Shown: positions 1 to 64,000 of the stretch, one piece after another
How positions within the stretch are numbered: position 1 is the first letter of the stretch
How the letters are laid out: each line of letters opens with the position of its first letter
Assembly (NCBI GenBank): GCA_963514005.1
Contig: OY740783.1
Location: forward strand, 119,846,001-119,910,000
Origin: Raja brachyura
Taxonomy: Eukaryota
Direction: 5' to 3'
Length of the DNA: 64,000 nt
The notes under the pieces: generated by a model
What the model saw: the letters and a program-made list of their open reading frames with translations, nothing else
Told to the model about the DNA's origin: nothing
The model's database searches: none
Translations under genes and position numbers: made by a program

Positions 1-222
1 CCTTCGACGCACTGAGTTCACGCCGACCATCGATTAATTTCAATCATTCACAGTAGTTCTATTTTATCCAACTTTCGCATCCACTCCTTACACATTTAGG
101 GCAACTAAACTACAAACCGCACATCTATGGGATATGGGAGTAACCCAGAGTGAACCCACACGGTCACAGGGAGAACATGCAAACTCCACGCAGACAGCAG
201 GGGTCAGAATTGAACCCGGGTC
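1..222 (-). mobile_element. HE1-like tRNA-derived V-SINE, partial (second copy ~8236-8491)
   Basis: Reverse complement contains gacccgggttcaattctgacc (B-box) followed by ctgtctgcgtggagtttgcatgttctccctgtgaccg, the V-SINE core also seen at 48183-48490. Confidence 0.75.
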
Positions 223-811
223 ATAAGTGAGAAAAGAATTAGGCCATTCAGCCCATCAAGTTCACATCGCCATCCAATAATGGCTGATCCATCTCTTCCC
301 CCTAACCCCATTCTCCTACCTTTGTCGCATAACCTCTGACACCCATACTAATCAAAAATCTATCTCTGCCTTAAACATCTCCATTGACTTGGCCTCCACA
401 GCATTTTATGGGAAAAAATTCCACAGATTTACCACCCTCTGACTAAAGAAATTCCTCCTCATCCCTTTCCTAAAGGAACGTCCTTTAATTCTGAGGCTAT
501 GATCTCTAGTCATAGACTATCCCACTAGAGGAAACATCCACTCCACTCCAAAGGCGCACAGGTTTGTAGGTCAGTTGGCTTGGTAATTGTAAATATTGTT
601 CCTTGTGTGTTTAGGATAGCGTTAATATGCGGGGATTGCTGGTCGGCGCGGACCCGGCGGGGCGAAGGGCCCGTTTCCGTACTGCATCTCTAAACTAAAC
701 ATTCTATCCAAGCCTTTCATTATTCGGTCTGTCATTGTAGCATTGTTTCTGTTTGAGCAGCAGTGTGTCGAGTGTGTGAACCAGTAGTAGAATGTGTGAA
801 AATGCGCAGCT

Positions 812-825
812 GCTCCCCCTGGTGG
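812..825 (-). promoter_or_regulatory. Candidate CTCF-binding motif CCACCAGGGGGAGC (duplicated at 9081-9094)
   Basis: One mismatch to the core CCACCAGGGGGCGC; lies in apparently non-TE sequence. Confidence 0.5.
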
Positions 826-1341
826 TGACCAGAGCTTAGCGTCCGACTCTGCCACTGATGAGAACAGTCACAGAAAATGCTGACTAACCGGTCTATTGTA
901 CACTTTTTGCACTAACACTCCAATTATTCTCATTCCTTCTTCTTCTCCTTGCCTATGGCATGCACAGCCTAAAGTTGAACTGAGTAAGCCTTTAGTTGCC
1001 AGATGCAACTAAATTTAAAGTGGCACTTTCTTCCCAATAACCCTCTCTGGCTAAACCTCATCCCTTCATCACCTCCAGTTTAAATTCCAGTTGGAATATT
1101 TTGGAGGACCAAGTAACCAAGAAGGACAGCTTGTTCTGTTTAATCTTTTAAAAAAAAAAGACTTCCGGTTGGCGCCATGGTGTGAGTGGAGTCGCGCCAT
1201 TACAGCTCCACTAAAAATTGTATAAAAAACGGGGGTCTAGGGGTCAGTCAACCGTACTCACCGCGGGAGAACGACTGGGAACGGCTCCGGTAGCGTTTAA
1301 AAGGTCCGTGACGTCATCAGGCGCGCGACTTTTTCAAGAAA

Positions 1342-2427
1342 ATGATGTCTCGCTCCCCCCCCGGAAAAAAACCTGGAAAAAGGGAAATAGGCCCGACTGG
1401 TGCCCTGGGCTCGAGTCTGGCTGCTTCCCAAGAAGAGATTTCACAGAGGAAAGCTGATCTGGAGGACCTCAAAGTTAATATCCTAGGTGAGATGAAGAAA
1501 TTACTTAAAGATAATAAGAAGGATTATAAAGAGGATATTAAAAATTTAAGGGCTGATATTCTAGTGTTTCATGAAAGAATTAAAGAAGATTTAAAAAATG
1601 AAGTTATAGAAACGGTAAAAATTATGATGAACGAGTGGAAAGAAAAGGCTGATGTTGAGTTACAAAAACAAATGGTGGAGATAAGAGACGCAGCTGCTGG
1701 TATGGAAAGAATGCTGGATGATAAGATTGATCCTATTATAATTACGCTCGACCAACAAAAAGAGACAATTAAAGAGCTAACGGAGATGGCTGCATTAAAC
1801 ACCAAGGAGAGAGAGAAACTCCACTCCGAGAACAAACGTCTATCAGAATTATTACGCAAAATAAATGAGAAATGTATCGATCTGGAGGGACGTCAACGGC
1901 GTAAGAATTTGCGTATAGTTGGTTTGAGCGAGGGTCGCGAGGGAAATCAAGACCCTCGAAAATTTGCTGCAAAACTACTGAAGGATATTTTGAATCTGGA
2001 TCAAGAACCCCTGTTGGGTCGTGCACACAGGGCATTAAGGCGGGCTCCCAGGAGGGATGCACCCCCAAGACAAATGATTGTAAAGGTGGTTTACGATCAT
2101 GCTTTTGAAGAAATGATGAAGATAATAATACGCAAGAAAAATTTTAAGTATGAAGGAGATAATATCAGTATCTTCAGAGATTATCCGGCGGAAGTGGCCA
2201 AGAGAAGATCCTTATTCACAGAAACAAGAGGTGTTCTGAGGAATCTGAAGGATACGAAGGATCTGAGATATGGCTTGATGTACCCAGCAACATTAAGAGT
2301 AACCTACAACAACAAAGAGTTCCGTTTCGTGAAGCATACTGTAGCACTGGAATTCGCCCGAAAAATACAGAATGAAACAGAAGAGGAAGAAGAACAAGTG
2401 GATCAAGACCAAGAAGATGATGGCTGA
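1342..2427 (+). CDS. L1 ORF1p, 361 aa (coiled coil + RRM/CTD, Transposase_22-like), intact
   Basis: Heptad-rich N-terminal half; motifs LEGRQRRKNLRIVGLSEG, RAHR, IFRDY, YPATLRV. Confidence 0.92.
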   Translation: MMSRSPPGKKPGKREIGPTGALGSSLAASQEEISQRKADLEDLKVNILGEMKKLLKDNKKDYKEDIKNLRADILVFHERIKEDLKNEVIETVKIMMNEWKEKADVELQKQMVEIRDAAAGMERMLDDKIDPIIITLDQQKETIKELTEMAALNTKEREKLHSENKRLSELLRKINEKCIDLEGRQRRKNLRIVGLSEGREGNQDPRKFAAKLLKDILNLDQEPLLGRAHRALRRAPRRDAPPRQMIVKVVYDHAFEEMMKIIIRKKNFKYEGDNISIFRDYPAEVAKRRSLFTETRGVLRNLKDTKDLRYGLMYPATLRVTYNNKEFRFVKHTVALEFARKIQNETEEEEEQVDQDQEDDG

Positions 2428-3068
2428 ACTTTTATGACCCATCCGCGGTTATGAATCATTATGGAGAAGGAGGATGAATATTGGACATGGACTTAAATTT
2501 TGGTTTAAAGAGAGATGGATAGATTACTGTGTTATCTACCCATATAAAATGGCAATTATTCACCTAACATAGTATTATCTACCCCCCCCAACATAGTATT
2601 ACTAATTAGAATAGTAATTATAATAGTCACTAGTAATATGAATTATTACTAAGTATACAAATTTAGTACCCTACCCCAAAATATATAGCATTTAAGATTG
2701 GAGCTGGAATTATTAACATCTTTTTTTTTTTACGGAAGTCAGTAGATTAGTAGCCACGGTAGTGTGGCTTGCACTAACACACACTACACTCTATATAGGT
2801 GTAGTTATTTTTTTTTCTGAGCACTTTACTAACACCTTTCAACTCACTTTCACTCACACTTTTTATTATTTTAGGTATGTTAGATATTTGATTTTATATT
2901 ATACAGTATATGAAATTATTTATGATTGGTATTATATAGTCAGTTCAAAGAGACGTGTATATGAAATAGAAAGACGTACACTAATTTTCGTCAACCCAAG
3001 GTCTGGTTACAATGTTGAGTTGTACGGGCCGGGACGGTTATTCCAATATAAACCACCTTAATAGTAAA

Positions 3069-6000
3069 ATGCAAGATACTAATGGGAAGATTGGGGGTAA
3101 TGGAATCACCTTCTGTAGTTGGAATGTTAAGGGAGTTAATGAGCCAATTAAAAGAGGTAAGGTGTTAGCTCAATTAAACAGATTGAAGTCTGACGTCTCT
3201 TTTCTTCAAGAGACCCACCTTAAAAAAGATGCTCGACACAGACTAACAGCTAAATGGATTTCGAAAGTGTATCACTCCTCATTTATACATAAATCTAGAG
3301 GGGTTGCAATAATCATTCGTAAAGGTATACCTTTTAAATTAAGTTCTATAATAGAGGATACAGAAGGTCGGTATGTAATAATTACAGGGGAATTATATTC
3401 TAAAAAAGTAACTCTAATGAATATATATGCCCCTAACTTTGATAACCCATTATTTTTTAAGAAAATATTTAATAATATCCCTATAGCTGCAGAACATAAC
3501 TTAATAATTGGAGGAGATTTTAATTGTACTTTGGATAATTATTTAGATAGATCGTCAACAAAAAGTAAATCTATTTCTAAGTCAAGCATACTTATAAATT
3601 CCTTTATTAGTACAGCAAACGTTAAGGACATCTGGAGAATAGATAATCCAATAGGACGAGAATATTCATTTTTCTCACCTGTATTCGGAACTTACTCGAG
3701 GATAGACTATTTTTTAATAGATTCAAAATTACTTCCATTTACATATGATTCAAAATATCATAATATTATTATTTCAGATCACGCTCCATTAACTTTTAAG
3801 ATAAAATTAAAAGATATAATTATAAAATCTAATAATTGGAGGTTTAATCCCGAAATATTAAAGGATAAGGCTTGTTATGATTATCTGGTAAAACAGATTA
3901 AATTATTCTTTGAAACTAATGACAAACCTGAAGTTTCACCATCATTACTTTGGGATACATTTAAAGCATTTATGCGTGGAGCTATAATATCGGCACAAGC
4001 ATACTTTAATAAAGAAAATAGAAAGACGGAACAAAACTTGGAAAAAGAGATAAAACAACTAGATATGGAGAATACAAAACAGCCCTCTAAATTGTTAAGT
4101 AATAAAATTGCAATATTAAAATACAAACTAAATAAAATATATTCCAATCAAGTAATTAAACTTTATCAACAAACTAAACAAGTGCACTTTGAATTTGGAG
4201 ATAAACCGCAAAAATTGTTGGCTCGACAACTTAGAAAGCGAGAGGACGAAAAAATGATACATAGAATTAGATCTGAGAATGGCAATATATCGACCTTACC
4301 AAAAGATATCAATGATATATTTTTACAATATTATCAAAGTCTTTATTCATCAAAAATAACAGGACAAATGGATGAAATGGATACATTTCTACAAAAATGT
4401 AATATTAACAGCTTAGATCAGGGAGGTAGAGACTTGTTGAATGCGGATATATCAATAAAAGATATTGAGGAGTCAATCGGATAATTAAATAATGGAAAAG
4501 CAGCGGGCCCGGATGGCCTGAGTACAGAATTTTATAAGAAATTTCAAGATCTGATCTCCCCAAGATTACATGCAGTGTATAAATATACATATGAACAAGG
4601 AAAATTGCCGGAATCTCTAAATGAATCTACAATTACACTAATTCCTAAGGTTGACAAGGACTTGGAAGACCCAGGATCATATAGAGCAATTGCTCTTTTA
4701 AATACAGATCAAAAAATTTTAGCTAAAGTTTTATCACGAAGATTAAGTTTGGTGATTACTAAAATAATACACCATGATCAAACAGGTTTTATCCCAAAGC
4801 GTTACTCATCTTATAATTTGAGACGATTATTTAATATCATATATTCAAAAAGAGTTGGGGATAGGGATTTAGCTGTTATGTCCTTAGATGCAGAAAAAGC
4901 ATTCGATCAGGTTGAATGGCCATATTTATTTAGAATAATGGAGAAATTCCAATTGGGGGATAGATTTTGTAAATGGATAAGAATTCTATATTCGAATCCC
5001 ACTGCAAGAATATTAACTAACCAAATATTGTCAGCTAAATTTAAGCTTCATAGGGGTTGTAGACAAGGATGTCCACTGTCGCCTTTGTTATTCGCTATGG
5101 TGATAGAGCCTTTAGCTGAAAGGATTAGATCCGAACCAGAAATATATGGATATAATACTGATACTACAACTAATAAAATATCTTTATATGCAGATGATGT
5201 ATTAATTTATATTACAAAACCAGAGATCAGTATACCCAAGCTATTTAATGTTATAACTAAATTTGGCAGATTTTCGGGATATAGAATTAACTGGAATAAA
5301 AGTGAGATTATGCCTATAACCGGAATAAGATCAAATATATTGCAACAATATCCACTAAAAATAGTTACGGATAAATTTAAATATTTAGGTATTAATGTAT
5401 CTAAATCCTATAACTCATTAATTAAATCTAATTATCCCCTATTATTAGATAAACTTAGAAAAAATATTTTATACTGGAAAACACTTCCTATATCTATGAT
5501 TGGTAGAATAAATGCTATAAAAATGATCTTTTTACCACAACTGCTATATTTGTTTCAAGCTATTCCCTTCTATCTCCCAAAGAGTTTTTAAAAAAAAATA
5601 GATAACATTGTCAATAGTTTTATTTGGGATTATAAAAATCATAGAATAAGTAAAAAACATTTATGTAAATCAAAAATAAATGGAGGATTAGCACTTCCAA
5701 ATTTTTTGTACTATTTTTGGGCAGTCCAGATTAAGAATATGAATTTTTGGTGGGTAAATTTGGATCACGAACCAACGTGGTTAAAGATGGAAAAGGAAGA
5801 TTGTTTACCTTTTAATGTAAGTTCAATTCTTTTTGCGCCAAGAGAAATACAAAATAAAATTTATAGGAACAACCCTATAATTCATAGCAATAGACGTATT
5901 TGGAAACAAATAGTCAAGACTTTATGTTTGGATAATTTGTCACTTAAACTACCAATTATGAATAACCCTTTATTTAAACCCTCTATGTTAGATAGGGGGT

Positions 6001-6857
6001 TTAGACAATGGGAGGATTTAGGTATTTATAGGATTGAACATCTGTATAGAAAGGGAAAATTTCTTTTATTTCATGAGTTACAAGAAATTTATGGGTTACC
6101 ACCACATAATTTGTTTAGGTATCTACAAATTAGAGATTATATTAAGTCTAACACACAAGATTATAAAATTAAAGAACCAGGATTATTAGATGAAGTATTT
6201 AATAAACATCCAAATTCAGAAAAATTTATAGCTTATATTTATAATCTTATTTTGGATAGGGAGAATCCAACAACAGAAATATACCGTCAAGCATGGGAAA
6301 ATGAAATTGGTTTATCTATAACAAAAGATTCTTGGGAAGAAAGTTTACAACGCATACATCGCTGTTCATTAAACGCGAGGCATACATTGATACAATTTAA
6401 AGTTTTATATAGGTTACATTATTCAAAAACCAAATTAAATAGAATTTTTCCTAATGTCTCTCCTATTTGTGATAAATGTCAGAATTTAGAGGCTAATTTA
6501 ATACATAGTTTTGTAACGTGTTCAAAACTTAGTTATTATTGGACAGAAATCTTTAGAGTTATATCTGAAGTTCTTAGAGTTAAACTGGATCCAGAACCAA
6601 AGTTAATAATATTAGGAATTCCGGATTCACAATGCGTATTAACAGTAAATCAAAGAACTTTCTTAGATTACTGTTTGATAATAGGGAAAAAAATAATATT
6701 GAAATTTTGGAAGGGAACATTAACCCCCATAATTAAAATGTGGACAGCAGAGATGTTGGAGACTTGGTATTTGGAAAGAATCAGATTTGTCCTAATGGAC
6801 AAATGTGAAATCTTTGAACAAATATGGTCTCCATATATACAATATTTGAAGGGCTAG
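3069..6857 (+). pseudogene. L1 ORF2p (AP endonuclease + reverse transcriptase + C-terminal Cys domain), 1262 codons, two in-frame TAA stops
   Basis: Track ORFs 3012, 4575 and 5706 share one frame. Motifs SWNVKG, LQETH, GGDFN, SRIDY, SDHAP, GKAAGPDG, LDAEKAFD, RQGCPLSP, YADD, CDKC..H..VTC. Stops at 4482-4484 and 5589-5591 only. Confidence 0.95.
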
Positions 6858-8269
6858 CTGTTCTTGGCATTACTACTCAATGGGTACTAGACAGGATTTG
6901 ACGAAAAAAATATGGATTTTCTAATTGGGTTTTGTGTACACGTCTCCGCAATACGACGTTATAATTACAATACATTTTGTTGTTTCTATCTTAAATATTC
7001 ATATTATACCATATATTGTTCATAAAGGGGAATTATATATATATACTGAATAGATATATACTAAGTAGTGTTTGTTTTCTTTTTCTTTTTTTTTTCTTTG
7101 ACTTTTTATCTTTTTTTATTATTCAAACACAATCATTTTCTTTCTTTTTTTTTTTCGATTTAAAGTCTATTCCTTTTTTCTTATTCTTTCTTTATTTCTA
7201 AAAAACAGAAGATAATAATAGCGAATATGATAGTTGTACATTTACTGAATTACGTTGGTATTTGTAAATTTGTTTTACTACTTGGAAATTACTATAACTA
7301 ATAAAAATATTATTAAAAAAAAAAAAAAAGGAAAAAAAAACAAAAACCTGTGGGCAGTGTCCACCACTTTTCCTTCGTTCCTGATGGTTCGTTGCCTAAC
7401 CAGGCCGTGATGCCACCCAGTCAAAAAACACGCTTTGATTTATGGCTAAAAATCAAAGATTCAAATACATGTACTGGTGAAAGGTCCAGAGCAGAAAAAA
7501 TCATTAGGATAACACCGAAAAACATATAGAAAGTCGACCACAAAGAACCGTAAAAAGGAGCTAGTTAATTACACAAAATGAGGAACACACAAGTTCACAA
7601 GTAAAATGAAGGAAACGGAACTAAACTGCACTTAATTTTAAACATCCTGGACAAAAACCCACAGGTTGAACTTTCTGGCCGTTTTTCTATGATTTAATAA
7701 ATCATGTAATCTAGTGCTCATTTTGTAAGCATCACTGCCATAAGATATATAGTATACAATGATAGTAGGAACACAAACAGCCCTCCCCACCATTGAAAGC
7801 ATCCACACGAGGTGCTGCCTCGTGAAGGTGCATCTGTCATGAAGGATCCTCACCATCCCGCTCCGTGCCGTTTCATTGTTGCGACCTTTGAGCAGGAGAT
7901 ACAGAAGCCCAATTCCACTCCACCTGGTCCGGGAAGAGCTACTTTCTTATAACTATCAGGATATTGGACCAACCCACCCGATGGCTTTGGGATGGCGTGG
8001 TGAAGCAATGGCAGGAGCTACCAATGATGTTTCAGTGAACTGCAACTCGAGGGGAAAGCAAGATGGAGAGGATCACCAGAGAGACTTGGATGCGGCTCAA
8101 GTGAATTAAAGGGCAGCTGATGAGAGGGGAAGTAGGAAGGGTGAATGTGACTGATGGGATTGCTCAGATGAGAGCTAGCAAGGACCTGATGGGCTGAATG
8201 ACCTCCATCTGTGTCAAAACGTGTGTCGTAAGGTTTTGTTTAGGTTAGAGATACAGTATGGAATCTGGC

Positions 8270-9416
8270 CCTTCGACGCACTGAGTTCACGCCGACCATC
8301 GATTAATTTCAATCATTCACAGTAGTTCTATTTTATCCAACTTTCGCATCCACTCCTTACACATTTAGGGCAACTAAACTACAAACCGCACATCTATGGG
8401 ATATGGGAGTAACCCAGAGTGAACCCACACGGTCACAGGGAGAACATGCAAACTCCACGCAGACAGCAGGGGTCAGAATTGAACCCGGGTCATAAGTGAG
8501 AAAAGAATTAGGCCATTCAGCCCATCAAGTTCACATCGCCATCCAATAATGGCTGATCCATCTCTTCCCCCTAACCCCATTCTCCTACCTTTGTCGCATA
8601 ACCTCTGACACCCATACTAATCAAAAATCTATCTCTGCCTTAAACATCTCCATTGACTTGGCCTCCACAGCATTTTATGGGAAAAAATTCCACAGATTTA
8701 CCACCCTCTGACTAAAGAAATTCCTCCTCATCCCTTTCCTAAAGGAACGTCCTTTAATTCTGAGGCTATGATCTCTAGTCATAGACTATCCCACTAGAGG
8801 AAACATCCACTCCACTCCAAAGGCGCACAGGTTTGTAGGTCAGTTGGCTTGGTAATTGTAAATATTGTTCCTTGTGTGTTTAGGATAGCGTTAATATGCG
8901 GGGATTGCTGGTCGGCGCGGACCCGGCGGGGCGAAGGGCCCGTTTCCGTACTGCATCTCTAAACTAAACATTCTATCCAAGCCTTTCATTATTCGGTCTG
9001 TCATTGTAGCATTGTTTCTGTTTGAGCAGCAGTGTGTCGAGTGTGTGAACCAGTAGTAGAATGTGTGAAAATGCGCAGCTGCTCCCCCTGGTGGTGACCA
9101 GAGCTTAGCGTCCGACTCTGCCACTGATGAGAACAGTCACAGAAAATGCTGACTAACCGGTCTATTGTACACTTTTTGCACTAACACTCCAATTATTCTC
9201 ATTCCTTCTTCTTCTCCTTGCCTATGGCATGCACAGCCTAAAGTTGAACTGAGTAAGCCTTTAGTTGCCAGATGCAACTAAATTTAAAGTGGCACTTTCT
9301 TCCCAATAACCCTCTCTGGCTAAACCTCATCCCTTCATCACCTCCAGTTTAAATTCCAGTTGGAATATTTTGGAGGACCAAGTAACCAAGAAGGACAGCT
9401 TGTTCTGTTTAATCTT
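8270..9416. repeat. Copy 2 of the local duplication; continues into an intact dispersed repeat end (9400-9492, related to 21272-21361)
   Basis: Direct identity to 1-1147. The continuation atttgattgtgcacg...cccacccc recurs at ~21285-21361. Confidence 0.93.
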
Positions 9417-11659
9417 ATTTGATTGTGCACGCCAGGTTGACTGCATTCGTCAAAACAGGGCTGACCACGTGAAGGTTGCATTCTCCCACCCCTCTCGTTC
9501 CTTGACACTCGATAGCTACAGAGGTAGAGAGCTGGATACCCTGATTACTAGGCAGCATGACAGATAGCCGGATGGCTTATTAGTTAGTTAGCTAGATAGG
9601 CAGCTCTCTGTGGGGATGAGTTTCTCTCGCTGGGAGAGTGTGCCAGCTGGACACAAAAAGCCAGAGTAACTCGGAGCTGGTCAGGCAGCATCTCTGGAGA
9701 AAAGGAATGTGATGTTTTGGGTTGAGACCCTTCTTCAGACTGAGAACCAGGGGCTAATTAAAGAAGGGTCTCGACCCAAAATGTCACCCATTCCTTCTTT
9801 CCTGAGATGCTGTCTGTCCCGCTGTGTTGCTCCAGCTTTTTGTGTCTATCTTCGGTTTAAATCAGCATCTGCAGTTCCTTCTTACACATAACTAATTAGC
9901 CAACTAGACAACTTGCACTAATACTCAAATTATTCTCATTCCATGGCACTTTCCTACATAGACTATTTGGTTCAAGTACTTGTCTCTCAAATAAAGATTT
10001 CCATTGCCAATTCCGGCAGTGAATTCCCAAGTAGCGTTTAGTTTAGTACAGTGAAAAGCTTTTTTGTTGTATGCCATCCATGCAGCAAAAAGACTATACA
10101 TGATTACAATCAAGCCGTCCTCATTGTAACTGAATATTGGAAAGGATCCAGAGATTTACAAGAACAGTTCTTGGGATGAGAGATTACAGTTGTAAGGCAC
10201 CTCAAATAGAGAGATGCTGTGGAGAGATTTGATAGAAGTATATGAAATCATGAGAATTATGGAATAGAATATTTTTTGGAGCATATCTCCAATCATCGCT
10301 AAAATAAACTGGCAAGGCAGGAGGAGTAAAATAAATGGAGAGAAGGGCAGAGAGGGATACAAGGAAAACTATTTTGTATACACAACATTTAGTTAGAATC
10401 AGTAGATTGGACAGCCATATCCATAGGTTTTGAGGGGCATGAACCAAATGCAGGAACACTGAATTAGCCCAGAATGCCAATATGGTTCCAGGGACAAGAT
10501 GAAAGGGCCCGTTCCTGTGCTGTAGGGCTTGCTTCTGCGCTGGATAGCTCTTAATACTGCACGTAGGAGGCCAGTTGTGGCTTTCATGGGGGAAACTGGA
10601 TAACGGTACATTGGTCAAAGTCCTCGAGGTGGAACTAAAAAGTAGATCGGATAGAGATCTGTCACGGACACAGTCTGACAAACAGTCGACTTCTATCCTG
10701 CAGCCATTTTAGTCCCTCAGAGAGAAGGACACAAGGATCTGCAGACACTGGAATCTTGAATAAAGCACAAAGTGCTGCACAAGTTACTAACTGAGCATGT
10801 CAGGCAGTAACTCCAGAGAGCCTGACTAGAAACTTTGGCAATAAAAAGCAACTGAGCTACTCCAGCACTTTGCTTTTCAGTCCCTCAGCATTGAAACAGC
10901 CCAACTCATCCATGCCTTCCTCAGTCAATCGCATTTGCCAGGTGTGCCCCTTGTCCCTTTTATACATTTCCTATCTGCATGTTTTTTAAACCCTGTACTA
11001 ACAGCTGCGGCTTGCTCAAGCATATACCCACTACCTTCTGCGTGAAAAAGCTGCCCTCAGGCTTCTATTGAATCTTTCCCTTTTCTTCCCAGCTGTTATC
11101 AGGCAACTGACCCATTCTATCATCAACTGGCTAGCGAGCTGACCTCCCATCTCCCTCATTGGAGACCTTCAAACTATCTTGAATCAGACTTTACTGAACT
11201 TTACCTTGCACTGTATCTGTATATTGTAGACAACTTGATTGATATCATGTAGTCCTTTGTTCACTTGATAGCATGCAACAAAAAGGTTTTTAATTGTACC
11301 TTAGTACATGTGACAACAAACTAAACTATGGAAGAAGGATGTTCACCCATTTCTTCTCTCCAGAGATGCTGCCTGACCCGCTGAGTTACTCCAGCATTTT
11401 GTGTCTATCTTCGATGTGAACCAGCAGCTGCAGTTCCTTTCTACACATTAAACCTCGATCCTACGTCGCCAAGTTTTTTAAATCTTCTATACTGGGAAAA
11501 TTGTCCCATCAGATGGCCTATACAACTTTCCCCTCGCACTCAAATTGAATGAAATTCACAGCCCCCCCAGCTGCCAAGGCAGGACTTGATGGCAGAGAGT
11601 GGGGATATGGGGGAAAAAGCAGGAATGAGGTACTGATTTTAGAGGATTAGCCACAAGAT

Positions 11660-12300
11660 GGTGGAATTGATTGTAGACTTTAGGAGAGCTCCCCCTTCCC
11701 TCACTCACCATCAACAACACCAGTCACATCTGCAGAATAATTTAAGTTCCTTGGAACCATCATCTGCAGGGACATTAAATGGGACGCCACCATCGACTCC
11801 ACAGTAAAAAAAGGCCCAACAGAGGATGTACTCCTGCCACAGCTAAGAAAACACAATCTGCCACAGGCAATGATGGTCCAGTTTTATACTGCCATCATGT
11901 GTCTGTCCTCACCTTCTCCATCATGGTCTGGTTTGGCTCAGCCAGAAAGCATGACACCCAGAAACTGCATTGCATAGTTCGATCAGCCGAGAAGGTGGTT
12001 GGCTGCAACCTTCCCTCCATCGACGAACTATACACTGCAAGGGCCAGGAAGTGAGCGGGTAAGATCATCTCTAACCCCTCTCACCCTGGCCACAAACTAT
12101 TTGAAGCACCTCTTTCTGGAAGGCGACTCCAGACTGTCAAAGCTGCCACAGCCAGGCATAAAAACAGCTTTTATCCACGAGCAGTAGCTCTACTCAATAA
12201 CCAAAAGTCCGTAGCCTCCCTTTGCTCTGGCATTTTACTTAATACTTCTCATGTCGAAATTATGTTTTATTTTTAATTGTCTACTGTATATCGTGTTGTT
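11660..12300 (+). mobile_element. Rex1/Babar-like LINE 3' fragment (tail resumes ~13460-13550)
   Basis: Frameshifted RT C-terminus (SVLTFSIMVWFGSA, AEKVVGCNLPSIDELYTARARK); paralogous to 44365-45140. Confidence 0.75.
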
Positions 12301-13240
12301 AAAGAAAGAACTGCAGATGCTGGAAAATCGAAGGTAGACAAAAGTGCTGGAGAAACTCTGCAGGTGCAGCAGCATCTATGGAGCGATGGAAACAGGCAAC
12401 GTTTCGGGCTGAAACCCTTCTTCAGATTGATGTAGGGTGGGGTGGGGGAGAAGAGAGGAGAAAGGACGAGGAGGGGCCCGAGGGCTGAGGGAGAGCTGAG
12501 AAGGGGAGAAGACAGCAAGGACTACCCGAAATTGGAGGTCAATGTTTATGCCGCTAGGGTGCAAACTGCCCAAGCGGAATACGAGGTGCTGCTCCTCCAA
12601 TTTCCGGCGGTGCTCAATCTGGCCATGGAGGAGGCCCAGGACAGAAAGGTCGGATTCTGAATGGGAGGGGGAATTGAAGTGCTGAGCCACCGGGAGATCA
12701 GGTAGGTTAATGCGGACGGAGCAGAGGTGTTCTGCGAAACAATCGCCAAGCCTATGCTTGGTCTCACCGATGTAGATCAGCTGACACCTAGAGCAGCGGA
12801 TGCAATAGATGAGGTTGGAGGAGATGCAGGTGAACGTCTGTCGCACCTGGAACAACTGATTAGGTCCTTGAATGGAGTCGAGGGGGAAGGTAAAGTGACA
12901 AGTGTAGCATTTCTTTCGGTTGCAAGGGAAAGTGCCAGGGGAGGGAAGAATTGACCAGAGAGTTACGGAGGGAGCGTTCTTTGCGGAAAGCAGACAGGGG
13001 AGGAGATGGGAAGATGTGGTGAGTGGTGTGGTATGTGACGGCTAGTGGGGTGAAAGGTGAGGACTAGGTGGACTCTGCCCTTATTACGAGTGGGGGGGGG
13101 GGGGGGGATGGGGAAAGTGAGCAGTGTTACGGGGTATTGAAGAGAGCCTCATCTACAGTAGGGGAAGGGAACATCCGTTCCCTGAAGAATGAGGACATTT
13201 CCAATGCCCTGGTGTGGAACACCTCATCCTGGGAGCAGAT
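12300..13240 (-). mobile_element. Penelope-like element (Neptune-type) 3' part: GIY-YIG endonuclease plus pLTR tail
   Basis: ORF 12376..12855 contains TCISSNLIYCIRCSRCQLIYIGETKHRLGDCFAEH...VAQHFN, a PLE GIY-YIG with a CxxC insert. Confidence 0.88.
12397..12426 (-). ncRNA. Minimal hammerhead-ribozyme-like core in the PLE pLTR
   Basis: Minus strand reads CUGAAGA-agggtttcagccc-GAAAC-GUU, directly 3' of the GIY-YIG ORF. Confidence 0.55.
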
Positions 13241-13654
13241 CTGTGTCTGTGGAATTCTCTGCCTCAGAGGGCAGTGGAGGCAGGTTCTCTGGATGCTTTC
13301 GAGAGAGAGCTAAATGGGGCTCTAAAATATAGCGGAGTCAGGGGATACGGGGAGAAGGCAGCAACGGGGTATTGATTGGGGATGATCAGCCATGATCACA
13401 TTGAATGGCGGTGCTGGCTCTAAGGGCCAAATGGCCTACTCCTGCACCTATTGTCTATTGTCAGATGCGGCATAGTGTTACTTGCGAGCAAAGCACCAAG
13501 GCAAATTCCTGGTATGTGTACATACTTGGCTAATAAAATGTATTCAATTCAATCATATTGAATGGCGGTGCTGACTCGAAAGGCCGAATAGCCTACTTGA
13601 AGGGCCGAATGGCCACCTCCTGCATCTAAAAGTCTATGTTTATGAACTCAAGAC

Positions 13655-14548
13655 CTGGTCATTGAAAGTAGGCATGCAGGTGCAGCAGGCAGTGAAGGAA
13701 GTGAATGGTATTAAAGAAGGAACTGCAGATGCTGGAGAATCGAGGGTTACACAAAAAGCTGGAGAAACTCAGCGGGTGCAGCAGCATCTAAGGAGTGAAG
13801 GAGATAGGCGACGTTTCGGGTCGAGACCCTTCTTCAGACTCCTGAAGAAGGGTCTCGACCCGAAACGTCGCCTATCTCCTTCACTCCTTAGATGCTGCTG
13901 CACCCGCTGAGTTTCTCCAGCTTTTTGTGTAACCCCCGAAGTGAATGGTATGTTAGCAGTCATAGCGAAAGGATTTGAGTATAGGAGCAGGGCGGTTGTA
14001 CTGCAGTTGTACAGGGCCTTAGTGAGACCATACCTGGAGTATTGTGTACAGTTTTGATCCCCTAATCTGCAGAAAGACATTCTTGCCATAGAGAGAGTAC
14101 AGAGAAGGTTCACCAGATTGATTCCTGGGATGGCAGGACTTTCATACCAAGAAAGACTGGATAGACTTGGCTTGTACTCGCAGGAATTTAGAAGATTGAG
14201 GGAGGATCTTATAGAAACTTACAAAATTCTTAACAGCCTAGATGCAGGAAGATTGTTCCCGATGTTGGGGAAGTCCAGGACAAGGGGTCACAGTCTAAGG
14301 ATAAGGGGGAAATCTTTTAGGCCCAAGATGATAATTTTTTCTTCACACAGAGAGGGTGGTCTATCTGTGGAAGTTGAGGCCAGTTCGTTGGCTATATTTA
14401 AGAGGGAGTTAGATGTGGCCCTTGTGGCTAAAGGGAGAGAAGGCAGGTACAGGATACTGAGTTGGATGATCAGCCATGATCACATTGAATGGCGGTGCAG
14501 GCTCGAAGGGCCGAATGGCCTACTCCTGCACCTATTTTCTATGTTTCT
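13655..14548 (+). mobile_element. CR1 (HER1-like) LINE 3' fragment, interrupted by a PLE hairpin
   Basis: Encodes LQLYRALVRPYLEYCVQF and GLSYQERLDRLGLYS..RTRGHSL; CR1 3' tail gggccgaatggcctactcctgcacct. Confidence 0.85.
13712..13937. mobile_element. Penelope pLTR-derived fold-back insertion with two hammerhead cores
   Basis: Perfect inverted arms 13744-13837 and 13842-13935 with a 4-nt loop. 14-bp TSD gaagtgaatggtat at 13698-13711 and 13938-13951. Confidence 0.85.
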
Positions 14549-14804
14549 AAGTACAAGGGCTGTAGGGGAGGAGAGCGCACACACTGAGGGAGGGGAGGAA
14601 CACCGCAGGCCTGTAGTCCGGTCCCGGGCTCACCCCGACCCCTCAGGCCTCCGGCCACGCCGACTCACCCGAAACCATGCCCGCGTCCGGCCCGCTTCTC
14701 CGCTCCGGGCTCTCCAGAGGCCGGCTCTTAGCTGACTGCCCGCTCCCACCATGTGCGCTCCACGGCGGCCATTCCCGCTGAGCTCGACCGCCCGCTCCGC
14801 CGAC

Positions 14805-15212
14805 CGCTGGCGGCTGCGGCAACGACGGCCTCCCACCGGCGGCGGCGCTGTAGCTGGGTGTCTTCTGCTATCAAAACGGCCCAATGTACCGCCAGCGGCG
14901 CTGCTGACTGCGGCATCGCGGCCTCCCACCGGCAGCGGTGCTGTAGCTGGGTGTCTCCTGCTATCAAAACGGCCCAATGTACCGCCACCGGCGCTGCTGA
15001 CTGCGGCATCGCGGCCTCCCACCGGTGGCGGCGCTGCTGACTGCGGCAACGACGGCCTCCAACCGGCGGCGGCGCTGTAGCTGGGTGTCTCCTGCTATCA
15101 AAACGGCCCAATGTACCGCCAGCGGCGCTGCTGACTGCGGCATCGCGGCCTCCCACCGGTGGCGGCGCTGCTGACTGCGGCATCGACGACCTCCCACCGG
15201 CAGCGGCGTTGC
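14805..15212. repeat. GC-rich compound minisatellite (93-nt and ~40-nt units)
   Basis: gctgtagctgggtgtctcctgctatcaaaacggcccaatgtaccgcc occurs 3 times (CCAAT at 14881, 14974, 15108), interleaved with ggcctcccaccgg...gctgctgactgcggc units. Confidence 0.9.
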
Positions 15213-15289
15213 GACTGGATGTCCGCTGCTCTACCGTCTCCGCGGCCTACGTCACGAAGCGTCGGTCTCCACTTCCGTTTCCCCCCTGT

Positions 15290-15397
15290 ACACGCGCGCG
15301 CACACACGCACGCGTTAACGGACGGACAGCAGCAGCAGCGGCGGTGGTGGTGGCGACGGCAGCTGTGGCTGAGGGGAGTCGGGCTCAGGACAGCGAG
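15290..15397 (+). other. HAUS3: Putative non-coding exon 1 shared by HAUS3 and POLN (start approximate)
   Basis: Consensus donor GAG|GTAAGC at 15397/15398 inside the CpG island. Mammalian HAUS3 and POLN are known to share a first exon. Confidence 0.7.
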
Positions 15398-15625
15398 GTA
15401 AGCTTCACATCAACCGCTGGAAGCCCGCACGAAATAAATTGAGGGAGGCGGGGAAATCCCGTCCAATTGGGTGGGTTTGGTCGCTGGTGGGGTTCGTCCA
15501 GCGGAGTCCGCTGACGGAGGCCGGGTCGAGCTGAGCTGAGCCGCGCCGCAGTGAGGGGGAGGGGAGAGTCGGCCCAACGGTCACTGTGGGAACCCAGCGC
15601 GCGGCCCCGCACTTCTTCCCGCCGG

Positions 15626-17745
15626 TTAATGGGAGCGCACCGCCCTGCCTGGCTGATGCATCGGCCAATGGGAGCGCCACGGCCGCCCTTGTCTCAGCCA
15701 ATGGCGGCGCCTGTCTGTTCGCAGCCGGTCGCTCAGCCAATGGGAGCGCCCTTCTGTGCGCGCTCGATGGCTCCGCCAATGGGAGTGCCTCGATTGCCGG
15801 CGTCTCAGCCAATGGGAGCGCCCTTCGGTGCGCGCTCAGCGGCTCAGCCAATGGGAGCACCTCGATTGTCGATGTCCCAGCCAATGGGAGCGCCTCACCG
15901 CGCAGGGCCAGCGTCTCAGCCACTGGGAGCGCCATTCGGTGCGCGCTCGACGGCTCAGCCAATGGGAGCGGCTCGATTGTCGATGTCTCAGCCAATGGGA
16001 GCGGCCGTCAGTGCGCGCTCGTTGGCTCGGCCAATGGGAGCGCATCAACTGCCGGGGTCTCGGCCATTGAAAGCGTCTGTCGGTGCACGATTGTTGTCTC
16101 ACCCAATGGAGGGGCCTCGATTGCCGGCGTCTCAACCAATGGCGGCGCCGGGCGGCGATGCACCGGGGCCGATGAGGGATCCGCTCTCCACCCGCCTCAC
16201 GGCCCGGGCCATGCGGGCGCCCTATCCCACCCCGCTGGCGCCCCACCTCCCACAGCCCGCGGACCCTTCCCGCCCGATGGGCGCACACCTCTCGGGACCT
16301 TGGTCTAGACGTGTGCTCCTCCCGACGCCGGATCCAATGGGTGCGGCCCCTCGACCAATGGGCGCGCCTGTCCTGAAATCTCGGGTAGTGCATGTGCCCC
16401 TCTCGCCACCTCGGCCAATGGGCGCGCCTGCCTCGACACCTCGGGTAGTGCATGTGCCCCTCTCGCCACCTGCGATACCTCGGCCAATAGGCTCACTTCA
16501 CCCGCCACCTCGGCGAATGGGTTCGCCAGTCATGACATCTAGGTCAAGGGATGCGCTTCTCCCGACGCCGGATCCAACATGTGCGCCCCACCATCGGTCT
16601 ACGGCTCCTCGAACAATGGGTGCGCATGTCCCAACACCGCTACCAATGGGTACACCTCTCCCGCCATCTGCGGTGCCTCGGTCAATGGGACAGTTTCTCC
16701 CCACATCTCAGTCAATGAATACACCCCTCTTGACATATACGGCACAGCGACAAATGGGAATACCCCACCCATCGTCTGCGATGCCTCGGCCAATGGGAGC
16801 GTCCCTTCTGCCATCTGCAGCTTCTCAGCAAATGCGGGTGCCCCATACACGATCTGCAGCTCCTGTGCCATTGGGTGCGTCTTTCCCTCAATCTGTGGCT
16901 GCTCGGCCAATGGGAACGCCGCTCCGTTCATCTGCGGCATCTTGGCCAATGGGCTTGCCTCCTCTACCATCTGCATTCCCTCAGCCAATGGGAGCACCTC
17001 GCTCAGCTCCTCAGGCTCCACAGCCAATGGGAACCCCTCACTCAGCTTCTCCAGCTCCACAGCCAATGGGAGCATCTCGCTCAGCTCCACGGCCACTGGG
17101 AATGCCTCGCTCGGCTCCATGGCCAATAGGAGCAACGCACCTGGCTCCTCGGTCTATTGTAGAACCTCACCCATCTTCCCCAACATCTCGGCGAATGGGC
17201 TTAGTGCTGCCGGGGTCTGAGCTAATAGGAATGCCTCATCTGGCGTCTCGCTCTGCATTGCCATTGTCCCAGCCAATTGGAATGCCTCACCCTCGGCTAC
17301 CGTTATCTCTGGCATTGCGACTCAGGGGCTATTAGATACAAAATGTTACTTGGCTAATCTGTACAGTGGTAATTTGCTGCCTTGTGGGAATTTAGTGTCA
17401 TGCAGCACAAAACCAAGCATTCGACTCAACTCGCCCTTGCTGGCCAAGATGCTCCATCCAAGCTCGTCCCATTTGCCTGCTCCTGGCCCATATCACTGTA
17501 AACCATTCCTGTCCAAGTATTTTAAATGTTGTTATTGTACCTGCCTCAACTACCTCTTCTGTCGTGGTGGGAATAGATGGTAAAGCAATGCCTGGACAGA
17601 GGAGCGAATGGGTCAATGAGGGCACCTCTCTCTGCATGGTCGATGTTTCGACCCATGGACGCAGTACCTAACCCAGCTGGCATCTCAGCCAATGGGGACG
17701 CCTTACCCCACCCACCCTGCCGGCATCCTGGCCAATGGCAGCGTC
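15626..17745 (+). repeat. Degenerate 33/39-nt tandem array with core (c/t)c(a/g)gCCAATgggagc; ~27 exact CCAAT, all on +
   Basis: Cores at 15665, 15698, 15737, 15776, 15809, 15848, 15881, 15959, 15992, 16031, 16103, 16136 ... 16907, 16946, 16985, 17024, 17063 ... 17689, 17732. Confidence 0.92.
15629..17335 (+). CDS. Unannotated-looking 568-aa Pro/Met/Ser-rich '(S/R)(Q/R)PMG' repeat ORF in intron 1 (open from 15551)
   Basis: No stop over 1785 nt. All measured unit spacings are multiples of 3. Core varies synonymously or conservatively (PMG/PLG/PIG). No recognisable homologue. Confidence 0.45.
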   Translation: MGAHRPAWLMHRPMGAPRPPLSQPMAAPVCSQPVAQPMGAPFCARSMAPPMGVPRLPASQPMGAPFGARSAAQPMGAPRLSMSQPMGAPHRAGPASQPLGAPFGARSTAQPMGAARLSMSQPMGAAVSARSLARPMGAHQLPGSRPLKASVGARLLSHPMEGPRLPASQPMAAPGGDAPGPMRDPLSTRLTARAMRAPYPTPLAPHLPQPADPSRPMGAHLSGPWSRRVLLPTPDPMGAAPRPMGAPVLKSRVVHVPLSPPRPMGAPASTPRVVHVPLSPPAIPRPIGSLHPPPRRMGSPVMTSRSRDALLPTPDPTCAPHHRSTAPRTMGAHVPTPLPMGTPLPPSAVPRSMGQFLPTSQSMNTPLLTYTAQRQMGIPHPSSAMPRPMGASLLPSAASQQMRVPHTRSAAPVPLGASFPQSVAARPMGTPLRSSAASWPMGLPPLPSAFPQPMGAPRSAPQAPQPMGTPHSASPAPQPMGASRSAPRPLGMPRSAPWPIGATHLAPRSIVEPHPSSPTSRRMGLVLPGSELIGMPHLASRSALPLSQPIGMPHPRLPLSLALRLRGY

Positions 17746-18853
17746 ATTTGTCATGGCATGTATTTTATTTCATTAACTTTCAGTCTTTAACTGAATCTCT
17801 GTTCAGCTCAATTATTGTCTACGACAATGTTCATTATTCATGTTTTTAGAAAGACTGGTTATTTTCGACCCAAAGTTACTTTTGTTTGAGTTTGTATATT
17901 TTAAATGAACATTGTCTCCGATGTAACACTCTTAATTACACTCAATTGATGGTGGTGCTGAAGAATCTTTGTGAAGAGAATATGTTAATGGGGGAGGGTG
18001 GAAGTAGATGTCTAAAGAGATAAAATGCCGTTAAAAACAATTTATTTTCAAGGGTATTATACCTTGGAGAATCGCATTCTGAAGCTTACTGAACATGTTA
18101 AATTTGTACATGTTATGTCATAATTCATTGTTTTCTGTTAGAAGTGCTTTATTTTCAATGTTGATCATTATTGCTGCACTTGTACAAATTCCCTTTAAGC
18201 AGTGATTTGCAGTGGAATTTAAATTTATTAAATTTGACAAATAATTATTTTTGTATAACAATGTATGTTAAATAGTGTTCATATTGACTGTCAATACCAT
18301 TTCTGTATTTTTGTCCCTATTACAAATTGAATTGGATTTTTTCTTTCCCAGTAAAAAAAAATTAAGTATACTTAAATTCAGAGTTAAAAGTACTCTCTAA
18401 AGCATATACAGTACATAGTTTTTAAGAGTTTCCAGAGGGGTGAATATTGACTGATGAGATATTGTTTATGTTTGCGATCCTGTTAGCTGAATCATTATCA
18501 ACTAGAGTTTTAAATGCTGAGGAAAATGGGTGTTTTGTATCATTAGGAGAAATATTGGTTGGTAAGCACGTGACAAAAGCTTTTCACGTGACAATAATAA
18601 TAAACTAAATTAAACTACCTGCTAACATGTACTCCATCACCTTTAATCTCAAATATCACTGTTGACTACAGATTTATTATACTTTTGATCACCAGGGCTG
18701 TTTTTGTTTCTAGAAATGCTGCCATGCTTCTGTAAATTAAGTTAATGTATTGTTTCTGCTTGAGATTAAAACAGATATCCAGCATACCACTTTGTTGCAG
18801 TTGGATATTTTAAATCTTTCAGACCCCAGAAACGTTATCATGTACTCACCACA

Positions 18854-19768
18854 ATGAACGGGAGAATATTTGTAGAGACATTAAAGAAAATTGGTTATCC
18901 TAATGCCAATCAATTAAATGGGGAGCACTTTGATTGGTGGTTTGACATTGGCGATGAAAGAATATTTGTAGAATGGTTCTGCAACACTGTAAATGAACAG
19001 AATGTACTATCAGAAGAAGAGTTGAATGGATTGAAAAGACTTGAAGTTGAAGATTGCCTGTTGGATCAGAAAGACTTGGATCAGGTCTTGGAGACACGAC
19101 CTAAAGATGTGAAATCAAAATATGGCAACCTGGAAGAGATGACAGTTGACGAACTGGAAAGTGAAGTTGAAGTGCTACAGTTGACTCGAAATCTTAAAAT
19201 CCAGCGACGGAATAAGCAACAACTGATGGTTACTAAAATACACCATCTGCCGATGCAGCTACGGGATCAGGAGGATGAATGTGCCCGATTATTGAGAGAA
19301 ATACATCAGCAACTAGTGGTTGAAAATGCCAAATTAAATCGCACGCTGTTAAAGATTCACGAGGAAGTTCAGGAGCTAAGTTCTGCGTATTCGAGTACTG
19401 AGGCAGAAAAGAAACCAGAGCAAGAGATTGTCTTCATGTCACAACTTGCATTGGACCGCTATCTGCAACAAGAGGAACAATGCACCTCAGCGCTCACTGA
19501 ATACACCAAGAAACAGTTTTTTCAGGGCATAGTGGAGTTGGTTGCAAGCTCTGATGTAGAAAAATTTCAGCTGGTGCACTTAACTTCTCAACCTGTACAG
19601 GGACAGTGCAACGAGGTACTCGAAGAATATAAACAACAAATGGCAAGAATCCAAGCAGCATACAGCAGTGGGCAACGCCAGTTAATTTTAGCAAAAGCGA
19701 AGGAACAAAGTACAGAGGCTAGACTTCAATACTTGGAACAGATAATTTCATCAATGCGAACAAGAAAG
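18854..19768 (+). CDS. HAUS3: HAUS augmin-like complex subunit 3, coding exon 1 (exon starts 18823)
   Basis: MNGRIFVETLKKIGYPNANQLNGEHFDWWF matches the HAUS3 N-terminus; also YTKKQFFQGI. Acceptor tctttcag|, donor AAG|GTAGGT, 915 nt, phase 0. Confidence 0.97.
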
Positions 19769-22140
19769 GTAGGTAGAACCCGTGCTTTTATTCCGAGTTT
19801 ATTCCGCGGGTCCTAGACTCTCCCACTAGTTGAAAAATCCTTTCTACATCTACTCTATCCAGCCCTTTCACTATTCGAGCACTATTCGGTCCCCCTCATC
19901 CTTCTAAGTGCTTATATGTTAACCCACTCATTCCTGGGATCATTCTCGTAAACCTCTGGTCCGGCCCATTCATCCTCCGATACGGGGCCCAAATTTTCTC
20001 CCAATACTCCAAATGCAGTCTGACCAGCGTCTTATTAAAGTCTCAGCATTACATCCCAGTTTTTATATTCTATAGTCCTCCGAAATAAATGCTAGCATCG
20101 CATTTGCCTTCCTTACTACCGATTCGACTTGCAAATAACTTTTGGGGAATCCTGCACCAGCACTCCCAAGTCCCTCTGTCCCTGCGATTTCTGTATTCCC
20201 TCCCCATTTAGAAAATAATCTACACCTTTATTCCTACTATGAAAATACATGACTCCACAATTTTCCATGCTGTATTCCATCTGCCACCTCTCTGCCCACT
20301 CTCCCATCCTGCAGAGTCCCTATTTTTTTCAATACTACCTGTTTTTTCCTCCCTATCTGCGTATCATCTGCCAACGGCCGCTAAACCTTTTAATCCCCTC
20401 CTTTAAATCCTTGATATACAACGTGAAGAGTAGTGGCCCAAGTACTGACCCCTGCTGAACATCTGTAATCAATTTTTATCTGGAAGCTTTAGTGTAGACG
20501 TAGAGTACAAATGGAGCAAGCTAAATCAGATTGAAAATATTCGTACAGAGAAAACAATTAAAGCTGTATTCCTGGCCTGAAACGTTGCCTATGTATTGCT
20601 TCCACAGATGCTGCTTGACCTGCTGACTTTCTCCAGCACTTTGTATCTTGCTAAATTTTCAGGTTGATGTTTTAACAATTTTTTAAATTAAATTCTGTTG
20701 TTCATAAGTGATAGGAGCAGAATTAGGCCATTTGGTCCATCATGTTTACTCCGCCATTCAATCACCGCTGATCTATCTTTCCCTCTTAACCCCATTCACC
20801 TATCTTCTCGCTATAATCCCCAACACCCAGAGGATACCTATTGTATCAGAGGTTATCTGCTTCTCAATCCATTCTTCTTGCAAACGGTGTGCACAGCCTT
20901 AAGTTGTGGAACAACTTGTTCTATAGACAATAGGAGCAGGAGTAGGCCATTTGGTCCTTCGAGCCAGCACCGCCATTCAATGTGATCATGGCTGATCATC
21001 CCCAATCAGTACCCGTTCCTGCCTTCTTCCCATATCCCCTGACTCCGCTATATTTAAGAGCCCTATCTAGCTCTCTCTTGAAAGCATGCAGAGAACCTGC
21101 CTCCACTGCCCTCTGAGGCAGAGAATTCCACAGACTCACCACTCTCTGTGAGAAAAGTGTTTCCTCGTCTCCGTTCTAAATGGCTTACTCCTTATTCTTA
21201 AACTGTGTCCCCTGGTTCTGGACTCCTGCCTCTAGTGTGTCCAAGCCGTTAACAATCTTATGTTTCACCACCTTCTGTTTGATCTTATTTGATTGTGCAC
21301 GTCGGGTTGATTGCATTAGTCAAACTGGGCAGACCACGTGAAGGTTGCAATTTCCCACCCCTCTCAATCTATTGATGCTCTTGATTTCAGGCATCTCCCA
21401 CTTTCACTTCTGTTAAAGCCTCAGTTCCATTCTTGCCAAAGCACCTTCAACACTTTTTTTAAAGTTATATTTTGGTTAATGGCATCATTGACTAGGACCT
21501 CATTCACTGTTCATCTCTAATTATCCATGAGAAGGTGGTGGTGAGCAGCTGTTTGAACCACTGGTGTTGCTTGTAAAGATCATTTCACGGTGCTGTTGAT
21601 CAGTGATTTTCAGGATGAATAAAGCATTAATAAAGGACCGGCAATCTACTTCCAACTACAATTTGAATCTACTACCCTTGACCCCATTGGTAGGTCAAAG
21701 GTTGAGATGCTGTTGGAGTTGCCTAAGTGGGCAAATCTGTGCATTTTATAGGTAGCATATTCAACGGGTGGTAGAGTGAGTGAATATTTATGGTGTTTGA
21801 TGGACTGCTAGTCAACTGAGTGGCTTTCTTCTAGATGGTGTTGAGTGTCTTGAGAATTGTGTTGATGCTGCAAGTGGAGAGTATTCCTCCAGATTTCTGA
21901 TGTGCCTTGTAGTTAGTCGAAAGATTTTTGGCTGTCAGGGGTGAGTTATCTACTGCAAAAACACCCCTGTTCTGATCTATCCAGCTGAAGGACCAGTTAA
22001 GTGGAAATCCTGTTGAATCTTCCATGGCTCATCTTGGAGCAGAAAGAAAATTAAGGGAAGACTTGTGGAAGGTGCGCAGAATTGAGAAGTTTTGACTGAG
22101 CAAGTAAGAGCAAACTGATTTAGGGATGTCAATCCTCATA

Positions 22141-22908
22141 CAGAGCTGCCAAGTCGTACAGATTTTCCGTATTTTGTCTGGAAATGCGATCAGAATACGG
22201 ATGTACGGATTTGCTTTGTAAAATACGGATTTTTTAAAAATCAGCCCCACTTCCTGTTTCATCTTGCTGCTTAAATGCAAGGATATAAAAAGTCATACTG
22301 TACCTCTAAAAATTATAGCAGATTAAATCTATTAGTATTTTAAATTTCAAGATCTGGATGATTATTTTTGTAAGCTTTGATCTGCCTGTCCCAATCCAGG
22401 TTTAAACAGCGCTATCAGTTTAATTCGTGGGAATTTAACGAACAACGCTATGGGTTCTAAAAATAGCGCTCCCAGCTGGAGCGCTATTGCCTTTACACAT
22501 AGTGCTATGGCCACAGCGCTATGAGTCAGACTTTTAGAGGAGAAAGGAAATAAAAGAGGGAGGGAGGAAAAAGGGAAGGAGGAAGGGGGGGAGAGGGAGG
22601 GAGAAAGAGTGGGAGGGAGAGGGTGGGAAAGAGCGAGGGAGGGGGAGGCTTCCTAAATGGCTTCCACATCATCATCTGGTGCTAAAAGCAGGAAGCAGCT
22701 GTTCAAACAGCAGTATACAAAGAGATGGCAATGAATGCACTGCGTAGAAGACATGTCAATTGATAGCAAAGTTATCTATTTATGACCACACATAAATAAC
22801 ACATTTTTCAGCAAAATGGCACCGCGTGAAAATTCTGATTTCCTCAGCAAAATACTGATTATCAGGTACTAGAATACTGAAATGCTCTGACAAAACTTGG
22901 CAGCTCTG
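22141..22908. mobile_element. Non-autonomous DNA transposon (hAT-like termini)
   Basis: Perfect 14-bp TIR cagagctgccaagt / acttggcagctctg; flanks ctcata and ctcatg. Confidence 0.7.
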
Positions 22909-24112
22909 CTCATGTGGTGTGGATTTGCGTTATAGAGTCATAACGAAATACAGCAGGTAAACATTTTCTCTAATATAAGGATATGGTAACATTGGAATCT
23001 CACCAAAGAAGATTCACCAGGCTAATTTCTAAAGTGAAAAGGTTGTCCTTTCAATGGAGGCTATACAGTTTGTTTTGATTTCTTGGAGTTTCGAAAAAGG
23101 AAGGGTGATCTTACACGTTTAAAATCCAATGGGAGTTCACTGGTCATTTAAACTGAAGGTGTGCAGACATTTTTTCTCTTGGTGATTAGTGAGTGTCTGT
23201 AATTTTCTGCCTCAAAGATGGTGGAGGTCAGATCATTAAATATGTTTAAAGTGGTGATAAGTATTTGAAAGATCGACAAATTGAGGATTATGGGGAGCTG
23301 GTACAGAAGAGGAGTTGAGAACAGCATAGATCAGTTATAATATTAAATGGTAAGGCAGGTTTGAAGGCTACACGTCGTGGCCAATTTATCCCCCAACTAG
23401 CGCCTTAGGAACAAGGGAGGAAACTGGAGCATCTTGAGGAAACCCATGAGGTTGTAGGGAGAATGTGCAAACACTACCTGCTGTCAGGATTCAACCCAGG
23501 TCTCCAGAACTGAGGCAACAACTCCATGTGCTGCGTCACTGTGCTGCCTGAATTTATGTTTCTGTTTGTCATTGTGGAGAGGATGTGCATGGCAATTAAT
23601 TGATTTGCATCTGCCTTTCATAACACCAGCAGGTCTGAGTGTTCAATCAGCTATTTTTTTTTAGTAAAACCCTTCTGCTGGAGGAATTCAGCAGGTCGGG
23701 CAGCATCTGTGGAGGGAAATGTGTGAATGGAACTTGGATGTTGTGAATGATATGAAGGGGCTGTGCTTGAAAATTTATGATAAAATGCTAAGGAAAGAAA
23801 TGTATCCGTACTAGTTCAGAATGCACAGTTTGAATGGCCACCAGAAATGAAAGAGTAAAAATGTTGCCAGAAAGAATGAAGAAAATGCAGATAAACTGGA
23901 AACAACAACATTTAAATGGAGAAACAAGGGACTGCAGGTGCTGGTTGACAAAGAATATACAAAGTGCAAGAGTAACATAGTGGGTCAGGCAGCAAATCTA
24001 GAGAATATGGATAGGCGACGGTTCAGGTCAGGACACCTTTGTTCTGATTCTGACAATTTAGACTGATTCTAAATTGACATTTTTGTTATTAATATTTGAC
24101 ATTTTTCAACAG

Positions 24113-24555
24113 CTGACTGATGATGCAAATGGTATAAAAGCCAAGAAGAGTAGTTTGGCCAAAGAACTAACTTCAATAAATGTCCAAATAGAACAACTGA
24201 TTAACGAGGAGCTTCCTGATCTGATTGTTGAGAACGCACAACTCTTAAATATGCCAGTTGTGAAAGGTAATTTTGACCTGCAGATGTCTCGCCAAGATTA
24301 CTGCACCTCCAAGCAGGATGAAATTGCAAGTCAGCTGATCAAACAGAAAGCTCGATTTGAACTACTTCAACTCGCATATGAAATCGAACTGTGTAAACAT
24401 AGGGAAACCCATCGGCAGCTCGAGAATCTGGCCAAGAACCTTAATCAAAGCAGAGAAGACATTGTGAAGCGTTTGGAGATTATGTCTGATAAGTCTCTAT
24501 TGCCAAGTAATAAACAACAGACTTTAATTGATTCAAGTGATACCACTACTGCCAG
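24113..24555 (+). CDS. HAUS3: HAUS3 coding exon 2
   Basis: ENAQLLNMPVVKGNFDLQ..RQDY..KQKARFELLQLAYEIEL. Acceptor caacag|, donor AG|GTAGG, 443 nt, phase 0 to 2. Confidence 0.96.
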
Positions 24556-24789
24556 GTAGGAAGGTCAAACATTTTTGTGCTATTCTATGTCTAATCTGTA
24601 GCAACTGCAACGCAGAGATTGAGTATCAAAATGCCACCTTGACAAATTGTAAAAATGAGCAATATGACTGGCTATTCATAGCTTAGTAATGCAATGTCAA
24701 GAAACTTGTCGGTTGCCCACATTGTGCTCTGATAGATTTTAACCGTATCACTGGTTATTATTCATTGCCAATATTATGACTGAAAGGAA

Positions 24790-27075
24790 GGGATTGATTG
24801 GATATAGTCTTCATGGCTTTGTTTATGGAAAATCCCATCCCATTATTATTTTTTTTTAGGTGGTAATAAAGTATATTAGTGAGTGGAGTTGGTAGATGTC
24901 ACGTGTGGAGACTTTAGTAAGGCCTTTGAAGAGGTACTGCTTGGCAGGTTGGTACAAAGTGTTGGAGTCTGTGGCAGGCAGGCAGGCAAATTGGATACTG
25001 AAGCACCTTGGTAAATAGGAGATAGAGGGTAGTTTTTCTCATTGAAAGATTGTCAGTGGTGTACTACAAGGATCATTGCTTGGACCTTTGTTTGTGATAT
25101 ACATTATGAACTTGGATATGAATGTAGAAGTTATATAGATGATACCTAAATTGGTGGTGACAAAGATGGTGAGGAACGTTATTTAATATTCTGGCGTGAT
25201 ATGGCTTGGCTAGAAATTTAGTCGGGACAATGGCAAATAAAATTTAATCCTGACGAATGGCATGTGATGCATTTTGGGAGGGTAAATGAATGTGAATCAT
25301 AATCAGATTTTATTCGCCAAGTATGTTTTGCAACATACGAGGAATTTCACTGGCCAGGTCAGTCATACAATTAAAAGCACCAGACTCGAACAGAACATCC
25401 ACCACAGTTACTCCTACACATTCCTCACTGTGATGGAAGGCAAAATAAAATTCAAGTCCTTCCCTTGTGTTCTTCCTTGGTCGGGGGCCTCGAGCCCCCG
25501 TTAACGGGATGATCTTGACTACCGTAGCCGGTGGCGTGCGGGCTCTCCGCGTCGAGGCGTTCAGCTCCCGCATCGGGGGGATGTCAGTTCCCGCGCCGGG
25601 CGATCAAACCTCACGTTGGGGCTGGTCGAACCTTCTGCGGCGTTGGAGCTCCCGATTTGTCTCTCCCGAGACTTCGAGCCCTTGATGGTAAGTCCGCAGG
25701 CTGTGGTGGGAGCGATCCCAGGCAAGACGACAGTCTGAGGCGGCTTCCAGCTCCAGCAATGGTAGGCCGCAGAGCCCAGAGAATGTGATCCAAAAAATGA
25801 TCACATCTCCGGGAAGGTAAGAGCTTGAAAAAAGTTTCCACTGATTTACTCCCCCACATAAAGCAAACATAAAACAAACCGGAGTACATTAAATCAAGCT
25901 TTTAACAAACACTGAAAATAACAAAAGATGAAGACAAGGCTGGCCATCTCCCCGGTGCCCCTGGTGGTCTCTTCTATTGCTATATCTATTCTGTAGCAAC
26001 TACAATACAGATTCAGTATCAAAATGCCACCCTGACAAATCGTAAAAATTGTAAAAAGATTGAATAGAGTTTGAGTCTGGGATTCCCTGCCTCAGAGGGC
26101 AGTGGATACTTTCAAGAGATCTAGATAGGGCTCTTAAAGATAGCGGGGGATATGGGGAGAAGGCAGGAATGGGGTACTGATTGGAGATGATCAGCCATGA
26201 TCACATTGAATGGCGGTGCTGGCTTGAAGGGCCGAATGGCCTACTCCTGCACCTATTGTATATTGAATGTAGGATATACAGTAAATAGTAGTGTCCTAGG
26301 CAGTTTAATAAACAGAAGGCATCTCGGGTTATAAGTCCATAGATCACTGAAGGTGGCAGCACATCTGGGTGGTGAGGAAGGATGGGATGCAAGCCTTCAT
26401 CCGGGTGACATAGTTGTCATGTTACAACTTTTTCAAACATTGTTAGGCAATGGAGGCATGAGGAGCTATAGGGTAGATAAGGTGGTTAAACGGGGTTTTG
26501 GCATATTGGCCTTCATCAGTCGGAATATTGTGTTTAGAGTTTGGAAGGTCATGATGTAGTTATATAAGACGTTGGTGAGGCCACATTTAGGATATTGGGT
26601 TCAGTTCTGGGCACCCTGTCATAAGAAAAAAAAATTGTCAATCTGAAAAGGGTACAGAGAAGATTTAAGATGATGTTGACGGGATTCGAGGGTCTGAGCT
26701 ATAGGGAGAGGTTGAGTAGGCTGGGACTCTATTCCTGGGGGTGCAGGAGGATGAGGGGTTATCTTATAGAGTCATATAAAATCATGAGAGGAATATATTG
26801 GGTAAATGCACAGAGTCTCTTGTCCAGAGCAGGGGAATCAAGGACCAGAGGACATAAGTTTGTGAAGTGGAAAAAGATTTAGTAGGAATCTGAGGGGTCG
26901 CTTTTTCACACAATGGATGGTGAGTGTATGGAATGAGCTGACAGAGGAGGCAGTTGAGGTGGAGACTACCACAATGTTTAAGAAACAATTGGACAAGCAC
27001 ATGGATAGGGCAAGTTTAGAGGTATATGGGCCAAACGCATGGGACTAGTGCAGCTGATACATGTTGGCTATGACT
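24790..27075 (+). mobile_element. Old CR1 LINE RT fragment, interrupted at 25294-26263
   Basis: Degenerate DFSKAF, SGVLQGSLLGP and GLSYRERLSRLGLYS motifs. Repeat tgaatgt at 25287-25293 and 26264-26270 brackets the insert. Confidence 0.75.
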
Positions 27076-27874
27076 GATGTCCAGATGTTGGTATCTTGAG
27101 CAAAACACAAAGTGCTGGAGGAAGAAGAAGGGTCCCAACCAGATACATTATCCGCCATTCCCCCCTTCAGCACTTTGTATATTGTTTAGGCCATACCTGC
27201 AGGAGGTGGATATGCTGCATTTTAATTATAAGGAGAGACTGGATAGAGTTAATTTTGTCTCAAATTCAATTAAACCTCAACCAGAATGATTCTCTTATAA
27301 TAGAAAGGTATGAATCCTACAATTTTTTTAATATGTCACCAGTTTATTTTACACTGATGGGTTACTATTGAAATTCTACTTGATGGGATGTTCAAATTAT
27401 CGTGTTAATTTATGAATAGTATTGGAAAATTAACAGTTTTCTTTTTAATTGAGGCTTTTCTGTCATTCAGTGAGATAATTGGTGCACTGCAGTAAGCTAA
27501 ACATTCTTCACCCATCATTCATTTAAAACAGTTATTGAAAAACAAACTTTGATTTAGCCTTATCCATCATTGCACAACAAAAGTTAATCTTGTGTAATCC
27601 TCTGCCAACCAAGTGTTATTTCCTTCATCCTGGCACTTTCATCAGAGTTTGATAGAATTTGTGTGACGTTACCAGGAAGCACCATTGTTTCCCTTCCAAT
27701 AATAAATTCCAGGCCATTGTTATTTCATGCAGTTTTTATTTCATGAGTTGGTGCATATGCTGGAGTTGTTCCTTGATTTTATGTATTATCTTGCTGAAAC
27801 GTAGCATGCAGTGTTGTTGAGTTATTTTCATCATGTCTAGTTGTAAATGTTTTTCCTTTCATTCTTTATTTCAG

Positions 27875-28100
27875 ACTTGCTGAGATTTTAGTGGGAGATG
27901 ATGAGCAGCAGCCGTTCAAAACATACAGTGGTCTAGAAGAGGGAGCCAAAAAGCTTCAGAAGGAAGTAGTTTGTTTAAAGGACCAGTTAAAAGCAACAAT
28001 GCACGATCAGTCTTTCCTGCGGTTAACACTAGAATCTGACATCGAGAAACTTCAGAGTGTTATGTATACTGGATCCAAGCAACTTTTACTTCACTCTGAG
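27875..28100 (+). CDS. HAUS3: HAUS3 coding exon 3
   Basis: (R)LAEILVGDDEQQPFKTYSGLEEGAKKL. Acceptor atttcag|, donor GAG|GTAATG, 226 nt, phase 2 to 0. Confidence 0.93.
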
Positions 28101-28982
28101 GTAATGTATTTCTTTGTCAAGTTGTTATTCTGTTTGTATTTCTTCATTCAAAAGCTGCCGTTTACATTGCGATTTGCACACTGCCACAAGCCTACGTCGG
28201 AATTATTTATTGTAGCTTTACACTTAATTTGGAAGAATGGATGTGAATTTGCAGACCCTTTTATTGTCACATGAACCATGAAGTGTATAGAAATAATACA
28301 CTGAGACAGTATACAAGGGTCGACATATTTGTCACCGTTTACTCCAGTATTTTGTTTCTTTCCTTGGTAAAACAACATCTGCAGGTTCTTGTTTCTGCAA
28401 ATAAATTAACCATTAAGTTTTTCTCCAAAACACACCACCAGAAACAGTTAATTCCCTTTTTCATTGTCAAATTAAAAAGTATTTAAGTTTACGCGGGTTG
28501 ACAGGTTTGGGGCCTTTTTCAAGTCCCAGTAAGTGGAGGATTATTATCCTGACCATAAAGGCCCATTGTGCTGGGGGTGTTGCAGGGTTGTACTGGCCAA
28601 ACATAGCCATTGATGTCCTCCACTACTGTTCCACCGCTCTGTACAGCTACAGGATGCGTCCTGTCCACGCACTTGGCCTCTGAGTGAGGCGCACGATCCA
28701 GCAGAGCCCCAGGCTGCTGCAGGGCCTCTAACTAACGTAAAAACAGTAATTTATCCTGACGCACTCGCTCTTTTGTTTGCTATCCAACCCTGCATCGGGG
28801 CTGGGTTACATCACCCTTCAACGCAATTAAGTCATGCCTTTTATGCGCCGCTATATCAAATGTCTTGAAAATCTCTTTTAATGCATATACTGCTACCCTC
28901 CTCTTATCTGCCTTGCTTATTACAGCTTAAAAATTACTTCCGTTTTTTATACACCATTTAACTTTCATAAAACTGATTTTCT

Positions 28983-29446
28983 TGTAAAATATTTTTTATT
29001 AGAAGTAAATACATATTAAGACGAATTAATATGTGAAAAAAAGAAAAAGAATATATTATTCGTCACATACATTCTTAATATTTTTAAAGTTTACAATCAT
29101 TCTTGTTTGTACTTCTATACTTTTTATTATTTTTAATACAGAAAGTGATAGTGAGAAATAAGAGAAAAATAAAATAAAAATAGAAAATCAATAATGTGAG
29201 TGGAGTATTAAACAAACTATACTTCATTGGAGATATATCAGTGGTCTATTGTATATAATTCTTCATCTATTCCTTCGTTCAGGTTTCAGTCAGGCCCTCG
29301 AACCGAGCCAATTTGTCCCTTTAGATAATCAATAAATGGAGACCATGTTCCTCTAAACTGGTCTAGCCTGTCCAAAAGGACAAGTCTTAATCTTTCCAAA
29401 TGAAGTGTCTCCGACATTTCTGTGATCCACATTTTGGTAGTGGGGG
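28983..29446 (-). mobile_element. 5'-truncated L1 (ORF2 C-terminus + 3' UTR) in the last HAUS3 intron
   Basis: Minus strand encodes KMWITEMSETLHLERLRLVLLD..WSPFIDYLKG, similar to the 6740-6857 end of the full-length L1. 16-bp TSD ataaaactgattttct at 28967-28982 and 29447-29462. Confidence 0.88.
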
Positions 29447-29586
29447 ATAAAACTGATTTTCTAAATGTTTTCCTGTTAATCTCTTAATGGATTTCAAAAT
29501 AAAAATTGCAATGATATTTAATAATAGTATTTAATTGTACAATAGTAATTACCATTGTTACCAATTTAAATTTGTTTATTTTGTAG

Positions 29587-29820
29587 GAACTGTCTGAACC
29601 TCTTCAGAAATTGGAAAGTCAACTGCAGAGACTACCCCAAATCATTGGAAACATAGCTGATGATATCAAATCAAAAAATAAAATGTTGTCAAGCAACTCC
29701 ATTTGTAGAGGCGAGAGAAGTCTGTATGTCCATTTCTTTCAAGATCCTGATCAACTGAAGAAGATTGTGGAGGATTTTGAAAGGAAATTTCAGACTCGCA
29801 GCATCGGATTGGAGAGCTGA
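29587..29820 (+). CDS. HAUS3: HAUS3 last coding exon; spliced CDS 1818 nt = 605 aa
   Basis: ELSEPLQKLESQL...ERSLYVHFFQDPDQLKKIVEDFE. Acceptor ttgtag|, tandem stop TGATGA. Confidence 0.95.
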   Translation, partial: ELSEPLQKLESQLQRLPQIIGNIADDIKSKNKMLSSNSICRGERSLYVHFFQDPDQLKKIVEDFERKFQTRSIGLES

Positions 29821-30135
29821 TGAGTGACCATCAAGTAGAAAACATGACAGAGTGTGAAGGCCCATCTGAATAATAACTTCTCTAACATGATCAATTCTGT
29901 TTATTTGCATAGTAATGTACATTAGAAAACTGAAGCAATCCTAAGTTTGTATCCCATCCACCCAATCATATGATTTATTTATGGACTTTTTTTTTCAAAT
30001 GGCTTTTTGCCTGAAATGTATATAATTTTAACTCTAGTTGATTAAATTGCAACATTGGGCATATCTGTACTGGGCAGAATTCAGTTCTGACATTGAGACT
30101 CAATCTTTTTGTTTTGTGGTTAACAATTTTAGATA

Positions 30136-30213
30136 AATAAAGTATTTCAATCAGGTTACTACATTTCAAATCTTCAGCTGGATAATCTTTTTGGTGACTA
30201 TTGGTAAAATAAA
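30136..30213 (+). terminator. Candidate HAUS3 polyadenylation signals
   Basis: AATAAA at 30136 and 30208, followed by T/GT-rich sequence. Confidence 0.5.
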
Positions 30214-32709
30214 TATGGCATTGCATTCTGCTTTTCCTATTCTAAGATGCATCGCAAAAAATATTTTCAGTCAATTCATTACTGAAGTGTTTTGCTGTTT
30301 GTAGCAAATAGGACTAAAGCTTGCTTGCAATAGTTTTAATATAAAGGCTGGGGATTGGATTGTTGAACCAAAGACAATGACATTAATACCTGGGGGAAAT
30401 TTTAAATTTGTTAATTAAGAAAGTGTTTAGTATAAAGCTATTGAATTGTTTAAAACTGATCATGTGTTTTAGGAAAATAACTTGCACTTCATTGTCTAGC
30501 CTTTGCTTCTCAACCACCAGTGTGGCTAACAACCTCCCTGAATGGCCTACTAAATCATTTGGTTCTGAGGTAATTTAGGGTGGCAGATAAATGTTGATAT
30601 GTGAACAAACAAATAAATAATAGAACAACGATTGTATTTGGAAGTTATACCATGAGCTTAATTTGGCCATATTGCACTGATGGCTCAGTGATGATTCTAT
30701 GCAGAAGTGCTGGCTATCAGTAGTGTGCAAGTCAGCATGTTCTGTACATCTATACGTGTGGACGTACAAAATAATTAACCTGCACCATGCTATAAATCAC
30801 TGCTCCTGGATGTTGAATACACTCATCGGGCTCCATTAATTTTTTAACAGTTAAGTATGGTGTTAATCTCGTAAAAAATATCAGGGTGCCAAAACCTACA
30901 TGCAATACTCCCAACTGTGACATCACCAACATTTTGTACAACTGTAACAAAATCCTGAATTCTATACTCAATTCCCTCACTGCTGAAGGCCAGTGTGCCA
31001 AAAGTCTTCTTCAACATCATTTCTTCATTTAACACAACTTTCGGGAAACAATATACTTGTTCTAGTTAAATCTGCACTCCGATGCTACCCTGGGCATTAC
31101 CATTCACTATGATGGTCTTTGCCTGCTTAGATTCCCATCTCACAGTTGCCTGAATTAATCTCCCAGTTTGCCCAGCTGATCCCGATAATCTGCTGAGTTA
31201 CTCCAGCACTCTGTCTATTTGTAAACCAGCATCTGCAGTTCATTGTGTCTAATGGAAGGATGTTGTTGCATTCTGGATTCATTATAAACTTCAAATTTGT
31301 GAAGTCAGTTGGGAGCTGGTGCTGTTTGATCCAGGCATCAAAAAAACCCCCAACCGATTTTGGACATCTGTGGAGAGAGAAACCAAGTTAACTATGGGTT
31401 GCTTACCTTTTATCAGGCCTGAGGTGTTAAGTGTGTTTGTCTCCAAAGCTAGTCCAAAAGGTGGAAAATATTGAGTTTTATCAAGTCATTTTCTAATTGT
31501 CCTAATATCTGTTAGTCAAATGGATGTCTTCATAATGGGAAAATAATTGTATTATGATTTTAGTTTATTCAGAAAGCAGCCAGTTCTTTCTGGTTGAAGA
31601 CATAATGGACTTAAGTTACCATAGGGAATTTTGCATGGTTGGAGCTCTTAACAGATGTCCAACTGTGTCCTCAGAGAGACATGCCGGATTAGATTGTGCC
31701 TGAGTTGGCCTTCTCATTTTTGCTTCTTGTGGAATCCCCATACCTGCTCCAAACTCGGGAGACCCCCCCCCCCCGGTCAAATATCCTAGTAGTTGTAATC
31801 CATCCAGGTGTAAGCAATGGAAACTGAGCCAAGGCTGGGTTAATGCCATTTTAATACTCACCTCAAGACCAAGAGAGCTGGCCAGCAAATTCTGGACAAG
31901 ATTTGCTGACGACAAAAATGTCTTGATTTCAACAACTTCATGTTTTGAGGTCTTCATATTTTCTGTCATTGGTGCCTAGTTCTGCAGGTGGATGGATCTG
32001 TGCTGAGCAATGCTGCAAAATTGGCTTTGTTATAGAAGACAGGTTGGTGGTGGGCAGGTGTTGGTGGTTGAGGGATGTCAGACCAGAGACCAGAGGAGTT
32101 CTGAAATGATAAGTACAGGAATCTCTGCTGTATCGAGCAATGTGTTGAAAATGTAGGTAGTCTGATGAGTTACTTGACAATGCACCAATTTTAATGTTAT
32201 CTGCAGATTATGAAGAAGGTATAGGAAGGAACTGCAGAAAACTCTGGAGAAAATACTCCAAAGACGTACAGGTTTGTAGGTTAATTGGCTTAGTGTAAAT
32301 GTAAATTGTTCCGAGTGTGTGTAGGGTGGTGTTAATGTGCAGGGATCACTGGTCGGCATGGACTCAGTGGGCCGAATGACCTGTTTCCCTGCTGTATCTC
32401 AACTAAAAAACTAAACTTTTATTTTTATTTAAAAGGAATGGGTCGAGACCCTTCAGACCGTGTCTCTATCTTTGTGAAGCAGATTGTCAGATACAGTATC
32501 AGAGAGATCAGTTGCAAATCTAGATGGAGAAATGGCAGATGGAGTTTAATCTGGACATGTATGAGGTAGTGTATTTTCAAAGGTCAAATGTAAAAAGAAA
32601 GTGTACAATAAATGGTAGAACCCTTAACAACAATATATGGTGAGATCTTGGAATGAGAGTACATAGCTCCCTGAAAGTGTCAACACAAGTAAACAGGGTG
32701 GTTAAAAAC

Positions 32710-32812
32710 TGAACGGAGTCTGAGGAAGGGTCTCGACCCGAAACGTCGCCTATCTCCTTCGCTCCTTAGAAGCTGCTGCACCCGATGAGTTTCTCCAGCT
32801 TTTTGTGTAACC
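32710..32812 (+). mobile_element. 103-bp PLE pLTR/hammerhead mini-insertion inside a CR1 fragment (~32520-33595)
   Basis: CTGAGGA-agggtctcgaccc-GAAAC-GTC core. 16-bp TSD cagggtggttaaaaac at 32694-32709 and 32813-32828. Confidence 0.82.
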
Positions 32813-35800
32813 CAGGGTGGTTAAAAACATCTTTGTCTTTAGTTGGGGACATTGAGTATAAACTTGGCAAGTCATAATGCACCTGTATGTATCATTGGTT
32901 AGGCCAAATTTTGAATGCTATTCTGCTCTGGTTGCTGCCTTACAGGCAGACTACGGAGTGAGTGTAGTAGTTCACCAGGATGCAAACAGCTGCAGATGCT
33001 GGTTTACAAAAAAAGACACAAAGTGCTAAAGTAACTCAGCAGGTCAGACAATGCCTGGAGAAAATGGATAGGTCAGAAGCGTTACTTATCCATGTTCTCC
33101 AGAGATGCCACTTGACTCGCTGAGCTACTCCAGCACTTTTTCTCCTTTTTCCACCAGGATGTTTCCTGAATTGTAGTGTATTTGCTATAAGGAGAGATTG
33201 GACAAACCTGGATTATTTTCTTTGGAGTATTCAAGGCTGTGTGGGTGCCTGATAGAACTATACAAAATTACGAGGGGCACAGATAAGTTAGATGGCCAGA
33301 TTTTGTCTCCGGATTGAAATGTTAATTGTTCGAGGGCATAGGTTAAGGTGAGAGAGGGAAAGTTTAAAGGAGATGTACGAGGCATGTTCTGTAGCAGGTG
33401 ACTGAAACCCACTGTCAGGAGAAGTGGAAGTGCACATAATAGTGATGTTTAAGATGCATTTAGACAGAAATGAACAAGGAGGAAGAGGTGCAGATTGATA
33501 TTGTGCAGGCAGGTGGGATTGGTTTTGATTAGATTAATGCGCAGTTTTTGTGAGTAGAAGGATCTGCTCCTGTGCTGTACTGTTCCATGTTCTAAGGCTA
33601 AATTAATGGTCCAAAATTGGAAAATTTGTGCTGTTATATCTATTTAATTCCAGTACCACACCACAAAGTTAAGATGAGACGACTGAAAAATTATATTCCC
33701 CTTATTTCTCAGTGCTGCTGCAACTTATCCCTATTCACATGCCCATTAAGTCCCCTTTGATTCTGGTTACCATTACCCTTTACAAAATGGTTAATTATAG
33801 TCATTACATTACTTATCAGAATGTTACGTAGGAGGCAACAGGAACATATACCAGCAGGAGGGTCCGAAGAAGGGTCTCGACCTGAAACATCACACATTCG
33901 TTCTCTCCAGAGATGCTGCCTGTCCTGCTGACTTACTCCAGCTTTTTGTGTCTATCTTCGGTTTAAACCAGCAAATGTAGTTCCTTCATACACCTGCAGG
34001 AAATCCACATAGCCAGAGAGAACCTGCAAAGTGCACAATCCCGAGGTTCGTATCGTCCAGGATGTAAGGCAGTAGCACCAGCTGTTGTACCACCATGCTG
34101 TCATACAGCCCACAAATAGGCCCTCGGCACATGCGGCCATCAATTACACATCTACACTAATCACATTAACCAGCATTTGCCTTGCAGCACTTGGGACCTG
34201 AACGATACTGACCTTAGAACTAGATTTTTCAGATATTTTCCATAGATATGTGTGAGCTTCCTGCAGGTGAATGCTCCTATTGCATCGTACATACAATGCT
34301 GGCAGGTTGCTGAATTACTGTAAATTACCTCTTTGTGTAGTATACTTTGGCATTATAAATGCTCATCTAGCAACTAGGTTCCTGTGAGAGTACCTGCTTT
34401 TGTGCAAATTGTGCAATGAATTACAGATTCTAACCATCCTACAGGTGTTTATATTCCTCAGATCCCCTCTAAACCTCTTCATCCTAAATCTATGTCCCCT
34501 TGATTTTGATATCGGAAAAGAGTCTGACTAACTACACTGTATCTCTCTCTGTTCTTAGAATCTTGTTAATGCCTCCATTGTTGGAACTCGATAGTCCTTG
34601 CCTGTGTTGTCTGACTTGATGTCATTGGAAAGTTGCATCTGTTTTGGGATTGGCTTTAGACTGGAATTTCCAAAACATCATTGAAAGGAATGGCCTATCC
34701 TGGGACACTCTGCAACAAATGCCGGGTTTTCCTCACAGATGGTGTAAATGCTGGAATTCCCTGCTCAACAGCACTTTGGGCACCTTCACCAGGACTGCCA
34801 TGGTGCAGCAAAGTAGCCTCCAACCATTTTGTTGCAGGCAATTAGGGATGGCAATAAACCCTGGCCTTGTCAGGGATGTCCAGATCATATACAAATGACA
34901 GATAAACAATCTGCAGGTCTAAGCAAATTGGGAAAGGAAGTTGAGTCCAATGACGCCTGAAGAAGGGTCCCAACCTGAAACATGACCTATCCACCTTCTC
35001 CAAAGATGCTGCCTGACCTGCTGAGTTACTCTGGCACTTGTGACTATCATTGATGTAAACCAGCATCTGCAGTTCCTTGTTATTACCAATAAATATTTAA
35101 TGCTACAACTTGTGGTCCAGATCACATTGTCAAAACGATGCTTAAAGATGATTCTGTAATACCTTATTTGAAGGGGGCAAATTGTAGGCCTTTGGGTACA
35201 AGACAAGGTCTCAGACTAATTGTGTAATTCTTTCAAAAGGGACAAACGAGCCTCTCTATATTGTAAAACTTTATAATCTGGAAGGAAAGGTAGTGAGACT
35301 GGCTTCCTCATGATTAAACCATTTTGCCAGGTTATTTCTAATACCTTCCATTCCAAGCTGGAGAAATAGTAGTTAAAAGGCCAGCAGATGATAATGTTTA
35401 AATTTCTGCCTATTCCTGACATTTACAAGTAGTCACAACCTAGAAGTGTATGACAGTTCTCTTGTGATTGAAACCCTTTGGCCATATAAATGCACTGAAG
35501 ATTTTTTTGTCAGGTACAGGTTAATTATGTATCCTGCTGGCATGTATAAAATAGTAAAACAATTAAACTTGGAAGTCGTGCAACAGAAGGATATTCAGTA
35601 TTTGCCTTGATCCATGGCAATTTGCCCACGTGGCAACACTTCCATAGCAGACGGTAACTCCCTTGCCCTACGCTCATCCCTGGAACATCTGGATTATAAG
35701 GATACTTATGTCAGACTCCCATTAATGGCTATAGCTCGACCTCGAATTCGCCCCTGCAACTGGATCCAGGACTTCCTGACATAACATGACGATAGGTGAC

Positions 35801-36344
35801 TAAACATATTCCATGATAATTGTCAACATCAGTGCCCCTCAAGGATGCTTCTCAGCCTCTATACGCTCATGACAATACAGCAAAATTCTGTGCCCACTCC
35901 ATCAATAATTTTGCAGATGATACCACCGTAGTGGGCCAAATTGTGAGCAATGGTGAGATGGGAGTACAGGAAGGCAATAGAGTGCTTGGGAACATGGTGT
36001 CAAGACAACAACCTCTTTCCAAATGTTACAGTCTATTTTGGTGCTGAAGTGGAAATGGATGAGAGCTCCAATTGCCCAGGTGTATATATCACCAATAATT
36101 TGTCCTTGGCCAACCACATTGAAGAACTGTAGATACACCTAGCTGGACTCATCACAGTCTGGTATGTCAACAACTTTGCTCAAGATTGCAGAGTTAGGAA
36201 GACGGCCCAGTCCATTGCACAAACCATCCTCCCCGTCCATCGACTCCCTGGAAAAGGACCACTTGCACTCCGGTCATTCTTTCCCCTCTTCAGTCGTGCG
36301 TACAATATCAATTCTTGATCCTCTCCACCCACACTATAGTCATC

Positions 36345-36850
36345 ATGCCCCCTGGGTGCAAATGCGGCGTAGACGGAATTAGGAGTAGGGGGACAGAGTC
36401 CTTACAAGAAGCAGGGCGTGAAGAAGTGTAGTCTAGATAACTATGGGAGTCCGTCGGTTTGCAGTAGATGTCGGTCAGTAGTCTTGCCTGAGATGGTGAG
36501 ATCTAGAAACGGTAGGGAGATGTCGGAAATGGTCCAGGTGAATTTGAGTGCTGGATGGAAATTAGTGGTGAAATGGATGAAGTCAGTGAAGTCAGCACCA
36601 ATGCAGTTTGTTAATGTAGCGGAGGTAGAGTTCGGGGATAGGGCCACGGTATGCCTCAAACAAGGATTGTTCAACGTATCCTACAAAGAGGCAGGCATAG
36701 CTGGGGCCCATGCGCATGCCCATAGCTATGCCTTGGATTTGGAGGAAATGGGAGGATTCAAAGGAAAAGTTGTTGAGGGTAAGGACCAGCTCTGCTAGGC
36801 GGAGGAGAGTATTAGTAAACAGAGATTAGTTGGTTCTGCGATCAAGAAAG
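36345..36850 (-). mobile_element. Penelope-like RT fragment
   Basis: Minus strand encodes FIHFTTNFHPALKFTWTISDISLPFLDLTIS and a GMRMGPSYACLF-like motif. Confidence 0.8.
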
Positions 36851-37837
36851 ATAATTTGTACTAGAACATATAACATAGAACTTGGAACAGTACAGCAGAA
36901 GAACAGGTCCTTCGACCTGCAATGTCTGAGCCGACCATGAGGCCAAGACCGACTCTTATCTGCCTGTACATAATCCCTATCCCTCCTTTAGTCTCTAGTA
37001 TTACATATTTGTTGGTGTCTGTCTGTTGACAAATACACAGTGTTCTTGGAAAAAACAATCCAAATCTGTCCAAACGTTCCATATAACTAATACCCCATAA
37101 TCCAAGCATCATTCAGGTAAAAGTGCACCATTTCCAAAGCCTCCGCATCCTTCCTGTACGTGCAGTTCCGGTTTCCCCATTAATGTTCAAAATCTTTTCT
37201 AGGATGGAATAGTTAAATGTGTTAACATGTTTAGACATATTTTCCAATCTTTAGAGCTTATAGTCTTGTAGAAGATTGGTGTATTGTTCGGGAAGTACTC
37301 TATATAACATGAACGTAATAGAGATTTTAAAATAACAATCACAAATATCTTGGAATGATCATTTAAATTAAATAAAGTAAAGTTTGAAAGTGATTTTCAA
37401 TAGTGAAACTATTGTAAATAAAATTAATGCAGTAATTGAATTTTTCTAAGAGTATAAAACATTCTGCTGAACACAGTACTTTAATTGACAACTTCATAAA
37501 ATCCTCAACCCAGCTTGCTTAGCAAGGCCATAAATTCACCCTTTCATTTAATTCACATTGTTTATTACTAACTATTAAAATAACAAGGTTGTAAATAAAT
37601 TATCCTGAACAGATTATGTTTGATTTGTTAATAAAAACATGGTAAAAAATTAATGACATAATATTAATAAAGAAATCATGCCATGGAGACGCATGATAAG
37701 AAATAGAAGGTGCATTTGCAGAACATTAATGTATTCTACTCTATAATGTAGACTCACATATAAAGGAATTATATGAATCTGAATACAGAAAGGATTTACA
37801 TTTTCTTTTTCTGTTTGGTTAGCATTCAAGAAATGAG

Positions 37838-37979
37838 ATGGAGCAAAGAGAGTCTCATAGTTGGTATGCTGGACTGGAACTTTACCACAAACAATTATCT
37901 ACACACGCTCAACAGATAATGAAAGCCATTCGATCTGAGCATACGAGGAGAATGCAAAAGTCAGGAGAAAGCAAATGCT
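37838..37979 (+). CDS. POLN: DNA polymerase nu, first coding exon (exon starts 37823)
   Basis: MEQRESHSWYAGLELYHKQLSTHAQQIMKAIRS resembles the recalled human POLN N-terminus (GFDLCNTPLSSVAQKIMSAMHS). Polypyrimidine tract + ag acceptor, donor T|GTGAGT, phase 1, expected position after HAUS3. Confidence 0.85.
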
Positions 37980-40580
37980 GTGAGTTGTCACAAGAGGTCC
38001 TCACGGACACCCCAATCTGGTATTTGCAGCAACATACTGTATAAACAGCTTAAACATCCTATTAACTTTAAATCTTCAACAAGTTAGACTACCCCAGAGT
38101 ATCCAGTGTTCTGATTTAGTAGAGACATAAGGAACTGCAGATGCTGGGATCTTGAGCAGAACACAAAGTGCTGGAGGAACTCAGCCAGTTAAGTACCATC
38201 TGTGCAGGGAATGGGCAGGTCACATTGTGGAATCTTCAGATTCCAGCGACTGCAGTTTCTTGTGCCTCCATTGGCCTGTAAGGTAGTTGATTTTAGTTCC
38301 AAATATTTATTTTGTGGCAAGAGTTACCCAAGGGGAAATTGTAATATATAAACCATATACTGAATTAACACAGATTGAGTGTAAACCGGTTTTTATGCGG
38401 GTCTTTATATTTTTAGAGTCTGAAGAAGGGTCTGGAGCCGAATGTTGACTGTCCATCGCCTCCTAAGATGTTACCTGACCCGCTGAGTTCCCCCACAGGA
38501 CATTGTGTTTTGTCCTGATGTAGTAGATTGCCTAAGCATCACTTTTTGGGTTCTGCACGTTATGTGGTTTGTTTTGGTCAGTTGCTTGTGTCAAGACCAT
38601 GTGAGCACAAGTCTTTCAGATACTTCCTTATGCAGCAATGCATGATCCAGATGAAGACCCAGCTGTGAGCACATAATTAAGACTGGCACTCCACTGCAGA
38701 ACTGCCCTGTTGAAAATAGCGTGCATATGAGGATCAAGATGCCCCATTTAACCTAGTCCCACTTTCCTGCATTTGGCCCATAACCCTCTAAACCTTTCCT
38801 GTTCTGATGTAAAATGCACTTATCATATTTGATACAAATACCTCCTCTGGTAGCTCATTCCATATACCTACCACCCTCTGAGTGAAAATGTTGCCCCTCA
38901 GGTTTCTTTTAAATCTTTCCCCTCGCACCTTAAACCTATGTCCTCTTGTTCTTGGTTCCTTCACTCTGGGGGAAAAAAAATTACAGAGTGCAATCACCCT
39001 ATTTATTTACCTCATATATTTATACACTTCTATAAGATCACCACTTGGCCTCCTGCACTCACCCCACAGAATAAAGTCCAATCGTGCCCAACTTCTCCCT
39101 ATAGCTCAGGCCCTCGAGTCCTGGCAACATCTTCATAAATCATGTCTACTATTTCTAGATTAATGACATCTATCCTGTAACAAGTTGACCAAAATACTCC
39201 AAATGTACATCCTCGTGAACATCTTGTACAATACATTCAAACTCTGACTGATGATAGCTAATATACTGAAAGCCTTCCTGAGCCACCCTATCTATCTGTG
39301 ACACGACTTTCAAGGAACTGCGCACTTGCATTCCAAGATCTCTGTCCTGGGTCCTGGTTTGACTTTGCACTTATTTCATTAAACTCCATCAGACATAACT
39401 CAATCCACTTGCCCAACTGATCAAGATCGTGCTGTAATCTATGATAACCATTCTCACTGACAATGATACCACTCAATTTAGTATCATCAGTAGACATATT
39501 AATCATGTCTTCAACATTCTCAGTATTAACCATCCCATCAAAAAATGTACAGATTTAATTTTCAATTCCTTCATTATTTCATATTGTTATTAGTTTATAA
39601 TTGACGTGTATTGAGATACAGTGAAATAATTTGTTTTATGTGCTGTTCAGGCAGATCATAGCATTTATAAGTGCAGTCATACCCTTCATGAGAGCAACAG
39701 GTAATGCAAAAGTGGAAAGGAAACAGGGTGCAGAATATAGTGTTATAGCTATGAATAGTGAAAGGCCTGTATAGAGTGGATGTTGGACAGTTTAGGACTA
39801 GAGGCCATAGCCTCAATAAAAGGACATACCTTAAGAAGGGAGATGAGGAATTTCTTTAGTCAGAGGGAGGGGAATCTATGCAAACCTTTGCCACAGATGG
39901 CTGTGGAGGCTAAGTCAATGGATATTTTTAAGGCGGAGATTGACAGCTGCTTGATTAGTAATGGTGTCAGGGGTTACGGGGAGAAGGCAGGAGAATGAGT
40001 GGGAATGATAGATTTAATGGCGGAGTAGACTTGATGGGCCGAACGGCTTAATTCTGCTCCTAGAACTTATGAACTTAAGTGCTACAGAGAAGATGCAAGT
40101 TTAAAAAAAAGCGTAAGGGCCGCCACGAGGTAGATCGCAAGATTATGAATACACCCTTAGCAAATAATGTCTGTTCAATAATCTGATAGAAAAGTGACTC
40201 ATTTACTAGACTAGGTGCCAGAGTTTAGTTTAGCTTTGTTCAGAGATACAGCGTGGAAATAGGCCCTTTGGCTTACCGAGTTCGCGCCGACCAGCGATCC
40301 CCGTACACGAGTACTATCCTACACTCTAGGGACAATTTACAATCTTTTACCAAAGCCAATTAGCCTACAAACTTGTATGACTTTGGAATGTGGGAGAAAA
40401 CCGGAGAAAATCCGCGCAGTCACAGGGAGAATGTACAAACTCCGTGCACAAACTTCGTACACCCTCAAAAAATTCCAGAAGGTTAGTCAAGCATGATTTT
40501 CCCTTCGTAAATCCATGCTTGGACCAACCCTGTTACTGCTGTCCAAATGTGGCGCTATTTCATCTATTTCATCTTTTATG

Positions 40581-43192
40581 ACAATAGATGCAGGAGTAGG
40601 CCATTCCGCCCTTCGAGCCAGCACCGCCATTCAATGTGATCATGGCTGATCATCCACAATCAGTACCCCGTTCCTGCCTTCCCCCCATATCCCCTGACTC
40701 CGCTATCTTTAAGTGCCCCATATAGCTCCCTCTTGAAAGTATCCAGAGATCTGGCCTCCACTGCCCTCTGAGGCAGAGAATTCCACAGACTCACAACTAT
40801 CTGTGTGAGAAAATGTTTCCTCATCTCCGTTCTAAATGGCTTACCCCTTATTCTTAAACTGTGGTCCCTGGACTCCCCCAACATCGGGAACATGTTTCCT
40901 GCCTCTAGCGTTATACCCTTAATAATCTTATGTGTTTCAATAAATCCCCTTCTAAATTCCAGAGTATACAAGCCCAGCCGCTCCATTCTCTCAGCATATG
41001 ACAATCCCGCCATCCGGGGAATTAACCTTGTGAACCGACGCTGTACTCCCTCAATAGCAAGAATGTCCTTCCTCAAATGAGGTGACCAAAACTGCACTCA
41101 ATATTCCAGGTGTGGTCTCACTAGGAACCTGTACAACTGCAGAAGGACCGCTTTGCTCCTATACTTAACTCCTCTTGTTATGAAGGCCAATATGCCACTA
41201 GCTTTCTTCACTGCCTGCTGTACCTGCATGCTTACTTTCATTGACTGATGAACAAGGCCATCCAGATCTCGTACTTCCCCTTTTCCCAACTTAACACCAT
41301 TCAGATAATAATCTGCCTTCCTGTTTTTGCTACCAAAGTGGATAACCTCATATTTAACCGCATTAACCATGCATCTGCCCACTCACCCAACCTGTCCAAG
41401 TCACCCTGCATTCTCCTAGTATCCTCACAGTTCACACTGCCACCCAGCTTTGTGTCATCTGCAAATTTGCTAATGTTACTTTGAATCCCGTCTTCTAAAT
41501 CATTGATGTATATTGTAAATAGCTGCGGTCCCAGCACCGAGCCTTGTGGTACTCCACTAGTCACTGCCTTCCATTCTGAAAGGGACCCGTTAATCCGTAC
41601 TCTTTGTTTCCTGTCTGCAAACCAATTTTCTATCCATGTCAGCACTCTACCCCCAATCCCATGTGCCCTAATTTTGCCCACTAATCTCTTATGTGGGACC
41701 TTATCAAATACTTTCTGGAAGTACAGGTACACTACATTCACTGGCTCTCCCAGTTTTCCTAGTTACATCCTCAAAAAATTCCAGAAGGTTAGTCAAACAT
41801 GATTTTCCCTTCGTAAATCCATGCTGACTTGGACCAACCCTGTTACTGCTGTCCAAATGTGGCGCTATTTCATCTTTTATGATTGACTTCAGTATCTTCC
41901 CCACCACCGATGTCAGGCTAACTGGTCTATAATTCCCTGTTTTCTCTCTCCCGCCTTTCTTAAAAAGTGGGATAATATTAGCTACCCTCCAATCCGCAGA
42001 AACGGATCCTGAATCTATAGAACATTGCGAAATGAACACCAATGCATCCACGATTTCTAGAGCCACTTCCTTAAGTACCCTGGGATGCAGACCATCAGGC
42101 CCTGGGGATTTATTAGTCTTCAGTCCCATCAGTCTACCCAACACCATTTCCTGCCTAATGTGGATTTCCTTCTGTTTCTCCGTCAACCCAGATCCTCTGA
42201 CCACTAGTACATCAGGAAGATTGTTTGTGTCCTCCTTAGTGAAGACGGATCCAAAGTACCTGTTCAACTCATCTGCCATTTCCTTGTTCCCCATAATAAA
42301 TTCACCTTTTTCAGTCTTCAAGGGTCCAACTTTGGTCTTAACTAATTTTTTCCTCTTCACATACCTAAAGAAGCTTTTACTATCCTTTATATTCTTGGCT
42401 AGCTTACATTCGTACCTCATCTTTTCTCCCCGTATTGCCTTTTTAGTTATCTTCTGTTGCTCTTTAAACATTTCCCAATCTTCTTGCTTCCTGGTCATCT
42501 TTGCTATGTTGTACTTCTCTTTTATTTTTATGCTGTCCCTTGTCAGCCACGATCACCCCTTACTCCCCTTGGAATCTTCCTTTCTCTTTGGAATGAACTA
42601 ATCGTGCACCTTCTGTATCATTCCCAGAAATACCTGCCATTGTTGTTCCACTGTCACCCCTGCTAGGATATCTTTCCAGTCAACTTTGTCCAGCTCCTCC
42701 CTCATGGCTCCATAGTCTCCTTTGTTCAACTGTAATACTGACACCTCCAATTTACCCTTCTCCCTCTCAAATTGTGGATTAAAACGTACCATATTATAGT
42801 CACTACCTCCTAATGGCTCCTTAACCTCAAATTCCCTTATCAAATCCGGTTCATTACAAAACGCTAAATCCGGAATTGCCTTCTACCTGGAAGAGTCCAC
42901 TACAAGCTGCTCTAAGAATCCATCATGGAGGCACTCCACAAACTCCCTTTCTTGGGGTCCAGTACCAACCTGATTTTCCCAGTCTACCTGCATGTTGAAA
43001 TCTCCCATAACAACCGTAGCATTACCTTTACGACATGCCAAATTTAACTCTTGATTCAACTTGCACCCTATATCCAGGCTACTGTTTGGGGGCCTGTAGA
43101 TGAGTCCCATTAGGGTTTTTTTACTCTTTAAAATCCTTAGTTCTATCCATACTGACTCCACATCTCCTGTTTCAATGTCACCCCTTGCAAGG
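40581..43192 (-). mobile_element. CR1 LINE, 3' ~2.6 kb of ORF2 (APE C-terminus + RT), frameshifted
   Basis: YRPPNS, MGDFN, KSPGPDGLHPRVLKE, NYRPVSLTSVVGK, SGVPQGSVLGP, KFADD; CR1 3' tail at ~40585. Confidence 0.93.
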
Positions 43193-44004
43193 TTCTTGTG
43201 CCAAACTGTTCAATGTGGCAAAAGGCCCATAAATTTGATTGTCTCCTCAATTCAGTAGCAATTTGGATCGGCCAAATAAATGCAGGTATTTCCAGTGAGA
43301 AACATACGTTCTATGGATGATAAATAAAAACTAAATACAGATGTTAGTTTCTTTGTATTTATAACAACCAAACCTTCTTACTCCAATTTATTTATTTTCC
43401 TTTATCAATGAATTGAATATATAAACTTTTTAATGGGAAAATGCACAGTTAGAGCCATGAGAAGGGAATGGAATATTCCTAACAGATCTAACTATAAATT
43501 GTAAAATATTTTGTAATTGAGTTTATATTTTACATACTGCAAAGCAAGTGGGAACATGCCTCTTGCACATTTCAGTGTGCAAGAGGCACCTTATTCTGCT
43601 TAACAGTATACATAATTCATTTATCTATTAACAATGAATTAAGGTACATTTTCAATGAAGTATTAAACAGTCTGTGTTATAGTTAATAGGATCTAACACA
43701 GGATATCACAATGGTACAATATTGTGACTATTCAGAAGCTGACACAAATGTTCAATGTTTTTTTAATTTACCAGCATTGCCAATAAGGCCAGCATTTATT
43801 GGCTATCCTAATTGCTCTTCAGAAGATGGTGGTGAATTCTTCTTCACTGCTGCAGACCTTCTGGTGATGGTTCTTCCAAAGTGTCTTCCAGAGTTAGACC
43901 CACTGATGATGAAGGAACAGCAATAGGTTTCAAAGTCAGGATGTTTAGTGACTTAATTGAGATGAGCACAATTCATTTTTATTGCACAAATGGGATAAAG
44001 TAAT

Positions 44005-45835
44005 GTGCAGGAAGGAACTGCAGATGCTGGTTTAAACCAAAGATAGTCACAAAAAGCTGGAATAAATCAGCAGGTCAGACAGCATCTCTGGAGAAAAGTA
44101 ATAGGTGACGTTTCAGATTGAGACCCATCTTCAGACTGAGAGACACACGAAAGGGAAACAAGAGATATGGACGGTGATATAGAGAGATATAGACCAATTG
44201 AATGAAAGATATGCAAAGAAGTAATGATGATAAATGTAACAATCCATTGTTAATTGTGGACTAGGTGATAACGAGTTATACAAACAGTGAAATTCAACAG
44301 GACCACAGAGGGGCTAATACAACGACTGTGTGGGGGAGGGATGGAGAGAGAGGGAATGCAAGGGTCATCGCAACAACCTGGAGCTCAACGCTCTCAAGAG
44401 AGTGGAATTGATTGTAGACTTTAGGTGAACTCCCCCTCTCCTCACCCCATTCACCATCAACAACACCGCAGTCACATCTGTGGAGTCTTTTAAGTTCTTG
44501 GGAACCATCATCTCCAAGGACCTTAAATGGAGGCCACCATTGACTCCACAGTCAAAAAGGCAAAACAGAGGATGTACTTCCTATGGCAGCTGAGGAAGCA
44601 CAATCTGCCACAGGTCCAATTCTATACGACCATCATAGAGTCTGTCCTCACCTTGTCCATCATGGTCTGGTTTGGCTCAGCCACCAAGCACGACATCCGG
44701 AGGCTGCATGAATCGTTCTATTAGCTGAGAAGGTTATTGGCTGCAACCTTCCCTCCATTGACGAACTGTACACTGCAAGGGCCAGGAAGCGAGCGGGTAA
44801 GATCATCTCTGACCCCTCTCACCCTGGCCACAAACTCTTTGAATCGCTTCCCTCTGGAAGGTAACTCCGGACTGTCAAAGCTGCCACAGCCAGACATAAA
44901 AACAGCTTTTTTCCCCACGAGTAGTAGCTCTACTCAATAACCAAAAATCTGCAGCCTCCTTTTGCTCTGGTATTTTATTTAATTCACATGTTTAATCAAT
45001 AATGTTTTGTTATTAATGTTTTATGTGTCATTCATAAATGTATGTCATGTTGACACTTGCAGGCGGAGCACCAAGGCAAATTCCTTGTATGGGAATACTT
45101 GGCCAATAAACTTATTCATTCATTCATTCATTCATTCATTCACTTGGAGTTAGATAAATGAATATTCATGCCGCTGGGTTGTAAGCAGCCCAAGCGAAAT
45201 ATTAGGTGCCGATCCTCCAATTTGTATTTGGCCTCACTCTTAATTCTATCGCATCTGCGCCCAAGATGAGGTGTTCCATACTAGGACATCCGAGATGTCC
45301 TCATTCTTTAGGGAATGGGGATTCCCCTCTCCCATCATAGATGAGGCCCTCACTCATATCCCCGCAGCTCCGCCCTTGCTCCCCCTCCCCCTAATCACAA
45401 CAGAGACAGAGTCCTCCTAGTCCTTACCTTCCACCCCATCAGCCATCGCACACAACACATAATTATCCAAAATATCCGCCATCTCCAACGGGATCCCACC
45501 ACTAGCCACATTTTCCCATCTCCACCCCTTTCCGTCTTCCGCAGAGATCGTTCCCTCCGCAACTCCCTGGTTTACTCATCCCTTCCCACCCAAACCACCC
45601 CCTCCCCAGGTACCTTCCCCTGCAACTGCAGAAGATGCAACACCTGTCGCTATACCTCCTCCCTCGACTGTCCAGGGACCTGACAGTCCTTTCATGTTAG
45701 GCAGAGGTTCACTTGCACCTCCTGCAACCTCATCTACTGTATCTGTTGTTCTCTTATACATCGATGAGGACTCTTATACATCAGCGAGACCAAACGCAGA
45801 TTTGGCAATCGTTTCGCCGAACACCTTCTGCAACC
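44005..45835. mobile_element. Penelope-like element with inverted structure (- tail 44005-45240, + RT/GIY-YIG part 45245-45835), interrupted by a Rex1-like LINE
   Basis: pLTR tail on the minus strand. The + part encodes RDRVLLVLTFHP, FRRDRSLRNSLV, GTFPCNCRRCNTC, FTCTSCNLIYCI. Confidence 0.75.
44365..45141 (+). mobile_element. Rex1/Babar-like LINE 3' fragment with (ATTC)n tail
   Basis: NNLELNALK, FKFLGTII, KKAKQRMYFL; aataaa followed by attc repeats. Confidence 0.8.
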
Positions 45836-47300
45836 TGATTCTATGTCACACCTCGCAAGGGACTGAATTTGATTCCTTACCAACAGAGCTACCCCACCCC
45901 CTCTGCCCACCTGTCTGTCTTTTCGATAGGACGTATATCCCTGAATATTCAGTTCCCAGCCCTAGTCCTCTTGCAGCCGTATCTCTGTAATTCTCACAAC
46001 ATCATACTTGCCAATTTCTAACTGAGCCTCAAGCTAATCCACTTTATCCCAGATATTTCGCGCATTCATATATAATACTTTTAATCCATTAATCACCTCA
46101 CCTTTCACATTGATTCCTATTTCACTTGGCCATACTCTCCTATCCTTTCGTGAGCTTTCTGCCCCCTTAATTCTGGTGTCTTTCTTAACTTTTCCTATAC
46201 TCTCTTTCCCTGTAACTCCATCCTTGTATTTTCAATTTGTCTCCTCCCCCCCACTATTTAGTTTAAGCCCACCTGTGTAGCAGTGGCAAACATGCCTGCC
46301 TGAATGCTGGTCTCCCACCTGTTAAGGTGCAACCCGTCTCTTTTGTACAATTCACCATTACACCAGAACAGATCCCAGTGGTCTAAGAATGTAAAGCCCT
46401 GATCCCTGCACCAGCTCCTCAGCCACACATTCAGATCCCCTAACGCCCTGTTTCTGCCATCACCAGGAAGAGGAACTGGAAGCTAACTGGAGATATCCAC
46501 CCTGGAAGTCCTTGTTCCGAGCTCTCTCAGATCACGCTGCAAAATGTCTTTCCCTCCTGACGTCTTTTGTGCCGACATGCACTACCACTTCCGGCTGCTC
46601 ACCCTCACCCTTGAGGATGCTCTGCAATCGGTTCGTGACATCCTGGATCCTGGCACCAGGGAGGCAACACACCATCCTTGAATCCAGCCTTTTGCTGCAG
46701 AAACCCCTGTCTGTACCTCTCACGATGGAGTCCCCGACTATCACGACTCTGCCTGATGTCTGTCTCTTCTCTTCAGCGCCATGGTTTGACTCGCAGACCT
46801 GTCCTCCGCTCAGAATGGCAGTGCCTTCTGTCTCGACAGCTTCCAAGCTTCCAAACATGTTTTCAAGAGGTACATCCCCCGGGGTCTGCTGTACTCCAAA
46901 CTTCCTTCCCTTGCTCATCGTCACCCACCTTCTCTCTTCCGGTACCTTCGGTGTAACGATCTCGCTGTAGGTCCTGTTCAGGAAACTCTAATTTTCCCGG
47001 ATAGTCCTGAGGTCATCCAGTTGCCTCTATAGTGCCCCAACATGGTCCTTCAGGAGCTGAACGTGGACACACTTTCCACAGTTGTAGCAGCCAGAGGCCC
47101 TGACCTCCCATATCCTGCAAGCATCACACTGAATCAGTTTATCTATCATTTATTCACTGCGTCTCTCCAACTTTTGGCGTTGTCTCCTCACCTCAGCCTC
47201 CTTGCCAAAGAACCTCGAGCCAAAGACTCGCACTTTTCTCACAAGGCACTTCCCTCGACAAGGCCGCTCCCGTAGAGCAAACATTACTTATATTAGCTGA
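45836..47300 (-). mobile_element. CR1 LINE 5' part: ORF1 SGNH esterase + start of the ORF2 APE
   Basis: VIVGDSIVRG..VCCLPGARIQDV..VVVHVGT(K)D; downstream LYMNARNI and RKDRQVGRGGGVALLV. Confidence 0.88.
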
Positions 47301-48182
47301 TAAATTGACTAATTTGCTAAATTACCGAATTGCCAATTAAATTCCTCAGCCAATCCCCGCACTCACTCCTTCACCTGCCGCTCCTGAAGGTATGTGTTGC
47401 ATGCTGGCCATGAGTCACCATGTTCCGGCACCATCTTGCCACTTCCAAGTCTATGAAAAGTCCAATCTTGGCCCAAGGCGAAGATTGTCTCATTTTAAGG
47501 CCTGGTGTCCCAGCGGCACTGGATCGATGAAGTAAAGCTCTGCCTGGTCCAGCACGATGTCGTCAGCTCCTTCCACTGCTGGTTCGTGCAACTGCCGCAG
47601 GCTGTGCTTGATCCACTCACTCACCCGCCTCCTGCAGCCGCAGCTGCCTCTGCCAGCACCAGTTCCCGTGACCCCTGCAAACGTGGTGTCCATCGCTTCC
47701 AGCATACAGGGATAGTCTTGCTGATACGTATCCAAGAAATGTATTCACACTGTACACGTGACAATAAAGAAATGAACCATTGAACCATTCCAGCAGGCGC
47801 CCCTCCACTGCCATGCCCTGAGGTCTCCATGTCCCCTTTTGCCGAGCCGTTCGTGGAACTCTCGGATACTCTCCAAGGACGCAGGGGGACTAAGTTCACT
47901 GATGGTTCACAGCCGTCAACGTTCCCCTTCACTTTCAAACACTGCCATCTTGGTGAACATTTGTCCAGTTGAATTGTTAAGTTTAACCAGAGAAACCGAG
48001 AATGAGAAATTGTTTGGAAATATTTTCCTGAGGTGTTGAGTGTACAACTCACCAAGCAGCAATGCAAACTGGGTATGAATGTCTGGGAAACTGGTTCAAT
48101 GGTTCATTCGCACTTCATTGTCACATGTGCTATGACACTGAATTATTATTTTTTGCATACAATTCAGTAAAATCTAACTGTA

Positions 48183-48490
48183 GGGCGGCTTGGTGGTGTA
48201 GCAGTACCTGAGACCCAGGTTCAATCCTGACTACGGGTACTGTCTGTACGGAGTTTGTACGTTCTCGCCGTGACCAACGCGGGTTTTCTCAGAGATCTTC
48301 GGTTTCCTCCCACACTCCAAAGGCGCACAGGTTTGTAGGTTAATTGGCTTGGTATGAATGTAAAATTGTCCCTAGTGTGTGTAGGCTGGTGTTAATGTGT
48401 GGGGATCGCTGGTCGGTGCGGACTTGGTTGGCTAAGGAGCCTGTTTCCGCGCTGTATCTCTAAATTAAACTAAACTAAACCTAAACCTAA
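48183..48490 (+). mobile_element. Near-complete HE1-like V-SINE (other copies ~543-700, 23400-23548, 32250-32415, 40225-40455, 52350-52486, 62985-63262)
   Basis: tRNA-like head (ggttcaatcc B-box), V-domain tttcctcccacactccaaag, CR1-like tail ending in (taaac)n. Confidence 0.82.
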
Positions 48491-51400
48491 GCACAATCAT
48501 AGAGTCATAGAGTGATACAGTGTGGAAACAGGCCCTCAGCCCAACTTGCCCACACTGGCCAACAATGTCCCAGCTACACTAGTCCCACTTGCCTGCGCTT
48601 CATCCATATCCCTCCGAACCTGTCCAATCATACCCAAGTATAAGAGTGTAAGGATAGCACATTACACTGAGGCAGTTCACAAGGGCCGCCATATTTCCAG
48701 CATGTCTTGTATTCTCCAAGTTCCAGAGTTTTAAAAAATGTCAAGAAAGGACTCCATAACCACAGGTATGAATCTGTTCAGTGTGCAGTAGCCAAAACTC
48801 AATACTCAAAACCTGAAGTTTCTGCTCTATGTCTTTCTCTTGAAGGTCATTCAAGCTGGTGAGTGTTTGCAGCATTTCCTGCTTTTAGCATTGATTTTTT
48901 GCTGTTTGTTTAGCCAGCTCACACTACCCGTTGAGATATTTGTTTGCAGGATTATCATGAGCTAATTGACAAGAACCCTCACTCTCAAAGTCAGATCTTT
49001 CCGGAAATGGCAAGACTGCAGATTCTAAACAACAAAAGTGATCAACTTGACAGCAATATAAATTTATTGGACCAATTATAATTAGCTCACTTTACAGGAC
49101 CAAAAAAAGATTGATGGTGATTCAGAAATTGAATAAAACACAAAGTGCTGGAGGAACTCAGTGGGTCAGGCAGCATCTGTGGAGGGAATGGACAGACCTC
49201 TTTTCAGGTCAGGATCCTTCTTTAGAAATTGAATATACTGGTGACAGTACTGTGGATTCATGATTAATCTGCTTACTTGATGCTCATAGACAGTATTTAG
49301 ATATATATGGAATGGAGTGACATGGATAATGTGCAGCCAGATTTGGTCCTGGCATCATGTTCTGCACAGACACTGTGGGCCGAGAGCCTGTTCTTGAACT
49401 TACTCTTCAATGTTCCCCATGTTCTATTCTCTCTCTCTCCACAAATGCTAACAGATCTATAGCGTATTTTTTGTTTTTATTTCAGGCAGCTATAGAAACA
49501 TATAACCAATAGCTGGTGTACTGAAATTGCAGATTCAGTGTGGTTTGCACTTTGAACATTAGGGATGAATATCCTTTGGGCTTCAGGTATGCGTGGAATC
49601 ACAGCAATGCTGAATAAGCAGTTTTGAGAACACCAGACATGATTGAAAAGACTTATTTTAGTTTAGTGTATAATTGTCATGTGAGCCGAGGTGCAAGGAA
49701 AAGCCTTTTTGTTGTGTGCTATTCAGACAACAATAAGACTGGATAATTACAATCAAGCCGTCCATTGTGTACAGATACAGGATAAATGGTACAATGTTTA
49801 GTGCAAGATAAAGTCCACTAAGGTCCGATTAATGATAGTTTGAAGGTTTCCAATGAGGTAGATGGGAGGTCAGGGCCACTCTCTAGCTGGTGAGAGGAGA
49901 TTTAAGGAATTGAAAAGTCTACAACTGATCCCATTTCGAATATTTTATTGAAACTGATAAATCAAAGTAGGTAAAAAGTCAAGATAAGTAAGAGAGCAAT
50001 AGGGAATTATTAAGATACAACATGGAATACAAAGATTGTAAAGACTGGCTTAAGTAATAATCTTGAACATCCAGTTTTCAATATTTATAAAAATGAACAA
50101 ACTTGTTGAAATTAAGTTTAAGAATGAAGTTTACTGTAATCATGAATTTGTTTCAAAATATTAATAATCTTCAAGAGAACATTACTCACGGACTATCTAA
50201 TCTTCATAAGCAGAAAACACAAGTAGCCTCCCGATAGATTTGGAATTGGGGTGAAGTAATAAAAGCAATAGTGAAAGGCTGAACTTTTTGGTCTTTCCTG
50301 TTGTATTGTTCGGCCAAGAGAAAGCAGCAGGTATATCATCAGGGTTAAATTTTGATTTGAGCCTCGTAGACAATAATGTATCACGGCAGAGATAGTGTTA
50401 TCTCTCCCCTGCCTTTGTAGTCATTCTGTGAAATAATGAGGTGTGTTAAAGCTAGTTATACTTCAATTTCCAGGTCTCCACTATACATTCCAAAACTTAG
50501 AAGATTTGATTGGTTGTGCCATAAAGGTTTGAAGGAGTCACAGAGTATATAATTTACACACAAACGCTGCTTTGTTATTGATTTAATTTCTGATCTCTTA
50601 CTTTCTTTCAGAACTGTGTAATGATTTATTTAAATCTGTTAAACATTGTATCAGGAGTGTTAACATCCAAGACATAAGAAACTGCAAATGCTGGAATCTT
50701 GAGCAAAACATAAAGTATCATAGAGTCCTGGAGTCATATAGAATGGAAACACGCCCATACTTACCTTGCCCATGCTGATCAAGATTGCCCAGCTACGTTA
50801 GTCCCACTTGCCTCCTTTGGCCTATATCCCTCTAAACCTTTCTTATCTATGTACCTGTCCAAATGCCTTTTAAATTTTGTTATATTACCTGCCTCAACTA
50901 CCTCCTCTGACAGCTCATTCTGTATACCCACCACCCTCTTTTTGAAAAAGTTGTCCCTCAGATTTGCATTAAATCTTTTCCCTCTCACCTTAAATCTGTG
51001 TACTCTAGTTGTTGAATCCCTACTCTATATAAAGGCCTTTGTTCATCTACCATATCTATTTCTGCTGTGGCCTGACCCGCTGAGTTCCTCCAGATGAGAT
51101 AGATGTAGATTCTGAATAATAATATGAAAACAAATCATCATATATAAACCATTAATTTACAAATTGTAATTTAATATGCATATTGTCTTTGTTTTCTGCT
51201 GAGTGGCAAATTCATTGCCGCAGATGGTAGTGGAGGCCAAGTCATTGGGTATTTTTAAAACAGAGATTGATAGATTCTTGATTAGTTAAGGCGTCAAATG
51301 GTACAGGGAGAAGGTAGGAGAATGGGGCTGAGAGGAAAAAATTAGTTCTATTACCATTAAATGGTGGAGCAGATTCGATGGGCCGAATGGCCTTATTCTG

Positions 51401-52856
51401 CTCCAATATCTAATGAACATTTCTGCTGTAAATCTATAGTGAAGTGCAGAAGAAGCATGCTATGGAGAGTCAGGACAATTTAAGTCACAAACATCCTTGG
51501 CTCACAATCTTTCATTCAGATATCAGGATTTAATAAACTAAACTGAAGATGGAATCACCCATTAAAAAAGACCCAAAAAATGTAACCGCTCTTAAACCTG
51601 TCAAATAAAGGCTGGATCTTCACAATAGGCGTAAATGTACCATTTCAATCGATGGAAGAGCACAATCAGTAACAGCATACCACATTGCCAAAAGTGAAGA
51701 AGGGGAAAAAATGAAAGTAAGAGTGTGTGGAACAGGAGGTCATTCACTCTTCAGGGCAGTGCTATTATTTATTTAGATTGGAGTTGATTGATACTCCAAT
51801 TATATTTGCCTGTTTTTGTTTCATAACCCTTAATAACCTGACGCAGAGTTAGAGGGGTATGTGGGATAAAACAAATTTACTTAGAGTGTACTTTTGATCT
51901 GGAAATTACTGCTTGTAGCAGTGGCAAACAGTGCCATTCCTACTTTCAGAAATGAATTGGATTCATACCTGAGAGAAAGGAATTCGCAGATCTGTGAGAA
52001 ATGAATAGGACCATTGTGTTACTTTACTTGGAGCTAGCATTGCCTCAGTGGAATGACTACCTTCTTTCGGTGTCTTAACCATTCTAGGTAAGGTGTGAGG
52101 AGGCTCAAATGAAACACAAACACCAGCACAGACCAACCGCACCTATTTCTGCACCCTATGGTTCCATATAATTTTATTCAAAAGTTAATGAAACAAAAAC
52201 ATTTGGTCTGAAGAAGGGTCCTGACCTGAAATACTACCTATCCACGTCCTCCAGAGATGCCGTCTGATCCGCTGAGTTATTTCGGCACTTTGTGCTTAAT
52301 GCATATATATATAATTCTACTAAAATCTCAACTTTTCCAGTGTATTTTGCGGTGGCACAGTGACGCACCTGGCAGAGCTGCTGCCTCACAGCATCAGAGA
52401 CCTGGTTTTGATCCTGACCTTGGGTGATTTCTTTATGGAGTTTGTATATTCTTCCTGTGACCACATCAGTTTCCTCCGGGTGCTCTGAAAAGTATCATCA
52501 ATATTGTAATGTTTCACTTATATCTTGTCTTGAACTCAGATTTCCAGCTTAAGGAAACAATGCCAAGTTGGTTATTAGGTAAAACACAAAGTGGGTCAGG
52601 CAGCACCTGTGGAGAGAAAGGATAGGTGGGACTTTGGGTCGGGATCCTTCTTCAGATGGATTAATTAGATTCCAGCTTTTGGGTTGGGATCCTTCTTCAG
52701 ATAGATTAATTAGATTCAACTTTGGACTGTTATGTAGTTGTATTTAGTTTCAAACATTTATTCTGTGGTGAAAGTTACCCAAGGGATAATTGTAATATTT
52801 AAACTTTACATTGAATTAACACAGGTTGAGTGTAAACCCTGAGATTTCATTTTCAG

Positions 52857-52965
52857 GTATGTGGAACCAGGAAATGGAAGAGTTATCTACAGATGGAGAA
52901 AATGTGAGGAAGGGAGGAACAGTCAAAAAGTTTCGGGAAGTAGAATATTGGAATTTGATGGAAAG
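52857..52965 (+). CDS. POLN: Probable POLN coding exon 2
   Basis: Acceptor ttttcag|, donor AAG|GTACAA, 109 nt, open. Phase 1 to 2 exactly bridges 37979 and 54455. No recalled homology. Confidence 0.6.
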
Positions 52966-53289
52966 GTACAATGACACTTTTAACTGTTTTTTAACTGGGA
53001 ATAGTTTAAGGAAGGATCATAGAGTTGTACTGTATAGAAGCAGTCCCAAGATTGAATTACAGGTGTTTAGTTTTGAGATGCAGATGGAAACAGTCCTTTT
53101 GGCTCAACTCATCCATGCCCACCAAGATTCCCCATCTAAGCTAGTCTGATTTGCCTGTGTTTGACCCATAGCCCTCTAAACCATTCCTGTCCACGTATCT
53201 GTCCGAATGACTTTTAAATATTGTTATTGTTATTATATGCCTGAAGGTAAATGTCTCCAGAAGAGTGTAATGAGCGGAGGTTAGTTATA

Positions 53290-54289
53290 TAGCAATGTTA
53301 CAAAAAATTGAGATTTTAAAAATCAGATCAGATAAAGCATAAAAAGAAGTTTAATTTGACACCTAATTCACTTTCATATCTTCAGTATTAAGAAAGTTAT
53401 GGCCATTTTCATACTCGGAAATTAGCATCTTGTTCCCCATTGCCTTTCAATTGACTTAACTCAAAAGCTGTGATCTGGAACAGTTAAAAGCCCATAACTT
53501 TCTTAAAAATTAATAGAACAATGAAATTTTCACTTATTATAGATTGAAGCATTCTGAAATAAATATGAAACAATCTTACTTGGATGACCTGAAATTAAAG
53601 CATATAATTAGTTAGTTATCCAATTGTAGCTAATTACAAAATTTAATGAGTAGATCTAAACATCTATCCATTTCTTAAGAAAAGATAAACTTTTTTTAAA
53701 TTGCCTAAGTGTCCAAATAACATTCACACAATAATCCACAATATAACATAATTTTTAAATCTCATTTTCATGAATTTCTGGGCCAAATGGAAGGAATTTA
53801 GTGTTTAATGCCTGTAAATTAATGGCCATTTAAATCAACTAGCGAGTGGGTTTTAGTGGAATGCGGTGGATTGGAATGTTGCGGTTAGCGGTGAAGTCGG
53901 GAGGAAAAATACTGTTTGTTCATACATTTTTCTGAACCCCATTTCGCAACATGAAAATATTATTAAAGCCTCCCGAAAAACCAACTTTTAATATAAAAAT
54001 AAACTATTTACCTTTTTTTCTCCCCTATGCAAAATGCTTCCGGTTGTCGGTTCTCACGGTTTTTGAAGGTGATTTTTAAATTACTCTAGTTAACAAATAA
54101 TTTAGAGTAATTTAAAAATACCTTCATTGATGAAATGTCGGAGCGATTTTTCTTCCGCAACGAAATCGCCCGACATTCATCGATTTTTCCTGCACTTTAA
54201 GCCCGCCCCCTCTGAAAGGCGCCAAAGTCACGCACACGGGGAGCGGCAGAACTGCAGCGCTGCTCAAGGTAAGTTTTGTAACATACCTA
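53290..54289. mobile_element. Non-autonomous DNA transposon (~1 kb)
   Basis: Imperfect TIR tagcaatgttacaaaa / ttttgtaacataccta; flanking direct repeat agttata at 53283-53289 and 54290-54296. Confidence 0.6.
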
Positions 54290-54454
54290 AGTTATATATG
54301 CCGTATGAATGTGTTATTTACAAAATGGTCATTTTTAGCAATGTGATCAATTGTAAGGAAAGTTATTGAACTATCTGCACATATGGTGACTGCAGCTTTG
54401 TCATTCCATATAGTGTGAGAAAATCCACTGTTTGGCTTATTTTGTGTTTTTCAG

Positions 54455-54642
54455 GGAAGAGGCAAACTGTGCTGCATTCCAGCCTGGTAATGTGACAAGG
54501 AAGATGGCTGACACATTCCACACCGAAGCTTATACTGAGAATCAGACCGAGCGATGTTGCACAGATAGAGTTGCCAGTACATTTCAACCTGGTGTCCATT
54601 CAGCACAGACTTTCCGCGCAACCAACTGTCATCTGCCTGTGG
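54455..54642 (+). CDS. POLN: Probable POLN coding exon 3
   Basis: Strong acceptor tgtttttcag|, open frame (R)EEANCAAFQPG...NCHLPV with phase-2 entry. Donor G|GTGTGT is weak, so the 3' end is uncertain. Confidence 0.55.
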
Positions 54643-55078
54643 GTGTGTATTCCATCTTGTTCTTTCTTATTCTTGCAGTCCTTTACAGTTACCTAGCAAG
54701 AACAAAATATGACCTTATTGTCTGGGGTTACTCCAACTGAGTTTGGTAATTCTTTAGTGTAGGAAGGAACTGCCGATGCTGGTTTATTCTGAAGATAGAC
54801 ACAAACTGCTGGAATAACTCAGCGGATCAGGCAGCATCTGTGGAGAAAAGAAATAGGTGACATTTAGTTTCGCAACCCTTCTTCAGACTCTTATATCTTG
54901 GACATAGGTGGGAAGGGATTGGACAGGAGGAATAGGATGAAATCGAGGTATGTGGAAATGATTTCAGTGGGGCAGGAACAAGCAGAAACAATGGGTCTGC
55001 CAGGGGCCGAAGAAGGGTTCCGACCTGAAAAGTCACCTATACCTTTTCTCCACAGACGCTGCCTGACACGCTTAGTTA

Positions 55079-55682
55079 AGGGCTTGTCCCAGTTAGGCGA
55101 TTTTTTCGGCGATAGCTGGAAAATAGGCTGTCACCACATGGTCGTGGGGTGACACCTGTATTGTCGTGAGTTGTCTCCTCAAGTGTCGTAACTCTTTTCT
55201 TGTCGCCGCTGGATTTTGAAATGTTCAAAACCTTTCAGTGACAGTGGGCTTGACGTTGCCGGTCTTCTCCTGTCGAAAGTGCTGGTCGTAGATTGTCGCC
55301 AGGATGATGCCAGGTGACGTCGGTGAATTCCATTGACGACTACCTATGTCAACCGACGAAAGGTACCGTCGACTGAATTGTCTTCAGTTGTTGCCGACAG
55401 GGTTGTTGCTTGTCGTAGCTTGTCGCGGGTGGACGTAGGTTGACTTTGGTTGTCGTAGGTTGTCGCCTGTGTGGTGGTAGGTTGTCGTAGGTGTGGTCGT
55501 AGGGGGGCGTCCTAAGTCCCGACGATTGGGTCGCCAGTTGTCAGTAGCTTGCCGTAGCTTAACTTCGACTAGGTGGTAGGTTGTTGTAGACATTGTCGTA
55601 GGGGAGTCCAGTCGCCGCTTTTTCAGTGACCTACTACGACTGTGACAGTCACCGAAAAAATGGCCTAAGTGGGACAGGCCTT
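55079..55682. mobile_element. PIF/Harbinger-like non-autonomous element inserted in a PLE tail
   Basis: ~35-bp imperfect TIR agggcttgtcccagttaggcgattttttcgg / ccgaaaaaatggcctaagtgggacaggcctt; 3-bp tta/tca flanks; internal gtcgtaggtt repeats. Confidence 0.7.
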
Positions 55683-57462
55683 TCACTTCAGCATTTTGTG
55701 TCAATCTTTGATAAATTTTTAATTTGGGTTTTTCAGTATTGGGATTAAAAAATATGCATATATGCATTATCCTTGATTGATGTAGCATTTACTACATCAG
55801 TTTACTACATCTTACCCACTTTAAATTAAATCATTCATTGTGGGGTGAACTAGAAATACTCGATGTGCCAAAGGGCCTGTTTCTATGCTGGATTTCTAAA
55901 CTAAAGCAAATTAAATGTTCCGGCAGGTAAATTGACTCCTGTAAATCAACCCTTCGTTTAGGTAAGGTGGTAGAAGAAGAGATCAAAGGGGCAATCAATC
56001 AATACATGAGAGAATAAATTGCATGGTACAAAGACTCAAGAAGCAGAGGATTGCAATTGATGGGAGTGCTGTGTTGGGGCTGTCATGGACCCGATGACCT
56101 AAGTGGTCTCATTCTTTAACTAAGCAGAACATTTCTTAATATTCAAAATAGACATTAAAAGTTGGCTTGCCAGTGGTATTTTTATTCCAGAATTAATTTA
56201 TACGTATGACCTGAGTATTGGGAAGTGGGAGCAGTATGAATAGCTTTTATTCCTTGGCCAGAAGTACTAAGGTAGGGAAAGTGGTCATACATTTCTAGGA
56301 TTCTATGATTCTTTCAAACAAAATGTGACTTAGAGTCACATAAGGTCTTGCTAGATCATTGTTTAATTTTAGTCCAGTCGTAGATCTCGAACGTTTGGTT
56401 GCAATCAATAACTATTATCTACTCAGCGTTATGCTTCCTCTGCTGCATGCCAAACTAAAATACAAATCTCTTTGCACCCATAAATTTTATTACCTCCAGT
56501 TTGATCATACAGTGTGCCATCAAGAGCCGGATTCTTGTGAAAATATTGCTCGTTCCATCTCATAGATCGTAACAAAAGCCACAAAGTGCTGGAGCAAATC
56601 AATGGCTCAGGCAGCATTTCTGGAAAACGTGGGTCACGATGTTTCAGCTCTGAACCCTTCTTCTGACTAGTCGGGGTAGGGGGGGGGGGATGGGGGGGGG
56701 AGGGGGAGATGGCTGAAAAAGAGGTGGGGGCAGGAAGAAGCCTGGTAAGTGATAGGGTGGATACAGGGAAAGGGAATTTTGATTGCTTAGGCAAAGGTCA
56801 GTGATGAAAAGACAACAGGTCGTAAGATAAGGTGATAAGGAGGGAAGAGGCATGATATATGAAGCCATAGGAAGGGATATAAGTGGTAGAGGATGGGGGG
56901 AAGGGGAAAGGGAGTCATTTGAGTGCATCCAAGTGAGACATATGGATGAGAGGGATACTAAAGGGGAGAAGGCCTGTTTGAGGTTAATTACCTAAAATGA
57001 GAGAATTCAATGTTCATAGCAATAATTTGTAAGCTACCCAATATGATGTTCTGTTCCTCCAGTTTGAGTGTGGCCTCACTCTGACAATGTAGGAGGCCCA
57101 GAAGATTTGAGATAATTGAACTACCACATGATCTTTATGAGAATAGGGTTGGGAGTGGAGGGCACGTAATCCCTCATCGCAACTTCTCATAAAATAAAGA
57201 TCAAACTTCAAATGGTAAGTTCTTGTTTAATCTTTCTATTTTATTTCGAAGTCACGTGAGTGACTACGTGAAGACTTTAAAGCTCTATGATTTCATGCGG
57301 CAGACTCGAGTCCATAAAAAACATACTGCATCAGTTGACCAGATATGATTGAAAAGATAGTACATTCAGACATGACATAGATTTAAAACATGCTGATGCT
57401 TTCAATGAAAGTGAAAATAATAATAGCGGTCCCTTACATCCGGGAATTTTTTTTTTAATTTA

Positions 57463-59068
57463 CAGTGGCTTGCAAAAGTTTTCATACCCTTTGAACTTTT
57501 CCACATTTTGTCACACTACAACCACAAACATAAATGTATTTTATTCGGATTTTATGTGATAGATCAACACAAATTGGTGCATAATCGTGAAGTGGAAGTA
57601 AAATGATACATGGTTTTTAAATTTTTTTACAAATAAAAAACTGAAAAGTGTGGCGTGCAAAAGTATTCAGCCCCCTTTACTCTGATACCCCTAAATAAAA
57701 TCCAGTGCAACCAATTGTATTCAGAAGTCACCTAATTAGTAAATAGAGTCCACTTGTGTGTAATCTAATCTCAGTATAAATACAGCTGTTCTGTGAAGGC
57801 CTCAGAGGTTTGTTAGAGAACATTAGTGAACAAATAACATCATGAAGCCCAAGGAACACACCAGACAGGTCAGGGATAAAGTTGTGGAGAAGTTTAAAGC
57901 TGGGTTAGGTTATAAAAAAAATATCCCAAGCTTTGAACATCTCACGGAGCACTGTTCAATTCCATCATCCAAAAATGGAAAGAGTATGGCACAACTGCAA
58001 ACCTACCAAGACATGGCCGTCCACCTAAACTGACAGGCCGGGCAAGGAGAGCATTGATCAGAGAAGCAGCCAAGAGGCCCACTGGTAACTCTGGAGGAGC
58101 TGCAGAGATCCACAGCTCGGGTGGGAGAATCTGTCCACAGGACAACTATTAGTCGTGCACTCCACAAATCGGGCCTTTATGGAAGAGTGGCACGAAGAAT
58201 GCCGTTGTTGAAACAAAGCCATAAGAAGTCCCATTTGCAGTTTGCCACAAGCCATGTGGGGGACACAGCAAACATGTGGAGGAAGGTGCTCTGGTCTGAT
58301 GAGACCAAAATTGAAGTTTTTGGCCTAAATGCAAAACGCTATGTGTGGTGGAAAACTAACACTGCACATCACCCTGAACACACCACCCCCACTGTGAAAC
58401 ATGGTGGTGGCAGCATCATGCTGTGGGGATGCTTTTCTTCAGCAGGGACAGGGAAGCTGGTCAGAGTTGATGGGAAGATGGATGGAGCCAAATACAGGGC
58501 AATCTTGGAAGAAAACCTGTTAGAGTCTGCAAAAGACTTGAGACTGGGGCGGAGGTTCACCTTCCAGCAGGACAACGACCCTAAACATACAGCCAGAGCT
58601 ACAATGGAACGGTTTAGATCAAAGCATATTGATGTGTTAGAATGGCCCAGTCAGTCCAGACCTAATTGAGAATCTCTGGCAAGACTTGAAAATTGCTGTT
58701 CACAGACACTCTCCATCCAATCTGACTGAGCTTGAGCTATTTTGCAAAGAAGAATGGGCAAAAATTTCAGTCTCTAGATGTGCAAAGCTGGTAGAGACAT
58801 ACCCCAAAAGACTTGCCGCTGTAATTGCAGCGAAAGGTGGTTCTACAAAGTATTGACTCAGGGGGGCAGAATACTTTTGAATGCCACACTTTTCAGTTTT
58901 TTATTTGTAATAAAATTTGGAAACCATGTATCATTTTCCTTCCACTTCACAATTATGCACCACTTTGTGTTGGCCTATCACATAAAATCCCAATAAAATA
59001 CATTTACGTTTGTGGTTGTAACGTGACAAAATGTGGAAAAGAGGTATGAATACTTTTGCAAGGCACTG
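57463..59068 (+). mobile_element. Tc1-family DNA transposon, 1606 bp, long TIRs, nested in the DIRS
   Basis: TA|CAGTG...CACTG|TA ends and ~200-bp inverted repeats. Confidence 0.95.
57842..58856 (+). pseudogene. Tc1 transposase (DD34E type), frameshifted
   Basis: MKPKEH, GRPPKL, VLWSDETK, KHGGGSIMLWGCF, FQQDNDPKH, WPSQS(PDL..IENLW) spread across frames. Confidence 0.92.
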
Positions 59069-62000
59069 TAACAGAACTCAAAATCGTGTTGGCAAACGAA
59101 CCCGGCCTGGCAATTGGTTTATTATAAAAGGTCTGGAAAGTCCGCTCATTTGACCATCCTGCTGTCGCTAGGATGCGGTCCAGCGGAACCTCCATGAACC
59201 TTGCTGCTGATGTTGTTGCAGCCCTGGTGGAGTGAGATTTAAAAACATCAGTGTCCACTCCTGCGCAAGCCAACACGTGTCTTAACCACCTGGAGATGGT
59301 CTGCACTGATACCTTCTTATGTGTTTTTTTATGACTAATAAACATAGCCAGCTCAGTGCCTCTAAGGTTCTTTGTAGCCTTTATATATTGGTGAATATAT
59401 GTGACAACACACACTCAACGGTCCATCGGATATGCCAAAAATTCCAGCTTTAAACCAAATACACCCGGTCTGCTTTGCTTGATTAACTCATTTATATAAA
59501 TGTTATCTTGTTGGCAGACATAACCGTCCTGTCCAGCCGTAGTTTATGTAAAGACTGGACGCATTGCGCTGAAACCAGCGCCATGAACATTATTACCTTA
59601 TATATCAGCCGGACCAAAGATAAGGATGTAGCTGGAGCCCAACCGCGAAGCAGTATTAACACAATGTTAACGTCCCATACTTCTGTGTACCAGGGCCTGG
59701 GAGGATTTATGTTAAAGATACCCTTCATGAATTTGGATATCAAAGGGTGAAACCCAACAGAGTGGTGTCCCGATCCCAGCATCAAGTATGATGACAAGGC
59801 ACTTTTGGCAGAGTTGATGGCACAATAACTTAATCTTTTATCAAAAAACAACATTGAGAGAAACTCTCAGACATCAGTTATCCGTGCCGTATTATACGTT
59901 ATACTTGAATTTAAACAAAACACTTCCCATCTCTTGATGTAGGAAATGTACTGCTTCTTCATGCTATCTCACCAAGCTGCAGTGATCACGTCCATGGTTT
60001 GGTCGGATAATCCAAGCCCCAGAAAAGGTCTTCTTAAACTCTGCAAATCAATAAGTTGATTCTATCATGCAGAGGGTGAGATTCCCGAGACACGGGATGA
60101 ATAAGCAAATCTTTGCGTTTATTAATAACCATATAAGGTTCTATTATCATTCCCAACATCAGCGGGAACCATGGCTGTGTGGGCCAGTCAGGCACTACTA
60201 AAATGCGTGATTTTTAGCAAGTACCAGCTAATGAGGCAAAATGTAGGAAACGCATAAAAGATCATTCCTCCCCAGTGTAACGAGAATGCATCAATTGCTA
60301 CTGCCCTGGGTCTGGCTCCCATGCAACATATTTTGGCAACTGGTGATTAAGCCTAGATGCAAACAAATCAATATCCGGTGTTCCATACCGAGCAACAACG
60401 TCGTTAAACACTTTGTGATCTAACATCCATTCTGTGTTATCATTAAATTTATGTGACATCGTGTCTGCCACTGGGTTAAACCTACCTGGCAAATAGTTAG
60501 CTGAAATCCAAATCCTTTGTTCAATACACCAGCTCCAAATGAGGTTAGCCAAACTATCACAGGATACTGACTTGATTCCATCCAGCTAAATTTCAAATAT
60601 CTCAGGTGATCCCTGTGATTTGGAACTGAGTAATATGCATCTTTGAGATTGATGCATGCCATAAAGCACCCTTTGGAAATCATTTGTTTAAGCAGTAAAG
60701 AAGTTTTCCATTTTTAAATGTCCATACTGCACTGATGAGTTAAGTTGTGTTCAATCAAGGATGATCTGACATCCTCCATCTTTGTTTTGCCTAGAGAATA
60801 TATTGGAGATGAATTGATGATTTTCCTGACTTGATTTTTCAATTACCCCTTTTCTGTGTAATGCATGAATTTCTGCTTGTATATCCAAACCTTTTTGTTT
60901 GGAATGAATATCTGCCCGACCTGGTGTATGTTGTGTGGGTGGCAATGAATTAGGTAAAAACTCAATTTTGAACCCTTGTATACTGTGCAGTATAAACGGA
61001 TCTGAGGATATCCACCGCCATTCATGTAAAAACAAGTGCAATCTACCACCAACTTGTAACTGGTCCACAAACCCCATGTTCCGGAAAGAACCAGACGCAC
61101 CTACCTCCATGGTTACCAGTGGTCTGATAGCAGGCCCAACGGGCCCTAATACGGGTTCTGAAAAAGACCTCTGCCCAGGAAGATCAAGTTTTGAGCTGCC
61201 ACTAGCTTCAGCAAACCGCTTATTGCTAATGGAGGTATAGGGGTGGTGTCGCCGAAACTGTGAAGCTTTGCTCATCATAGGTGCTTTGATCAGCCCGACA
61301 GCTTTGGCTTCATCATCCAGGTCTTTCACCTGCTTGGGCAGGTCTTCCCCGAACAGAAGATTGGGCGGCTGGACATTACTGGATTTACCCAGACCCGCAA
61401 ACTTTGGGTTTAACGCAGGCTTGATGGTGCTCTTTCGGAAGCAGTTGATTTCGAAATGTGCATTGCACATTAACGCCAGGGCATCCTGCTGGCCGTCTGA
61501 TAGTGGCCCGCCATCTACAGTTCTGGAAAAAGCCGTGATGCCTGAAGCCAGTAATTTTAAAATCCGTTGGAGTTTCATTTCTTGGGCCTTGATGCCACCT
61601 CCAATGTAACCCCAAATGGAGCTGTTGACTGCCGGCACTTTTAAGGATGCACGATTCGCAGGCGTGTGGTATTTAGCATCCGTTTCAACCATAACTTGTT
61701 CTTGTAACTGATGGGATGTGAGATTGTTGATACTAGAAGCCAGATCTTCTTGAAGAGGCTCCCCTGTCTGTGAAGGTATAGCAAACCTCGATGCCAGGGC
61801 AGGCAACACCTGTGTGTGAGTCTCACGCATCTCATGTATTCCAGTATGTCCTTCTGACATACCCCCTCATCAGAGTGGGAGGCACTAAGCAGCCCTGGAC
61901 CAGGTGCTGTCGCAGGCATGAAGGGAGACCTGCTATGATATGTCTCCGTATCACGGAGCATATTATGATGGAGCATCCTCTCCATGAGGTGCTCCATTTG

Positions 62001-64000
62001 GGATAAATGCCCGAAGACGTTATCCATAAGTGTAGGAGGGGAATCCTCTTGGCCTGACTCATCTGAGTACACAGGCCTCTCAGACTTGCATTTGGCTTTG
62101 CCCCCTTTCGGGGTTGCCAAAGTGCTTTGAACAAGCACCAAGTATGAAGTCGCTGACCGCATTGTCAGCGACTCTGACGGCGAAACCGACGGCCGCCAGC
62201 TACCCGCACCCCCGCGGTCCTCCGTAGCCGGTTTCCCCACGGCCCATCTTGGTTTGTTCGCCTTGGACTTATCCATAATCAGCGACCACTGTGAAGAAAA
62301 GATATCCAAAAAACACGACCTCAGAATAAGTTAAAAAACTTACCTGTGAGGTTTTTAAAACTTACTGCTGGGGGAGCGACGCACCTCCCAGTCAGTCGTG
62401 CGCCATGCGTTAGACGTATTGACGCCAATGCGGGCTGGCGGGCATCTTCACGTAGTTACTCACGTGACCATTTAAAATAATCCATCATTCTGCATATAAA
62501 TCACAATATTTCTTCGCTAGTTTAGCCTCACTAAGCCCTCACTAAAGTAGCCCTGATGTGAGCTAGAGATAGGAAACTATTTTTAAAAGTTGATCTAAGA
62601 AGGCTTTTCCTGTCATTATCTGTTATCCAAAGATTTAAAAACATTTCTGGCTATTTTCATTTAAAATAAGTTTTCTTTACTGGGGATGATAATGATAATT
62701 GGAATTGACTCTTCGATAATGAAGTTCTCCACGTTCCCTCCACTTAGATTATCACTGTTTTGCTTTATTATGTTAATTCTTATTTTAACCAGCTGGCTTG
62801 TTAATATCCCATTGCCTGTGTGCTGCTGTTCCAGTACTGAAGAATATTCCTTGCAGTGTAAAGAGACAGCAGGAGAGGGTGTGAATCCTGGCAGATTTCA
62901 GCTCTAGCCAGTTTAAAGCTGTTGGATTTGAAAGTAAATTCATTTGAACATGTGCATTCTTTTCTAATCACATATGTGCCAAAGGTAGAGAATCTGCCTC
63001 ACCGCGCCAGGAATCCGGCTTCGGTCCTTGGGTGCTGTCTGTGTGGACTTTTCACGTTCTCCCTGTGACCGCGTGGGTTGCGTCCGGGTGCACCACATCC
63101 CAAAGACATGAGGATTTGTAGGTTAATTATCCTCTGTAAATTGCTCCGAATGTGCAGGGGGTGGATGAGAAAATGGGATAACATAGAATTTGTGTGGACG
63201 GGTAATCAATGGTTGGCGTAGACTCTGTGGGATGAGGTGCCAGTTTCCATGCTGTATCTCTAGACTGAAAATAAGCAAAGACTTGCACCTACCCCCCCAG
63301 TATGCAGGAAAATAACTTTCTATTCTTTTGGATCTTGCTCCTTCTGTATGGAAAAATGAAGTTTTCAGCTTAACAAAAGGATTAGGAGTAGAGGAAGCCA
63401 TACAATTCTTTGCAACTTCTCTGCTGTTGAATAAGACCAAGCTTGATAGAATCTTGGCCGCATCTCCATATTCCTACCTGCTTGTCCTAATCCTTGATTT
63501 CCATAAAGGATACAAATCTATGGATCTCACCATTGGTTACACTGAATGGTAAAATTTAATATTTTCTCTTCCCACAGATGCAGCCTGACCTGCTGAGTAT
63601 TTGCAACATTTTATGTTTTTACATTATATTTCCAGCATCTGCAGTTTCTTTTTAATTTTTAGCAGACATTAGGTGCTTTTCTTGGCAATGGTCATAATCA
63701 ATAGTCTGGAAAGGATTGCCAGAATAGGAAATTTACACCAGAACACTGAAGCCATCTCAGATGCAGCAGAAACTGGAATAGGGTTCTGGAAACATGATTT
63801 GAACAAGTTAAAAAGCATTTTTCACCCCTACTAATGTCATGATCTGCAGATTTGCTGTGGTTCTGTGACACTGCTATTAATATTGCCACTGACGTTTGCT
63901 CAGATAATCATACCTTATTATCAAACATATTTAATCTGTTCGACAAACAACACTGTCAGATTCCTTCAGCAAAGAGAACAAAATAATGATTCAATCCTGG

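Follow-up and report, generated by a model that had tools for sequence, protein, structure and literature searches.

As described in excerpts of PMC4591814, HAUS3 and POLN in zebrafish, mouse and human have in common a first exon that is non-coding and located within a CpG island, splicing from the donor of this exon sets the output, and the HAUS3 coding exon lies downstream. The locus studied here, located in a window of 64,000 nucleotides from the skate Raja brachyura (contig OY740783.1, positions 119,846,001 to 119,910,000; all coordinates below are those of this window), resembles that arrangement in each of these respects. However, two products are described for that locus, whereas the skate has a third long frame in a retained intron 1. 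The text of that article is without the words 'CCAAT', 'intron 1' and 'shark'. What comes closest to a GC-rich, fast-evolving additional frame within another protein's transcription unit is the XL exon of GNAS, with its products XLalphas and ALEX, according to the accessible part of PMC1186735. There, however, the frames overlap and the two proteins interact, whereas in the skate array the second frames contain at least 3 stops, the HAUS3 coding sequence is not overlapped, and the product is a predicted one.

As for the repeat units themselves, the U3 repeats of LTR12/ERV9 likewise consist of ~40-bp tandem units with recurrent CCAAT, but they have 5-17 units of about 41 nt, belong to a dispersed LTR family, and have demonstrated NF-Y binding (PMC11853044, in excerpt). 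In contrast, the skate array has ~40 units of triplet lengths only, shows single-copy depth in a DNA run from a relative (X14, see below), and carries predicted NF-Y sites. Similarly, the ABO minisatellite occupies a single locus, has CCAAT in its units and varies in copy number; however, it has four units of 43 bp, a non-triplet length, and lies 3.7-3.9 kb upstream (PMC7187371, in the part available). Its role is disputed within that same review. Since the units of LTR12 are ~41 bp and those of ABO 43 bp long, NF-Y needs no triplet rule. In the portion of PMC3287175 at hand, G2/M promoters of the cyclin B2 type have CCAAT boxes ~33 bp apart, a distance that recurs in 5 of 24 cases in the skate, but these boxes are three in number, perfectly conserved, and lie together with a CHR immediately upstream of their gene. 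The skate array, on the other hand, has 25 decaying intronic boxes, and none of seven CHR-like hexamers occurs in 14600-15630. According to an excerpt of PMC3730095, the CCAAT boxes of promoters are found between -40 and -100.

Location and structure of the array

The frame 18770-19816 matched the HAUS-augmin3 family (Pfam PF14932) with an E-value of 1.6e-57, and the protein read from the ATG at 18854 is 96% identical to one protein cluster, 89% to a protein of Rhinoraja longicauda and 77% to HAUS3 of Mobula hypostoma, which identifies the window as skate DNA. An out-of-frame ATG is present in the spliced HAUS3 leader at 18840, 14 bases ahead of this start. For comparison we used four of 22 sequencing runs, namely, X8, X14, X16 and X20, one each from four other organisms, which we refer to as the relatives. 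RNA contigs of X20 join 15397 to 18765 by a GT..AG joint, and those of X16 show the same joint with variant letters; the repeat array is therefore located inside HAUS3 intron 1 (Table 1). Although the earlier note had placed the array just downstream of a transcription start, it instead begins ~230 and ends ~1900 bases beyond the donor of exon 1 (15397). The left end of exon 1 in Table 1 is where an X16 contig begins, and is not a mapped transcription start. RNA contigs of X8, X16 and X20 depart from the window sequence at 19768, and tblastn located later HAUS3 exons in the window near 24170-24556, 27873-28073 and 29608-29817.

We did not find a POLN coding exon in the window, where two HAUS3-POLN fusion protein queries matched HAUS3 exons only. 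Mammalian annotation includes read-through forms at the HAUS3/POLN locus, in which HAUS3 is joined to POLN domains in a rhinoceros protein of 1288 aa (P0109) and a human protein of 935 aa (P0118). The sharing of a first exon by these two genes in vertebrates has no known reason.

Table 1. Positions of the HAUS3 features, the repeat blocks and the open frame in the window.
Feature	Positions	Strand	Remarks
HAUS3 exon 1, non-coding, 3' part	15272..15397	+	GT..AG joint in RNA contigs X20/X16
HAUS3 intron 1	15398..18764	+	3367 bases; spliced out in some RNA contigs, covered by others
5' repeat block	15622..16170	+	15 units, 39 and 33 bp; CCAAT kept in 12/15
Gln-Pro-Met-Gly open frame	15629..17335	+	ATG to TAG, 568 aa
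Middle block, degenerate units	16270..16638	+	Spacings 60, 21, 60, 69, 30, 99, 30
3' repeat block	16639..17346	+	Nine 39-bp steps from 16708 on, followed by 30-bp units
Repeat remnants past the stop	17609..17767	+	Four decayed cores, spacings 39, 37, 43, frame lost
HAUS3 first coding exon	18765..19768	+	Pfam, tblastn; ATG 18854, donor after 19768

The array consists of ~40 decayed, co-oriented units of 21, 30, 33 or 39 bp. Our hand list comprises 40 cores; one more core at 17308, the 41st, and a match at 16807 that is internal to a unit are not on this list but are included in the blind scan described in the next section. CCAAT occurs 25 times on the plus strand and twice on the minus strand of 15626-17280, and is carried by 25 of the 40 tandem units, the other 15 being without it. 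The earlier note's count of ~25 co-oriented boxes is thus borne out, but the full consensus YRRCCAATSRG, which it had ascribed to all of them, is found in only 16 of the 25. The best-kept columns of the unit do match the NF-Y consensus, as the note had stated, and within the gap-free 39-bp block conservation is higher for the core than for the linker columns (7.6 vs 6.2 of 9). In the whole window, YRRCCAATSRG occurs 17 times versus 1.44 times in shuffled sequences, an excess that arises because one unit was amplified. CpG observed/expected is ~1.0 in the 5' block and declines to 0.55-0.66 in the 3' block.

The 24 CCAAT-to-CCAAT distances include 33 bp in five cases and 39 bp, the most frequent value, in eight, while the remainder range from 21 to 198 bp; distances of 31, 32 and 42 bp do not occur, and 11 of the 24 differ by at most 1.5 bp from a helical multiple. 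Accordingly, the G2/M-like spacing of 33 bp proposed by the earlier note is present at the cyclin B2 value, but only in these five cases, with 39 bp being commoner. The spacing series that the note gave for the 5' part (33,39,39,33,39,33,39,39,33,39,33,39,33) holds exactly when counted from 15661, provided that the CCAAT-less cores at 15916 and 16060 are included. Its four consecutive 39-bp spacings in the 3' block hold for 16903-17059, and become nine from 16708 when degenerate cores are included.

A high-copy repeat fragment at ~17420-17560, recognized by a depth peak in the DNA run X14, separates the array from the remnants past the stop, and judging by these remnants, the array formerly extended further downstream. 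On the array itself, the X14 depth of 8-15 compares with 9.9 on exon 2 and amounts to single-copy depth at 85% likeness, older copies below that level escaping the count; at this likeness, the depth speaks against a dispersed repeat or LTR family. An array of RNA hairpins formed by the near-palindromic core was also rejected (z 0.29 and -1.20).

A second GC-rich minisatellite is located just 5' of exon 1, at 14814-15217, with periods of 93, 41 and 134 and an identity of 91-94%; it contains three CCAAT in weak context (14881, 14974 and 15108), and its periods break frame. Elsewhere in the window, the stretch 1312-6857 holds an element that by eye is nearly intact and that we take to belong to a LINE-like family, with one frame of 371 aa and another that two stops divide into pieces of 499, 368 and 421 aa. 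The frames at 12376-13041, 58058-58669 and 60751-61866 are presumably transposon fragments (GIY-YIG-like, Tc1-like and retroelement-like), and Pfam returned nothing for 12376-13041 or 60751-61866.

The open frame and RNA over intron 1

The frame in which the core reads Gln-Pro-Met-Gly is free of stops from 15515 to 17332, that is, over 606 codons, while the other five frames have 3, 15, 8, 23 and 15 stops over the same stretch. The 40 cores of the hand list are separated by 39 spacings, each of which is a multiple of 3. In a blind scan between the ATG at 15629 and the TAG at 17335, a single phase was found in 42 of 42 cores, versus 1 of 9 in the flanks, where some of the matches are due to chance. 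When 2, 3, 4 or 5 mismatches were allowed, the in-phase counts were 19/19, 29/29, 39/39 and 42/42, and those in the flanks 0/1, 0/1, 1/4 and 1/9. These results extend the earlier note to ~40 units rather than 25, with triplet spacings throughout and 606 codons without a stop.

About 8 stops are expected in the whole frame and none is seen. When the differences among the 32 gap-free units were re-dealt among like bases, 4.0 stops were expected versus 0 seen (P 0.011); 4.2 were expected versus 0 seen in the remaining 669 bases, ~190 of which have limits set by the ends of the frame itself (P 0.009). The same simulation fits the other frames, bar a non-significant stop deficit in two of them (P 0.16 and 0.07). 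All these P values are indicative, since the units have a common ancestry and six frames were examined.

The ATG at 15629 is the first after exon 1 and the first after 15250, our ATG inventory having none from 15250 to 15628, and the Gln-Pro-Met-Gly frame accounts for 42 of the 49 ATGs between 15250 and 17335. An in-frame ATG is present in 31 of the 40 cores, all 40 have Met, Leu or Ile at the Met position, and Gly codons vary silently in 11 of 33. The pN/pS ratio between units is 0.74-0.92 in this frame and equally low, 0.70-0.85, in some stop-laden frames; this measure does not single out the Gln-Pro-Met-Gly frame. We also took up a Ser-Ala-Asn-Gly frame on the plus strand and a Pro-Leu-Ala-Glu frame on the minus strand, as their third positions fall on a variable column, and compared both with Pfam. 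Both were rejected, the former having 3 stops and 2 ATGs and the latter 8 stops, with no start and a pN/pS of 0.9-1.2 in either.

The predicted product is composed of Pro (21%), Ala (14%), Ser (11%), Arg (9%) and Met (7%), among other residues, has a pI of about 12, and contains 20 PMG and 26 P[MLI]G motifs. A single-sequence structure model had a pLDDT of 38 and no confident fold, which is consistent with disorder. The putative product is of low complexity, and is predicted to be disordered.

RNA contigs cover the array. Their RNA status follows from the spliced joint in X16 and X20 and from the departure at the exon-2 donor in X8, X16 and X20, whereas the DNA run X14, by contrast, continues past that donor. 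In X8, X16 and X20, all 30 bins are covered by contigs, with an array depth of 0.26-0.51 of exon-2 depth; the depth of the last bin is that of exon cover alone, so that the first 32 bases of intron 2 have zero depth. Relative to exon 2, the 15397/18765 spliced joint amounts to 0.23 in X16 and 0.44 in X20, with none among the X8 joints listed; one X8 contig spans from 17528 into exon 2. The contig depth, which reveals neither strand, start, level nor single molecules, is consistent with frequent retention of intron 1, and internal starts, antisense RNA and nuclear detention are possible as well.

According to the exon-junction rule, an RNA with such an early stop is an expected substrate of nonsense-mediated decay. 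Since the stop of the frame lies 2.4 kb ahead of the next exon junction, the intron-retaining RNA is expected to decay. On the minus strand, a strong donor-like GTGAGT follows right after an ATG at 14663-14680, and an X20 contig extends 2542 letters 5' of 15250; a divergent transcript from the same CpG island is therefore likely.

Comparison with the relatives and searches for homologues

The frame keeps its phase in this genome and in the four relatives. The length changes placed inside it (144, 39 at four places, 36, 18 and 9) are all multiples of 3 (8/8), versus 4 of 15 outside it (p 0.0013), the outside count resting on 12 of 50 rows (3/12 multiples of 3) plus the contigs that straddle the start. 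Unit-sized changes keep the frame for free, and several of the eight may be non-independent, the 36 being perhaps the same event as a 39; for the three changes of other than unit size, p is 0.043. By depth arithmetic, losses of 15, 13, 13 and 5 letters in the start-straddling contigs map to 15402-15553, 5' of the ATG. In X20, a net loss of 13 letters falls somewhere in 17226-17377, an interval with 110 of its 152 bases in the frame. If it lies in the frame, it is within the last 36 codons, the tail is shifted, and the p value for length changes becomes 0.009.

Among 40 of 316 rows, all 40 of which come from X8, we counted 20 cross-species substitutions in the frame, 14 of them non-synonymous and 6 silent. 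This proportion equals the neutral expectation (0.30 silent), the other frames are similar, and no stop was gained. The divergence of the array is 1.5% in X8 and 4.9-5.5% in X14, X16 and X20, and it proceeds faster than that of the AT-rich intron (2.9% in X16) and of exon 2 (2.2%).

A word-index search of a collection that includes annotated skate, ray and shark proteomes found no relative of the 568-aa product, and phmmer against 1.84 billion representatives returned four unrelated low-complexity matches (resilin-like and other repeat proteins). Pfam has no family for the product, and its recognition by the Atlas was low. A fusion of the array to HAUS3 was rejected, as none of the RNA joints listed links the array with exon 2 and the best 11 HAUS3 matches (600-605 aa), which by name or likeness come from cartilaginous fish, have no extension; a viral origin was rejected as well, the viral contigs being without a match. 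In metagenomes, 18 pattern matches were found, none of them alike by blastn at E 1e-3. Two metagenome contigs (L017:1-1510 and L010:1501-1630) contain unrelated arrays of 15 and 9 GCCAATGG, with spacings such as 23, 29, 31, 52 and 10 and many stops in all three same-strand frames. At the level of search results, the literature on HAUS3 with POLN, intron retention, upstream frames or skates held nothing on the array, and that on intron-encoded proline-rich proteins held nothing on this locus.

Possible explanations of the array

We propose, with a probability of about 0.5, that the array encodes an unannotated, proline-rich repeat protein whose frame has been selected to stay open, and which would be translated from transcripts that retain intron 1. 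In the mechanism that we infer, the exon-1 donor would act as a switch. Spliced to 18765, it would give rise to HAUS3; spliced further on, it would give rise to POLN, as in other vertebrates, no such joint having been found in the window; and left unspliced, it would let the scanning ribosome meet the array frame first. Leaky scanning would lead to nested N-terminal truncations in the same frame, because 31 of the 40 cores carry an in-frame ATG. Selection would likely keep the frame open and preserve the recurring Pro-aliphatic-Gly motif, with most amino-acid changes and whole-unit gains and losses being tolerated. The CCAAT boxes are likely a by-product, inherited from the founding unit. From its sequence, the CpG-rich 5' block is a plausible target of NF-Y, which may bind the boxes there without being the reason why the array persists. 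More tentatively, a promoter CCAAT box amplified ~40-fold might have become a gene of the skate lineage, its unit combining an NF-Y site, an in-frame start codon and Pro-Met-Gly, and retention of intron 1 making the HAUS3/POLN promoter a three-way switch with a third protein specific to that lineage; we consider this extended scenario speculative.

It is also possible, though in our view doubtful, that the frame is translated and that the same core is in addition kept as an NF-Y site in the promoter CpG island. All the evidence for the frame applies to such a dual code too, and the earlier note's remark that the box doubles as Pro-Met-Gly turned out to be a better lead than its regulatory platform. 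The comparison of the Pro third base that the note had suggested has a mixed outcome, although it provides the single result in favour of the dual code. At the silent third position of the core Pro codon, 38 of 40 units have A (CCA in 29 of 30 Pro codons), and this position requires 2 parsimony steps versus 12 for the third base of Gly (p 0.013), with 7-15 steps for the remaining third positions, as estimated from noisy 27-base windows of non-independent units. The better preservation of core than of linker columns, and of CCAAT in the block with a CpG ratio of ~1 (12 of 15 units), agree with it. However, 5 and 6 changes fall on the two C bases of CCAAT, 15 of the 40 units are boxless, and the A persists even in most units with a dead box. 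Moreover, in one case examined by hand, an extra unit of X20 retains Gln-Pro-Met-Gly intact while silent changes destroy its CCAAT, so that the peptide is kept and the box lost, and in X8 the CCAAT box at 17273 is broken.

We regard it as unlikely that the array is a neutral, or formerly coding, CpG-island minisatellite, whose frame would descend from a stop-free 39-bp unit and whose RNA would be incompletely spliced precursor. The neutral ratio of silent to replacement changes, the fast divergence and the absence of a homologue all fit this explanation, as do the second minisatellite in the same island and the fact that unit-sized length changes stay in frame anyway. On the other hand, stops are depleted in two separate parts of the frame, length changes of other than unit size (6, 9, 18 and 36) are in frame while both flanks are out of frame, the neighbouring array has periods of 41 and 134, and intron 2 is uncovered in the same RNA runs.

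A role as a translational trap, in which the upstream frame would capture ribosomes on intron-retaining RNA, block HAUS3 and trigger decay, the protein itself being irrelevant, appears improbable. It would be in line with the first ATG of the unspliced RNA, the concentration of 42 of 49 ATGs in one frame, the neutral-looking amino-acid changes and the stop far 5' of the next junction. However, a short upstream frame would suffice for this purpose and would have no reason to shun stops over 568 codons, and the abundance of intron-bearing contigs is unlike rapid decay, although contigs cannot measure level. Finally, a purely regulatory NF-Y platform that holds chromatin open or tunes HAUS3/POLN output, as the earlier note had proposed, is very unlikely and a weaker reading than the coding frame, since the 25 co-oriented CCAAT (16 with full consensus), the CpG-island setting, the enhancer precedent of the LTR12 and ABO repeats and the cyclin B2-like spacing of 33 bp leave the triplet rule, the absence of stops and the in-frame length changes unexplained, while 39 bp is the commonest spacing, 31, 32 and 42 bp are absent, the array lies 3' of exon 1, and the region 14600-15630 has no CHR-like hexamer.

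Motif scans would label arrays of this kind enhancers although the frame statistics indicate coding, which calls for caution. If the array is neutral, it is an ordinary decayed minisatellite. The overlap of CCAAT with Pro-Met codons in ~40 copies makes this a locus at which regulatory and coding selection can be separated, and a clean test of the two is offered since silent changes remove the box and a stop removes the protein. If a repeat protein is indeed encoded here, this third product from the retained intron 1 would make the HAUS3/POLN promoter a multi-way splice switch, and the skate array would clearly exemplify how a promoter-island minisatellite can give rise to a long protein.
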